64,000 nt of DNA, from assembly GCA_965223465.1 (NCBI GenBank), contig OZ245025.1, forward strand, positions 295,009-359,008. The letters run 5' to 3'. The DNA is from Candidatus Poriferihabitaceae bacterium. Its GTDB lineage: Bacteria; Pseudomonadota; Gammaproteobacteria; Arenicellales; Poriferihabitantaceae. A program made the translations under genes and the position numbers. The notes below the pieces were generated by a model that saw nothing but the letters and a program-made list of their open reading frames with translations, made no database searches and was not told the DNA's origin. This document shows, piece by piece, positions 1-64,000 of this stretch. Each line of letters starts with the position of its first letter. The first letter of the stretch is position 1.

Positions 1-1063
1 CCATGCCAAGCCAGTGGCCGGTGTTATGCATATAAAACCGCTTGTAATGCGCTTGCTCGATCACTTCATCAAGGCTACCTTTCAGTAGGCCCAGATCCAG
101 CATGCCTTGGGATAGCGTTTTCACTGCCGCTTTATGATATTCCCGCCAGGGCTGGTTGGCTCGAATCTTGTCGATCGCCGCTTCCTGCGCTGCGAGCACC
201 AAATCATAAAGGCTGCGTTGTTCGGCGCTGAATTGGCCGTTGATTGGGAAGGTGCGCGTAATATCAGAGGCATAGCATTCAAGTTCGGCGCCCGCGTCGA
301 TGAGCAACAGATCCCCATCCTGACACACCGCGTTGTTTTCGGTGTAGTGTAGTATGCAGGCGTTTTCACCGGCAGCTACAATTGAAGGATAGGCAGGGTA
401 AGCACTTCCACCTTGCATGAAACAGGCTTCCATTGCCGCCTGTACTTCGTACTCGTACATCCCAGGGCGGCATACCTGCATAGCACGTCGGTGTCCCGCT
501 GCGCTCAGTTTGGCAGCACGGCGCATCACACGCAGTTCTTCCGATTTCTTAAATAAGCGTAGTTCATGCAAAATGTAAGTTAGGTCAACGAACTCCATGG
601 GTGCGTGCACACCCGTGCGCGCTTTTGCCTTAATCTCAGTAACCCAGCCAAATAATTGCTGATCAAAATCCGGGTGTCGCCCCGTACAGGTAAAAACTTT
701 ATCTTGATTTTCTAATAATTTAGGGAGGATTTCTTCTAGCTGTTCTATCTCGTAAGCCTGATCTGCACCGTATTGCTCGATGGCAGTTTCCAGGCCAGCG
801 CGCTTGCCGTGCCATTGCTCGCGTTCCGGATCATTCTTACGACAAAACAAGATAAACTCGCCTTCCTCGCGGTTGGGAATCAATACCGCGATCGCTTCTG
901 GTTCTGGAAACTGGGTCAGATAATAAAAATCGCTATCCGGTCGAAAGCGAAACAGGACATCACCATTGCGATGTTGCTCATTATTGGTTGGGATGATGGC
1001 AATGCCTTCACCCATCAACTGCATCAGGCCGCGTCGGCGTCGATTAAAAATATCAGGGTGCAT
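1..1063 (-). CDS. pepP: Xaa-Pro aminopeptidase (3' end runs off the window)
   Basis: Manual translation from ATG 1063 gives MHPDIFNRRRRGLMQLMGEGIAIIPT...FRPDSDFYYLTQFPEPEA. The same frame ends at the window edge with RFYMHNTGHWLGM, the M24B metal-site region. Follows ygfB as in other Gammaproteobacteria. Absent from the ORF track because no stop lies in the window. Confidence 0.93.
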   Translation of the reverse strand, partial: MHPDIFNRRRRGLMQLMGEGIAIIPTNNEQHRNGDVLFRFRPDSDFYYLTQFPEPEAIAVLIPNREEGEFILFCRKNDPEREQWHGKRAGLETAIEQYGADQAYEIEQLEEILPKLLENQDKVFTCTGRHPDFDQQLFGWVTEIKAKARTGVHAPMEFVDLTYILHELRLFKKSEELRVMRRAAKLSAAGHRRAMQVCRPGMYEYEVQAAMEACFMQGGSAYPAYPSIVAAGENACILHYTENNAVCQDGDLLLIDAGAELECYASDITRTFPINGQFSAEQRSLYDLVLAAQEAAIDKIRANQPWREYHKAAVKTLSQGMLDLGLLKGSLDEVIEQAHYKRFYMHNTGHWLGM

Positions 1064-1113
1064 TTGTTAATCTCTACTGGGGTTCACGATGAATAATTAG
1101 CAATGGGCTGTCT

Positions 1114-1683
1114 TTACTCGTGAACCGATTCTATCGGGTAATCCGGATTTAATTCTTCATAAATGAGTTGAGTCGCCATACGCAGATATTCGCGCAGTTC
1201 AATAAACGCGACCTCATCTTCATTGGACTCAGACGGCGTAGGTTCCAGGCCAGCGATGGCGATGATGTCCTGTACGCTGGATTGTAATTCGTGGTTGAGT
1301 TGCCTAAGGATGTCTTTTCCATCGTACATCAAACCAACAATATAACCCTGGCTCCAGTCTGCCAGGGCATCCAGCTGGATATCCAAAGAATCAACATCGG
1401 GCAACCATAAGTCAAATCCAAATTCTGCCTGGTTCAGGTCTCTTGTGCTCATTTCAATCAGGCTTTCCAGGGCGCTGACAGATACCTCGTCCGAAAAATT
1501 AAGATGGGCAATAGAGGCGTCCAGTTCAGCGCTTTTTATGTTGCGACAAACCAGGCCACAGGCAATACCATGTGCTTGTGCGGCTGAGCCATCAAAGCTG
1601 CTGTTGCGTAGTTTGCCGTCCAGCGCGGCGTATAAGGCCTGTTTGTCAGATAAATCTGGGGTGTGATGTTGTATATCAATCAT
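1114..1683 (-). CDS. ygfB: UPF0149 / YgfB family protein
   Basis: AAQAHGIACG, F.LWLP, ALADWSQGY and EL.EYLR motifs; directly upstream of pepP. Confidence 0.85.
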   Translation of the reverse strand: MIDIQHHTPDLSDKQALYAALDGKLRNSSFDGSAAQAHGIACGLVCRNIKSAELDASIAHLNFSDEVSVSALESLIEMSTRDLNQAEFGFDLWLPDVDSLDIQLDALADWSQGYIVGLMYDGKDILRQLNHELQSSVQDIIAIAGLEPTPSESNEDEVAFIELREYLRMATQLIYEELNPDYPIESVHE

Positions 1684-1883
1684 GCGGCGATTATAGGCCG
1701 GAAACTGTTTTTTACTCTACCTTAGCGTGAAAATAAGAGCTTCATAATGAGGGTAACGATATGCACCACTCAAACCGAGACGAGGCCTTTTCGTGGTGCA
1801 AAAACCGACTGTGGGGCAGTCAATTCACGTGTTGCTTACCGCATAACCTTTTTCAGTGTTGAAGCAAGATGAAATCTTGATGC

Positions 1884-3467
1884 TTACCAGTGATTCGGTG
1901 AAGCATTTTTCCAATGGGGCAACCAACCCTCGGGTATGCTTGATTTCTTCAATAAGCTGCCCTCCGCGATCGCTGGGTAGATTTCTGCGTAAGTTTTTAC
2001 CACCGAGCCACCCACTCGATGATGGACGTGTTGCAGATCCACTTCAGTCGTGTTGCTTAACCCGGCGACTTCGAGCAGCTCAACCAAATGCCGCACCATG
2101 CTATTGTGATAATTCGCCACCCTTTTGCCTTTGGCCTCGACATCCAGAGATTGAAAGCGTGCTGGGTCTTGGGTTGCGATTCCTGTCGGGCAGTGGTCGG
2201 TATTACAGGCCCTGGATTGAATACAACCGAGCGCGAGCATCATGGCGCGGGCGGAATTAACCGTGTCACTCCCCAGCGCCAGCACTCTGAACAAATGAAA
2301 CGCAGAGAGTACCTTACCCGCGCCAATCAGGCGGATTTTGTCGCGTACGTCAAACCCGATCAGGGCATTATGAACAAAATTCATGCCCTCGCGCAGCGGA
2401 GTGCCCACCGAATTGGTGAGCTCCACCGGCGCAGCGCCAGTGCCCCCCTCTGAACCATCAACCGTAATAAAATCAGGTGTAATGCCGGTTTCATCCATGG
2501 CTTTACAGATTCCCAGAAACTCTGATTTCTGACCGATACACAGTTTAAACCCACTCGGCTTTCCACCCGATAGTTCGCGCAGTTTGGCAACAAATTCAAG
2601 CAGGCCTCGGGGATTATCAAATTCTGTATGCGCAGCGGGGGAATTTACATCTTCACCCATCGGCACATGTCGAATGGCAGCGATTTCTTCGGTCAATTTA
2701 GCCGCGGGCAAAATCCCGCCATGCCCAGGCTTAGCGCCCTGGGATAGCTTTATTTCAATCATCTTAACCACTTCTTTTTGTGCATATTGGGTGAACAAAT
2801 CCGCATCAAAACCTCCCTTGGCATTGCGGCAGCCGAAATACCCCGTGCCGATTTGCCAAATAATATCACCACCATGTTTGAGATGATGTTCACTTAAGCC
2901 ACCTTCGCCTGTATTGTGCGCAAAGCCACCCTGTTTGGCGCCTAGGTTCAGTGCCAGAATCGCGTTTTTGCTGAGCGAGCCATAGCTCATCGCCGAAATA
3001 TTAAGCGGTGAAGCTGCGTAAGGTTGGGCGCAATCAGGGCCACCAAACATTACGCGTGGGTGTTTGTCCGGATTATGGCTGGGCGCGAGCGAATGTGCGA
3101 CCCACTCACATCCCGGTCGATAAAAATCAAACTGGCTGCCAAACGGGCGCGTATCACGCTGGCCTTTAGCGCGTTGATACACCAGCGAGCGAAATTCCCG
3201 TGGAAGCGGGCGCCCGTCCAGATCCGACTCAACAAAATATTGCTGGATTTCCGGGCGGATAGATTCAAAAAAATAGCGTAAATGACCAATGACGGGATAA
3301 ATCCGTAATAAGGTACGGTTGGTTTGGAGTAAATCATAAACCCCAACCATGATCAGCGGCACAATGATCAGCAACAGCCAAAGTATGGGTGGCCAAACCA
3401 GGGCCATGAGCAAAACCAATATCGGTAGGGCGATTGAGAGTATGATGAAGTATTGTCGAACGACCAT
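1884..3467 (-). CDS. FMN-binding glutamate synthase family protein with N-terminal membrane anchor
   Basis: NISAMSYGSLS, HNTGEGG, IEIKLSQGAKPGHGG, DGSEGGTGAAP and CIQSRACNTDHCPTG motifs; AGGAG RBS precedes ATG 3467. Confidence 0.9.
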   Translation of the reverse strand: MVVRQYFIILSIALPILVLLMALVWPPILWLLLIIVPLIMVGVYDLLQTNRTLLRIYPVIGHLRYFFESIRPEIQQYFVESDLDGRPLPREFRSLVYQRAKGQRDTRPFGSQFDFYRPGCEWVAHSLAPSHNPDKHPRVMFGGPDCAQPYAASPLNISAMSYGSLSKNAILALNLGAKQGGFAHNTGEGGLSEHHLKHGGDIIWQIGTGYFGCRNAKGGFDADLFTQYAQKEVVKMIEIKLSQGAKPGHGGILPAAKLTEEIAAIRHVPMGEDVNSPAAHTEFDNPRGLLEFVAKLRELSGGKPSGFKLCIGQKSEFLGICKAMDETGITPDFITVDGSEGGTGAAPVELTNSVGTPLREGMNFVHNALIGFDVRDKIRLIGAGKVLSAFHLFRVLALGSDTVNSARAMMLALGCIQSRACNTDHCPTGIATQDPARFQSLDVEAKGKRVANYHNSMVRHLVELLEVAGLSNTTEVDLQHVHHRVGGSVVKTYAEIYPAIAEGSLLKKSSIPEGWLPHWKNASPNHW

Positions 3468-3600
3468 GTCCAAACTCCTCACTTATTGTTGGTATAAATT
3501 TAGACGGACTTTAGCATGAAACTCAGTAATTGCTAATATAGCTGCGGCTTCTAACGGTGGTTGCGTTGCCGAAGGCCTGCGTAAGCTAGATCTGTTTTGC

Positions 3601-4182
3601 CTAGGCAGTCAGTGGATCAAACCTCTCATTCACCAGCATATCCACCAATCTAATCAAGGGTAGTCCAACTAAGGTGTTTGGGTCATCGCCTTGCAGCTTG
3701 CTCAGCATCGCGATACCCAAACTTTCTGATTTTAGGCTGCCAGCACAGTTATAGGGCTGATCTTTACGCAGATATTGTTCGATCTGCTCGTCATTAACCC
3801 TGCGGAAAACCACCGAATAGGGCTCTACGCAATGCTGGGTCACTCCCGTCTCGGTATTAAAAAGACAGAGCCCAGTGTATAGATTTACCTCGTTTCCAGA
3901 TGCTTCCTTGAGCTGTTCAACTGCAGCTTGGTGGTCCTCTGGTTTACCGATTATTTTACCGTCTAACACCGCGACCTGGTCCGAACCAATAATGAGAGCA
4001 GGGTGGTGTTCTTGGCCGATCGCTTTTGCTTTTCCAATGGCAAGCCGTTCGACCAATGCCTGTGGGCTTTCGCCTGGTTTAGCGGTTTCGTCAATATCAT
4101 GAGAAATGCACTCAAATGGCAAGCCTAAGCGTGAAAGCAGGGCTTTACGATATTCAGAAGAAGATGCAAGTATGATCTGCAT
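3601..4182 (-). CDS. Maf family nucleotide pyrophosphatase (YceF-like)
   Basis: IILASSSEYRKALL, IIGSDQV, GKP and CAGSLKSE motifs. Confidence 0.9.
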   Translation of the reverse strand: MQIILASSSEYRKALLSRLGLPFECISHDIDETAKPGESPQALVERLAIGKAKAIGQEHHPALIIGSDQVAVLDGKIIGKPEDHQAAVEQLKEASGNEVNLYTGLCLFNTETGVTQHCVEPYSVVFRRVNDEQIEQYLRKDQPYNCAGSLKSESLGIAMLSKLQGDDPNTLVGLPLIRLVDMLVNERFDPLTA

Positions 4183-4203
4183 AATATTGATAATTAAAGA
4201 AAG

Positions 4204-4280
4204 TGGCGCGCCCGGAGGGAGTCGAACCCCCGACCACCTGGTTCGAAGCCAGGTACTCTATCCAGCTGAGCTACAGGCGC
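4204..4280 (-). tRNA. tRNA-Arg, anticodon UCG
   Basis: Reverse complement GCGCCTGTAGCTCAGCTGGATAGAGTACCTGGCT-TCG-AACCAGGTGGTCGGGGGTTCGACTCCCTCCGGGCGCGCCA folds as a cloverleaf: CCTGG/CCAGG anticodon stem, GTTCGA T-loop, encoded CCA. Confidence 0.95.
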
Positions 4281-4306
4281 ATTGATGCGTTTATTGCCTG
4301 GATCAA

Positions 4307-5752
4307 TTATTGATCCAGCAATTTTCGTAATAGTTCATTGGCCTGTTTTGGGTTGGCCTTGCCCTGGCTGGCTTTCATCACTTGTCCGACGAAAAACCCC
4401 AACACTTTTTGCTCACCAGCCTTGTATTGTTCCACTTGAGCAGGGTATTTGGCAAGTATCTCTTTCACCATATTTTCAATCTCCCCTGAATCAGTGATTT
4501 GCTTAAGACCCTTGGCCTCGATGATCTGATCAGCACTGCCGTTACCGGCCCACATTTCTGTCAACACTTCTTTGCCGATTTTGCCCGATATGGTGTTGTC
4601 ATCGATTCTGTCCAGTAACAATGCCAGCGCTTCGGCACTTACGGGTGCCTGTGAAATAGTGATATCGGCCTTGTTGATCAAGCTGCCGAGTTCTCCATTA
4701 ATCCAATTGTAGACCACACTGGGTTTGGCAGAAGTATGCTCCAGGCAGGCATCAAAATAATCCGCGGTTTGACGATCCGAAACGATGCTCGTTGCATCTT
4801 GCTCGGCCAAATCTAATTCACTGATGTAACGCGCTCGCCGCACTTCGGGCAGTTCTGGCAAGGCAGTGCGAATGGCCTCAATCACATCGTTGTCAACGAC
4901 CAGTGGCGGTAGATCAGGATCGGGGAAATAACGATAGTCATGTGCTTCCTCTTTGGAGCGCATCGAGCGCGTCTCATCTCGGTCCGGGTCATACAAGCGC
5001 GTTTCCTGTACCACTTGGCCACCGGCTTCAATTAAATCTATCTGACGCTCAATTTCAAACTCAATAGCGCGTTCCACAAAGCGAAAGGAGTTGATGTTTT
5101 TTATCTCTGCGCGGGTGCCAAATTCTTTTTGTCCAATCGGGCGTACCGAAATATTGGCATCGCAGCGAAACGAGCCTTCCTGCATGTTGCCATCAGAAAT
5201 TTCGATATAGCGCACCAGCGCGTGTAACTTTCTAAGATACGCCACCGCTTCTGTGGCAGAACGCATATCGGGTTCCGAGACAATCTCCAGCAGCGGTGTT
5301 CCGGTGCGGTTTAAATCGATGCCGGTGTGGTTGGCAAATGCATCATGAATAGATTTACCCGCGTCTTCTTCCAGGTGTGCACGGGTTATCCCGATGGTTT
5401 TAACGCCATTTTCGGTATCAATATCTAAATGGCCCTCGCCCACAATCGGTACCTGGAACTGGCTAATCTGGTAGGCTTTGGGCAAGTCGGGATAAAAATA
5501 ATTTTTACGCTCAAATGTCGAGCGGGCGTTGATTTTGGCATCAATTGCCAGACCGAATCTTATCGCCAGTTCGGCCGCGCGTTTATTCATGACCGGCAAT
5601 ACTCCGGGCAGGGCAATGTCGACCGGGCTGGTTTGCCGATTGGGTTCCGCGCCGTAAGCGGTTGATGCGCTGGAGAAAATCTTACTTTTAGTGCTAAGCT
5701 GAGTATGCACCTCCAGACCGATGACAGCTTCCCAGCGGGTCGATGCATTCAT
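4307..5752 (-). CDS. gatB: Asp/Glu-tRNA amidotransferase subunit B
   Basis: [41 protein letters not shown] and YRYFPDPDL motifs. Confidence 0.98.
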
Positions 5753-7203
5753 TGGACACCTCCTGGGCGTTTGGTGTGCCAGTCGGTAACTTGCTGAAAT
5801 TGGTGTGCCACATTCAGGATTTTCGCTTCCTGCATATAGTTTCCGAACACTTGCATGCCAATCGGCAGGCCCTGCTGATCAAAACCCACAGGAATGGAGA
5901 GTCCAGGTAGCCCTGCTAGGTTTAAAGTGACGGTAAAAATATCTTCCAAATACATGTGTACCGGGTCGTCATTCACCTCACCCAGTTTAGGCGCGGTATG
6001 CGGCGTTGTGGGTCCGAGAATTACATCAACCTGCTTAAAGGCGGTCGCAAAATCATTCGCGATGAGCCGACGAAGTTTTTGTGCCTTGATATAGTAAGCA
6101 TCGTAATAGCCTGAAGAAAGGGCATAAGTGCCGACCATGATGCGTCGCTTAACTTCATCGCCAAAGCCTTCGCTACGGGTGTTGATATACATCGACTCAA
6201 GGTCATCATATTGCTCTGCACGATAGCCGTAACGCACGCCATCAAAACGTGCCAGATTAGATGATGCTTCGGCCGGAGCCAGCACGTAATAACAAGGTAT
6301 TCCGAGTGCACTATTGGGTAGATCAACGTCAATCAGCGTAGCCCCTAACTTTTCAAGGTCCTGAGCTGCTGCCTGCACAGTCGTGCCTATATGCGCGTCA
6401 AGGTCCTGGTTGAAATACTGTTTCGGTAAGCCAACACGCAGCCCCTTAATACTTGATCCGAGTTGAGATTGGAAATCGATCTCCTGGCGTTCAATCGAAG
6501 TCGAATCTTTGGGGTCAAAACCACAGATGGCTTCGAGCATCATGGCAGCGTCTTGCGCGTTACAGCCAATAATACCGGCCTGGTCAAACGAAGAGGCGAA
6601 GGCCACCATGCCCCAGCGCGATACCCGACCATATGTCGGCTTAATACCAGTTAGGCCGCATAAAGCAGCGGGTTGACGCACCGAGCCCCCGGTATCGGTA
6701 CCGGTGGCAATCGGCACAATGCCTGCAGCGACCGCAGCGGCTGCGCCGCCTGAGCTACCCCCCGGTACATGCTGCTGATTCCACGGGTTTAGCGCCGGGC
6801 CGTAAAAGGAAGATTCGTTGGTCGAGCCCATGGCAAACTCGTCCATATTGGTTTTTCCGATACTGACCATATGGCGGGCGTTGGTTTTCTCGACGACGGT
6901 TGCATTGTACGGAGAGATAAAATTCGAGAGCATTTTGGATCCGCAAGACGTCAAAATGCCTTTACTACAAAAAATATCCTTATGCGCAGTGACGATACCG
7001 CAAAGTGGATCGGTATTACCCGCTGCCAGCGCCTCATCAGCCTTACTTGCACTGTCAAGCGCCAGTTCTTCATTGAGGCTGATAAAGGCGTTAAGCTCCT
7101 TAAGCTCCGCTGCTTTATCTAACGCCATTTGAGTTAGCTCGACGCTGGAAATCTGGCCATCACGCAGCGCCTGGGCTATAGCTGTTAGCGATTGATCTAA
7201 CAT
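5749..7203 (-). CDS. gatA: Asp/Glu-tRNA amidotransferase subunit A
   Basis: Amidase signature [31 protein letters not shown]; [12 protein letters not shown]. Confidence 0.98.
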
Positions 7204-7246
7204 TGAATCTTATTTAGGTTAATAAATAGAATGCGTGAAACAGTGA

Positions 7247-7534
7247 TTATTCAATCACCTTGGGCACCAAATACAGGCCATCACGGTTATCCGGCGTCAG
7301 TTGCATAAATGCATCGCGCATACCACCTTGGGTAACTTCATCTTCACGTAAACGCAGACTGGGGTCCTGCGGATGCGATAAGGGTTCAACCCCTGCAGTG
7401 TCAGCAGCTTGGAGTTGGTCTACCAGTTCCATAATGTTATCCAATTGGCTGGAAATCTGATCGATTGAATGTTCATCTACTTCTAATTTTGCCAATTTGG
7501 CAATTTTTTGAATTTGCTCTGGAAGTATGGCCAA
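7247..7534 (-). CDS. gatC: Asp/Glu-tRNA amidotransferase subunit C
   Basis: IAKLAKL, LREDEV and YLVPKVIE motifs; first gene of gatCAB. Confidence 0.95.
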   Translation of the reverse strand: MAILPEQIQKIAKLAKLEVDEHSIDQISSQLDNIMELVDQLQAADTAGVEPLSHPQDPSLRLREDEVTQGGMRDAFMQLTPDNRDGLYLVPKVIE

Positions 7535-7758
7535 TTTCGTGTTCCTCGGTGAATAGAATCTGAAAAATTTCCACTGATTTTTGTGGCGGCGAAGTATAGC
7601 GTAATCTAGCTTAACTTAGTTACCCTCCTTGTGATAAATTAGGCCCCCGAAAATGCATTGGTTTTTATGTGGCTTCGGATTACGCTGTTCTAAGTGATGA
7701 CAGTATTCTGAATTTAATTTACGTTTCCTGCCAAGGAAAGCGCAATGTGTGGATTTAA

Positions 7759-8823
<1,065 letters not shown>

Positions 8824-8900
8824 GCCGAGATTAATCTTCATACTGGCAAGGTTAGGTAAATACTGTGATTTCGAAATAGCGAAAATTTGCTTAAACTAGA

Positions 8901-9854
8901 TTGCCTAGCAGACCTCTTACTCTACTCTATCGTTTTGTCTTTATCGCGATTATAACGATCGCCTTGATGATTCTGGATCATCGCACCCGCTATTTTGATT
9001 GGACGCGCAGTAAACTCTCCTTTATCAACATGCCGTTTAATACCATGCTGACCATGCCGGTACGGCTACGGACGTTTTATGAGGATTACTGGCCGAACAA
9101 CAAGCTCCATCAGCAGTTGGAACGTTTGCAAAATGAAAATCAGCGCCTAGCGGCCAAAGTACAAAAATATGACGCGCTGAATATTGAAAAAAACCGACTA
9201 CTCGTGTTACTGGCTGCGAGTCAAACCAAAAAAGATGCAGAAGTCAAAATTGGTCGTATTATTCGTACCAATATACAAGGACCTTATGATCAGCGCATCA
9301 TGATTGACCGGGGGCAGCGTGATGGCGTGGTGCATTCACAGGCGGTAATTGATGCCAATGGGGTGATCGGTCAGGTTAGCATGGTCGCACACGATCACAG
9401 TGTGGTGACGGTTATCACTGACGCGAGCCATGCGGTGCCAGTGGAGGTATTGCGAAACGGATTAAATGGGATCGCCAGAGGAACCGGTGGAGGCCAAATA
9501 TTGACGGTACCGTTTATGTCATTTCAGGCGGATATTGAAGTGGGTGATGTGTTGGTAACGTCGGGTCTGGGAGAAGTTTTTCCATCGGGGCACCCAGTGG
9601 CTGAGATAATTGACATTCAAGGCGTAGCAGGTGAGCCATTTTTAACCGTTAAAGCCAGGCCTTTTGCCGAGCTCAACAAAGTGAAAAATGTCCTGCTTTT
9701 GGAGCGCGCCGTGTCAACTCCAATCACCTTAGATCAGGGTGAGCCGGAGGAAACAGCGTTAAGCTCGCCCGACATTCAAGCCAAGCATCAACCTGATACC
9801 GTACTAACGGGTGAATCCATACCCGCCCACCCCGACCCACAAGCCGAGCAGTAA
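8901..9854 (+). CDS. mreC: Rod shape-determining protein MreC
   Basis: N-terminal TM helix plus coiled coil; IDRG..DGV, GD.LVTSGLG.VFP.G.PV; position after mreB. Confidence 0.93.
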   Translation: MPSRPLTLLYRFVFIAIITIALMILDHRTRYFDWTRSKLSFINMPFNTMLTMPVRLRTFYEDYWPNNKLHQQLERLQNENQRLAAKVQKYDALNIEKNRLLVLLAASQTKKDAEVKIGRIIRTNIQGPYDQRIMIDRGQRDGVVHSQAVIDANGVIGQVSMVAHDHSVVTVITDASHAVPVEVLRNGLNGIARGTGGGQILTVPFMSFQADIEVGDVLVTSGLGEVFPSGHPVAEIIDIQGVAGEPFLTVKARPFAELNKVKNVLLLERAVSTPITLDQGEPEETALSSPDIQAKHQPDTVLTGESIPAHPDPQAEQ

Positions 9855-10351
9855 TGACCGCTTCAACCGTCAAATATTTACGTATTCCGCACTGGGGTTA
9901 TATTTTTGCGACGATTGTTATTGCAGGTCTACTACGCGTGATACCGTTGCCAGAAGCGTTTCAATATCTGTGGCCGGACTGGTTCAATCTGGTGGTTTTT
10001 TACTGGGTGCTGGTCTTACCGCTACACCTGGGAGTAACCTTTGGTTGGCTGGTTGGCCTGCTTGAAGATATCATTAGTTTTTCACTTTTGGGCCAACATG
10101 CGCTGGGGAAAGCGTTGACGGGGATGGTGGCAGGAATGTTAGGGACTAAATTCGCTTTATTTAATTTTGCACAAAAAATATTGTTAATTTTGATTTTGCA
10201 ATCAATCAATATTGGCATTGTGGCGATGATCAATTTACTGGTTTTAGAGATACCCATTCGTTTGAATTTGTGGGGCTCGGCAATTACGACCGCGTTAGCC
10301 TGGCCAATCTTATCTTTTCTGTTACATCAGTTTGATCCGAATACCAAATAA
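9854..10351 (+). CDS. mreD: Rod shape-determining protein MreD
   Basis: Hydrophobic protein with PDW..LV..YW and GLL.D...SLLG.HAL motifs; operon position. Confidence 0.92.
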   Translation: MTASTVKYLRIPHWGYIFATIVIAGLLRVIPLPEAFQYLWPDWFNLVVFYWVLVLPLHLGVTFGWLVGLLEDIISFSLLGQHALGKALTGMVAGMLGTKFALFNFAQKILLILILQSINIGIVAMINLLVLEIPIRLNLWGSAITTALAWPILSFLLHQFDPNTK

Positions 10352-12267
10352 TGGCAAGTATTGGCTCAAAACCTGCAATTAGAGATCATTTGCGTGAAGC
10401 GGCCATCGTGCAATCTCGTTTGGTAATGATTTCATTTTTAGTTATCGTGCTCGCAGGAATATTGGTCGCGAGATTGTATTACCTGCAAATCAACCAATAT
10501 GACAAGTTTTTGGAACTCGCTGATAAAAATCGGGTAGATACGCATCCTATCGCACCGGTGCGAGGACTGGTGTTTGATCGCAATGGGTTACCGCTAGCGG
10601 CCAATGCGCGCGCATATAATCTCGAAATATTACCCAAGCAAGTCAAGGAAATGGACGAACTGATTGCGGCAATTGGGCGTTTGATTGAATTAAGTGAAGA
10701 AGATATTGAGCATTTTAAAAAACAGGTAAGGCACCGCCCCAGCTTTGAACGACAGGTGCTGCGCGCTAATCTGACCGAAACCGAAGCCGCGCGTTACTCT
10801 GCCCATCAACATGAATTACCGGGTAGCTATTTAGTTGCTGCCTTGCAAAGATATTATCCAGAAGGCGAACTGATGGGACATGTGCTTGGGTATGTCGGGC
10901 GCATAAATGATCAAGATATTCAGCAAATTGATAAAAAGGCCTATGGTGGTACCCACTATATTGGCAAGTTGGGTATTGAGGCTAATTATGAGTCGATATT
11001 GCTTGGGGAGGTGGGTTCTGAAGATATTGAAACCAATGCTCATGGACAACAAGTGCGTGCCTTGACCAAAACCCTACCTACCACTGGTAAAACCCTATAT
11101 CTGAGCCTGGATACAGATTTGCAGCGTAAAGCAATGTCTTTACTGGCACCTTATGAGGGTGCGGCAGTCGCGTTGGACCCAAAGAGTGGTGAAATCTTGG
11201 CATTCGTAAGCGTGCCTGGTTATGACACCAATCCTTTTGTAAATGGTATCAGCCGTCAAGACTACGCACAATTGCGCGAATCAGAAAGGCGGCCTTTACT
11301 TAACCGAGCTCTAAACGGTCGGTATGCACCCGGTTCAACCATTAAGGGTTTTATGGGGCTGGTTGCGATGAAAAACGGTATTTCACCCAACGAAACTATT
11401 TTTGGCCGGGGTTGGTATTCTTTGCCAAACTCCAAGCATCGTTATCGTTGTTGGAAAAAAGTTGGGCACGGTAGTGTTGATTTGCATGACGCCATTACCC
11501 AGTCATGTGATGTTTATTTTTATCGAAATGCTAAACGACTCGGCATTGACCGGTTACATGAGGACATGACAGCGCTTGGTTTTGGCAAGAAAACAAATAT
11601 TGATATTCCCAATGAACCAACCGGGCTAATGCCCTCCAGAGATTGGAAAAAGCAGGTGCGTAATCAACCCTGGTATCCAGGGGAAACCGTGATTACTGGT
11701 ATTGGTCAGGGCTATATGCTGACGACTCCGATACAGCTCGCAAGTGCCACAGCCTTATTAGCCAACAAGGGCCAACCCATCGTGCCGCATTTTTTAACCG
11801 CGATCCAAGACCCCGATAATGGCAATCTGGAACAAGTGAAATATGAGACACCTGCGCGGATAGAAGGGATTAGTCAAGCGGCCTACGACGAAGTGATCAG
11901 AGCAATGCGTGATGTGGTGCACGGTCCGCGTGGAACGGCCCGTCGTATTGGGGTTGGTCTGGAGTATGAAATCGCAGGAAAAACGGGCACTGCGCAGGTA
12001 AAAAGTATTCCACAGGGGGCTAAATATGATGTCGATAACACGCCTAAAATCTATCGAGATCATTCCTTATTTGTCGCTTTTGCACCAGTGGAGGATCCAA
12101 AAATTGCACTTGCTGTCGTAGTCGAACATGGGGGCAGTGGTAGTAAAGTCGCTGCACCCATTGCCAAGGAAATTATTGATTATTATTTGATCGAACGACT
12201 AGGTTTGTACACAAGGGAGGTAGACGCTGAGCAGGAACTGGCAAGTTTAGAAGGAGTAAATGGCTGA
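10351..12267 (+). CDS. mrdA: Penicillin-binding protein 2
   Basis: PGSTIK (SxxK), SCD(VYFY) and KTGTAQ motifs; APVRGL.FDRNG. Confidence 0.97.
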   Translation: MASIGSKPAIRDHLREAAIVQSRLVMISFLVIVLAGILVARLYYLQINQYDKFLELADKNRVDTHPIAPVRGLVFDRNGLPLAANARAYNLEILPKQVKEMDELIAAIGRLIELSEEDIEHFKKQVRHRPSFERQVLRANLTETEAARYSAHQHELPGSYLVAALQRYYPEGELMGHVLGYVGRINDQDIQQIDKKAYGGTHYIGKLGIEANYESILLGEVGSEDIETNAHGQQVRALTKTLPTTGKTLYLSLDTDLQRKAMSLLAPYEGAAVALDPKSGEILAFVSVPGYDTNPFVNGISRQDYAQLRESERRPLLNRALNGRYAPGSTIKGFMGLVAMKNGISPNETIFGRGWYSLPNSKHRYRCWKKVGHGSVDLHDAITQSCDVYFYRNAKRLGIDRLHEDMTALGFGKKTNIDIPNEPTGLMPSRDWKKQVRNQPWYPGETVITGIGQGYMLTTPIQLASATALLANKGQPIVPHFLTAIQDPDNGNLEQVKYETPARIEGISQAAYDEVIRAMRDVVHGPRGTARRIGVGLEYEIAGKTGTAQVKSIPQGAKYDVDNTPKIYRDHSLFVAFAPVEDPKIALAVVVEHGGSGSKVAAPIAKEIIDYYLIERLGLYTREVDAEQELASLEGVNG

Positions 12268-12274
12268 TTAAAGT

Positions 12275-13369
12275 ATGCTTCCATTTCTACCCTACCGCTT
12301 TCGTTTCGATATGCCTTTGTTCGTCGGTTTAGTCGTATTGTGCGCGACTAGCATATTGATTTTGTATAGTGCTGGTGGCGCCAACAGCGATCAAATTTTC
12401 CGCCAACTGATACGCATTGGTTTATCACTTGTTCTGATGTTGGTTGTCGCGCAGGTCACTCCATCGACCTTAATGCGTTATTCTCCGGTGATTTACGGCA
12501 TTGGTCTTGCGATGCTGGTAACCGTATTGGCCGTTGGATTTATCGGCAAAGGTGCACAGCGTTGGCTTGATGTGGGCCTATTTCGTTTTCAGCCCTCTGA
12601 AATCATGAAACTAGCAGTGCCAATGATGGTCGCGTGGGTAGCTACCCGACGTTTCTTACCATTGTCATTTTGGCATATCAGCTTGTGTTTTGTGGTGATC
12701 ATTGTACCTGCAGCACTTATTGGCGTGCAGCCCGATTTGGGGACGGCACTATTAGTCACCTTTGCGGGGTTAGTGGTTATTTTCTTGGCTGGGATTGCTT
12801 GGAAATTTGTCGCTTATATCTTCGGTTTGTTGGCGATCAGTGCGCCGTTGGTCTGGCAATTTGTGTTTCATGATTACCAAAGAACGCGCGTCCTGACTTT
12901 GTTTGATCCGTGGAAGGATCCTCTCGGTGCCGGCTATCATACGATCCAGTCTATGATCGCCATTGGTTCTGGGGGCAAAATGGGCAAGGGCTGGTTGCAT
13001 GGGACGCAAGCACAATTAGAATTTATTCCCGAGCGTAGCACGGATTTTATATTCTCAGTATTTGGTGAAGAGTTTGGCTTGGTTGGCTTTTTGTTTCTAC
13101 TCAGTATTTATCTCTTTCTGGTGCTTAGGGGCACCATGATTGCCTTTTATGCGCAGGAGACTTATGACCGGTTGTTGGCCGGGAGCGTAATTCTTACCTT
13201 TATGTTTTACGTGTTTGTTAACATTGGTATGGTCTCTGGTATATTACCCGTGGTGGGTGTGCCTTTGCCCTTGGTCAGCTACGGAGGCACATCAATGATA
13301 ACCCTGATGGCTGGGTTTGGTATCTTAATGAGCGTCCAATGCGAGGGGCGCAAACTATCACGTAGCTAA
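12275..13369 (+). CDS. rodA: SEDS peptidoglycan polymerase RodA
   Basis: GAQRW, FQPSEIMK, QPDLGT, TDFIF and PL.SYGG motifs. Confidence 0.97.
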   Translation: MLPFLPYRFRFDMPLFVGLVVLCATSILILYSAGGANSDQIFRQLIRIGLSLVLMLVVAQVTPSTLMRYSPVIYGIGLAMLVTVLAVGFIGKGAQRWLDVGLFRFQPSEIMKLAVPMMVAWVATRRFLPLSFWHISLCFVVIIVPAALIGVQPDLGTALLVTFAGLVVIFLAGIAWKFVAYIFGLLAISAPLVWQFVFHDYQRTRVLTLFDPWKDPLGAGYHTIQSMIAIGSGGKMGKGWLHGTQAQLEFIPERSTDFIFSVFGEEFGLVGFLFLLSIYLFLVLRGTMIAFYAQETYDRLLAGSVILTFMFYVFVNIGMVSGILPVVGVPLPLVSYGGTSMITLMAGFGILMSVQCEGRKLSRS

Positions 13370-13378
13370 TAAACTCGG

Positions 13379-14422
13379 TTGATTTCTATGACGCATAAAA
13401 TGGGTAAAAAATTAGTCAATACTTGCTTTCATGCAATCATTCGAAAGCATTCGATCCAGGCGGTGATAGTAGCATCCATGCTAGGGTTGATGGCTTCAGC
13501 ACTACCCGTAGCCGCGATTGAATTAGATGCGTCACCGCAGATGCAAGCCCTAACAGACAAATTGGTAAGAGATAAGATTTACACCCGTGAAGATTTACAA
13601 GCGTTATTAGGGCCGCTTGAAATTGATCAGGGCGTGCTGAAGTTATTTGAACGTCAGGCAGAAGCTAAACCATGGCACGAATACAAAAATATTTTTCTCA
13701 AAGATGATCGAATCATTGCGGGCAAGACATTCATGCAGACCCATCAACAATTGCTGGCAGATGTTGAAGCAGAATATGGCGTGCCACAGGAGGTTATAAC
13801 CGCGCTTATTGGTGTCGAAACCTATTATGGGACGCGCATGGGTTCACGCAGCGTATTGCGTTCCTTAGCAACATTGGTTGCTGCCTACCCGCGTCGTGCA
13901 AAATTTTTTGGTAAGGAGTTGGAGACCTTTTTAAGCTTACTGAAACAAGAAAAGTTAGTTGCTTCTGGTGTCGAGGGTTCTTACGCTGGCGCCATTGGTA
14001 TTCCGCAGTTCATGCCTACCAGCTATGTTGCTTATGCAGTGGATTTTAATCAAAATGGCAAGCGTGACTTAGTGCATGAATTGGCAGATGCAGCGGGTAG
14101 CGTGGCAAATTATCTGGTCGAGCATGGCTGGAAGCGCGGCGCACCTATTGCGCAATGGATTGATCAACCTATAAGCAGTACTGCTCAAAAACTGATCGAA
14201 AAGCGCGCGAAACCTAAGTATCGGGTGGAAACCTTGCGCCAAAAAGGGGTAGAACTTAATGATGCGAACGATACTAAAGTAAGCCTCAATCGCTTACAGG
14301 AAGCAGATGCGTCAAGATATTTTGTGGGTTACGCAAATTTTTACGCTTTAACGCGTTACAACCCGAGCAATAAATATGCAATGGCCATTGTTGAGTTGGC
14401 TCGGGCGATTACAAATAACTGA
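13379..14422 (+). CDS. mltB: Lytic murein transglycosylase B (true start may be downstream)
   Basis: IGVETYYG, GSYAGAIG.PQFMP.SY, DA.GSVANYL and YN.S..YA motifs. Confidence 0.93.
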   Translation: MISMTHKMGKKLVNTCFHAIIRKHSIQAVIVASMLGLMASALPVAAIELDASPQMQALTDKLVRDKIYTREDLQALLGPLEIDQGVLKLFERQAEAKPWHEYKNIFLKDDRIIAGKTFMQTHQQLLADVEAEYGVPQEVITALIGVETYYGTRMGSRSVLRSLATLVAAYPRRAKFFGKELETFLSLLKQEKLVASGVEGSYAGAIGIPQFMPTSYVAYAVDFNQNGKRDLVHELADAAGSVANYLVEHGWKRGAPIAQWIDQPISSTAQKLIEKRAKPKYRVETLRQKGVELNDANDTKVSLNRLQEADASRYFVGYANFYALTRYNPSNKYAMAIVELARAITNN

Positions 14423-14424
14423 TT

Positions 14425-15312
14425 GTGCCTAAACTTTATCGCGATATAGTTTTGCCGTACGAGTTCGGTATTTTCAGGTGCATGATGCTGTTGATTATTT
14501 GGGTTTTAGGTGCCTGCTCATTTGGCAGTGGGCGCACGGGTGGCCAATTCTTGCCAGGAGATGGCTTGCCTAAAGGGCATCGCATAGATATTGCTGCTGT
14601 ACCCAATGCCGTACCAAAACCAGAAAAGCTTAGTGAAACCGGGAATAAACCCTATCGGGTGTTTGGTAAAGGTTACGTGCCCCTGCGCTCAGCACAGGGC
14701 TATCGCGCAGAAGGGATTGCTTCTTGGTATGGCACTAAATTTCATGGGCGCAGGACTTCAAGTGGCGAACCATACAATATGTATGCCATGAGCGCAGCAC
14801 ATCGTACGCTTCCCTTGCCTTCCTATGCACGTGTGACCAATTTGGCGAATGGACGCAGTGTTATCGTTAAAGTCAATGATCGTGGTCCTTTTGTGGACCC
14901 CAAAAACAGAATTGTCGATCTATCTTATGTGGCAGCAGCCAAGCTAGGTGTGGTCGCGACCGGAACCGCGCGCGTTCGTATAGAGGCGGTGATGACTGCT
15001 GATCAAGCTCCATCTTCACTCCAAACGGCGAGTATTAATAAACCAGCCCAACCTATAAAACAGCGAGCAAAGATACCAATGGCTGAAGATACCACTGTCA
15101 GCTATTTACAGATGGGTGCTTTTTCTATGCGTTTAAATGCAGACCAGCTATTGCGTCGTTTGGCCAAAGCAGGGGTTAAGGCCTATGTACAACAGGCAGA
15201 TCGGTTGTTTAAAGTAAAATCCGGACCCTACGCTGACGCAGATGAGGCATTAAAACAAAAACTTCGCATTGACCGTATGTTGAATATAGAGGCAAGAGTT
15301 GTATTTGAATGA
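14425..15312 (+). CDS. rlpA: Septal ring lytic transglycosylase RlpA (lipoprotein with SPOR domain)
   Basis: Lipobox LGAC; G.ASWYG, AAHRTLPLPS, VNDRGPF; C-terminal LQMGAF SPOR domain. Confidence 0.93.
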   Translation: MPKLYRDIVLPYEFGIFRCMMLLIIWVLGACSFGSGRTGGQFLPGDGLPKGHRIDIAAVPNAVPKPEKLSETGNKPYRVFGKGYVPLRSAQGYRAEGIASWYGTKFHGRRTSSGEPYNMYAMSAAHRTLPLPSYARVTNLANGRSVIVKVNDRGPFVDPKNRIVDLSYVAAAKLGVVATGTARVRIEAVMTADQAPSSLQTASINKPAQPIKQRAKIPMAEDTTVSYLQMGAFSMRLNADQLLRRLAKAGVKAYVQQADRLFKVKSGPYADADEALKQKLRIDRMLNIEARVVFE

Positions 15313-16537
15313 TTTTTGCAAAATGGCCAATCGGCATTCGTCACCATATATGAATAATATCGTAATGAATATCTTACGCACCTTTACCCAGTTCGCGTTA
15401 TTTTTATGGGTTATATTCGCCTTTTCTCAGGCAGTCCAAGCGCAGACCCCAATCCCAGATTTTTTGCGGGCCAAAGGTAGCCCACCCACGCCCGAAGCCA
15501 AGGCCTGGGTATTGATAGAAAGCAAAACCGGCTGGACGATCACCTCCAATAATCCGCATGAGCGGGTGGATCCTGCAAGTCTTACCAAGCTGATGACTTC
15601 TTACATGGCATTTGAGGCGCTTGATAGCGGCAAAATAAAGGCGGATGATAAAGTATTTATTAGTGAAAAAGCCTGGAAAGCACCCGGCTCCAGAATGTTT
15701 TTAAAAGTAGATACTTCTGCGACTATCGCAGAATTACTCAATGGGTTGATTATTCAGTCGGGTAACGATGCAGCCATTGCCCTGGCGGAGCATCTGGGCG
15801 GAAGTGAAAGCGGTTTCGCTCAGTTGATGAATGAAAAAGCCGTGCAGTTGGGGATGAGCAATACGAAGTATATAAATTCGAGTGGCCTGCCCGACGAAGA
15901 GCATTATACCTCCGCCTATGATACTGCGATTTTGTCGCGCGCACTTATCCGGGATTATCCAGATATGTATGCCTTATTTGCGGTACGAGAATATACTTAT
16001 AATGAGATTACCCAAGCTAACCGGAATCGCCTTTTGTGGCGTGATGATAGTTACGATGGGCTGAAAACCGGGCATACCAATGCCGCTGGCTATTGTTTAG
16101 CTGGGTCTGCGGCACGCGGTAATACCCGGTTTATCGCGGTGGTGATGGGTGCGAAAAGTAATACCAGCCGAGTTCAAGGCGTCAGCGCATTAATAGAATA
16201 TGGTTTCACCCAGTACGAAACTACGACGGTTTTTCAGGCATCTGTTCCAGTGAAAAGCCCGAGCCTATATAAAGGCGCGCAAAAAACTGCAGAAATTGGT
16301 ACACCTCAGGCGGTTTCGGTTTTACTCCCCCGGGGGAGTGCGGGTTCGCTGCACATAGACTACCAATTACCGGAAAAACTAGTGGCACCTCTTAATTCCA
16401 ATGAAGCGGTTGGTCGCGCTAATTTGAGCTATATGGGCAATGCAATCGGCCACGTCGAACTCATGCCATTGCAGGATTATCCATTGGGCCCCATATGGTC
16501 ACAATTAATTGACGCGGTAAAAATCAAAATCTTCTAA
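15299..16537 (+). CDS. dacA: D-alanyl-D-alanine carboxypeptidase (PBP5/6; start probably ~15349-15366)
   Basis: PASLTK, SGNDA and KTGHT motifs. Confidence 0.93.
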   Translation: MYLNDFCKMANRHSSPYMNNIVMNILRTFTQFALFLWVIFAFSQAVQAQTPIPDFLRAKGSPPTPEAKAWVLIESKTGWTITSNNPHERVDPASLTKLMTSYMAFEALDSGKIKADDKVFISEKAWKAPGSRMFLKVDTSATIAELLNGLIIQSGNDAAIALAEHLGGSESGFAQLMNEKAVQLGMSNTKYINSSGLPDEEHYTSAYDTAILSRALIRDYPDMYALFAVREYTYNEITQANRNRLLWRDDSYDGLKTGHTNAAGYCLAGSAARGNTRFIAVVMGAKSNTSRVQGVSALIEYGFTQYETTTVFQASVPVKSPSLYKGAQKTAEIGTPQAVSVLLPRGSAGSLHIDYQLPEKLVAPLNSNEAVGRANLSYMGNAIGHVELMPLQDYPLGPIWSQLIDAVKIKIF

Positions 16538-16833
16538 TGAAAATTACGCAAACTAAAATGCCCGAGCCGAGCTCTGAGGCGCCAGGAATGGTTTTCCCTT
16601 GCACCATAGATGTCAAAATTTTTGTCAATAATGAACAGGCGGTGGAGGCACAATTAAAGGAATTTGTCGTTGCTCACCTGGAGAATAAAAATCTACATGA
16701 TTGGCGTAGCCGCTCCAGCAGTGCAGGGAAATATTTGGCGATTACTGCTTCAGTAAAAGCACAAAGCCGTGATCATATTGATAGGCTCTATCAAGCGCTA
16801 CACGACCACGACCTAGTGATTATGATGTTATAA
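16537..16833 (+). CDS. ybeD: YbeD / DUF493 family protein
   Basis: FPC...K, SS.GKY and ..Y.AL motifs; conserved position between dacA and lipB. Confidence 0.85.
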   Translation: MKITQTKMPEPSSEAPGMVFPCTIDVKIFVNNEQAVEAQLKEFVVAHLENKNLHDWRSRSSSAGKYLAITASVKAQSRDHIDRLYQALHDHDLVIMML

Positions 16834-16841
16834 CAGTTAAA

Positions 16842-17492
16842 TTGCATTCTACGAATCGTATACAGATGCAGTCTTTATCTCCTCGGGTTTTGTTTTTGGG
16901 CGAAGTGAACTATTTGGATAGTTATGCCTGGATGCAAGCGTTTACCGGTTGTCGTGATGTAAGCACCAAGGATGAGTTTTGGGTGCTTAGTCATCCTCCA
17001 GTCTATACGCAGGGTACCAGTTGTGAAGCGATACCCGATCCTAAAGGTGGAAACATCCCAGTTGTTAAATCGGATCGAGGAGGTCAAATCAGTTACCATG
17101 GCCCCGGCCAATTGGTTATCTATTTGTTACTGGATATTAGGCGATTGCGTATCGGGCCAAAAAGCCTGGTGAGGCGTATTGAAGAAGCGATTAAAATTTT
17201 ACTTAGCGAATATGCGATCCAGGGAAAAACCAATAAAGGTGCACCGGGTATTTACGTCGATGGGGAAAAAATCGCAGCCTTAGGCTTACGCATCAAAAAT
17301 GGTTGTTGCTATCACGGGTTAAGTCTCAATATTGATATGGACCTATCACCATTTAACGCTATTGACCCTTGCGGTTATGCCGGGTTGAAGGTCACACAAA
17401 TAGCTGATTTTGGCGGCAAGAAGCCTTTTTCCAGAATCGCGAATCAATTGGTCGATTGTTTGATTGATTCAATATATGCAAGCACGGATTGA
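16842..17492 (+). CDS. lipB: Lipoyl(octanoyl) transferase
   Basis: HPPVYTQG, DRGGQ.SYHGPGQL, KIAALG and YHGLSLN...PCG motifs. Confidence 0.95.
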   Translation: MHSTNRIQMQSLSPRVLFLGEVNYLDSYAWMQAFTGCRDVSTKDEFWVLSHPPVYTQGTSCEAIPDPKGGNIPVVKSDRGGQISYHGPGQLVIYLLLDIRRLRIGPKSLVRRIEEAIKILLSEYAIQGKTNKGAPGIYVDGEKIAALGLRIKNGCCYHGLSLNIDMDLSPFNAIDPCGYAGLKVTQIADFGGKKPFSRIANQLVDCLIDSIYASTD

Positions 17493-18163
17493 GCACTTTT
17501 TGCCGCTGCTAAGCGTTTGTGCGTGCCGATATCGTTCCATATACCTGCGTAGTGCGTGCCGTCTAATTGTTGCTGACGAATAGCGGTTTCCAAAATTGGG
17601 CGTAGCGCCATTTTCCCGGCGGGCAAATCTTCAAATAGAGCTCGATCAAACCAGGCGATTCCACTATAGGTACACGATCGGTCTTTTGGCTGGTCTGCTT
17701 TCAGCGCAAGCTTAGCATTGGCTGGTAAAACGAAATCACCATTGGGATGATGGGCGGGGTTGTCAACCATGATTAGCTGCCCCATTTGTGTAACGTGCTG
17801 GTTTTGCTGCAAGTGACTGAGCGGATAATCGCACAGAATGTCCGCGCTAATCACCGCAAATTTTTGGGTTTTAATTAAATGCAATGCATGCGTGATACCA
17901 CCAGCGGTTTCGAGTGCTTCTTCTGGTTCAATCGAGTAGCTAATTTGGAGTCCATATTGACGCCCATCTCCTAGTTTGGCTTGGATCATATCACCCAGAT
18001 GGTGCAGGTTGATAATTATATGGTGGTAACCCGAGCGCCTGAGATTATATAAGTGAATTTCTATCAGGCTGATTCCTTCAATTTCCAATAAAGGCTTGGG
18101 CAGATTATCAGTCAAAGGGCGCAGGCGTTCGCCTCGGCCGGCTGCAAGAATCATGGCATCCAT
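17444..18163 (-). CDS. murU: N-acetylmuramate alpha-1-phosphate uridylyltransferase-like nucleotidyltransferase
   Basis: AMILAAGRGERLRPLT..PKPL, LETAGG, NP.HHP.GDF and W.DIGT motifs; divergent from lptD. Confidence 0.85.
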   Translation of the reverse strand: MDAMILAAGRGERLRPLTDNLPKPLLEIEGISLIEIHLYNLRRSGYHHIIINLHHLGDMIQAKLGDGRQYGLQISYSIEPEEALETAGGITHALHLIKTQKFAVISADILCDYPLSHLQQNQHVTQMGQLIMVDNPAHHPNGDFVLPANAKLALKADQPKDRSCTYSGIAWFDRALFEDLPAGKMALRPILETAIRQQQLDGTHYAGIWNDIGTHKRLAAAKSAQSVLAYIESIKQSTN

Positions 18164-18281
18164 AAATAATGGTTAGCTGCTTAAAGATGACTAGGAAATC
18201 GGTTGCTCATTATTGAACAACGCCTAAAAAAAAGAACGCATGCGTTAGCTTTAAAAAGCGTTTCGCGATATTATAGCAGTC

Positions 18282-20705
18282 TTGGGTTTGCCAACGCTGT
18301 TGCGGCTTGAAACACCGCAATGCGCAGCATTCAACGAACTAACTAAAAAATCGAGATATCGCGTGTCTTTAAAAATACCCAGCTCCCTCGTCGTGCCTGT
18401 GCGGCAATCTTTATTTTTCGTTTTAACCTGTAATCTTGTATCAGTACCAATCTACGCAGCAGATGATGAGATCGGTTTTGCGGATGAGTCCGTATGTAGC
18501 GCTCCAAGAGTTGATTTGCCTGAATTACTGATATCAGCGCCTGCAGATAACGCCGAAGAGCAGGAAATTGGCCTGGAAGGGGATCAGATGGATATTGACG
18601 TGAACGACAAAGATAAAGTCGTCATGTCAGGTAATGCCCAGGTTGTTCAGGGTCAGCGTGGTGTTTTTGCCGATAAAATCACCTATGATCAGGGCAACTA
18701 TCAGGCAATCGTGGAGGGTAATGTTCGTTATTACACCGAGGCGGGAGATGAAATTGAAGCGGACTCCATGCGTTTAGAGATTGATTCTTTTATCGGCGAT
18801 ACAGGTCCTGCCAGCATGCATTTGGTTAGTCGCAAGCCGATTAAAAAAGCAACCAAGCGTAACTATATTGAAGATTACACGCCATTCGCTCCAATCTTGA
18901 ATCGCATAATTGATGTGCCTGAACAGGCAACCGATAACAGGCCGCGTGTGGAAAACCGGGTTACCGCCGATAAAATAGACATTGAGGGAGAAGGATTCCA
19001 ACGATTGCATGGCGCGACCGTGACCCGTTGCCCATATGGAGAAGACGTGCTCATCGTCAGCGAGGCAGTTGAACTCGACCACGAAGAAGGCGTCGGGTAT
19101 GCTGAAAATGTAACTGTCAAATTCAAAGGGGTTCCTATTTTATGGGCGCCACGGTTTTCTTTTCCGCTCAATAATGAACGTAAAACCGGGTTTTTGGCGC
19201 CCAGCATTGGGGATGATGAGGTATCTGGTTTTGTGCTCTCTTTTCCCTACTACTTTAATATTGCACCTCAGTATGATGCCACGCTTCGGCCAACGGTTTA
19301 CACAGATCGTGGTGTCCAGTTATTCGGTGAATTTCGTTATCTAAATGAGAAAGGAGATGCGGTCCTAAAAGGGGAGTATTTGCCGCAAGACGATTTATTT
19401 GAGCAAGAAGATCGCTACGCCTATGGTCTTGACCTTAAGCAAAATTACGACAATGGCTGGGGCGTGCGGGTTGATTTGCAAGATGTCTCTGATACCAGCT
19501 ATCTCAGTGATTTTAGAAATGATATTAATATTACCAGTGCAACGCATCTTCCACAGACATTGCAACTAAATTACAACGATAGTCTGCTGTATATGCGCAG
19601 CAAATTATCTGAATATACCGCGGTTGCGCCTGATCAAGAAAGTAGTCAACCGTTTGATCGCTTGCCGCAAATAGAATTCGGGGTTCGACCGCAGGATATG
19701 GGCCCATTTGAGTTAGCGCTGGATTCCGAATATATTAGTTTTGATCATGATGATACTGATCGAGTCACCGGCAAGCGTCTAAATATTAAGCCTTCGATTA
19801 GCATGCCATACGAGCCCATCTATGGTTACCTAAAACCAAAACTTTCTTATCGCGCGTTGAGCTATCAATTGGATAACGTTGCTACGGGTGAGGAAGACAG
19901 CCCATCGGCTGCCGCGCCCATATTTAGTGTCGATAGCGGTTTGTATTTTGAGCGAGATATGCAGTTGGGTGATAATGAAATGTTGCAAACATTAGAGCCG
20001 CGCGTGATGTATGTTTATGTCCCCGAAGAAGATCAAGATGGATTTCCCGATTTCGATACTGGTTTGGGCAGTGTCAGCAGCTACAACGTACTATTTCGTG
20101 AAGATCGGTTTTTTGGTGGTGATAGAATTGGTGACGACCACCACGTCGCATTAGGGGTGACCACCCGCTTAATTGATGACGCCAGTGGTAAGGAGCGTCT
20201 TAAGGCCAGCATTGGGCAATTATATTATTTAGATGATCGCGAGGTGGGGTTAACTGACTCGGAAGAAGCAGCCGATACGGCGGATAAATCAGATATTTTT
20301 GCAGAGCTTAATGCGCCCATTACGGACGAACTTGAACTAAGGTCTTTTTTAAGATTTGATCAAGATGACGGTGATCTTACCAACATTACTGCAGGCCTGG
20401 ATTATAACAGTGGCTCGCGCCGGTTTGCCTCCTTGGACTATTATAAAAACGACGAAGTCAGCGAAGATCTGCGGCTGCAATTAGACTGGCCCATCTCACC
20501 GCGCGTCCAGTTCCAAACGGATAATCGATACTCACTTGAAGACGAGGAGTTTCGCGCGAATAGTTTCGGTTTGGTGTACGACGGTTGCTGCTGGGCAGTG
20601 GGCTTAAAAGCAACGCGTATCCTACAAAATGATGGCGAATTTCGTGACAGCATCCTGGCTACCCTAGAATTGGATGGATTGGGTAAGCTACAAACAGCGC
20701 GCTAG
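18282..20705 (+). CDS. lptD: LPS assembly protein LptD (start possibly GTG 18363)
   Basis: N-terminal beta-jellyroll; RKTGFL.P, PYYFNIAP.YD, TLEPR..Y.YVP, DRF.GGDRIGD, Y..CCW; followed by surA. Confidence 0.95.
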   Translation: MGLPTLLRLETPQCAAFNELTKKSRYRVSLKIPSSLVVPVRQSLFFVLTCNLVSVPIYAADDEIGFADESVCSAPRVDLPELLISAPADNAEEQEIGLEGDQMDIDVNDKDKVVMSGNAQVVQGQRGVFADKITYDQGNYQAIVEGNVRYYTEAGDEIEADSMRLEIDSFIGDTGPASMHLVSRKPIKKATKRNYIEDYTPFAPILNRIIDVPEQATDNRPRVENRVTADKIDIEGEGFQRLHGATVTRCPYGEDVLIVSEAVELDHEEGVGYAENVTVKFKGVPILWAPRFSFPLNNERKTGFLAPSIGDDEVSGFVLSFPYYFNIAPQYDATLRPTVYTDRGVQLFGEFRYLNEKGDAVLKGEYLPQDDLFEQEDRYAYGLDLKQNYDNGWGVRVDLQDVSDTSYLSDFRNDINITSATHLPQTLQLNYNDSLLYMRSKLSEYTAVAPDQESSQPFDRLPQIEFGVRPQDMGPFELALDSEYISFDHDDTDRVTGKRLNIKPSISMPYEPIYGYLKPKLSYRALSYQLDNVATGEEDSPSAAAPIFSVDSGLYFERDMQLGDNEMLQTLEPRVMYVYVPEEDQDGFPDFDTGLGSVSSYNVLFREDRFFGGDRIGDDHHVALGVTTRLIDDASGKERLKASIGQLYYLDDREVGLTDSEEAADTADKSDIFAELNAPITDELELRSFLRFDQDDGDLTNITAGLDYNSGSRRFASLDYYKNDEVSEDLRLQLDWPISPRVQFQTDNRYSLEDEEFRANSFGLVYDGCCWAVGLKATRILQNDGEFRDSILATLELDGLGKLQTAR

Positions 20706-20732
20706 TTATTTGTTATTGGTGTTTTTCTTAAG

Positions 20733-22025
20733 ATGCTAAAGTTGTTAACGAGTGCATGGCTTAAACATCGCATTATAGTTGGTTTGAGCCTTATGCTTTT
20801 GAGCATGCAGGCTTTTACGCAAGCGATTGATGAAGTGGTGCTGGTGGTTGATGATCAAGCGATCACCGCGCGGGAATTTAGCGTGTTGCACCTAATTCAT
20901 GATCCTGCCAAACCCTATGCGCTGGTTGCGCCTAAGCTAGGGGAGCGTATTACCGACGCCATTGTGGATGAATTGCTGCTTGCAACCCATGCCAAAAGGC
21001 TTGATCCAGATGCTAAAGTTGAACCTGCAGAAATACAAGCAGCAATCAATGCCTTAGCGCGTCAGAACAATTTGACGCAGGATCAATTCTTACGCCGGCT
21101 TAATTCACAGGGGGTGGATATTCAAATATTTCGTGAAAGCCTGCAGCAACGTATCTTGGTAAGGCAAGTCGTAGCGCAAAGGATAGCACGCAGTATTGTT
21201 GTATCTCCTGCAGAAGTGCAAGAGTATATTAATAACCGCCCAGAATTGAAAACCCAGACGCAGAAGAAATACAGGGCTTCGCATTTGGTCGTGCCACTGG
21301 TTGATGGTTTGACTAAGAAGCAAGTGCAATCAAGGCGAGAAGTGATTGAGAAAGTCAGAAAGCGTTTGCTCGAAGGTGATGGTTTTGCGCAGGTAATTGA
21401 GGAGGTTGAGCAGGTTCAATCGAGCGGTAACGAAGGGGATCTAGGCTGGAAGAGTCAAAATGAACTCCCCGCATTATTTGTCGAGGTATTGGATAAGCTA
21501 CAAGTCGGGCAACTCTCACAAGTTATAGAGAGTGGCAATGGCTACCACTTATTAGCCTTGATGGAAGTTCAGTCGTCTGGGGGTCTACCAAAGGAGTATA
21601 AAGTAAGGCATATATTTAAAGGGTTGGCCCCTAAAGCTGAAGTGAGTAGATTGACTGAAACACTTAAGAATCTAAAGGCACAAATTTTAGCAGGTGTTGA
21701 TTTTAAGACTGTTGCGCGGTCCGAATCACAAGATGCAGCCACGGCCTCGCGAGGGGGTGAATTAGGCTGGATCAAGCCCGAACAAATTGATCCACTGTTT
21801 GCCCAGGCCATATTGGGGCTGGAAGTAGGCCAGATAAGTGATCCGGTGCGGACGAAATTTGGTTTGCACCTAATTCAACTACTTGAAACACGTGATCAAA
21901 AGGGAGTAGCGACCCTTGAAGAAAGAGTACGGCAAAGGATTTTTTCTGAAAAAGTAGATGAGCAAATTCAGGATTTACTCAATGAAGTTAAGCAAATAGC
22001 ATTGATTGAGGTGGTAGCACAATGA
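20733..22025 (+). CDS. surA: Periplasmic chaperone / peptidyl-prolyl isomerase SurA
   Basis: Signal peptide, SurA N-domain and two parvulin domains (GDLGW, GGELGW, G.H.I.L). Confidence 0.9.
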   Translation: MLKLLTSAWLKHRIIVGLSLMLLSMQAFTQAIDEVVLVVDDQAITAREFSVLHLIHDPAKPYALVAPKLGERITDAIVDELLLATHAKRLDPDAKVEPAEIQAAINALARQNNLTQDQFLRRLNSQGVDIQIFRESLQQRILVRQVVAQRIARSIVVSPAEVQEYINNRPELKTQTQKKYRASHLVVPLVDGLTKKQVQSRREVIEKVRKRLLEGDGFAQVIEEVEQVQSSGNEGDLGWKSQNELPALFVEVLDKLQVGQLSQVIESGNGYHLLALMEVQSSGGLPKEYKVRHIFKGLAPKAEVSRLTETLKNLKAQILAGVDFKTVARSESQDAATASRGGELGWIKPEQIDPLFAQAILGLEVGQISDPVRTKFGLHLIQLLETRDQKGVATLEERVRQRIFSEKVDEQIQDLLNEVKQIALIEVVAQ

Positions 22026-22249
22026 GCGATGGCGCGAAATTGAAAAATGCAATTCTTTCCTTATTACCCGAAACAATGGCGAGGGATTTGAAAGATAATG
22101 TTGATGCCACGATCCAAAGTTATTTTGCTGATATGAATCTGGTCTCGCGCAACGAGTTCGAAATTCAGCAAAAAGTACTGGCCAAAACACGTGCCAAGCT
22201 GGACGCGCTCGAAAAAATAATTGCTGAGCTGGAAGACAAACAAAGCTGA
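22022..22249 (+). CDS. ubiK: Ubiquinone biosynthesis accessory factor UbiK (YqiC / BMFP)
   Basis: LVSR.EFE.Q..VL.KTR.KL..LE coiled-coil motif; usual position upstream of comM. Confidence 0.88.
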   Translation: MSDGAKLKNAILSLLPETMARDLKDNVDATIQSYFADMNLVSRNEFEIQQKVLAKTRAKLDALEKIIAELEDKQS

Positions 22250-22377
22250 GATCAAATCAAAGGAAACGAGCAATATGGAAAGCACAGCAGTTTCAAGTTT
22301 AAGTAGCAGACGACCAAAAAGAACCTTAGCCTCGGTCGAATTGTATTGGCAGTATCTGCGGTTTCAGCCAGCGTGAA

Positions 22378-23418
22378 ATGTCGCTTGCGATTGTACAAAG
22401 TCGAGCAGAGCAAGGAATTGCGGCACAAGATGTCAGCGTTGAAGTACATCTTACCGGCGGCTTGCCCGCATTTTCGATTGTTGGCTTGCCAGAGGCCGCC
22501 GTACGTGAAAGTAAAGACCGTGTGCGCAGTGCCCTGATTAGTTCTAATTTCGAATTTCCGCGCAAGAAGATTACTGTCAACCTGGCGCCCGCAGATTTAC
22601 CGAAGGAAGGTGGACGCTATGATTTACCGATTGCGATTGGAATTCTGGCCGCCATTGGCGTAATTCCGCAATCGGTTCTGGAAGATAAAGTATTTATTGG
22701 TGAGCTGGCCTTAACCGGTGCGTTGCGCAAAACACGGGGTACCATGGTGATTGCCTTATCGTTGAGGAACAGTGATCTTAAGCTGTGTATACCGGCGGGT
22801 AGCGCGGCAGAAGCAGCAGCCGTGCCTGGGCTAGATATATTGCCCGCAGCGCATCTGATTGAGGTGGTATCTGCCTTGTTGGGGCAAGCACAATTTGCTT
22901 CGTACCCTGTGCCCGAGCCATATAAGAGCGAGTACGAAAAGGATATCACTGAAGTTAAAGGTCAACGCTTCGCCAAACAGGCCTTGACTATTGCTGCAGC
23001 AGGTGGGCATAACATTTTAATGTATGGCCCACCAGGGACAGGTAAATCCATGTTAGCGGAACGATTTGCAAGCTTGCTACCTGATCTATCGATAGAACAA
23101 GCGTTGCAAACTGCGGCCATTGCGTCGGTGAGTAACGATGGCGTAGATATGCAGCATTGGCTTAAAAGGCCTTATCGTGCCCCGCACCATAGTGCTTCTG
23201 CGGTCTCGATTGTAGGGGGCGGAACCAAAGCCACTCCGGGTGAAATATCGCTGGCGCATAACGGCGTTTTGTTTCTGGATGAGCTTCCCGAGTTTGAAAA
23301 AAAGGTGCTGGAAAACCTGCGCGAGCCGCTGGAGTCAGGCAAGGTTAGTATCGCACGCGCGGCATATCGATCCACCTATCCAGCCGAGTTTATTTTTATT
23401 GCGGCGATGAATCCTTGT
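22378..23418 (+). pseudogene. comM: ComM/YifB ATPase, N-terminal 347 codons, interrupted by the integrative element (frame reads on into the element to 23565)
   Basis: [24 protein letters not shown], Walker [15 protein letters not shown] and Walker B LFLDE; homology stops at AAMNPC. Confidence 0.95.
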
Positions 23419-23437
23419 TGTTGCGTTGCCATGTTGT
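23416..23437. other. attL: core TGT plus left inverted arm GTTGCGTTGCCATGTTGT (23420-23437)
   Basis: The arm is the exact reverse complement of 44807-44824; TGT is shared by both junctions. Confidence 0.92.
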
Positions 23438-23557
23438 CATCTTTTCAGCGAAGCTGGACATGGTGTTTACTCCTGTTTAATATGTTGATTAATGGTTTGG
23501 CTATACATTTTAAGTATATTAAAAGCTATAACTGTCGCTATAGTAATACATTAAAAT

Positions 23558-25012
23558 TTAGTTAGCGAATGGTAAATAATGAAGATGTAACTGTACTTCA
23601 TTGTCATGTACGACAATCTTCTCGGTTACTAGCTCAATAACCTTGTGTTTATCTTCTGGTGATAGCTTAACAAAGCGATCATGTAGCCACGTAGTTTCGG
23701 ATGCAATGTGATCGGAAGAAAGTGTTTTTTGCTGCATTGCTTTTATTATCCCTTCAAGTGTTGGGATTTCTGTTTTGATTTCAACCAGTCTTTTTTCTAA
23801 CGGTGTGTTTTTTCTTTCAAATCCAGTTTTACCAATTCCATCAGATATAAATAAATCATATAGCTTGTCTATTTCTTTCTTTATTTTGTTTTCTTCTTTT
23901 CGCAAGAGTTCGAGCTCAGATACTTTGTTTTGAAGGTTCGAGTTTGCCTCTAGCACATATTTTTCAATTTCCTTTTTCGACAACAAAAATTCTTTCAATT
24001 GTTGCTGATATACACCTTCCAAGTCATCTTTGTGAATTTTCTTTCGACATTTCTTGCAAGTATATGATGCTGAGTTAGAAGGCACATACATAGCACCACC
24101 ACACTCACAAAATGTGAGGCCAGAAAATATATGTGTCACTGGTTTACGAGCAACTTTCTTTCTAGACTTTTTCTGTTTTTCCAGGAAATCATTTACTTCA
24201 TCCCAAAGCTCTTCCGAAACAATGGGTTCAACTTCTGTGTATACCCAATCTTCCGGTGATTTTAAAACCCAGTTTTTTCCAGAACCACGGGATCGTGTAT
24301 AGTTTGCTCGATGCAGTCCTTTCATCGTTGGATTAGTTAAAAGCCTATCTACAGTTGAATCTGAGAAATTTGCTCCCTTACGAGTTCTGTATCCAGCTTC
24401 ATTCAGCATTCTTGCCGTAGTTTTCTTCCTTCTGTTATCAGAAAAAACTTCAAACATCTTTTTTATTATCACAGCCTCATTTTCGTCGACTTTAAGCTGA
24501 TTATTTTCCCATTTGTACCCTAATGGAGCGGCACCGCCCGTCTGCTTGCCTAGCTTGGCTCGTATTGGCACAGATGCTTTTACTCGATCTGATAACTCTT
24601 CACGTTCAAATTGAGCAAGAGCTGCAAGTACAGTGAAGAATAGGGTGCCTGCTGGTGTAGATGTATCAATTGATTCACCAAGTGAAATCAAATCTGCGTT
24701 ATGTTTTTTAAATATATCGGCGAGATCAAGAAGTTCTCTTGTGGACCTGGCGAGTCTTGCAAGCTTAGAGAAGATCAACCCTGTGATTTTTCCTGACGCA
24801 ACATCTGCTAGCATTTGCTTTGTTTGAGATAGCTCTATAACAGACTTGCCAGAGGTGGCGGTAAGGTCATATACCTCTACAATATCCCATTCTTTAAACG
24901 AGCAATATGCTTTAGCCCGTTCAAGGTGATGTTCTGGAGATTCTTTTTGAGAATCAAGGTCAGTAGAAGTGCGTATCCATACACCTACTTTTTTGTGTTG
25001 TTTTTCTCTCAT
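23558..25012 (-). CDS. Large serine recombinase (integrase)
   Basis: Catalytic [27 protein letters not shown]; recombinase domain GYKW/F.DSTV..LL.NP; zinc ribbon C.CG...Y.CKKC; coiled coil. Confidence 0.95.
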
Positions 25013-25110
25013 AGCTTAGGCCAAATATCAGCTGCAGAGTTTAATTAGTTAGTTTTATAAAAGCAACGCAACTAGAAGTGTTGCTATTGAATTGAGAGTT
25101 TTATAGTGAT

Positions 25111-25845
25111 ATGAAAAGATTAATTATTGATGTCGACAAAAAACATACTTGGCCACAAAGGGTAGTTGATATTGTTGGCAGGTGGTCTGAACTATGTCGT
25201 GGATCAACGGAGTTTACTGTTGATTTACCCTTGGGTTTCGAGCATGAGAAGGATTTTCGTGAATTACTGTCAGGCTTCCTCATACGAAGCTACCACTGTA
25301 CACGTTTATTACCACATGAAGTAAAAGTTATAGGTAAAGAGGGGCTGCGTCCACTGACTAATAAACTTTTGCATGACCGTATAGATTTAGCCCTTGAGGC
25401 TGGATTTATAGATCTTGATGAAGCCAAAAAGCTAAAAGATTCTCATGTTTTTGCTAAATGTGATCATAAGAATCGTGAGAACCAAGTTTGCCTTATATTG
25501 TCTAGGAATAAATTCATGGGTGGTGTTAGAGGATGCGAACCACTTCTAGGATCATGGGGCGGAGAAGGCATCTATCGTTATTCTACTGAAGTACCTTGTC
25601 TGAATAGGCTAAAGGATAAAAGTAGGCCAACTATTATTGAAGCCCTTCTTGATCTTGGTGGAAGTAGCATTCCTCACAATGTTTATCCAGCGCTTCACAA
25701 GGTTTTTATTGGATCAGATTTAGGTTTGTCAGATGTTGGTGCAGATGTATTCTACCAAGCAGCAGTTACACCGGATAGTATTGAAAGAATTCTCCAAGCT
25801 GGAGACGAAGGCTATAAATTACTTGGCAATCTTCCTTGGAAGTAA
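25111..25845 (+). CDS. Hypothetical protein, possible ADP-ribosyltransferase-like fold
   Basis: 244-aa ORF with YHCTRL...I..EGLRP motif; fold assignment tentative. Confidence 0.6.
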   Translation: MKRLIIDVDKKHTWPQRVVDIVGRWSELCRGSTEFTVDLPLGFEHEKDFRELLSGFLIRSYHCTRLLPHEVKVIGKEGLRPLTNKLLHDRIDLALEAGFIDLDEAKKLKDSHVFAKCDHKNRENQVCLILSRNKFMGGVRGCEPLLGSWGGEGIYRYSTEVPCLNRLKDKSRPTIIEALLDLGGSSIPHNVYPALHKVFIGSDLGLSDVGADVFYQAAVTPDSIERILQAGDEGYKLLGNLPWK

Positions 25846-25960
25846 TTTCGATTTACATACGATCAATTGTTTATATTCAATGGCTGAATCCGTGTATTTA
25901 AACCAAAGTTCTTTGTTGCCAGTGATGGACAAAAACTCAAGCAGGCTACCAACAGTATAG

Positions 25961-26371
25961 TTACTCATTTTCGTTGCATTCTTGAATGAACAGTACGTCC
26001 TCAACTTTATTTTCTTTGTGTTCAATATAGTCAATTATTCTAATTGATACAGGTTTTGAATGGCCCTTGGTTACTACGGTAGTACAAGCCTGTTTAGAAA
26101 ATGTGAGGAAATCAGTAATAAAAACCTCAGATTGTTCGTCTGGGAAATTCGCCAGCATTAAAAGTGTGATTATGTATTCGTTATTCTGAGAGGTATCCCA
26201 GAATGCATCGTATACTTGGATTTCATTATCACTTTTGAAATACTCAACAATCCTCTTTTGTACTTGACTGTCTGATTGAACAAAAAGCGTATATAGCTGT
26301 AGCCCACCTAATATCAAAGCAACAATGAGGGCCATTAACAGGAAATGACTACGTATTGTTTTTCCTTTCAT
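25961..26371 (-). CDS. Hypothetical protein with N-terminal membrane anchor
   Basis: 136-aa ORF with a basic N-terminus followed by a hydrophobic helix. Confidence 0.6.
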   Translation of the reverse strand: MKGKTIRSHFLLMALIVALILGGLQLYTLFVQSDSQVQKRIVEYFKSDNEIQVYDAFWDTSQNNEYIITLLMLANFPDEQSEVFITDFLTFSKQACTTVVTKGHSKPVSIRIIDYIEHKENKVEDVLFIQECNENE

Positions 26372-26476
26372 AGCATTAAATTGTCTAGGTTTTAAGTGGC
26401 GATGACAATTGGCGGGTTGCTTATAGTACTTTGCTTAGGATTGTATTAGATATGTTGGCGATATACGCACCAATAT

Positions 26477-26504
26477 AAAAAACCGCACAATAGAGTGCGG
26501 TTTT
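26477..26504 (-). terminator. Intrinsic terminator after the DUF3768 gene (possibly bidirectional)
   Basis: AAAACCGCAC-AATAGA-GTGCGGTTTT hairpin; on the minus strand the stem is followed by T6. Confidence 0.8.
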
Positions 26505-26517
26505 GAACTGCGCCAAA

Positions 26518-26844
26518 TTAGTATTCGGAAGCAAGCATAATGGTAAGTACACGCTTAGTTTTATTTACATCCCACGGTTCTTTTGAACCGTATTTATATT
26601 CATTATCGTAATAGTCAATTTTCCAAAAGAACTTCTGACCTGTCACGGCAAATGAACCAAAGTCATGTTCTCCGTGGGGATCGTTGTCTTCTGTGAAATT
26701 GCTAAATGTACGAACAGATAATAAAGCTTGTTGTCGAATTCGATCATCCAAATCTGCAACGCCTCTAGTCATTACCATCTTTCCAGCAATGCCTGTTTGG
26801 CGAAATAGATCATTAAGGTGAGCTATCATTTGTTTAGGTGTCAT
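26518..26844 (-). CDS. DUF3768 family protein
   Basis: LND.FR, TRGV, F.EDNDP.GEHDFG, FWKIDYYD and RVLTIMLASEY motifs. Confidence 0.88.
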   Translation of the reverse strand: MTPKQMIAHLNDLFRQTGIAGKMVMTRGVADLDDRIRQQALLSVRTFSNFTEDNDPHGEHDFGSFAVTGQKFFWKIDYYDNEYKYGSKEPWDVNKTKRVLTIMLASEY

Positions 26845-26916
26845 GGTTATCTCCTATTGTGAGAATAAAAAGGGGAGAGCCATGTGCCGACTCTCCCATG
26901 AAGTGGAAAAGTCGAG
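26845..26916 (-). promoter_or_regulatory. Structured leader, copy 1 (upstream of DUF3768)
   Basis: Minus strand TCGACTTTTCC-ACTTCAT-GGGAGAGTCGG-CACA-TGGCTCTCCCC-TTTTT-ATT-CTCACAATAGGAGA; homologous to copy 2. Confidence 0.7.
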
Positions 26917-26929
26917 TGGAAGCTGACAG

Positions 26930-27421
26930 CTACATCAATCCATTTTCAGCGAATGAATAGTATTCATCACCGCCGATGATCATGTGGTCGAGTACATTCA
27001 CATCAATAGCTTCCAAAGCTTCTTTAAGCCTCGCTGTGATGGCCTTGTCAGCCTCAGAAGGGTCTAGCGCTATACCAGGGTGGTTGTGAGCCAGTATCAC
27101 CGCAGAGGCATTTAGGTCGAGTACTCGGCCAACTACTGTTCTAGGATGAACATATGCTTCTTTGACAGTGCCTTTCGCGACAATTTCGAAGCTAATCACT
27201 TGCAGCTGAGATGTTAGGAAAACAACACCAAAGTTTTCTTTGCTTTCATCAGCTAGTGCAATTTTGAGAAAATCGGCACAAGAGGCAGCGCTATTCACTA
27301 CACCATTCCCAACAAAGTCGGGTACGATTAACTGGTATGCAAAATTAATGATTTGCTTTTTGGAAACGGGTTTCTGGGTGCGGTACTTACCCGCTGAATC
27401 TTTAAAGAACAATTTAGTCAT
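26930..27421 (-). CDS. radC: RadC-like JAB-domain protein (UPF0758, short mobile-element type)
   Basis: E.F.V.FL, GTV....VHPR, ILAHNHP...PS.AD and LDHMIIG motifs. Confidence 0.92.
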   Translation of the reverse strand: MTKLFFKDSAGKYRTQKPVSKKQIINFAYQLIVPDFVGNGVVNSAASCADFLKIALADESKENFGVVFLTSQLQVISFEIVAKGTVKEAYVHPRTVVGRVLDLNASAVILAHNHPGIALDPSEADKAITARLKEALEAIDVNVLDHMIIGGDEYYSFAENGLM

Positions 27422-27490
27422 GTTGGTTCTCCTGTTTGTGAGTGGTTATGGGAGAGCCAGATATCTGACTCTCCAAAGGGAAAGTCAGAA
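27422..27490 (-). promoter_or_regulatory. Structured leader, copy 2 (upstream of radC)
   Basis: Minus strand TCTGACTTTCC-CTTT-GGAGAGTCAGA-TA-TCTGGCTCTCCC-ATAACCA-CTCACAAACAGGAGA; homologous to copy 1. Confidence 0.7.
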
Positions 27491-27506
27491 AGACTTGAAA
27501 GAACAA

Positions 27507-28025
27507 TTACTTCATATAGAAGTACGAGATGGCAAGGCAGGCTGAATCGAAGATCGCCATCCGCAAATCTTCAGACTGCCAGGGTTTTCGCTTGGGTGGC
27601 AATTTGTATGCTAGGTATGGCAGGAAGGATGCCACCAATCCTGCCCGCTGATATTTGGTGTATGTGCCAAATGATTCAAAGACACTGGCAATTTCATTCT
27701 TATCGATAATTTTGCCATTCACGCCGTAGCGCTTGCAGGTCCTGTTTAGCGAGTTGATGTTTTTTCGAATTGCTTTAGGTCTTTCGCCAGGGGAATACGA
27801 AAGAACGGTTTCAATTTGGTTGTTTTCGATTAAGGTAGATATACGCTTCTTGAATATCTCTTGGTCATGCTTTTCGACCGACGCATGTCCCCAGTCGACT
27901 ACAGTTTTGGCATCCTCGAATATGGTGAAGCCAAAGCCACGGTATGTGAGATATATCGATAAAACACGTTCTTTCTCAACAGTGTCGCCTATAGGTATTG
28001 TTTGGTATTTAGTATCATTTTTCAT
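27507..28025 (-). CDS. Hypothetical protein, RuvC / RNase H-like fold candidate
   Basis: N-terminal VLSIY.T.RGFGF.IF three-strand pattern and C-terminal ED....FDS..LA helix; ATGA-type coupling to the upstream HTH gene. Confidence 0.6.
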   Translation of the reverse strand: MKNDTKYQTIPIGDTVEKERVLSIYLTYRGFGFTIFEDAKTVVDWGHASVEKHDQEIFKKRISTLIENNQIETVLSYSPGERPKAIRKNINSLNRTCKRYGVNGKIIDKNEIASVFESFGTYTKYQRAGLVASFLPYLAYKLPPKRKPWQSEDLRMAIFDSACLAISYFYMK

Positions 28026-28402
28026 ACATCCTGATACCTAGATGCAATTCTTGCTGCAGCACCGTCCAAAAAATCAATCTTTTGCTCAATTTCTGGAGTA
28101 GGGGTTTTGAGATCAAGTTTTGTTGAAAGATCAGAAATTCGCCTGAAGGTTTTTAATGCAGAATGTTTAGACAAGTCGGGAAAGACTCTGTCTAGTTGTT
28201 TACCAAACAACAGTTGATATGATATCGCCCTAGATAGAGCTGTGTTTTCATAACATTGTTCTATCTGAGAGATGAAGTATGGACTCTTTAAACCGAGGAG
28301 ATATGCCACTTCACTCTGGCTTAAACCTGCCTTCTTACGGCAGGTTTTTGCGTAGTTGAGAAATTTCTCTTTTTCCATGATTTCATAAATTAATGGTCTC
28401 AA
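28022..28402 (-). CDS. XRE-family helix-turn-helix regulator (start possibly ATG 28378)
   Basis: RKKAGLSQSEVAYLLG....ISQIE motif. Confidence 0.82.
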   Translation of the reverse strand: MRPLIYEIMEKEKFLNYAKTCRKKAGLSQSEVAYLLGLKSPYFISQIEQCYENTALSRAISYQLLFGKQLDRVFPDLSKHSALKTFRRISDLSTKLDLKTPTPEIEQKIDFLDGAAARIASRYQDV

Positions 28403-28747
28403 ACGCTGATAAGTTTGTTTGAGAACTCATTAAATATTACTCTGTGGAGCAATTTCACGTAGACAGCTATTAACAAAGTAAAACTATCAACTATGTGATT
28501 ATGTGTATAGGGTGGGGATACTCTAATTAGGTCGGTACATCTTGCCCAATAGGTTCTTACATTCCTACTACTCTTGTCCGTGCTATCATCAAGGCATGAG
28601 AAATGAGGTTGTAAGAATAATGGGATACTCTTGTTGCTAGGGCACCAGGTTTCCGATGAAGCGGTACTGCAACTGAAGTATTATGATTGACCATTTTGGA
28701 ATGGGCTAGATGAGAAAACTGGCACTGAGATGACTGAGGCCACAACC

Positions 28748-30616
28748 ATGGAATTTTTGAAGAAAACATATCTGCTTTTTTTGCTTCTTATAACCAGTTT
28801 TTCTGCTCCCGCTGACGTGTGTATCAAAGACATTCAAGGTAAAGAAGCTACAACCCCTGTTTACGGAGAAGTCAAAGAAATAGAGGCCTTCGTATCACAT
28901 AAAGTTAAAAGAGAGATTTATATTGGTGATGTCGAAAACTGTAAAGACAATGATCCTGCTACAAATAACTACTTGACGGTTTTGTTACCAAGAGAACCTA
29001 TAGAAAATCTGTCAGTTGGGGACATCGTAAAGGTTAAGGGAAAAGTTAGCGAATACCGTCCAGATTTTAATTATAAAACGGTAAGGTATAGGTACAATAT
29101 CGATTCAAAGAATCCCTTAAAGCTTAGTTTTGAACAGAATCCAGGCACAAAAACAGAGACTACTCTTGTAATAAGCAACGTTGATGATGTTTCAATACTT
29201 AGTGACGTAGAGGGCCAGGAGGAAGCTAGTCAAGAGATGGTTAATCTGCTTGATTTTACTAAAGAAGCCACAAACGATAAGCATTTAGAAAAACTTCTAG
29301 AGCAATTAGAATCAAACAGGGTTTATTTGCCCAATGCAGTAATTGCTCACCCTTATCGCGGAAGCTTTGGATATGTTGTGAGTACGGACGATCCTAAAAT
29401 TACTCCATATCTCATAGATGGAAAACTCAAGAAGATGATTCCATCAAAAGAGGTATCAGGCTATATACGTCGGTTCAAGGTATCTTCTGCCCCATCAGAT
29501 AATAGACGGCTATATGGAGCAGAAATTGGATTGATAGAGGGATATGTACTTGAATCCTTATTTGGCAAAGCTATTGAGATTAAAAAGAGTCCTGAAATTG
29601 GCGCTAAAACCTACAAAGGAACCAGTTTCCAACCTATAACGAAGCCAACAGGAGATCTAACCATTGCTTCATTGAATGTTAAAAATCTATTCGACCAGAA
29701 TTTTGATACTATTGAGAACAAAAGTGCACTCATAAAGGGCGTAATAGACTCAGCAATGGTCACCTATGAGGACGGGTATAGAGAGGAGGATTTTCAAAAA
29801 TACCTCGAAAGCTATTTAAGGAAGGCTAGCGATAAAGCCAAAATCTCTACTCTCGCAAAAGACATAGTTAACGAATTACACGCTCCTGATATCGTTGCCT
29901 TGCAAGAGGTTCAAGACAATGATGGTATAGTTCCTTCACAAAATGTGAGCGCTGGAAAGACATTAGAAGCTCTAACTAAGGAGCTAGAAAAGAAAGGGGA
30001 ATCATACTCGTATCATCAACTAGATCCTTCATTTCCACACAGTACAAGTGGGCAAAGAGGGGGCAATATCCGAAATGCCTACTTGGTGAAAAACAATGTA
30101 GGAGTAACAGTTTCTAAGCTCCAGAAAATAAGTGAAGCATCAAATAACTGTAATCGTCAGGATGAGCCTTTTTGTGATGGCCGTTTTCCTCTTTACATTC
30201 AAATCTTAAAGCAAGATAAGACGATAGATATAGTTAACGTGCATCTGAAATCAAACTTTCTTGCAGTAGTAAGCGAATCCCGGAAGCTAAGAAAACGCCA
30301 GCTACAAGAAGTTAGAAAATTCATAGATTCTCTAGGTACAAACACTATAGTACTTGGTGACTTAAACGACGATTCTGCTTGGGATGCTGATGCATTTAAT
30401 ATGCTTACGGAAGGCGAGGGAGCGCTAAGGGCAATAACCCTACCTGATGAAGAGCAATTTACACATTCTAATGACGGTACTTTCTCTCAACTTGATCATG
30501 TGTTTGTTTCAGAAAATCTGAAAGACAAGGCAAAGCTTCATGTCTCGCATTTTTCTACTCTTAGAATCAAAACAGGGACTGATCACGATGGGCTGCTATT
30601 GTCTTTAGGGTTTTAG
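28748..30616 (+). CDS. Secreted endonuclease/exonuclease/phosphatase (ExeM/NucH-like) with OB fold
   Basis: Signal peptide MEFLKKTYLLFLLLITSFSAPA; OB motif VGDIVKVKGKVSEY; EEP motifs SLNVKN, DIVALQEVQD, NVHLKS, LGDLND, LDHVFVS, TDHD. Confidence 0.85.
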   Translation: MEFLKKTYLLFLLLITSFSAPADVCIKDIQGKEATTPVYGEVKEIEAFVSHKVKREIYIGDVENCKDNDPATNNYLTVLLPREPIENLSVGDIVKVKGKVSEYRPDFNYKTVRYRYNIDSKNPLKLSFEQNPGTKTETTLVISNVDDVSILSDVEGQEEASQEMVNLLDFTKEATNDKHLEKLLEQLESNRVYLPNAVIAHPYRGSFGYVVSTDDPKITPYLIDGKLKKMIPSKEVSGYIRRFKVSSAPSDNRRLYGAEIGLIEGYVLESLFGKAIEIKKSPEIGAKTYKGTSFQPITKPTGDLTIASLNVKNLFDQNFDTIENKSALIKGVIDSAMVTYEDGYREEDFQKYLESYLRKASDKAKISTLAKDIVNELHAPDIVALQEVQDNDGIVPSQNVSAGKTLEALTKELEKKGESYSYHQLDPSFPHSTSGQRGGNIRNAYLVKNNVGVTVSKLQKISEASNNCNRQDEPFCDGRFPLYIQILKQDKTIDIVNVHLKSNFLAVVSESRKLRKRQLQEVRKFIDSLGTNTIVLGDLNDDSAWDADAFNMLTEGEGALRAITLPDEEQFTHSNDGTFSQLDHVFVSENLKDKAKLHVSHFSTLRIKTGTDHDGLLLSLGF

Positions 30617-30634
30617 GTAGTTAGGTAGGGCGGC

Positions 30635-31186
30635 ATGAATAGAAAACTGAGCCTAGTGTTAGGGCTTTCTGGAATAACGGCTACTTTTCTAGCTACATTT
30701 TTAGGTGTCTACCTGGGCTCAAAGAATGCAGAAGAGAGGACTGCAAGCGAAAACTCTTCTAACAATGTAGCATTACTGAACATTATGAGCCGAGACTGCA
30801 AGGCGAATGTAGAACTTGCAGAAACCTCGGTAAGAGACACGGCAGTTGAGGCGTTTGCTCCAGTCCCGACATTAATGCTTCAATCTATGGCTCTTAATAG
30901 CGTTCTTATGGAGCAGTTTAACGCTAGTGATCTAGAAATCCTCATACCAGAGTCCGCTAAAACCTCACTACACTCTCAAAGGTTGATAAGGAAAATACAA
31001 GTATATGATTCGATAAGAGTTCCGGTTGAGGTACCTGGATTTCCTACAATGCCGCCAGAGGTAAGAGCAGCTTTAGTAGCCGAAAAGGAAAATAAGTTGA
31101 ATGAGATTAGAGAGGTATTAAAAGACTATATTGAGAGCCTAAAGAGTGTATGTAAGGTGGTTGAGCGAGCTTCTAAACCAGGTTAA
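30635..31186 (+). CDS. Hypothetical helical protein with N-terminal TM segment
   Basis: 183-aa ORF 18 nt after the nuclease gene. Confidence 0.65.
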   Translation: MNRKLSLVLGLSGITATFLATFLGVYLGSKNAEERTASENSSNNVALLNIMSRDCKANVELAETSVRDTAVEAFAPVPTLMLQSMALNSVLMEQFNASDLEILIPESAKTSLHSQRLIRKIQVYDSIRVPVEVPGFPTMPPEVRAALVAEKENKLNEIREVLKDYIESLKSVCKVVERASKPG

Positions 31187-31287
31187 CTTCGCTTGGATAG
31201 CATATTTTGGTTTACAGGTTGGCAAAAGAGATCATGATAAATGGAAAAATCCCGTAAGCTCAATTTTGGTTTAACGTTTTGTCACAA

Positions 31288-31605
31288 TCACTCAAGAGAC
31301 AAGCCTTGAATTTTTGGGTAGTCATTTACACACGTATTGTCGTTCACATACAGTTTAACTTCATTGCCCGATGCTTTAGCAGAAAGTAACATCGCATGGT
31401 AGCGATCAAAAGGTGGGAAATCAGCATCAATATGATAGGTAACCGCTGAGCACCCAGCCGGGTTAATTCTCGTTCCACTGGTTGTGATCCACAAACTTCC
31501 CGTCGATCCCAATTGCAATTTAGTTACAGTGACTTTACTTGTCCATGCTGCGGATGCAGTCTGAGAAAAACCAAGAATTAAACATGCTAAAAGGACCTTT
31601 TTCAT
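31288..31605 (-). CDS. Small secreted protein (possible AB5 B-subunit-like OB fold)
   Basis: GAGG RBS before ATG 31605; signal peptide MKKVLLACLILGFSQTASA; two Cys in the mature part. Confidence 0.7.
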   Translation of the reverse strand: MKKVLLACLILGFSQTASAAWTSKVTVTKLQLGSTGSLWITTSGTRINPAGCSAVTYHIDADFPPFDRYHAMLLSAKASGNEVKLYVNDNTCVNDYPKIQGLSLE

Positions 31606-31665
31606 AAAGGCATCCTCTATTTTACGATGGTTCAGGTTTAGCATTAAAACGACCTATCATCTGCG

Positions 31666-32067
31666 TTATAACAATAAACCCATTATAAACGGAACAATAT
31701 TGATGCGTTTTTTCAGGACGGTAAATGTATCGATCACCTTATTGTAGTAATTATCCACCACGGTATTCTTTCTAAGCGCGCATTCGCTGGCGACGGTAAG
31801 TGGGTCATCAACATATTGGTTGTCCATTGAACCCCAGCTAAGCGTCGTGTTCATCTCATATCTGTCCTGATACTCCAAAAACGCATTCTTATCTGCGGTC
31901 CCGCCCCAGGTAACCGATGCCGGATCAATCGTAACATCCAGGTTTTTCCATTCGGTTGGGCAAGCCATTTCAACCAGTTCGGTTGGCGTGTGACTTACGA
32001 CTGCATGTGCGGTTGAAAGGCTCATTCCAATCACACAACCCAACATTATTTTGAGGTAAATTTTCAT
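31666..32067 (-). CDS. Small secreted protein with hydrophobic C-terminal tail
   Basis: Signal peptide ending in AHA; C-terminus KKRINIVPFIMGLLL. Confidence 0.7.
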   Translation of the reverse strand: MKIYLKIMLGCVIGMSLSTAHAVVSHTPTELVEMACPTEWKNLDVTIDPASVTWGGTADKNAFLEYQDRYEMNTTLSWGSMDNQYVDDPLTVASECALRKNTVVDNYYNKVIDTFTVLKKRINIVPFIMGLLL

Positions 32068-32205
32068 CGTACGCTTCCTGTTTCCTTGTTCTTCGCAGTG
32101 TTTAATTTTCTGCCATTTCTTAGGCCGCGATCATAGCATTTTTTTCTCAAGCTGAGTAAAATACCGCGCAATAATTAAGTATTTATATTGAGGATTGACA
32201 GGGAC

Positions 32206-35200
32206 ATGGTGAAACGACTTTCACCCCAGGCTAAGTCTGGGAAATTAAAGCTTAATGTACACCTGATATTTGGTCTTAGTTTATTGTTTTGCGTTCCTGA
32301 TTTTTCATACGCGCAGACGGATATAGATCAGGTGGGTGCCGATGCGGGCAGTTTTTCGGTTGATAATAGTGGCGCAGGTAGCTGGAGTGTTCCGATTGAA
32401 ACCCCGCCCGGTATTCGCGGATTAGCCCCCAAGCTCTCCGTCGGTATATCGACTTCAAAAGCAAACGGCCCTGTGGGGCAAGGTGGAACGCTATCAGGTG
32501 CATCTTCGATCAGCCGTTGCACCAAAACCATCGCCAGTGATGGCACCAATAGCAAGATTGATATCAGTACATCGGATGAATATTGCCTGGATGGCAATCG
32601 CCTGATTCTGATTGCAGGTACACACGGAGCGGCGGGTTCAGAATACCGTACCGAGATGGAGAGCTTTCAAAGGATTGTTGCCAATGGTAGTGCGGGTGGT
32701 GCAGGGCCAGCTTCGTTTACTGTAACTTCCCGCTCAGGGACGAAGATGACTTACGGGGGTTGGCCAGCCTCTCGTGTCTTGCATGGTTCAGGTGCTGTAC
32801 TTAGTTGGCGTATCAGCCAGCTGGAGGATACCAGTAGTAACTACATGGACTATGCGTACAGCAATGATCCAGCCGAGTCGGTGCTGTATGAGATTAATTA
32901 CGGCGGCAATACCAATGCCAACCAGGATCATTTTCTTAAGGTTAAGCTCGTCTATGAAGCCCGCCCGGATCAAAGTACGGGTTATAGCTTTGGTCAATTG
33001 GTTCAAAATACCAAAAGGCTTGCCAATGTACAGACTTTTACTGATGGTGCGCTGGTCAGAAACTATCACCTGAGTTATGCGTTAAACGAAGTCAGCGGCC
33101 AGTCTAGGTTGAGCCAGTTTCAAGAGTGCGCGGTGGGTGATGAAGGCGAAGTATGCCTGGCGCCTACTACATTCGATTACACACCAGAAAATGGCAACTG
33201 GATCACTTCTTCCAGTGCCAGTATACCCACGCCTACGCAAGGGCCTGATGGTCAACCCTACGGTTTAACGACCGATATTAACAATGATGGCTGGCAGGAC
33301 TGGCTGGTGTCTGTGCGCTATACAGATGGCAGTGTGAATAACCAAACCTGGTTGGGTAGCGAAACAGGGTTTTCAAGCGATATCAACTGGCAGCTCCCTG
33401 CAATTTTATATGACTATCAGCTGCATGCAGATGGCCTGGGTACCGCGCAGCTGGTCGATGTAAATGGTGATGGCTATCTGGATGTCATCGAAGCCTATCA
33501 AACCGCATCGGGAATCACCAAAAACGTCTGGCTAAACAGCGGAAGTAGTTTTAACCCTACGTCACAGTTTGTGCTACCGGATGTGTTTTTCTCTACGGTT
33601 AACTTAGCCCGTGGTGAAACCAGATTACGCTTTGCTGAGTTAAACGGCGATGGTTTGGCCGACGCGCTTGTTTATACTCGAGATCGAACCGACACCACCA
33701 CACGCAAGGCGTGGATTAATAATGGTACCGGCTGGATAGAAGATCCAGACTGGTTACCCAAACAAATATTATCTGACTACAAAGAGTCCTCTTATCCCGG
33801 CGAGTACGAGCATGCCACCTTGGCGGATATCAATGGTGATGGTCTGGCGGATTACGTACAAGCGGTTTTTCATGGTAGCACAGGAAACAACGATAAGCTT
33901 GTTTGGTTGAATACGGGTAATGGCTGGGAGCTTGATTCTGGTTACGCACCGCCCATAGAGCTATTAGATTATGCTGCCCATCAACGTGGTCACCCCAAAG
34001 GCCGTCTGGTTGATCTCAATGGGGATGGTCTTTTGGATATTGCCCAGGCAATCACCAGAGCGGATAACTCAACCGTCAGTAACGCCTGGCTCAATACCGG
34101 CGAAGGTTGGCTCAGCGCACCGTGGTGGGCACTACCTGCCTCAATGGCCCGCTATAAAGCGGATGGCCATACCGATATGCTGGGTGTGATGATGGACTTA
34201 AACGGGGATGGCAAACCTGAATTCGTCCAATCTTATCGAAGCGCCAGTGGGGCAACCATTTTTAACGCGTGGGAACACAATGGTGTTGGTTGGCTCAGCA
34301 GCAATGTGACCGCCTTGCCCGCGCCGTTGTTTAAACACCACAGCAATGGCAGCAGTACGTCATACGCGCAAATCGCAGATATCGACAGTGATGGCGTTGC
34401 GGATATATTCACCGCACAAAGCGGGTTGAGTAATACCGTCTATACCCACCCCGCCACAGTTGCTGGAGAAGTGGCGGGCTTTCTACGCCAGATAACAAAT
34501 GGCCTGGGGCTGGAAACCAAAATCCACTATGCAAATTCCAATGACGATGCGGTGTATATTCCGGCAACCTTGTCTCCCTGGCCCAATATCGCTAATAATG
34601 CTAACCGCATCCTGATCCAGAGTTCTAAAATCAGTAACGGACTGGGTGGTTGGAATGAGGCATTTCATCAGTATAGCGAGGCAAAGGTCAATGTTACCGG
34701 CAGAGGCAGCTTGGGCTTTGCCAGCCATAGCGCCGCTGATGGGCGTAGCGGTATAAAAGTAACGACCGAGTTTTATCAGAACTTTCCTTTCGCTGGGATG
34801 GTTAAAGCCTCGTCTAACGAAAAGCCTAATGCAGACCAAACTTATACGACGCTTTCTAGCTCCAGTTCCACTCCAGAACAACGTACTTTAAATGCAGGCA
34901 AAACAATATATGCCTATGCTAAATCCAGTGTCAGCCATGACTACGATTTACATACCGGGGCTTGGATTCAAACAAAACAGCTCACCACTACTCAGGACGA
35001 TTACGGCAATACCATCGAATCAACCGAAATTGTAAGCAATGCCAATAGTGAGGAGATCACAACCCAGCGCACTGTCACGCCTGATCTTGATCTGGTTAAC
35101 TGGATACTGGATAAAACCAGTTCCACCACCGAAACCATCAGCCAACCGGGCAAACCCAGCCATACGTCTACGGTTGTACATAGTGAATACTATCCGAATA

Positions 35201-38200
35201 CCAACCTGCTGAAAACGGAAGTGCTGGAACCCAACCTGGCGCATTCGCTGACATCGACGCACGAGTACGACGTATTTGGGAATCGTACCAAAACTACAAT
35301 TAGCCCAACCACCAGCCAAACTCCTGCACTTGCTCCACGAGAGACGATTACAAACTTTATTCATGCCACGGGACGCAAGGATGGGCGCTTTCCTTTATCG
35401 GCTACCAATACGCTGAACCATACTGCCTATAGTGAGTATGATGGCCGCTATGGTAAGCCGACACTGGTCACCGATGCCAATGGGGTTAAGAAGAAATACT
35501 ACTACAACGCTTTTGGTGTGCAGCTAAATGAAACCGTACTTCGAGAAAATGAGCCCGAACCTTCAGGGAAAGATGTCGCCATACCACATTGGTGTACGGC
35601 ACAAAATGAGTGCCCCGAAAACGCAGTCTATTTTATTGCGGCGCTGGATAATCAGCGTGAAGCCCCGGAAGCCGCCTATTATGATGCGTACGGGCGCGAA
35701 ATACGCCGCCAGACGCATGGTATGGGGGGCGCGGTTATTTATCAGGATACGGAGTACGATGCTTATGGACGCAAGGCAAAGGTATCCAATCACTATTTTA
35801 AAGATCAAACTTCCCCTATCTTATGGAAAGAGACACTATATGATGTGCTGGACCGACCTACCCAGATCACCATGCCAGACAATGGTATCACCACCTATGT
35901 CTATGATGGATTGACCACCACCGTAACCAATGCGCTAACTCAGGACACCATCGTTACTACAAACATCCTGGGCAAGCCTAAACAGAGTACCGATGATACA
36001 GGCAGCAGTACTGATTTTACTTATGATGTGCGTGGCAACCTGCTCACTACTACTGACTCGGCGGGCAATCAGATCATCAACGAGTACGACCACTTTGGCC
36101 GTAAAAAGACCATGGATGATCCAGATATGGGGTACTGGCAGTATTTTTATGATGCCTATGGGCAGATGACTTCGCAGCTTGACGCTAAAGGCCAAACGGT
36201 GGCGATGGAGTATGACGCACTGGGGCGCTTGAAAACCAGAACGGAACTTGAGGGCGTGACGTCCTGGACGTATGACAGCGCAGCGAATGGTAAAGGTAAG
36301 CTCGCCAGCGTGACCAGCCCGGGTTATTCACGTACCCTGGAATACGATACGCTGGGTCGCGTGGATAAATCAACCATTACCACAAGCGGCAAGAGTTATG
36401 CCACAGAGTTTGGCTATCAGGGCGTGTTGGAAAAAGTCGATTGGGTCAAATACCCGACTGGCCTGGTAGTACACAAGGATTATGACGATTATGGATTTCC
36501 AACAGAATTGGAAAGTGTTGATCTGGCGAAATATCAGGCCTATCGCAATAAGCTCGACGAGGCCAACGATTATTATCGCCAGGCAATGATGCTAGAGGAG
36601 CAATACAAAGATGAGTACGAGGCCTTAAAAGCCTTTATCGACCCACATTTTGATCTGATTAATGCAGCGTACAACAGGGCCGCACCTTATATAAATATGA
36701 TCGGTAAAACCAGCAATAAAGAGCTACAGCATAACGAACTTGCGATTGCCTACAATACCGAATATCAGCGTAACCTAGGACACTACAATAATCATATAGA
36801 TGACGCAGAAGAGGATTTGGCTACAGCGGGCACATATTTTACCGCATCTGAAGATTACGAGCGTCTCGCTACGCGAGATTATTATCCGACCTACATTGAT
36901 TATATGCATCGTGGTTGCGCCAATTTAGGGTCGGAGGCGAACTCTGGTGATTGTGCGGGAATCGGGCCAGGTGGGTACACTCCCTATTACGATCCGCCCA
37001 CAGCTTTGAGTTGGTTTAATGCGGCCGCGCCTTATGGAGAAGAGTACGAGCGATTAATGGGCATCGCTCAAACTAAATACAATGCTTATGTCAGTTACAC
37101 CAACCGGGCTAACGATCACTATGATGATGCCGCGGCATATGAAGAAGAGCTATCCATCTACGGTGCACAGGTAGGCAGCCACACCAATATCCAATTGGCT
37201 TTTCAGGCACGCAGAGAGGGGTATGAAAATGCTATGGCGGGTGATTTTGGCCGCTGGGCAAACAGGGACGACGCGGGTAATGATTGTATTGCGTGGGCCA
37301 AAGATGACCCTGACGATGACTCATGCGTGACTGAGTTAGGCATTTATCAGAATGAGTGGAACGAGATTGACGAAGAGGTAGAGCGTTATGAAGAAATTCT
37401 TGATCTGATAAAAGCGCAGGTTGATCTGGGTGATATTGCTAAGCAAGAAGCGGATGATTTGTATGACGAGTACAAGAACAGCGCTACTATCTACTGGACG
37501 GCTCTGAAGGCCGATGCCAACGGCCAGATCACAAAAGCCGAATACGGGAACGGGGTTGAAAGTAACTGGACGTATGATGAGATGGGCCGAATGGGCACGA
37601 TTCACACTACCACGCCGTATACCGATACCATTCAAACCAGCAGTACCATCCAAAATGAGTTATATGAATTTGATTCGCTGGGCAATCTCGACTACCGCCA
37701 TGATTTAGCCTATGACTTTAAAGAAGATTTTGAGTATGACACCTTAAATCGTTTGACCCAATCAGTGGTCTCGGGAACGGGGGCAAGCTTGTATGCTGCA
37801 GTCGGATTAACCACCATTGATTTTAGTTATGATGCACTAGGTAATATCACCAATAAATCGGATGTGACCGGCCAGAGCAGTGGCAATCACTATAGCTATG
37901 GACAAAATAACGCTGGCCCACACGCAGTCACCCACATCGGTGGTAGTAAAAACACCAGCTTCACCTATGACGCCAACGGTAATCAGCTAACGGGTAACGG
38001 CAGAACCATTACCTATACCTCGTTCAACAAGCCTGATCAAGTCAGCAAGGCAGGCAACGAGACAAATATGACTTATGGCCCAGGCCGAGAATTAATTCGT
38101 CAGGTGGAAACGACTGATGGTCAAACTACAACCACCACCTATATCGGTGGATTGTACGAAGAGCTGGAAAAAAGTGGTAGCACCAAGGCCAAGCATCATC

Positions 38201-39726
38201 TGACCATTGCTGGACAAACTGTCGCGGTCATCCAGCACGATGTGCTAGGCACACCGCAGGCACCAAGCTACGAATACGATGACACCCATTATCTGCACAA
38301 GGATCATCTGAACTCCATTACGGCAATTACAGATCAGGATGGCAAGCTGGTAGAGCGCTTTCATTATGATGCGTTTGGGCAGAGAAGAACCGCGATTGCG
38401 GCGCCATATGCAAACCTGGCGGCAGCAGGCACCTTCCCGATTACCAGCCGGGGCTATACCGGGCATAAGCAGATGTCCGGGACTGAACTGATTCACATGG
38501 GTGGTCGGGTGTATGACCCAGAAGTGGGTCGTTTTCTCTCTGCGGACCCGCACATTCAAAGCCCACTCAATACCCAAAGTCTGAATCGTTACAGCTATGT
38601 GAATAACAATCCACTTTCATTTACTGACCCGAGCGGTTATTTCCTGAGCAAGTTGTTTAAAGGTCTTAAAAAGCTGTTTAAGAAAATCGCCAAGATGATC
38701 AAGAAGGTGCTGAAGGCCATCGTCAAGGCCGTCAAGGTCGTGGCGAAAGTGGTCAAGAAAGTCGTTAAAGCGGTGAAGAAATATGCCAAGGTGATTGCTG
38801 CTGTGGCCGTGGCAGTGGTGGCTCCGTATGCCATTGCAGTACTGCAGGGAATGACTGTCGCAGCAGCAGCATCGTTGAGTTTAAGCGCGGTTGCAGTCGA
38901 AATAGGGGCAATGGGAGCACTAGCAGCTGGGGCACTAGGAGGTGGTCTAGCCGGTCTTATAACAACTGGTAGCCTTAAGGGAATGTTAATTGGTGCGGTT
39001 TCTGGCGCGGCCTTCGCTGGAATTGGCAACTACTTCGGTGGGCTAGGGAAGGCTTCAGCACTAACGAAAATAGCTGACAATGGGAAGTTAGTTCTAAGTG
39101 GTCTAGGGAAAGCCGCGAAGATAATTTCTCATGGCATCGCAGGCGGTGTTAGAACGGTATTGAGTGGAGGGAAATTCAAGACTGGATTCTTATCAGCTGG
39201 TTTTACACAAGCAGCTTCACCAATGATTGGCCGCATTGAAAGTGATATGGGACAGGTGGTTGCTGCAGGTGTGGTTGGTGGTGTTGGTTCAGAAATAGCG
39301 GGAGGAAAATTTGAAGACGGGTTTGTGACAGGGGTTTTTTCCAGGGTATTTAACGATATGCTGGAAGACGGGCATAGATCTCCTTCATGGCTAAAAATAA
39401 AGAAGTTCCGTGAATATTGGACGGGAAAAGCTAACGCAAATTATCCGTTGGGTTCTGCGGAACACAACGCCTACCGTCATTGCTCAGCTGCGTGTGATTT
39501 AACACAACAAACTGGAGATCCAGTTCTTTCGAATCGTATTGGGGCTCTAAGAGAATTACCCAATCCATTTAAAGTGAGCAGCCGGGTTGATTTACACAAT
39601 AATCATGTTGGTTCACTGCTTGGTTACAATAATCCTTCCAACTCTTGCGATGTAATGTGTGGTACAGCTGTTAATAATGGAGGTCAATACTCTCCCGAAT
39701 ATCCAGACTTGGAAATGAAACCATGA
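32206..39726 (+). CDS. Large RHS/YD-repeat toxin, TcB-TcC-like (SpvB-like N-domain, FG-GAP propeller, RHS shell, C-terminal toxin)
   Basis: Signal peptide ending SYA-Q; G.FSV..SGA..WSVPI..PPG..GL.P.L; seven D.NGDG..D-type repeats; YD repeats; HMGGRVYDP..GRFLSADP and NPLSFTDPSG RHS core. Confidence 0.92.
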   Translation: MVKRLSPQAKSGKLKLNVHLIFGLSLLFCVPDFSYAQTDIDQVGADAGSFSVDNSGAGSWSVPIETPPGIRGLAPKLSVGISTSKANGPVGQGGTLSGASSISRCTKTIASDGTNSKIDISTSDEYCLDGNRLILIAGTHGAAGSEYRTEMESFQRIVANGSAGGAGPASFTVTSRSGTKMTYGGWPASRVLHGSGAVLSWRISQLEDTSSNYMDYAYSNDPAESVLYEINYGGNTNANQDHFLKVKLVYEARPDQSTGYSFGQLVQNTKRLANVQTFTDGALVRNYHLSYALNEVSGQSRLSQFQECAVGDEGEVCLAPTTFDYTPENGNWITSSSASIPTPTQGPDGQPYGLTTDINNDGWQDWLVSVRYTDGSVNNQTWLGSETGFSSDINWQLPAILYDYQLHADGLGTAQLVDVNGDGYLDVIEAYQTASGITKNVWLNSGSSFNPTSQFVLPDVFFSTVNLARGETRLRFAELNGDGLADALVYTRDRTDTTTRKAWINNGTGWIEDPDWLPKQILSDYKESSYPGEYEHATLADINGDGLADYVQAVFHGSTGNNDKLVWLNTGNGWELDSGYAPPIELLDYAAHQRGHPKGRLVDLNGDGLLDIAQAITRADNSTVSNAWLNTGEGWLSAPWWALPASMARYKADGHTDMLGVMMDLNGDGKPEFVQSYRSASGATIFNAWEHNGVGWLSSNVTALPAPLFKHHSNGSSTSYAQIADIDSDGVADIFTAQSGLSNTVYTHPATVAGEVAGFLRQITNGLGLETKIHYANSNDDAVYIPATLSPWPNIANNANRILIQSSKISNGLGGWNEAFHQYSEAKVNVTGRGSLGFASHSAADGRSGIKVTTEFYQNFPFAGMVKASSNEKPNADQTYTTLSSSSSTPEQRTLNAGKTIYAYAKSSVSHDYDLHTGAWIQTKQLTTTQDDYGNTIESTEIVSNANSEEITTQRTVTPDLDLVNWILDKTSSTTETISQPGKPSHTSTVVHSEYYPNTNLLKTEVLEPNLAHSLTSTHEYDVFGNRTKTTISPTTSQTPALAPRETITNFIHATGRKDGRFPLSATNTLNHTAYSEYDGRYGKPTLVTDANGVKKKYYYNAFGVQLNETVLRENEPEPSGKDVAIPHWCTAQNECPENAVYFIAALDNQREAPEAAYYDAYGREIRRQTHGMGGAVIYQDTEYDAYGRKAKVSNHYFKDQTSPILWKETLYDVLDRPTQITMPDNGITTYVYDGLTTTVTNALTQDTIVTTNILGKPKQSTDDTGSSTDFTYDVRGNLLTTTDSAGNQIINEYDHFGRKKTMDDPDMGYWQYFYDAYGQMTSQLDAKGQTVAMEYDALGRLKTRTELEGVTSWTYDSAANGKGKLASVTSPGYSRTLEYDTLGRVDKSTITTSGKSYATEFGYQGVLEKVDWVKYPTGLVVHKDYDDYGFPTELESVDLAKYQAYRNKLDEANDYYRQAMMLEEQYKDEYEALKAFIDPHFDLINAAYNRAAPYINMIGKTSNKELQHNELAIAYNTEYQRNLGHYNNHIDDAEEDLATAGTYFTASEDYERLATRDYYPTYIDYMHRGCANLGSEANSGDCAGIGPGGYTPYYDPPTALSWFNAAAPYGEEYERLMGIAQTKYNAYVSYTNRANDHYDDAAAYEEELSIYGAQVGSHTNIQLAFQARREGYENAMAGDFGRWANRDDAGNDCIAWAKDDPDDDSCVTELGIYQNEWNEIDEEVERYEEILDLIKAQVDLGDIAKQEADDLYDEYKNSATIYWTALKADANGQITKAEYGNGVESNWTYDEMGRMGTIHTTTPYTDTIQTSSTIQNELYEFDSLGNLDYRHDLAYDFKEDFEYDTLNRLTQSVVSGTGASLYAAVGLTTIDFSYDALGNITNKSDVTGQSSGNHYSYGQNNAGPHAVTHIGGSKNTSFTYDANGNQLTGNGRTITYTSFNKPDQVSKAGNETNMTYGPGRELIRQVETTDGQTTTTTYIGGLYEELEKSGSTKAKHHLTIAGQTVAVIQHDVLGTPQAPSYEYDDTHYLHKDHLNSITAITDQDGKLVERFHYDAFGQRRTAIAAPYANLAAAGTFPITSRGYTGHKQMSGTELIHMGGRVYDPEVGRFLSADPHIQSPLNTQSLNRYSYVNNNPLSFTDPSGYFLSKLFKGLKKLFKKIAKMIKKVLKAIVKAVKVVAKVVKKVVKAVKKYAKVIAAVAVAVVAPYAIAVLQGMTVAAAASLSLSAVAVEIGAMGALAAGALGGGLAGLITTGSLKGMLIGAVSGAAFAGIGNYFGGLGKASALTKIADNGKLVLSGLGKAAKIISHGIAGGVRTVLSGGKFKTGFLSAGFTQAASPMIGRIESDMGQVVAAGVVGGVGSEIAGGKFEDGFVTGVFSRVFNDMLEDGHRSPSWLKIKKFREYWTGKANANYPLGSAEHNAYRHCSAACDLTQQTGDPVLSNRIGALRELPNPFKVSSRVDLHNNHVGSLLGYNNPSNSCDVMCGTAVNNGGQYSPEYPDLEMKP
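33271..34410 (+). repeat. Seven FG-GAP/VCBS-like repeats in the RHS protein
   Basis: DINNDGWQD, DVNGDGYLD, ELNGDGLAD, DINGDGLAD, DLNGDGLLD, DLNGDGKPE, DIDSDGVAD at ~60-aa spacing, most followed by a W.N.G.GW-type motif. Confidence 0.85.
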
Positions 39727-40139
39727 AATTGTTATGGGTGCTAGTATTTTTAGGCGCGATTTTTTTTGGGCCTTCGCTGATAGAACTTGCATATAAAAAA
39801 ACTAACATCCCCTTTTCTTCATCAAAATTTGACGCTGAAATCTGGAAAATGACTACTCCATCAGTGGGAACCACCAAATGCGCTAGAGGTTCAATGGTTA
39901 TTGATCTAATCCAAAAAATTGAATCTAATGGATGGAGACGCAAATATATAGTGGATATGCTAGGAGCTTATGCACATTTAAATAAACAAGTAAACATTGA
40001 TAACCAACACTGGGTTCCAATCGAAGATTGTGTATTATTTGATTTGTTATATGGAGGCAGTGGTAAGTATTTAATCCTGGAATTTGACTCAATCAATGAC
40101 AATGCCAAATTAACAAATTGGCACATACGTGAGGGATAG
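39723..40139 (+). CDS. Candidate immunity protein for the RHS toxin (exported or membrane-anchored)
   Basis: ATGA overlap with the RHS stop; AT-rich; N-terminal hydrophobic segment. Confidence 0.6.
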   Translation: MKLLWVLVFLGAIFFGPSLIELAYKKTNIPFSSSKFDAEIWKMTTPSVGTTKCARGSMVIDLIQKIESNGWRRKYIVDMLGAYAHLNKQVNIDNQHWVPIEDCVLFDLLYGGSGKYLILEFDSINDNAKLTNWHIREG

Positions 40140-40285
40140 GAGGAGAGATTGGAGCATAGCTCCTAGAACATAATTTTAATTAAGCATTGAAATAGTACAA
40201 ACAAACCATCTCTTAGTTTCTGGTACTTAAAATCATACAGATAGCTCATTTAGAACAAATTTATAAAATTAAACTACTTAGAAAA

Positions 40286-40726
40286 ATGAACAAAAGATCA
40301 TTAACAAACCGTTTCTCATTCGCACTATTACTCTTGTTACTCGCCTCCTGTGGCGGCGGTGGCAGCTCGAGTTCTGGCTCAGATGCTTCAGAAATTAATG
40401 TATGGCTGGGTAAATGGGGGTTGGTCGGTGGTAACTCAAATATTTGTGGAGGTAACTCCACGATGGTCTCGGGAGAATTTAATTTTAACCAGTCTGGTAG
40501 TGGCATCAACGGTAACTATTCGGTTAGGGTAACCTGCCGTGGTGCTGGCTCAGCTACTGTTAATGGGACAGTAAATAGCACTTTAATTTCTCGTGACCAA
40601 CTCGTACTGGTCGATGATGAAAAAGATATTATTACCTTCTCACGCACTGCAGGAGAAGTATTTGGCATGAAAATAGTTGATCCTGATAGTGGCAGCGAAA
40701 TATCTTCTATTGCATTCAAGAAATAG
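40286..40726 (+). CDS. Hypothetical lipoprotein
   Basis: Lipobox LLASC followed by a GGGGSSSSGS linker and a beta-rich domain. Confidence 0.75.
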   Translation: MNKRSLTNRFSFALLLLLLASCGGGGSSSSGSDASEINVWLGKWGLVGGNSNICGGNSTMVSGEFNFNQSGSGINGNYSVRVTCRGAGSATVNGTVNSTLISRDQLVLVDDEKDIITFSRTAGEVFGMKIVDPDSGSEISSIAFKK

Positions 40727-40772
40727 CTATTAAATTGACCGATTAAATTCAAATGAATATCCATTCCATTTA

Positions 40773-41243
40773 ATGAATAGAAATTCCTACCTGACTGCTT
40801 TCTCAGTAGCACTAATTCTAGCGGCGGTCGTATATTTAGTCTATATGAATCAGCCAGCGCCACATGTCAGCACTAGTTCAGATACATCACCTGAGCAGGA
40901 AACCACTATCGTTACCAAAAAGCAGATTGAGCCAGAAAAAAAAGCTCAGCAATTAGATAAGGGCACGGAGTTGCAGGAAAAGATTATTGCAATGAAAAAG
41001 CGCCAGAAACAACGCGATGCGCAAATGCAGGCTTATCTGCAAGTGACTCCAGCGCCTCAGCGTGTACCTGATCTACCCACAATTGAACCAATAGAAATGG
41101 CTCCAAGTACAACAGGCCTTACGCGAGTACCGGATCAACTTGATGTGAATAGCGGACATACCCTACCTAAAGAGGTCATGGATAAATTCACTACAGAAAC
41201 GGGCCTGACCCAGGCCGAAATTGAAAAAGCAATGAATCGATAA
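40773..41243 (+). CDS. Hypothetical membrane-anchored protein
   Basis: N-terminal TM helix, short coiled coil, Pro-rich region; stop is 1 nt before the next start. Confidence 0.65.
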   Translation: MNRNSYLTAFSVALILAAVVYLVYMNQPAPHVSTSSDTSPEQETTIVTKKQIEPEKKAQQLDKGTELQEKIIAMKKRQKQRDAQMQAYLQVTPAPQRVPDLPTIEPIEMAPSTTGLTRVPDQLDVNSGHTLPKEVMDKFTTETGLTQAEIEKAMNR

Positions 41244-41244
41244 A

Positions 41245-42063
41245 ATGGATATGAAACGACTACAGCAAATAAGCATTGTGTTATTGGGCAGTATATTGAC
41301 CCAATTAAGCTATGCGCAAAGTGATACGAATATTGAATTAAGCGCTGCCACTTCAACACCGTTTGTGACCGAGGAAGAACGAACCCGAGCGCTGATATCA
41401 GAAGATCGACCTATCCATCAAAGCCTGGTTGAACTTGAAGAGAAGATCAAGGACACCGCCGTAGAAGAAGAGAATGCCAGCCATCGATCGAGACGCCTCG
41501 GAAAGTTGGCCTCACGCATGGATAACCGCCAGAAAAGGCTAGCGAAACAAAGTGAACGCCTGGTTGTGATTTCTGAGGTGGAGACATTGTTAGATAAGAT
41601 TACTAATTTGGAAACCAAACTCAGCGCAGAGACCGACCCAGCGACCATTGAAGAGTTGCAAACCAAGCTCACCGCAAGAAATGAAAGTCTTAGCCAAAAA
41701 CTAACACGCATCGACAATCTTGAAGAAAAAATTATCACCCTCGGAGAAAAATTAGCAGCCGATGAGAGCGCCTTGAATGCTATCATACAGGATCATCGAG
41801 CCAAATTGGAGACAAGGTTAAACAACGCGCTCCAATGGGAGACCACGCTCACTCAGAAAGTTGCCGAACTCAATGCAAAACTTTCCACTGCTACCAGGCC
41901 CACCAAAATAGAACGTATCGAAAAACAGCTCGCCAATAAACAATATAGAGCAAAGCAACTCACTGCACGTATCGTAAAAATTAGAGCACAATCTGATGAG
42001 TTGGAAGCAGGTATTGAGAGCCTACAACCAAGTGTGGGTGTTGCATCTGGTAGTGGCCCGTAA
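41245..42063 (+). CDS. Secreted long coiled-coil protein
   Basis: Signal peptide ending SYA-Q; heptad-rich E/K/L/R sequence. Confidence 0.7.
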   Translation: MDMKRLQQISIVLLGSILTQLSYAQSDTNIELSAATSTPFVTEEERTRALISEDRPIHQSLVELEEKIKDTAVEEENASHRSRRLGKLASRMDNRQKRLAKQSERLVVISEVETLLDKITNLETKLSAETDPATIEELQTKLTARNESLSQKLTRIDNLEEKIITLGEKLAADESALNAIIQDHRAKLETRLNNALQWETTLTQKVAELNAKLSTATRPTKIERIEKQLANKQYRAKQLTARIVKIRAQSDELEAGIESLQPSVGVASGSGP

Positions 42064-42249
42064 ATCTATACCCCCTTGCGTATCTTCAACGAAAGAGAAG
42101 GTCAGTAGTAGAAAACAACAAAAACACCGTCTAGCTGTGTTTTTTGTTAATTTGCATCCAAAATTGACCCACTAAGGCTAGGTATTTGCATCGAATTTTG
42201 ACCCACGTACAACCCCTCCTGCGAAGAACTAATGCAGGAGATAATCGGA

Positions 42250-43770
42250 GTGATAGACGTGGCGTTATTAAGTGTAATAAGACGATGGCATTTCCGCCAG
42301 GGGATGCCGATTCGAGAGATAGCAAGGCGAACCGGGCTGTCCCGTAATACAGTTCGCAAGTACCTCGCTAGTGGCGTGGTGGAGCCGAGCTACCCCAGCA
42401 GGAAGAGTCCATCCAAGCTTGATGATTATGAGCAGACACTGACCAATTGGCTGTTTAGGGAATCAAGAAGACACCGCAAGCAGCGACGCACGATGCGGCG
42501 ACTGCACAGTGATTTGGTTAAGCTTGGGTTTACAGGTTCGTATGATCGAGTGGCTGCCTTTGCTCGCGCCTGGAGGCAGGAACAGCAGGAGGCAAAGCGA
42601 GGTGCGGGCAAACACACCTATGTTCCCTTATCCTTTGCGCCAGGAGAAGCCTTCCAGTTCGACTGGAGCGAAGACTATGCGGTGATCAATGGCGTGAACA
42701 CCAAGTTGCAGATTGCGCACTTCAAGCTCAGCCACAGTCGGGCCTTCTACCTGCGGGCCTACCTGTTGCAGAGCCACGAGATGCTGTTTGATGCGCACTA
42801 CCATGCCTTCGGCATCTTCGGTGGTGTTCCAGAACGGGGGATATATGACAACATGAAGACAGCGGTGGATAAAGTAGGTCGCGGCAAGCAACGGACCATC
42901 AACCGGCGCTTTCAAGCGATGGCTAGCCACTATCTATTCGAAGCGGAGTTCTGCAACCCTGCAGCGGGCTGGGAGAAAGGTCAGGTGGAGAAAGGGGTAC
43001 GCGATGCGCGGTACCGGATATGGCAGGATGCCCCCCGATTCAAATCGCTCGCTGAACTGAACCGCTGGTTGCTTAAGCGCTGTATTGATCTGTGGCAAGA
43101 ATCGGCCCATCCCCAGGACAAACTAAAGACGATCTACGATTACTGGCAACAGGAGCAAGCAAATCTGATGGAGGTGCCCGCTGCCTTTGACGGCTTTGTT
43201 GAACACAGCAAACGTGTTACCTCGACCTGTCTGATCACCTTTGAACATAATCGATACAGTGTCCCGGCGAGCTTTGCCAACCGGGTGGTGAGCCTGCGCG
43301 TGTATGCCGAACGGTTGGTGATTGTGGCTGAAGCCCGCCAGGTGGCCGTTCATGAACGGGTCTTTACCCGCGATCATGGCAGCAGCGGCAGGACAATATA
43401 TGACTGGCGCCACTATCTGTCAGTGGTACAGCGTAAGCCTGGGGCGTTACGTAATGGTGCCCCCTTCAAGGAACTGCCGGAGAGTTTCCAACAACTGCAA
43501 ACCCGATTGTTAAAGCACCCTGGTGGTGATCGTGAGATGGTTGATGTACTGGCCCTGGTGCTGTTGCACGATGAGCAATTGGTTGAACGGGCAGTTAACG
43601 AAGCTCTGAAGGTTGAACACCCGTCCCGGGAGCATGTACTCAATTGCCTGAGCAGGCTCAGTGACCCCCCTCGTCCCAAGTCGCTTCGAACACCTGCAGC
43701 GCTGAAGCTGGTGAATGAGCCTGTGGCCAACACCCGGCGCTATGATCGTCTTCGTGGAGGCAAGCAATGA
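42250..43770 (+). CDS. istA: IS21 transposase IstA
   Basis: [22 protein letters not shown]; DDE motifs [20 protein letters not shown]. Confidence 0.95.
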
Positions 43771-44540
43771 AAGCGCAAGCCATGATTACTACGTTGAAGT
43801 CTCTCAAGCTGTTTGGTATGGCTGAGACCATTGCGACCATGTCCACTCAGTCTGCACCTGCTTATCAGCAGGCGATACCGATCCTGGAGGTCTTGCTTAA
43901 GGCTGAGGTGGCTGAACGGGAAGTCCGTTCCATCAACTACCAGATGAAGGTAGCCAGGTTCCCGGCCTATCGAGATCTGGCTGGCTTTGATTTTAGCGAG
44001 AGCGAGGCCGATGAAGCACTTATCCGGGCCTTGCATCGCTGTGAGTTTCTGGAAGACGCGCAGAATATCGTCTTCGTGGGCGGCCCGGGTACGGGCAAAA
44101 CACATCTGGCAACAGCCATTGGTGTACAGGCCATACAGCATCGCCATCTCAGGGTGCGTTGTCTGTCCGTAATTGAACTGGTCAACCAGCTTGAGCAGGA
44201 GAAACAATTGGGAAAACCAGGGCGCCTGGCGAATCGTTTATTGCATACCGATCTGGTGATCCTGGATGAATTGGGCTATCTGCCGTTCAGTCAAAGCGGT
44301 GGGGCATTATTATTCCATCTGATCAGCAGGCTCTATGAGAAGACTAGTATCATCATTACCACTAATCTGGATTTTGCAGAATGGTCTAGTGTGTTCAGTG
44401 ATCCGAAATTAACAACGGCATTGTTGGACAGATTAACCCATCACTGCCATATCATTGAAACGGGTAATGACAGTTACCGGTTCAGGCATTCAACAGCAAA
44501 AATGAAGGAGGTGAAAGCTAAAAAAAGAAACTCAACTTAG
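43767..44540 (+). CDS. istB: IS21 helper ATPase IstB
   Basis: [18 protein letters not shown] and LLDRLTHH motifs; ATGA overlap with istA. Confidence 0.96.
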
Positions 44541-44612
44541 GTCATAATCAGACCAAATAGACGGGTCAAAATTCAGTGCAAATCCCGGGTCAATTTTGGA
44601 TGCAAATTAACA

Positions 44613-44827
44613 TAGTAAGTATAGGGTGGTTTAGTACGATTCTTCTCCCAATTGACGATAGTCGAAGTGGTCACATTGAGCCTTTTTGCGACTTCTTTTT
44701 GCAGTAAATTGAGGTCAAGCCTTTTAGCTCGGATATGGTCTCCAAAAGTGATTATTTCCTTAGGGTAGTGTCGAGAAATTCGTAAAGCATTGATAACTAT
44801 AGGTTTACAACATGGCAACGCAACGGT
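44613..44827 (-). pseudogene. XRE-type HTH gene body, separated from its start by att and cut at the 3' end by IS21
   Basis: TFGDHIRAKRLDLNLLQKEVAKRLNVTTSTIVNWEKNRTKP HTH; the frame runs into the IS right IR; 5' part lies at 23417-23461. Confidence 0.8.
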
Positions 44828-44829
44828 GT
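44807..44829. other. attR: right inverted arm ACAACATGGCAACGCAAC, GG, core TGT
   Basis: Reverse complement of 23420-23437; comM codons AAT TGT GGT TAT TAT GGC GAT resume at 44830. Confidence 0.92.
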
Positions 44830-45303
44830 AATTGTGGTTATTATGGCGATAGTGCAAATCCTGCCAAGTGCCGCTGTACACCAGATCAAATCAACCGCTA
44901 TCGGGCTAAGTTATCTGGGCCATTGCTGGACCGGATTGATATGCATATTGAAGTCCCTCGCGTACCGCAGGAAGTGTTGTCCGCGCCCGGCCCAAAGGAT
45001 GAACGGACCAGCAGTCAAATACGCAATAAGGTAACAGCCGTACAGGCCAAGCAGACTAAACGACAGGGCTGTCTCAATAGTAAGCTGACGCCTAAGCAAA
45101 TTGACAAGATTTGCGCGCTGGATAAACCAGCGCAACAACTGATTGATACCGCCATGAATCGGTTGGGTTTATCCGCTCGTGGCTATCATCGTATTTTAAA
45201 ACTAGCGCGCTCGATCGCGGACCTAGCGTGCAGTGAGCATATTACGCAGGCGCAGCTAGGGCAGGCGATTCAATTGCGTAGTTTGGATAGAAGTCGGTCG
45301 TGA
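44812..45303 (+). pseudogene. comM: ComM C-terminal fragment (157 native codons from 44830; ATG supplied by attR)
   Basis: CNCGYYGD...CRCT, SGPLLDRID and LSARGYHRILKLARSIADL motifs. Confidence 0.93.
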
Positions 45304-45384
45304 AGCACTATGAATATTGTTAATGTGACGGGTGTATCAGAGCCTCAGCATAGATTTTCTAAAAAGTATATGAAGCGTATCGAG

Positions 45385-45963
45385 ATGGCCGAGGTGGCAA
45401 TAATCGGTTGGGGATCCTTGCTTTGGGATTTAGATGATTTAGACCCTAAAGTGAATGGGGAGTGGCATATCGGTGAAGGACCCCAATTACCACTCGAATT
45501 TGTGCGTATCTCGCCTAAGCGTAAGCAAAGTCTGGTGGTGGTGACAGATCTTCAGCACGGTGCACCCTGTGGCAGTAGTTATATAAAAAGCAAGCGAACA
45601 AATATAGAGGCGGCGATAGATGACCTGGCTGCGCGTGAGCGAACCAAAGCGGATGAAATCGGTGCGGTAAGCGATCAGCAGATCTACCAGGCGAAGCATC
45701 CTGAAATTGCTAAACTGGTTCAAGACTGGTTAAAGACATCGCCCTGCGAAGCGGCAATATGGACCGATCTTTCTGCTAATTTCGAGCTAGAAACTGGTTT
45801 ACCTTTTGACGTAGACACAGCGATCAGCTATTTGAAAACCCTAAAAGGCGAGTCATTATTAGAAGCAAAGCGTTATATCGATTTCGCACCGCCGCAGGTG
45901 GTGACTCCGTTGCGTAATGCGTTGAACAAAAACGGCTGGTGGCAGGGGTTACGGCTAGAGTAA
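45385..45963 (+). CDS. Hypothetical protein, gamma-glutamylcyclotransferase-like N-terminal motif
   Basis: VAIIGWGSLLW resembles the GYGSL loop of the GGCT/ChaC fold; start chosen at MAEVAII. Confidence 0.55.
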   Translation: MAEVAIIGWGSLLWDLDDLDPKVNGEWHIGEGPQLPLEFVRISPKRKQSLVVVTDLQHGAPCGSSYIKSKRTNIEAAIDDLAARERTKADEIGAVSDQQIYQAKHPEIAKLVQDWLKTSPCEAAIWTDLSANFELETGLPFDVDTAISYLKTLKGESLLEAKRYIDFAPPQVVTPLRNALNKNGWWQGLRLE

Positions 45964-46058
45964 ACCGCAGTAGAAAAAGCCAGTGTGGGCAGGTATTCAT
46001 TTATTGGCTTTGTGGTAAACTTCAGCAGTGTTGTGGACATACGGTTCGCAACCCATTA

Positions 46059-46172
46059 TGGCGGTGAAAATAGGCCACTTTGGTGGCGATAGATTGTGAA
46101 CCCGGTCAGGCCTGGAAGGGAGCAGCCGTAGCAGTCAAATCGGGTGCCGAGCCCGGCTTGTTGGATCCGCCA
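46059..46172 (+). ncRNA. ffs: Signal recognition particle 4.5S RNA
   Basis: Conserved helix 8 CCGGTCAGGCCTGGAAGGGAGCAGCC; ends TGGCGG...CCGCCA pair; upstream of dnaX; boundaries approximate. Confidence 0.88.
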
Positions 46173-46242
46173 CCAATCATCCTGGGGAGCCTAAACCTGC
46201 GTGTTTTCTTGTCAAAAGTCAGCCTTCGATTATAGCTAATCT

Positions 46243-48060
46243 ATGAGTTATCAAGTACTTGCGCGAAAGTGGCGCCCGGCTCAGTTTGATCAGGTGGTTG
46301 GACAAAAACACATCGTTGCAGCGCTTTCTAACGCGCTCGATCAAGATCGCGTGCATCATGCTTTTTTATTTACCGGTACACGTGGTGTAGGTAAAACCAC
46401 CCTGGCGCGAATTTTTGCCAAAGCGCTCAATTGTGAGCAAGGTGTCAGTTCAACACCGTGTGGTGAATGCGCCGCCTGCGTAGCGGTCGCCGAAGGGCGG
46501 TTTATCGATTTAATTGAAGTCGATGCGGCATCGCGTACCAAGGTGGATGATACGCGCGAGCTGTTAGAAAATGTGCAGTATGCACCCACTCAGGGACGCT
46601 ATAAAATCTATTTGATTGACGAAGTGCATATGCTTTCAACGCATAGCTTTAACGCTTTATTGAAAACCTTGGAAGAGCCGCCCGGGCACGTAAAATTTTT
46701 ACTCGCGACCACCGACCCGCAAAAACTCCCAATGACGGTGTTGTCTCGATGCATCCAGTTTAGCCTGAATGCGATTGAGCTACAGGCCATCGAAAAGCAG
46801 TTGGGCATGATCCTGCAAAGCGAGGAAATTGCGTTTGAACCCACAGCCTTAAGTATACTGGCGCGCGGCGCAGATGGCAGCTTGCGCGATGCTTTGAGTC
46901 TATTGGATCAGGCAATCGCTTATAGTGACCAACGGGTAAGCGAATCCGCAGTGCGTAAAATGCTTGGTCTGATTGAGGGGCAATCTGTTGTTGATATTTT
47001 ATATGCGTTGGCGGAAAACGATATTGATAGCTTGATGGAGGTTGTAGCGCAATTAACCCATGCCGCACAGGACTTGAAAACTGCACTGGATGACCTGCTT
47101 TCTTATTTACACACGCTCGCTTTATACCAGTTTGCACCCGATGCAGTAACCTGGAAAGGGGCAGATGCAGATCAGCTTGCCAAGCTGGCTGATTTGTATC
47201 CCGCGGAAACGCTTCAGTTGTATTACCAGATCGTGTTAAATGGTAAACGTGATTTTGCTTTGGCACCCGACGCTCGAACCGGGTTCGAAATGATCTTACT
47301 TAGATTGGCTGCGTTCAAGCCTGCTAGCGCGAGTGAGAATTTAACCAAGGCGGCACCCAAAACGGGTATTAGCGGCGCCGAACAAGGCGGCATAGCTCAG
47401 GCTAGAAAATCCCTGGAGAAGCCAAAGAAAACTATCCAGCCCGAAACCCAACAGCAAGTTCCCAGGTCTTCGCGAGATACGGACGAGACTGCTGATTCGC
47501 TGTTAGAAAATGGGTTACAAAACGAAGTGCTACGCGCGCGTCTGCAGCCGGCCTCTAGTCTGTCAAGAAATTCCGAGCCAGTTACGGAATCTGAGCATGT
47601 TACCCCCGCTGTTGCAGAACCAGAAAGCCAATCCGACGAAAAAAATAATAAACATAATATCAATGAGTTAATAAGTAATATTAATGCTTGGTCTGATTTT
47701 ATGCTTAAGTCTGGATTAAGTGGTATGGCACGGCAGTTGGCGATGCATATGCAACCCCTTGGGTTCGAGAGCAACCGGTTAAAGCTCAAGCTAGATCAGC
47801 GCTATGCCAATCTACAATCGGCGGATCGGATGGCAAGAATTACCGAGGTATTGCAACAAACCGGTGAACAAGCGTTTGCAATTGGGGTCGAACTGGGTGA
47901 GGTCGAATCGGCACAGACTGCAGCTGGTGTGATCGCGGAACGAGAGCGATTAAACCTGGAAAAAACCAGGCAGGAATTCAAAGAAGACGAAAATGTAAAA
48001 GAGCTGATGACGCAGTTTAATGCTGAGGTCGATGACAGCTCGATCAAACCCGTTAATTAG
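46243..48060 (+). CDS. dnaX: DNA polymerase III subunit gamma/tau
   Basis: MSYQVLARKWRP, GTRGVGKTT, IDEVHML and SRC motifs. Confidence 0.98.
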   Translation: MSYQVLARKWRPAQFDQVVGQKHIVAALSNALDQDRVHHAFLFTGTRGVGKTTLARIFAKALNCEQGVSSTPCGECAACVAVAEGRFIDLIEVDAASRTKVDDTRELLENVQYAPTQGRYKIYLIDEVHMLSTHSFNALLKTLEEPPGHVKFLLATTDPQKLPMTVLSRCIQFSLNAIELQAIEKQLGMILQSEEIAFEPTALSILARGADGSLRDALSLLDQAIAYSDQRVSESAVRKMLGLIEGQSVVDILYALAENDIDSLMEVVAQLTHAAQDLKTALDDLLSYLHTLALYQFAPDAVTWKGADADQLAKLADLYPAETLQLYYQIVLNGKRDFALAPDARTGFEMILLRLAAFKPASASENLTKAAPKTGISGAEQGGIAQARKSLEKPKKTIQPETQQQVPRSSRDTDETADSLLENGLQNEVLRARLQPASSLSRNSEPVTESEHVTPAVAEPESQSDEKNNKHNINELISNINAWSDFMLKSGLSGMARQLAMHMQPLGFESNRLKLKLDQRYANLQSADRMARITEVLQQTGEQAFAIGVELGEVESAQTAAGVIAERERLNLEKTRQEFKEDENVKELMTQFNAEVDDSSIKPVN

Positions 48061-48087
48061 TAACAGATATCAAATAGAGGTGAAACA

Positions 48088-48411
48088 ATGAAAGGTGGGC
48101 TAGGCAATATTATGAAGCAGGCGCAAGCGATGCAAGAAAATATGCAGAAGGCACAAGCGGAATTGGCTGAAATAGAAGTGCAGGGGCAATCCGGTGGTGG
48201 CTTGGTCAGTATTACCATGAGCTGTAAATACGATGTACGACGCGTGAAAATTGATCCGGAATTGGTCGGCGATGATGTTGAAGTATTAGAGGATTTAATT
48301 ACCGCGGCGTTCAATGACGCCTTAAACAAGGTAGAAGCTACGACCCAGGAGAAAATGGGTGGTCTAACTGCTGGGATGAATTTGCCAGGTGGCTTAAAGA
48401 TGCCATTCTAA
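48088..48411 (+). CDS. ybaB: Nucleoid-associated protein YbaB/EbfC
   Basis: MKQAQ.MQ, G.SGGGLV and LEDLI.AA.NDA motifs. Confidence 0.96.
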
Positions 48412-48426
48412 CCAGGTTCTGTTTTG

Positions 48427-49023
48427 ATGTCTGATACGCGCTCTGTCGAGCAGCTACAACAGTCTTTGCAGCGCCTTCCTGGGGTGGGCCCCAGATCCGC
48501 GCAACGCATGGCTTTTCATTTACTAGAGCGAGATCGAGAAGGTGCTTTTTCCATCGCAGAGGCGCTTAAATCTGCGCTCTCTAAAGTTAATCATTGTACG
48601 CGTTGCAATAATTTTGCTGAAGCCGAACTATGCGTGATTTGCGCTTCAGCCAGTCGCGATCATCGTATTTTGTGTATTGCCGAAACGCCCGCTGATGTTG
48701 AAGCGATTGAACAGGCGAGCGCGTACAAAGGTATGTATTTTGTGTTGATGGGCCATTTATCACCTTTGGACGGAATCGGCCCAGAACAGCTGGGCATTAC
48801 CCAAATGCAAGCCTTGGTGCAAGAAGCCAATATACAGGAGGTTATTTTGGCGACCAACCTGACGCTGGAAGGTGAAGCAACCGCAGATTATATTGCTGAT
48901 TTATTGAGTGACAGCCTGGTTTCGGTCACTAGACTTGCGCGCGGTGTACCGGTGGGGGGCGAATTGGAATATATGGATCCAGGGACATTAAATCAGGCTT
49001 TTGCCGACCGGCGTAAGCTTTAG
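48427..49023 (+). CDS. recR: Recombination mediator RecR
   Basis: [12 protein letters not shown]4 zinc finger, [29 protein letters not shown]. Confidence 0.97.
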
Positions 49024-49033
49024 GTTCAACGGT

Positions 49034-51046
49034 GTGTCCAAGTCGGTATTAAAACTCGTCAGTTCCTACCAACCCGCTGGCGATCAACCCCAGGCTATTG
49101 ACTCGCTGATCAATGGATTGAATGCTGGAGAGCTGTTCCAAACCTTACTGGGCGTAACGGGTTCAGGTAAAACCTTTACCATGGCCAATGTAATTGAAAA
49201 AACGGGTCGTCCGGCTGTCATCCTGGCACCAAATAAAACACTGGCAGCGCAATTATATTCTGAGATGCGCGATTTTTTCCCGCACAACGCGGTTGAGTAT
49301 TTTGTCTCGTACTACGACTACTACCAACCCGAGGCGTACGTGCCCAGTTCAGATACGTATATCGAGAAGGATGCGTCCGTCAACGACCATATCGATCAAA
49401 TGCGGCTGTCGGCAACCAAGGCCCTGATCGAGCGCCGAGATACGGTTATAGTAGCGACCGTATCAGCTATTTATGGCTTGGGAGACCCAGAGTCTTATCA
49501 CAAAATGATATTGCATGTGCGCCAGGGTGCCATTATGGAGCAACGCGGGATATTAAAGCGTTTGGCCGAATTGCAATACACGCGTAATGATGTTGAGCTC
49601 AGACGGGGAACGTTTCGGGTACGAGGTGATGTGATTGATATTTATCCGGCCGAATCGGAACAGTTGGCGGTGCGCTTGGAGCTTTTTGGTGATGAGGTTG
49701 AGAAAATTAGCCGCTTTGACCCATTAACGGGCGTATTAGAAGAGCAGCTGCAAAGGGTAACCGTCTATCCAAAAAGTCACTATGTGACGCCGCGAGAGAC
49801 TGTATTGAGCGTCATAGACGATATTCGAGAAGAGTTGCGTGAGCGGCATGCGTATCTGGAGGCAAACGGCAAATTGGTTGAGGCACAACGGCTCAAACAA
49901 CGCACGGAGTACGATTTGGAAATGATGCGCGAGCTGGGATATTGCACTGGTATTGAGAATTATTCTCGTTATTTATCCGGTCGCAAAGAAGGGCAGGCCC
50001 CGCCCACTTTGATGGACTATATACCTGCAGATGGCCTGTTATTTATTGATGAAAGTCATGTCATGGTCCCCCAGGTGGGCGCTATGTTTAAAGGTGATCG
50101 ATCTCGAAAAGATACGCTGGTCGAATATGGTTTCCGTCTACCCTCAGCGCGCGACAATCGGCCGCTCACTTTTACGGAATTTGAACAACTGATTCCGCAA
50201 ACTATCTTTGTTTCGGCAACCCCTGGCAATTATGAAATGGCGCATGCGCCTGAAGTGATTGATCAAGTTGTACGTCCAACCGGATTGGTCGACCCGAGTG
50301 TGGAATTAAGGCCGGTAGAAACCCAGGTCGATGATCTGCTTTCAGAAATTAGCCTACGCGTCGCGCGCAACGAGCGTGTGTTAGTGACAACAATTACCAA
50401 GCGCATGTCCGAAGATTTAACCGATTATTATGATGCCCAGGGCGTAAAAGTGCGCTATTTACACTCGGATATCGATACGGTTGAGCGGGTTGAAATTATT
50501 CGTGATCTGCGTCGGGGAGAGTTTGATGTGTTGATCGGGATAAATTTGCTCAGGGAAGGTCTGGATATTCCAGAAGTATCCCTGGTTGCCATCCTAGATG
50601 CGGATAAAGAAGGTTTTTTGCGTTCAACCCGGTCGCTCATTCAAACCATCGGGCGCGCAGCGCGTAATATAAATGGTCATGTTATTTTGTATGCGGACCG
50701 CGAAACCAATTCTATTAAACAGGCCCTGGAAGAAACAAATCGCCGTCGAGCGCGCCAAATAGCACATAATACTAAGCATAAGATTACACCTAAAGGTGTG
50801 GTTAAGCCGGTTCAGGATATTATTGATGGTATTCCTATCGCACTACAAGACGACGCGAAATATGCACAAGCAGCGGAAAAAGTGGCAGAATACCAAGTCG
50901 GGGCACCGGGTGACTGGGGAAAAATAGTTTTGCAACTGGAGAAACAAATGTACGCGCACGCAAAGAACTTGGAGTTTGAGCAAGCAGGTGCAATTCGCGA
51001 TAAAATCAAGCTCATAAGAGACCAGAACCTGAAAAGTACGCTATAA
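49034..51046 (+). CDS. uvrB: Excinuclease ABC subunit B
   Basis: [28 protein letters not shown] and C-terminal UVR domain; GTG start at 49034 inferred. Confidence 0.97.
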
Positions 51047-51061
51047 GCAATCCCGTCTACC

Positions 51062-52396
51062 ATGCAATTTTTATACAGTATTTTCGGATTTATTGTCGCC
51101 ATTGGCGTTTTGGTAACCATTCATGAGTTTGGGCATTTCTGGGTGGCACGACGCGCGGGCGTGAAGGTACATCGATTTTCAGTTGGCTTTGGAAAACCAT
51201 TGAAAATCTGGAAGCGCAAGAATGACGAGACCGAGTACGTACTGGCCGCCATTCCATTGGGCGGTTACGTTAAAATGCTGGACGAGCGCGTAGAAGAAGT
51301 TGCTGATGCGGAAAAACATCTGGCCTTCAATCGCCAATCACTCGGTAAAAGAAGTGCAATCGTTGCCGCGGGCCCCTTGGCTAATTTTCTGTTTGCGATT
51401 GTGGCCATGTGGGCTTTATATGTGGTGGGGATGCGCGATCATCCTGCGATCATTGGCGACATCACGCCAGATTCCATTGCCCAAAGTGAGGGGTTTGCCA
51501 AAGGAGAGCGCATCCTGAAAATTGACGATAAAAAGGTGTATGGCTGGCAAGATACCCAACTTTATCTGATTCAGAAATCATTTCAGGATAAATCAGTCGT
51601 ATTCTCGATGCAGGATGAAATCAGCGGAAAGACCAGAGAGATCAGCGTCGATATGTCCGAAGTGGATGGTAGTGTGATTAGTCGCGGAGTTCTCTCGGGC
51701 GGTTTAGGTCTGCTCCCAGCGCAGATGAGCAATACGATTTCAGACGTGGTAGAAGGTAAGCCAGCTCAGTTGGCAGGGTTACAAGCGGGCGATAAAATTG
51801 TGCAGATTAATGATATCCCGATTAACGACTGGCGTGATTTGGTAACGGTGATCAGCGATCTTCCTGATGAATCTATCCGGCTAGACTATGTGCGAGACGA
51901 GCAGACAAATAGTGTCGTTGTTGAGGCTGGTAGTATTGAGCACGAAGGTAAAAAATACGGCCAGATTGGTGTGTATCCCGTGCGGTATAAATTTACTACT
52001 GGTGGGTTAGAGGGTATTGCCAAGGCAATCGACTATACCTGGCGGTTTACTTTTGTCAGTTTGTGGTCTTTGGGCAAAATGATTACCCAGGATGTGAGCA
52101 CAGATAATTTGTCTGGGCCAATTACCATCGCTAATTTGGCAGGAACCACCGTGCAACGTGGGATTGGAGATTTTGTCTCGTTTTTAGTGGTGATCAGTAT
52201 TTCACTTGGATTGATAAATCTATTACCCATTCCGGTGCTGGATGGCGGTCATTTGATGTTCTTTGCAATAGAGGCAATCACCGGCAATCCGGTCTCCGAA
52301 AAAATCGCCATTATCGGCCAGCAAATCGGTATCGCATTGTTGCTTCTTTTAATGTCATTCGCCTTTTACAATGATATTATTCGATTAATTTCATAA
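51062..52396 (+). CDS. rseP: RIP metalloprotease RseP
   Basis: HEFGH, two PDZ domains and NLLPIPVLDGG. Confidence 0.97.
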   Translation: MQFLYSIFGFIVAIGVLVTIHEFGHFWVARRAGVKVHRFSVGFGKPLKIWKRKNDETEYVLAAIPLGGYVKMLDERVEEVADAEKHLAFNRQSLGKRSAIVAAGPLANFLFAIVAMWALYVVGMRDHPAIIGDITPDSIAQSEGFAKGERILKIDDKKVYGWQDTQLYLIQKSFQDKSVVFSMQDEISGKTREISVDMSEVDGSVISRGVLSGGLGLLPAQMSNTISDVVEGKPAQLAGLQAGDKIVQINDIPINDWRDLVTVISDLPDESIRLDYVRDEQTNSVVVEAGSIEHEGKKYGQIGVYPVRYKFTTGGLEGIAKAIDYTWRFTFVSLWSLGKMITQDVSTDNLSGPITIANLAGTTVQRGIGDFVSFLVVISISLGLINLLPIPVLDGGHLMFFAIEAITGNPVSEKIAIIGQQIGIALLLLLMSFAFYNDIIRLIS

Positions 52397-52419
52397 GCCC
52401 ACTTCAGTCTTTTTCATTT

Positions 52420-54708
52420 ATGTTTAAAAAAATCGTTGCTGGTGTATGCATTTTTTTACTGAGTACAATCAGTTATGCCATTGAGCCATTTGTGATTTCT
52501 GATATTCAGGTTGAGGGCAACGGGCGTCTTGACGATGGCACTATTTTCAATTATCTGCCTTTAAAAGTGGGCGATGAAGTGGATGATGAAGAGGCGAGAC
52601 TAAGTATCAAGGCACTATTTGAAACAGGGTTTTTTCGCAACGTAAAGCTAACTAAAGACGGTACAACTCTGAAGGTAATCGTAGAGGAACGCCCATCAAT
52701 TGCTGGTATTACCCTAGTGGGTAATAAAGATATCAAGTCTGATCAAATAGAAGAAATGTTGGCGGCAGCGGAATTAACCGAAGGGCGAATTTTCAATCAA
52801 CGCCGCTTGAATGAAGTTATCAAGGGATTGTCAGATGCGTATTTTGCGCGCGGGCGCTATTCTGCAGAAATAAATGAAGAAATAGAGATACTCGATCAAA
52901 ACCGCGCTCGCATAACCCTTAATATTAACGAAGGTAGAGTTGCAAAAATTAGAGAAATTAATATCGTTGGAAACGAAGCATTCACGGACAAAACGTTACT
53001 GAGGCGTATGGAGCTGACAACCAAACGAGGTTTCGGGTTTACCCGGCGCGATTTATATTCCAAACAAAAACTCGAAGGTGATCAAGAAGCGCTGCGCAGC
53101 TATTATAGTGATCGGGGCTATTTTGAATTTGATATTCGTTCAACCAATGTAACGATCAGCCCGAACAAACAAGACATCGATATATTTATCAGCCTGCATG
53201 AAGGGCCGGTATACAAATTGGGCGCACTGAGTCTTGAGGGTGCTGAGAATATCGCACTAGACCAAGCTGCCTTATTGGATGCAAGTGACGCCAAAGGTGT
53301 GTTTTCACGTAAAACGGTAAGCGAAATAAGGGCGCGAATTGCAGACGCATTAGCGGACAAAGGCTACGGAGTGGCGACGGTTTCTCCGGTCCCCCTGGTC
53401 GACAACGAGACCCAAACGGTCAACGTGAAATACGTGGTTGACCAGGGCAAACGATTGTACGTGCGTCGTGTTAATATTGTCGGTAATACGGTTACTCAGG
53501 ATGAAGTTATTCGGCGTGAACTACGCCAATTAGAAGGTTCGCGATTTTCCGCGGCGGATGTGAGACGTTCTCAAGAGCGCCTTAGGCGTTTGGGACATTT
53601 TGAGGAAGTCAATATCGATACCACACCGGTCCCCGGGATTGAAGACCAAGTAGATTTACAAGTTAGTGTGGTCGAGAGAGCCTCAACCGGTAGTATTAAT
53701 TTTGCCCTGGGTTACGGCGAAGCAGAAGGTGCAATATACCAGCTAGGTTACAACCAACGAAATTTCCTGGGAACAGGGCGTGAAGTCGCTTTCACGCTTG
53801 ATAATTCCAGTGTGACGGATGTCTATGAAGTCCGTTATACCAATCCTTACTACACTGTTAATGGAGTAAGCCGAAGTCTGTTTTTAAATTCTACCAACGT
53901 TGACTCCGCTGAAGCAGACACCGCAGAATATTTCCTCGATAATCTGGAAGTAGGCGTGAGCTATAAAATTCCAATATCTGAGGATAATTCGGTTGGGTTG
54001 ACGGTTTTTGCTGAGGATGTGCAGCTAGAAGCATCAGAGGAAACCCCACCCGAGATATTAAGCTTTATTGACCGGCATCCTGAGAATACAGATTTTGGGC
54101 TACGCGCCTCTTTGGCAAAAGATACGTTAAATGATTTTTTGTTTCCCACTTCTGGGCTGCTCACGTCTATCTCTTTGGATGCTTCCGTACCCGGCAGCGA
54201 TCTTGAGTATTACAAGGTCAATATGGTGGGCTCGAAGTATTTTGAGCTTGCACGTAGTGGATTGAGTCTGAAATCAACGATAAAACTTGGTTTCGGTGGT
54301 TCTTACGGAGATGAAGAAGACCTTCCATTTTATAAAAACTACTATGCTGGTGGCGCCAGGTCAGTAAGAGGCTTTCGTGCCCGTTCTCTCGGCCCTGAGG
54401 ATACGGGTGATACGCCCGAGGCCTTGGGAGGTGATCGACGCGTGCTCGCCAATGTCGAACTGTTATCACCCAAATTTGGTAACATTAACGCTAAAGATAA
54501 GCGTTTGGGCGTATTTTTTGACGCGGGCATGGTATATGGTCCCGACCAGGATATCGATCTTGGAGAGTTGCGCTATAGTGCTGGTATATCGCTGCAATGG
54601 TTTAATATACTTGGGCCATTGACCTTGAGTTACGCGTTTCCTTTGAATGATGAAGAAGGGGATAATTTACAGGAATTCCAGATATCTCTGGGCACGTTAT
54701 TCAGATAA
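52420..54708 (+). CDS. bamA: Outer membrane protein assembly factor BamA
   Basis: POTRA repeats, VRGF motif and C-terminal barrel strand. Confidence 0.97.
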   Translation: MFKKIVAGVCIFLLSTISYAIEPFVISDIQVEGNGRLDDGTIFNYLPLKVGDEVDDEEARLSIKALFETGFFRNVKLTKDGTTLKVIVEERPSIAGITLVGNKDIKSDQIEEMLAAAELTEGRIFNQRRLNEVIKGLSDAYFARGRYSAEINEEIEILDQNRARITLNINEGRVAKIREINIVGNEAFTDKTLLRRMELTTKRGFGFTRRDLYSKQKLEGDQEALRSYYSDRGYFEFDIRSTNVTISPNKQDIDIFISLHEGPVYKLGALSLEGAENIALDQAALLDASDAKGVFSRKTVSEIRARIADALADKGYGVATVSPVPLVDNETQTVNVKYVVDQGKRLYVRRVNIVGNTVTQDEVIRRELRQLEGSRFSAADVRRSQERLRRLGHFEEVNIDTTPVPGIEDQVDLQVSVVERASTGSINFALGYGEAEGAIYQLGYNQRNFLGTGREVAFTLDNSSVTDVYEVRYTNPYYTVNGVSRSLFLNSTNVDSAEADTAEYFLDNLEVGVSYKIPISEDNSVGLTVFAEDVQLEASEETPPEILSFIDRHPENTDFGLRASLAKDTLNDFLFPTSGLLTSISLDASVPGSDLEYYKVNMVGSKYFELARSGLSLKSTIKLGFGGSYGDEEDLPFYKNYYAGGARSVRGFRARSLGPEDTGDTPEALGGDRRVLANVELLSPKFGNINAKDKRLGVFFDAGMVYGPDQDIDLGELRYSAGISLQWFNILGPLTLSYAFPLNDEEGDNLQEFQISLGTLFR

Positions 54709-54738
54709 GCGAATTCAGCAGTACTTAACTATTTTAAG

Positions 54739-55254
54739 ATGAATTTTATGAACAAAAATCGTTTACTGGCCTTAGTACTGGTTTTGGTCTCAATTAGTGT
54801 ACCGGTTGCGTCTGCGGAAAAGATTGGTTATGTAAATGCGGTGGAATTAGTTGAAACAGCACCACAGGGGAAAAAAGCATTAAAGGAATTAGAGGATGAG
54901 TTTAGTGAACGCGAGCAAGCCGTCCTTGCATTAAGAGACGAAGTGCTTGCTTTGGAACAAAGCCTTACCAAGAATAGCTTGTTGCTTAAAAAGGCTGAGA
55001 AAGATGAAAAAACCGCTCAATTAGCGGAATTACAAAGGCGTTTGCAACGAGAGCAGCGCGAACTGAGTGAGGATTTCAATTTAAGACGCAACGAAGCCTT
55101 GGCGAAATTGCAAAAAGTTGTCACTAAAGCGGTTATTGAGGTGGCCAAAGCACAGGATTATGACATCGTTTTCCAGCAGGCAGTGTGGTTCAAGCCCAGT
55201 ATCGATATGACCCAAGCCGTGCTGGATTATTTGGAGAAAAACCAAAATAATTGA
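54739..55254 (+). CDS. skp: Skp/OmpH chaperone
   Basis: Signal peptide, KIGYVN, long coiled coil, D.T..V; between bamA and lpxD. Confidence 0.92.
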   Translation: MNFMNKNRLLALVLVLVSISVPVASAEKIGYVNAVELVETAPQGKKALKELEDEFSEREQAVLALRDEVLALEQSLTKNSLLLKKAEKDEKTAQLAELQRRLQREQRELSEDFNLRRNEALAKLQKVVTKAVIEVAKAQDYDIVFQQAVWFKPSIDMTQAVLDYLEKNQNN

Positions 55255-55261
55255 GCGCGTC

Positions 55262-56263
55262 TTGAATCTTAATTTGGCACAGCTGGCCGAATGTTGTGCC
55301 GGCCATCTTATTGGTGATGAAACGCTTGAGTTAAGTGGCGTCAAGAACTTGGATACGGCCGATAATAAAGCATTGAGCCTGTATTCTGATAAGCGCTACC
55401 GTAAACAGCTAATGGATACCCAGGCGGGTGCAATTCTGACCACCAAGGCGCTGGCTGATGACGTGCAAGGCAATAAGATCCTCGTAGATAATCCATTACT
55501 TGCCTTGTCACAAGTTTTACAAGCTTACGCTGCCGAAAAAACACCTATTAAAGCACGGATCGCCAAAAGTGCGCGCATTAGTTCAAGCGCAATAATTGGT
55601 GAGCAAGTGCATATCGGTGCGCACGCGGTGATCGGTGATCAGGTGCAACTGGCAGATGGGGTCCGTATTGGACCAGGATGCGTGTTGGAACATGATGTAT
55701 CTATTGGTGAGTGTACTAAACTCGACGCCAATATTACGGTTTACCATAGCTGTGTCTTGGGTGCACGCTGTCATATTAGTGCAGGCGTTGTCATTGGGGC
55801 AGATGGGTTTGGTTTTGCGGAGAACAAGCACACCAAAGCAAGGCAGTGGGTGGCTATTCCGCAGATTGGCAAGGTCGTCCTGGGAAATGATGTTCGCGTC
55901 GGTGCAAATACTGCGATAGATCGCGGCAGTTTGGATGATACCCAAATAGCCGACGGCGTGATTATCGATAATCTGGTTCAGATCGCACATAATGTTAAAA
56001 TCGACCAGCATACCGCGATTGCCGGTTGCGCCGCGATTGCGGGGAGTACGCATATTGGAAAAAACTGTAAAATAGGCGGGCGCGCATCTATTGTTGGGCA
56101 TCTTCAGATTTGTGATGATGTTGTCATATTTGCCGATTCTTTGGTTACAAAATCAATTCAAAACGCTGGAATTTACTCCTCAGCATTACCAGCAATGCCG
56201 TTAAAGACATGGCATAAGTTGTTGGCTAGGTTTCGGTTACATACAAAACGAGCGAAAGGATAG
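55262..56263 (+). CDS. lpxD: UDP-3-O-acylglucosamine N-acyltransferase
   Basis: Hexapeptide repeats; IGADGFG, IDRG and DNLVQIAHN motifs. Confidence 0.96.
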   Translation: MNLNLAQLAECCAGHLIGDETLELSGVKNLDTADNKALSLYSDKRYRKQLMDTQAGAILTTKALADDVQGNKILVDNPLLALSQVLQAYAAEKTPIKARIAKSARISSSAIIGEQVHIGAHAVIGDQVQLADGVRIGPGCVLEHDVSIGECTKLDANITVYHSCVLGARCHISAGVVIGADGFGFAENKHTKARQWVAIPQIGKVVLGNDVRVGANTAIDRGSLDDTQIADGVIIDNLVQIAHNVKIDQHTAIAGCAAIAGSTHIGKNCKIGGRASIVGHLQICDDVVIFADSLVTKSIQNAGIYSSALPAMPLKTWHKLLARFRLHTKRAKG

Positions 56264-56271
56264 AACAAACC

Positions 56272-56718
56272 ATGAGTAAAACAATCGATATTCATCAGGT
56301 GCTGAAAATCTTACCCCATCGGTATCCCTTTTTAATGGTTGATAAGGTGGTTGACTACGAAGTCGATTCGTTTTTGACCGCGATTAAAAATGTGACTATC
56401 AATGAGCCTTTTTTTGTTGGGCACTTCCCTCATCGGCCGGTATTTCCTGGTGTCATGATGATTGAGGCGATGGCACAGGCATCGGCTATTTTGGCCAGTT
56501 TAGGAATTGACGCTGAGGCGGATGAAACCACGGTTTATTTATTTGCTGCGACCGATAATGTGCGTTTTAAACGTCAGGTAGAACCTGGTGATCAATTGCA
56601 GTTGGATGTGAAATTGTACAAAAAGAAGGGCAAAATCTGGAAAACCAAGGCGATAGCAACCGTCGACGGTGCATTGTGTGCGACCGCGGATATCACCTTT
56701 ACCTACCGAAACTTGTGA
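56272..56718 (+). CDS. fabZ: 3-hydroxyacyl-ACP dehydratase
   Basis: LPHRYPFL.VD and F.GHFP..PV.PGV..IEAMAQ motifs. Confidence 0.97.
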   Translation: MSKTIDIHQVLKILPHRYPFLMVDKVVDYEVDSFLTAIKNVTINEPFFVGHFPHRPVFPGVMMIEAMAQASAILASLGIDAEADETTVYLFAATDNVRFKRQVEPGDQLQLDVKLYKKKGKIWKTKAIATVDGALCATADITFTYRNL

Positions 56719-56749
56719 AGCGTTGGTTGCATAATAAAGAGGGAGATCA

Positions 56750-57541
56750 ATGGATATGATAGACGCAAGGGCGATTGTTCATCCAGGCGCAACCATTGGT
56801 GAAAACGTCAAAATTGGCCCGTTTAGTATCATCGAAGAAAATGTGGTGATTGGTGATGGTTGTATCATCGAACCCCACGTCGTCGTGCGTGATTTTACGA
56901 CCATGGGCTCAGAAAACCATATTTTTCAATTTGCATCGATCGGAGAGATCCCACAGGACAAGTCATTTGGACCGGGCCAAAGTGAACTCAGGATAGGCAA
57001 TCGAAATACCATTCGAGAAAACGTAACCCTCAATCGAGGGACGCCACATCATGGTGGCCTGACTACCATTGGAGATGATAACTGGATTATGGCGTATGTC
57101 CATGTGGCTCATGACTGCCATGTTGGCAATCAGACTATTTTTGCCAATGGCGCGAGTCTTGCAGGCCATGTTAATGTGCACGATTACGCTATTCTTGGTG
57201 GGTTTTCTCTGGTGCATCAATTTTGCAATATTGGCGCACATTGTATTACCGGTATCGGGTCGGTGTGTTTTAAGGATGTCCCCCCATTTGTAGTCGCGGC
57301 CGGTAATCCAGCCGAGCCCTATGGGATTAATTCTCGTGGCTTGCGTCGTCGAGATTTTGATAAAGACACCATACTTCTACTCAAGCATGCCTACAAATTG
57401 CTTTATCGCAGCAATTTAGATGTTCATTCTGCCATCGAAGCCATTAATAAGTTGGGTGAGGCTAGGTCAGAGTTGAGCTTGATGACCGCATTTCTCCAAG
57501 CAAGTGAGCGCGGTGTTATACGCCGTAAAGCAGAGCAGTAG
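56750..57541 (+). CDS. lpxA: UDP-N-acetylglucosamine acyltransferase
   Basis: Hexapeptide repeats; PQD, HVAHDC, LAGHV and VHQF motifs. Confidence 0.97.
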   Translation: MDMIDARAIVHPGATIGENVKIGPFSIIEENVVIGDGCIIEPHVVVRDFTTMGSENHIFQFASIGEIPQDKSFGPGQSELRIGNRNTIRENVTLNRGTPHHGGLTTIGDDNWIMAYVHVAHDCHVGNQTIFANGASLAGHVNVHDYAILGGFSLVHQFCNIGAHCITGIGSVCFKDVPPFVVAAGNPAEPYGINSRGLRRRDFDKDTILLLKHAYKLLYRSNLDVHSAIEAINKLGEARSELSLMTAFLQASERGVIRRKAEQ

Positions 57542-57571
57542 TGCCGGCGTTATTGGGCGCACCAAATTGAC

Positions 57572-58696
57572 GTGCGCATAGCGGTTATAGCGGGAGAACC
57601 TTCGGGTGATATATTGGCCGCCGGATTGATGGCGGAAATAATAAAACGTTATCCAGATGCCGCGTTTTATGGTATTGGCGGTGAGCAAATGCGGGCACAA
57701 GGTCTCCAGGTATTGTATTCGATGGATAGTATTGCGTTGATGGGGGTAGAGTCTGTACTTAAAGATTTGCGCAATATTCTCGCTATCCGCAGCGCGATGG
57801 TGAAACACATTCTGGCAGATAAGCCGGATTGTTTTATTGGCGTGGATGTGCCGGATTTTAATTTATCGCTGGAAAAAAAATTGCGCACTGCGGGAATTAA
57901 AGTGGTTCATTACGTCAGTCCTTCAGTATGGGCCTGGCGGGGCTATCGACTGAATAAAATTCGGCTTGCGGTGGATCATATACTCACCTTGTTTCCATTT
58001 GAGCAAGGCTATTATACGAAGCGTGGTATTCCTGCGACGTTTGTCGGCCACCCGGCCGCCGATAAAGCGGTGGCAGTTCGCCAGCAAGCGGATACCCAAC
58101 ATAGAGAAAAAACCATCGCTTTGCTGCCAGGTAGCCGACAAGCAGAGGTCAATAGCTTACTGCCTGTGATGCTGAGAGCAGCTAAATTGCTGTATGCGCG
58201 TTATCCCGATATGCGATTTATACTTCCATTTGCCAGTAAGAAACTGCATGCGCAATGCGCGCCGATGGTGCAGCATTCTGGCTTGCCGATTAAACTATAT
58301 ATTAAGCAATCTGGGCAGATCTTGTGTGAGGCGAAACTATCAATTGTTGCTTCTGGCACCGCTGCGCTGGAAGCGATGATCTATGGGTCGGTAATGGTGG
58401 TGGTTTATAAAGTAGGTTGGTTGAGTTTCACCATGTACAATATATTAAAGCATGTTGAGCATTTCTCTCTACCCAATCAATTACTCACGGAACCCGAGAT
58501 TCCCGAGCTTGCGCAAAAGCAGGTAACAGCAGAGAATATCTTTGAGGCAGCTTGCAGTTTTTTAGATGATCCAGCGCGTATATCGCGATTAGAGCAAGAA
58601 TTTTCACGCGTGGCCGATACCTTGCATCAAGACACCAATATGCGGGCGGCAGAGGCGGTATTATCGGTGCTCGAAGAGCCACGTGATGCAAAATAA
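57572..58696 (+). CDS. lpxB: Lipid A disaccharide synthase
   Basis: AGEPSGD, D.PDFN, YVSPSVWAWR, LLPGSR and SGTA.LE motifs. Confidence 0.97.
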   Translation: MRIAVIAGEPSGDILAAGLMAEIIKRYPDAAFYGIGGEQMRAQGLQVLYSMDSIALMGVESVLKDLRNILAIRSAMVKHILADKPDCFIGVDVPDFNLSLEKKLRTAGIKVVHYVSPSVWAWRGYRLNKIRLAVDHILTLFPFEQGYYTKRGIPATFVGHPAADKAVAVRQQADTQHREKTIALLPGSRQAEVNSLLPVMLRAAKLLYARYPDMRFILPFASKKLHAQCAPMVQHSGLPIKLYIKQSGQILCEAKLSIVASGTAALEAMIYGSVMVVVYKVGWLSFTMYNILKHVEHFSLPNQLLTEPEIPELAQKQVTAENIFEAACSFLDDPARISRLEQEFSRVADTLHQDTNMRAAEAVLSVLEEPRDAK

Positions 58697-59261
58697 CTGT
58701 ATTACCGCCGGTGTAGACGAGGCGGGTAGAGGTCCGCTGGCGGGTCCAGTGGTTGCGGCGGCGGTTATTTTGCCTTTAGATTACGCACTGCAAGGATTAA
58801 CCGATTCTAAAAAGCTATCCGAAAAGCGACGGGTTGAGTTAGAAAGCCAAATTAAATCACAGGCGATAGCTTGGTCAATTGGGCAAGCCAGCGTGAGTGA
58901 AATCGATTCGATGAATATTCTACAAGCAACTTTATTGGCCATGCAGCGTGCGGTAAATAGCTTAGTTTGTATACCTGATAAAGTGCTAATTGATGGTACG
59001 CATGCACCGGAGCTTGGGCAACCAGTTCAGTGTATTATCAAGGGCGATCTCAGCCAACCGTGCATTTCCGCTGCCTCTATTCTTGCAAAACAGGCGCGGG
59101 ACAGAATTATGTTGGATCTCGATGCCAAATACCCTTATTATGGTTTTGCCCAGCACAAAGCCTATCCAACCAGGCAACACCGCCTAGCACTGGAAAAATA
59201 CGGTGCATGTGCAGCACATCGACGCAGTTACCGTCCGGTACAGCAGGCTTTAGATTCATGA
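58683..59261 (+). CDS. rnhB: Ribonuclease HII
   Basis: GVDEAGRGPLAGPV, DSKKL and AASILAK motifs. Confidence 0.97.
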   Translation: MMQNNCITAGVDEAGRGPLAGPVVAAAVILPLDYALQGLTDSKKLSEKRRVELESQIKSQAIAWSIGQASVSEIDSMNILQATLLAMQRAVNSLVCIPDKVLIDGTHAPELGQPVQCIIKGDLSQPCISAASILAKQARDRIMLDLDAKYPYYGFAQHKAYPTRQHRLALEKYGACAAHRRSYRPVQQALDS

Positions 59262-62200
59262 CAGGCTTCGTTCATTTACATCTGCATACTGAATTTTCAC
59301 TAAGCGATAGTACGGTTCGTATTGATCAACTCGTGGCGAAGGCGAGCGCGGATAATATGCGTGCGCTGGCGATTACCGATGTGAGCAACGTGTATGGCGT
59401 GGTCAAGTTTTATAAAGCTTGTCTCGGTGCGGGGATAAAGCCGCTTATAGGTACAGAAGTCTGGATAGAAAGCCCAGTAGATGAAAACGCACAGGATAAT
59501 TTTATCTTGTTGGCGATGGACAATCACGGCTACGTGCAATTGAGCAAGCTGTTAACTCAGGCTATTTTGCACAACAAACACCTCGGGAAACCCATAATCA
59601 AACAAAGCAATTTAGCCGATAATTGTAGCCGCTTGTTGGCCCTTTCACATAGTGCAGAAGGGGATTTATATACACAGATAATGAGCGCGGAACAGGTCGC
59701 CGCAAACACGGCTATTACGCACTATAAAACGTTGTTCAAAGATCGATTGTATTTTGAAATATCGCGCGTGGGGCGAACCGAAGAGGTGATTTATCAGCGA
59801 CAAGTGGTGTCCCTGGCGGCTGCGCACCATATACCCGTGGTTGCGGTTAATCGGGTGCAATTTTCTGAGGCTGAAGATTTTACCGCGCATGAAGTTCGGG
59901 TTTGTATCCACGACGGGCGTCAATTGGGTGATCCAAGGCGTGCCAAGAAATACACCGACGCCCAATATTTTAAATCGCAGGAGGAAATGAGTACGCTGTT
60001 TGCTGATATTCCTGAGGCCATAGAGAACTCTTTACATATTGCGCGTCGCTGTAACGTGTTTTTTAAATTTGGTACGGATTATTTGCCAGCTTTCCCGGGA
60101 TCAGATAATAAAAGTGCTGAGCAAGTGCTAGCAGAAAATGCCAAAGCCGGATTAACCGAGCGACTTGAGCATATTGTCGATTCAGGTTTTAATGAGTCCG
60201 ACTATCGGGCGCGCCTAAAACTCGAACTCGACGTGATTAATCAGATGGGTTTTCCGGGTTACTTCCTGATCGTGGCCGATTTTATTCAGTGGTCACGGAA
60301 AAATGGTGTACCCGTGGGGCCAGGTCGAGGCTCTGGTGCGGGTTCTGTGGTCGCTTGGTCGCTTAAAATAACTGATCTTGATCCCCTTCAATATGGCTTA
60401 CTATTTGAGCGATTTTTAAACCCTGAGCGGGTGTCAATGCCCGATTTTGACATTGATTTTTGCATGGAAGGCCGGGATCGGGTGATTGAATACGTGGCTG
60501 AATGCTATGGTCGAGAGCAGGTTGCCCAAATCATTACTTTTGGCACCATGGCAGCCAAAGCGGTAATTAGAGATGTGGGTCGGGTGTTGGGGCATGGCTA
60601 TGGATATGTCGATAGTATCGCCAAACTTATCCCATTTGAAGTCGGCATGACTTTGGATAAAGCGTTTAAACAAGAAAAGGAATTACAAATCAGGTATGAG
60701 GAGGATGAAGAAGCAGCTGAGCTGATTGATATGGCGAAAAGGCTGGAAGGCTTATCCAGGAATGTGGGCAAGCACGCCGGCGGTGTGGTGATAGCACCTT
60801 CAGATCTAACCGATTTCACCGCATTGTATGCTGAATCGGAGCAAGCACAGGCAGTCACCCAGTTGGATAAAGATGATCTGGAAAGCATCGGCTTGGTTAA
60901 GTTTGATTTTCTTGGCTTACGTACCCTAACGGTGATTGACTGGGCGGTGGCATTGGTGAACAAGCTCAATCAAAAACTGGGACGCAATGAAATTTCCCTG
61001 CCTGAGCAAGCGTTTGTCGATGAAAAAACCTTTGAGTTAATTAAAAAAGGCCAGACTATCGCCGTGTTTCAGCTCGAATCCAGCGGTATGCGCGATTTAA
61101 TCGTGCGTTTACAACCCGATAGTTTTGAAGATTTAATCGCGCTGGTGGCGTTGTATCGACCAGGGCCACTTGATTCAGGAATGGTGGATTCTTATGTCAA
61201 ACGTAAACATGGTAAGGAAAGTATTGAGTTTCCACATCCGGCAACGGCCGATATATTGTCTGAGACCAATGGGGTCATTTTGTACCAGGAACAGGTAATG
61301 CAAATTGCGCAGGTGCTGGCGGGCTATTCGCTTGGTGCAGCAGATTTACTCCGCCGAGCTATGGGCAAGAAAAAACCAGCGGAAATGGCAAAGCAGCGTT
61401 CCATATTCGTTGCGGGCGCGCAACGTAATGAGATTGACAAACAAACGGCCGAGTACATCTTCGACATGATGGAGACTTTTGCTGGTTACGGTTTTAATAA
61501 ATCCCATTCCGCCGCTTACGCATTGCTATCATTTCAGACAGCTTGGTTGAAAGCCCACTATCCAGCAGCGTATTTAGCCGCGACCATGTCAGCAGATATG
61601 GATCATACTGACAAACTTGTAGGGTTGATTGCAGATGCGCGCGAAATGGGGCTCGCCATTGAAATTCCGGACATTAATCGTTGCCTATATAAATTTGAGC
61701 CCATCGACGATCATACGGTAATGTATGGGCTGGGTGCTGTGAAGGGCTTGGGCGAGGCGGCTATTGAGGTTATTTTGCAGGAACGTGATAACAACGGCGA
61801 TTTTGAGGATATTCATGATTTTTGTAAACGTGTGGCGTCACGAAAAGTCAACAAAAGGGCAGTAGAAGCCTTGGTTAAGGCAGGGGGTTTTGATGCGCTG
61901 GAACCAAATCGCGCACAAGTTTTGTCGAATCTGCCGAGGGCAATGGAAATTGCGGAACAAAACAGCCATAACCAGAGTGCTGGGCAAGGCGATTTATTTG
62001 GTTTGAGTGACGCCAACGTCGCGCATACACAACGAAAAGTAAGCCCATGGAATGAGCTGCGCCGGTTAAGTGAAGAACGTGAAGCACTCGGTTTATATTT
62101 ATCTGGGCATCCGTTTGATTATTATAAAAAGGAGTTAGAAACCATTTCCGATCTGCATCGCTGTGAGCGCCTGGATCAACCGTTATCCAACGCTATAATC

Positions 62201-62791
62201 GCTGGAATGATCGTTGATTTGCGCGTGATCAATACGCGTCGTGGCAATAAAATGGCTTTTGTAAGTCTCGACGATGGTAGTTCGCGAGTGGAAGTGAGCA
62301 TATTTTCTGAACTATATGAGTTGTGCAACGATTTGCTACAGAAAGACAAAATCTTAATCGTAACGGGCGAAATGAAGCGCAAGGATAACGGTCAGACGGT
62401 TGAGGTAATTGCGCAGAGTGCTTCAGATATAGCGTCTTTAAGGAAAGAGAAATTGCGTGCGATCCGTATCGTGGCCCGCGCCAAAACCTTAAATCAGCAA
62501 TCGATTGGTGAGCTTAAACAGCTTTTGTCAGAGCATGCTGGAGGATCTACACAGCTGGAAATCTCTTATCATCGTGATAACGGTGTGCAGGGTACGCTGC
62601 AACTCGGCGCAGATTGGCAAATTATGCTGAGCGATGAGTTTCTTGATAGGCTCAACGAAGTACTGGAAGGAGCAGAACTACAATATATTTATGACGAGAC
62701 CGAAATTAGAAGTGGATTAACTCACCAAGCACCATTACCGAAATTCAACTACAAACATACCAATACGAATAATTCGCGCGTGGCGGTATAA
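59258..62791 (+). CDS. dnaE: DNA polymerase III alpha subunit
   Basis: Starts MTGFVHLHLHTEFSL (ATGA overlap with rnhB); GPGRGSGAGS, PDFDIDF, KFDFLGL and YGFNKSH motifs. Confidence 0.97.
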   Translation: MTGFVHLHLHTEFSLSDSTVRIDQLVAKASADNMRALAITDVSNVYGVVKFYKACLGAGIKPLIGTEVWIESPVDENAQDNFILLAMDNHGYVQLSKLLTQAILHNKHLGKPIIKQSNLADNCSRLLALSHSAEGDLYTQIMSAEQVAANTAITHYKTLFKDRLYFEISRVGRTEEVIYQRQVVSLAAAHHIPVVAVNRVQFSEAEDFTAHEVRVCIHDGRQLGDPRRAKKYTDAQYFKSQEEMSTLFADIPEAIENSLHIARRCNVFFKFGTDYLPAFPGSDNKSAEQVLAENAKAGLTERLEHIVDSGFNESDYRARLKLELDVINQMGFPGYFLIVADFIQWSRKNGVPVGPGRGSGAGSVVAWSLKITDLDPLQYGLLFERFLNPERVSMPDFDIDFCMEGRDRVIEYVAECYGREQVAQIITFGTMAAKAVIRDVGRVLGHGYGYVDSIAKLIPFEVGMTLDKAFKQEKELQIRYEEDEEAAELIDMAKRLEGLSRNVGKHAGGVVIAPSDLTDFTALYAESEQAQAVTQLDKDDLESIGLVKFDFLGLRTLTVIDWAVALVNKLNQKLGRNEISLPEQAFVDEKTFELIKKGQTIAVFQLESSGMRDLIVRLQPDSFEDLIALVALYRPGPLDSGMVDSYVKRKHGKESIEFPHPATADILSETNGVILYQEQVMQIAQVLAGYSLGAADLLRRAMGKKKPAEMAKQRSIFVAGAQRNEIDKQTAEYIFDMMETFAGYGFNKSHSAAYALLSFQTAWLKAHYPAAYLAATMSADMDHTDKLVGLIADAREMGLAIEIPDINRCLYKFEPIDDHTVMYGLGAVKGLGEAAIEVILQERDNNGDFEDIHDFCKRVASRKVNKRAVEALVKAGGFDALEPNRAQVLSNLPRAMEIAEQNSHNQSAGQGDLFGLSDANVAHTQRKVSPWNELRRLSEEREALGLYLSGHPFDYYKKELETISDLHRCERLDQPLSNAIIAGMIVDLRVINTRRGNKMAFVSLDDGSSRVEVSIFSELYELCNDLLQKDKILIVTGEMKRKDNGQTVEVIAQSASDIASLRKEKLRAIRIVARAKTLNQQSIGELKQLLSEHAGGSTQLEISYHRDNGVQGTLQLGADWQIMLSDEFLDRLNEVLEGAELQYIYDETEIRSGLTHQAPLPKFNYKHTNTNNSRVAV

Positions 62792-62877
62792 ATATATTTA
62801 TTTAAATGGGTAATTTATTCGGCTCGTTGCTTATCTTTTCTTCGCAAAGCTAAGTGGTTTGGCAGTGGTGAGGGAAA

Positions 62878-63294
62878 TTATGACGCTTTACCTTCAGTAT
62901 TCTTTTTATTAGCCGCTGCTTTTTGAGCAAGCGCATCGACTTGTTCCTTTTTTAGGCTCTCGCCTTCAAAGCTACAATCTTTATCGATGGTTAGATGGTT
63001 AGAGATAACCTTTCCGCGCAAAGTACCGCCCGCCTGAATCTGGACATGCTCACAATCAGCTGTACCGTGAAACAAGCCCGTAATCGTTAGCTTGTTTGCA
63101 ACGACATCCCCATCAATCTTCCCAGTACGACCTATGGTAACCGCACCCCTAGCATGTACGATACCTTCGTGATCCCCATCAATGTGTAGCGTACAATCAG
63201 TATTTATTGTACCTCTGATTTTGGTATTACTTGAGATAATTGTAGAGTTGGTGGTGATATTTGTTTGTTGATCAGGCTTATTAAAGATTGCCAT
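62878..63294 (-). CDS. Bactofilin (polymer-forming cytoskeletal protein, CcmA-like)
   Basis: TIIS..T.I.G, LHIDG and V.IG..G.I.G beta-helix repeats. Confidence 0.9.
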   Translation of the reverse strand: MAIFNKPDQQTNITTNSTIISSNTKIRGTINTDCTLHIDGDHEGIVHARGAVTIGRTGKIDGDVVANKLTITGLFHGTADCEHVQIQAGGTLRGKVISNHLTIDKDCSFEGESLKKEQVDALAQKAAANKKNTEGKAS

Positions 63295-64000
63295 TGTATA
63301 CCTCTTACTGTGGTAAAGATTTCCTGTTCGCCGAATTCCCAGTTGAGGAAATGCATCGGGTTATGCGGTTTGTCAAGATAGCGTACTTCATAATGTAAAT
63401 GCGGTCCATCGGTACGACCAGTGTTTCCTGATAAGCCGAGAATATCCCCTTTTTGAACGATATCACCCGACTTGACACTTATCTCAGAGAGATGGGCATA
63501 TCGAGACTCAAAACCAAAGTTATGTACGACAACGACGCGCTTTCCGCTTAATTTGTTTTCTTCGGCAAGCTTGACCACGCCATCTGCGGTTGCGTAAATA
63601 TTTGTACCTACTGCAGCCTTAAGATCAATCCCGTTGTGAAAACTGAATTGTTTGGTCATAGGGTGTCTGCGTTTGCCATAAGGACTGGTGACGCCAATAT
63701 TTCGGGTTGGATAACCATTGGGAATGCTGTCATGTAGAATTTTTTGCTGGTTTATATTTAGGCTCGCCAGTTCTATTCGCTCTTCAACTGTGTCATTGGT
63801 AGGAGAGATCTGACTCGCTTCGGTATCCAAACCAATGCTTCCTTCCAATAGATTGATACGACCGTCTAGCTCATCGTAATCAAGCTCTTTTTCAACCAAA
63901 TAGTCAGTCAATGCGGTCAGTCTGTCCATGATATTGGTGTTAGCCCCAGTCTCCACCCCGCTAATTTGTTCCATTGGGCAATCACTTCGCTCATGCGTTC
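63204..64000 (-). CDS. M23 family metallopeptidase (5' end probably outside the window)
   Basis: H.GID, Y.HL and GPHLHYE motifs after a coiled coil; overlaps the bactofilin start. Confidence 0.88.
   Translation of the reverse strand, partial: THERSDCPMEQISGVETGANTNIMDRLTALTDYLVEKELDYDELDGRINLLEGSIGLDTEASQISPTNDTVEERIELASLNINQQKILHDSIPNGYPTRNIGVTSPYGKRRHPMTKQFSFHNGIDLKAAVGTNIYATADGVVKLAEENKLSGKRVVVVHNFGFESRYAHLSEISVKSGDIVQKGDILGLSGNTGRTDGPHLHYEVRYLDKPHNPMHFLNWEFGEQEIFTTVRGIQWQSLISLINKQISPPTLQLSQVIPKSEVQ

Follow-up and report, generated by a model that had tools for sequence, protein, structure and literature searches.

Which genes are cut, and which are put together, when the island that interrupts comM in a Candidatus Poriferihabitaceae bacterium enters or leaves the chromosome? 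We addressed this question in a stretch of 64,000 nucleotides (hereafter the window; positions 295,009 to 359,008 of contig OZ245025.1, assembly GCA_965223465.1), which belongs to a 3.38-Mb genome (G000) where comM, a competence gene, is present as a single copy and is split. The 5' part of comM (22378-23418, plus strand), in which Pfam recognises the Mg_chelatase / ChlI AAA+ domains, ends at the crossover core TGT (23416-23418), and the 3' part (44827-45303, plus strand), which corresponds to the Mg_chelatase C-terminal region, starts at the second copy of this core (44827-44829). Between them lies an island of about 21.4 kb (about 23419-44826), the ends of which are fixed by the empty-site contigs presented below. 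The core common to both ends is TGT, as read on the plus strand, and the arms next to it are perfect 18-bp inverted repeats of each other: the left (P) arm occupies 23420-23437 and the right (P') arm, which encodes the VALPCC residues of an HTH frame, occupies 44807-44824. The inverted repeat of the att site scores 19 of 21 positions with the script used to rebuild the sites.

The cargo of the island includes DUF3768, RadC and Exo_endo_phos proteins, a large Rhs/Tc-like protein of 2512 aa and an element of the IS21 family. The ORF for the 2512-aa protein (32188-39726, plus strand) combines SpvB, FG-GAP, TcdB_toxin_midN and RHS repeats, i.e., the architecture of a Tc/Rhs-type polymorphic toxin, and small ORFs of no assigned family lie on its 3' side. 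Phage structural or conjugation genes were not recognised in this island, nor was a set of such genes in the island of the relative G010.

The integrase gene of the window (23558-25012, minus strand) is intact and encodes a 484-aa protein with the Resolvase, Recombinase and Zn_ribbon_recom domains, i.e., the resolvase catalytic, recombinase and zinc ribbon set of a large serine recombinase (LSR). The matches to PF00239 (1.1e-28) and PF07508 (3.6e-21) both pass the Pfam cut-offs and that to PF13408 (0.0017) falls below it. The attachment sites are also of the LSR type: they are simple, they have inverted arms, the insertion is conservative and splits its target, and an exact empty attB occurs in contigs. 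The best match of the integrase in cultured phages is about 31% identical or less, no match was found in plasmids at E <= 1e-40, and scans of viral contigs with the integrase and the integrase-HTH fusions P0224 and P0161 as queries returned no relatives. Elsewhere in the same genome, at G000:C1:3308057-3309040 and 2658589-2659233, a related serine recombinase (37% identity) persists as two decayed copies with two to three internal stops.

On the integrase side of the island, a preliminary description of this DNA had reported a short ORF headed by a strong ribosome-binding site, and this was confirmed on the minus strand. An AGGAG sequence (23470-23474) precedes, with an 8-nt spacer, the ATG at 23461-23459. 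The resulting leader ORF of the integrated state (23396-23461, 21 codons) comprises 15 codons that belong to the element (23461-23417), followed by codons read from comM antisense down to the stop at 23396. The leader ATG lies 96 nt beyond the integrase stop and on the same strand, which in a circle would place whatever the leader reads into downstream of, and co-oriented with, the integrase, as had been claimed for the HTH gene. A search for a sigma-70-like promoter on the minus strand, from the integrase stop to the leader, gave none.

It had also been claimed that joining the two ends of the element at the shared TGT continues the leader frame into this HTH gene. We rebuilt attP by coordinates in a script, the register being set by requiring that the corresponding attB restore the NPCxCG frame of comM. 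The rebuilt attP of the window is a single open frame of 104 codons, which extends from before the leader ATG across the crossover into the HTH, and the rebuilt attB keeps the comM frame (NPCNCG). A register shorter by 2 nt was rejected, as it frameshifts comM and contradicts the attB contigs. These contigs, found in the public runs X3 and X4 (one sample), contain the exact empty attB, in which comM up to 23418 is joined directly to 44830 onwards. Because real contigs make this join, the attP register is not a product of the model only, and both the continuity of the frame into the HTH and the restoration of comM upon removal of the island hold.

In the same runs, sequencing depth on the element-side contig is roughly half that of the comM flank (5.3 versus 10.3, and 2 versus 4.89), and the occupied form alone occurs in run X1, from the sample of X3 and X4, and in run X2, from a second sample. 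From the empty attB and the reduced depth on the element side, we conclude that the island is absent from part of the sampled population. The contigs in question represent the empty site, not the circle, and may reflect a strain difference as well as an excision. The attP joint at the left end appeared in no contig of the public runs X1-X4, contigs being prone to drop rare forms. Similarly, the attP pattern of the window subgroup gave 0 hits in viral contigs, in 71 collected loci and in the assemblies G000, G005, G010 and G061, and a contiguous leader is absent from six of six close HTH homologues.

At the right end of the island, a minus-strand ORF (44881-44573) carries an HTH_3 domain, and its element-encoded part begins with TVALPCCKP. 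The preliminary description had treated the HTH at 44613-44827 as a whole gene, which it is not. What is left (44613-44826, minus strand) is the 5' remnant of an XRE-type multi-HTH gene, with the first HTH only, amounting to about 27% of a 280-aa homologue. The HTH_3 match covers profile positions 1-37 of 55 (E 1e-8); the closest intact homologue, P0004 (280 aa), matches the window genome over its residues 3-75 only, at 84% identity; and the intact relatives have two to four HTH units. The HTH body goes no further than 44613 because 44612 is already part of an IS21-family element. This element (42145-44612, plus strand) possesses istA (42232-43770; rve/Mu-transposase type), istB (43767-44540; IstB_IS21) and 26-bp terminal inverted repeats; it occurs in multiple copies in the 3.38-Mb genome, eight identical (100%) and one at 92% identity, and it looks active.

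The flanks of the IS21 copy at 42145-44612 show no target-site duplication, as if the IS had caused a deletion in which the 3' portion of the HTH gene was also lost. In the window genome, this gene lacks about two thirds of its length, and the window copy of the switch that we propose below is broken. As a consequence of the IS21 insertion and the adjacent deletion, the window copy is left with no full regulator in any state, and its attP would at best yield a stub of about 98 residues (15 from the leader, 73 from the HTH and 10 derived from the IS). The integrase and both att arms are intact in the window despite this truncation. As for the claim that the HTH body has no start led by a ribosome-binding site, it stands in that the sole in-frame candidate inside the right end is a TTG (44818-44816) with no purine-rich stretch ahead of it, but the gene to which it was applied is not whole, having been truncated by IS21.

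A single in-frame join is expected one time in three by chance, and the case stands on the relatives, not on the window join alone. Integrase relatives were found in related genomes, in genomes of other species and in metagenome contigs, and both ends were available for five comM-targeting elements. Besides the window, they are G010 (integrase 74% identical to that of the window, island of about 51 kb), G061 (65%, about 35 kb), G062 (46%) and G063A (47%). G063B (integrase L063, HTH L058), which has a target other than comM and undefined ends, was left out of this count; so was G005, with its left end alone on a contig, which served for the alignment of the leaders.

In all five elements, which represent three different arm sequences, the rebuilt attP reads through the crossover without a stop, and a central CA/AC occurs in each of the five rebuilt sites. 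The conservation of the frame across attP among relatives is thus borne out, with the proviso that five out of five does not amount to five independent trials, as the relatives are kin. Two arrangements were observed. The window, G010 and G061 have, ahead of the crossover, a leader of 15 codons that begins with an ATG of its own, and the attP open frames of G010 and G061 span 190 and 315 aa, respectively. In G062 and G063A, the integrase itself has no stop and continues in the HTH frame, giving open frames of 657 and 640 aa.

Several features of the leader, seen in an alignment of the left ends from the window and from G005, G010 and G061, suggest that it is coding. First, the ATG lies at a constant distance from the arm (24 nt, four of four), whereas the spacer between the integrase stop and the leader varies in both sequence and length (about 45 to 110 nt). 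Second, leader codons 2-8, which lie outside the 18-bp arm, have pN below pS in six of six pairs. Third, the alanine codon at position 5 differs among the four, being read as GCT, GCG, GCA and GCC. From this fixed length, codon 5 variation and pN/pS pattern, the leader looks like a translated sequence. Its ribosome-binding site is identical in G005 (AGGAG), is GAGG in G010 and is absent in G061, i.e., an RBS-like motif is found in three of the four. In L038 / P0156 (70% identity), the spacer is missing and the integrase ORF proceeds through the arm with no stop (...TTWQRNH) into comM antisense. As the integrase ORF reads straight through where the spacer is missing, we regard the leader as homologous to an integrase tail.

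The wider clade provides natural counterparts of the joined frame. All of the best 120 integrase homologues listed from a large protein library are at least 51% identical to the integrase, and 18 of these 120 are proteins of 636-653 aa that carry HTH Pfam domains in addition to those of the recombinase. We read the tails of 42 of them, the 18 fused and 24 non-fused. Within a subgroup, fused and short forms share a common tail up to one point (e.g., ...GQRNF or ...ATNxH). Beyond this crossover, every one of the 18 fused forms enters the HTH module (IPALPFCH... or SCVAKL...), and 20 of the 24 non-fused forms enter comM antisense, either as GFIAA.. (window 23414-23397 in another frame) or as GSWPPP, as in L038. 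As for the four others, those of the window and of G010 stop before the crossover, P0231 enters another gene and P0158 is ambiguous. More distant LSR-HTH fusions are also found (P0031, 994 aa; P0098, 1121 aa; P0032 and P0148, partial). From the fused and short tails, we infer that attP lies inside an integrase-HTH coding frame across the clade, and that the window represents a split-cistron variant of it. Some of the fused ORFs could derive from the junctions of tandem copies instead of circles. The suggestion that homologous integrases would read through attL and fuse to the HTH was well founded, as L038, G062, G063A and the 18 fused forms among the best 120 listed attest.

These comparisons bear on the possibility that the in-frame join results from chance and from the palindromic nature of the att arms, the short ORF being meaningless. 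This possibility accounts for a single join at odds of one in three, and the arms would be conserved as DNA regardless. We nevertheless hold it to be very improbable, because the frame is open in five of five elements across three arm classes, because natural fused ORFs exist, and because coding signatures are found outside the arms, in the leader and in the HTH, the latter being under purifying selection (pN/pS of about 0.5 for the window, G010 and G061).

The relatives also offered a number of observations on how these elements are arranged. The island of G010 carries OLD-like TOPRIM/AAA_15 proteins, helicase-like and metabolic genes and several transposases, the OLD-like and helicase-like genes resembling defence cargo, as well as a second serine recombinase of 549 aa (L067:10118-11767). 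In G005, the contigs L003 (G005:C26) and L025 (G005:C97) share about 100 nt. In L003, the left end of the element adjoins a decayed comM fragment, and at a distance of about 1 kb there is an intact comM with an open frame of 504 codons; in L025, the same decayed fragment is joined directly to a comM 3' copy (TAA stop), as in an empty site. From these two contigs and the intact comM nearby, we conclude that the G005 element sits in a comM-like decoy fragment, of which both occupied and empty forms were assembled. In G062, two comM 3' copies 6.5 kb apart (L033 and L035; G062:C57:6291-6770 and 12806-13285) are each preceded by the right end of an element, one with an intact HTH and the other with a decayed one, an arrangement that resembles tandem or accreted elements carrying comM fragments. 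A scan of viral contigs with the HTH alignment gave two loci. One of them, L036 (3787-4450), has a 70-codon comM fragment in the sense orientation, with a TGA created at the junction and a member of the HTH family directly after it; a different serine recombinase, of 593 aa, lies just upstream. In the metagenome loci L040 and L041, the integrase end abuts the 3' part of comM in the sense orientation. Going by L036, L040 and L041, each covered at one of its ends, there are relatives that enter comM at the same codon but the other way round.

Where does the HTH protein start? A HMMER search with the intact G010 protein retrieved 2827 representatives at E <= 0.001, of which 491 remained at E <= 1e-10; NCBIfam gave only generic XRE matches to the HTH, all of them sub-threshold. 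A typical member of the family consists of two HTH units in tandem (about 145 aa), with ALP(F/C)C at its N-terminus and an FLGY motif further on. Among 48 proteins with matches from query residues 1-5, the called N-termini are scattered from 3 residues inside the motif to 103 residues before it (within 2 residues for 22 of them, at 4-32 for 16 and at 45 or more for 10). This scatter is what is expected if the true start of the HTH does not reside in the local DNA. The public call for the G010 protein (P0003, 124 aa) even starts at an internal methionine, cutting into the first HTH. The conservation of ALP at the joint may be in part a constraint on DNA, as these residues translate the arm motif GCGTTGCC, which is needed for recognition by the integrase; this motif recurs in the right arms. 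Six HTH proteins from different sources (P0037, P0045, P0047, P0056, P0093 and P0133) have a similar N-terminal extension of about 45-60 residues (...GY/DCN.R(K/R).IPALPF), which looks as if a single conserved target, not comM, had been translated from the flank.

These N-termini are also relevant to another explanation, according to which the HTH is an ordinary regulator expressed when the element is integrated, from a TTG or GTG start at the edge or by read-through from comM antisense, the continuity across attP being the leftover of an ancestral integrase-HTH fusion that switches nothing. In-frame TTG or GTG codons do exist in the right arm; many members of the family are called with a methionine directly before VALPFC, and these may begin right where the element does; and P0004 begins with MGALPCC and P0275 with MSSYMGALPCC, so that a boundary ATG is possible. 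However, no Shine-Dalgarno sequence precedes the TTG and GTG codons of the arm, and the called N-termini are inconsistent with one another. Moreover, the window subgroup evolved a separate ATG across attP, at a fixed distance and with an RBS in three cases out of four, which is hard to explain if the junction is not translated. On these grounds, we judge the ordinary-regulator explanation to be unlikely.

By contrast with that explanation, we propose as the probable reading of these comparisons that the island is mobilised by an LSR the attP crossover of which lies inside an ORF, that integration cuts this frame, that the HTH is specific to the attP form, and that the switch is broken in the window genome. 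The integrase side of the frame is the C-terminal tail of the integrase itself, in most relatives, or a short leader with its own start, in the window subgroup, and the far side is a multi-HTH XRE-type module. The integrated element encodes an ordinary integrase of about 500 aa, and keeps at its far end an HTH body devoid of a start. The attP junction, in an excised circle or in tandem copies, would encode either the whole HTH protein or an integrase-HTH fusion of about 645 aa, and the same recombination event would restore or split the comM gene of the host. The HTH module, or the long integrase, would be made from the attP form only, and would serve the excised state alone, as a regulator or as a partner that binds DNA. 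Our best guess is that the HTH tunes the expression of the integrase or, as long as the element is free, makes integration the favoured reaction. As for the earlier interpretation of this locus, it is partly supported: its core stands and extends to the relatives, the window copy being degenerate.

A role of the HTH in directionality is appealing, given that many relatives have the module covalently joined to their integrase. In its strongest form, the HTH would be a built-in directionality device: the long integrase, or the integrase plus the HTH, made only from attP would integrate the element, and the short form from the integrated copy would behave differently on attL x attR, each reaction thereby altering which recombinase is produced afterwards. 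The HTH is indeed fused to the integrase in 18 of the best 120 homologues listed and absent from the integrated forms, and the Pfam scan recognised no separate directionality factor in the island, although such factors are too diverse to be excluded in this way. The split-cistron subgroup argues in the other direction, as it implies that a covalent linkage is not required, and we consider this device rather unlikely. We would place at a similarly low level the related proposal of a clade-wide isoform switch, in which the free element would make the long integrase-HTH and the integrated element the short form, so that a recombinase rewriting its own gene would set the direction with no separate directionality factor.

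How does the proposed attP-specific frame compare with known systems? In Tn4451, with its large serine recombinase TnpX, and in Tn916, the joint of the circular form creates a promoter, and a gene is expressed only after excision. There the joint assembles a promoter, whereas in the island it would assemble the coding frame itself.

The preliminary description had drawn an analogy with the integration-dependent immunity of mycobacteriophages. According to PMC3694055, BPs and its relatives have attP in the repressor ORF; their integrase is of the tyrosine type, and the repressor becomes active when integration strips it of a C-terminal degradation tag. The analogy holds in principle only. What is shared is that the attP site is embedded in the reading frame of a DNA-binding regulator adjacent to the integrase gene, and that the free and integrated genomes encode different forms. 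It fails in three respects. First, those phages are temperate and use a tyrosine integrase, whereas the island uses a serine recombinase and has no recognised phage genes. Second, integration deprives the phage repressor of a 3' degradation tag, whereas it severs the start and leader from the HTH of the island, i.e., its 5' end, or detaches the module. Third, the whole protein of the island would be encoded in the free form only.

The 'suicidal' integrases of the archaeal SSV type are tyrosine recombinases with their site in their own gene, and are said in PMC8371274 to be exclusive to archaea. The read-through relatives resemble them, in having the recombination site within the gene of the integrase, where it is cut by integration; the window does not, its integrase stop lying 96 nt before the leader. 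Furthermore, an SSV-type element splits the enzyme itself, whereas the serine recombinase islands keep the catalytic and DNA-binding core of about 500 aa whole and detach the C-terminal HTH only. A third point of comparison is given by the sr1WO prophages of the Wolbachia phage WO, in which a serine recombinase enters a magnesium chelatase gene and the HTH_XRE genes of the far end are sometimes annotated as pseudogenes (10.1101/2021.11.04.467296, as excerpted). The likeness, which is one of description, comprises an LSR at one end, a target of the comM type, an HTH_XRE at the opposite 3' end and a RadC/DUF2466 gene nearby. The WO elements differ in being phages with structural modules, and the excerpted text does not place attP inside the HTH gene. 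A full-text literature search, with subscription journals largely outside its reach, returned no account of an attP site placed within the frame of an LSR or HTH gene in bacteria.

If the proposed reading is true, these islands would show that bacteria, too, and with a serine recombinase, have recombination sites set within a gene in such a way that an element can sense whether it is free or integrated. The review PMC8371274 states that recombinases disrupting their own gene are known only from archaea. The reading offers a testable answer to the question of how islands with no recognised directionality factor distinguish their two states, and would explain why the HTH genes at the ends of elements are frequently mis-called or annotated as pseudogenes. 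It also matters to the mining of LSRs for genome engineering, as the integrated copies of this clade present in databases would encode the short form only, the natural form of the free element having an extra HTH module of about 150 aa. Finally, the event that would assemble or sever the HTH frame of the island is the same one that toggles the comM gene of its host.
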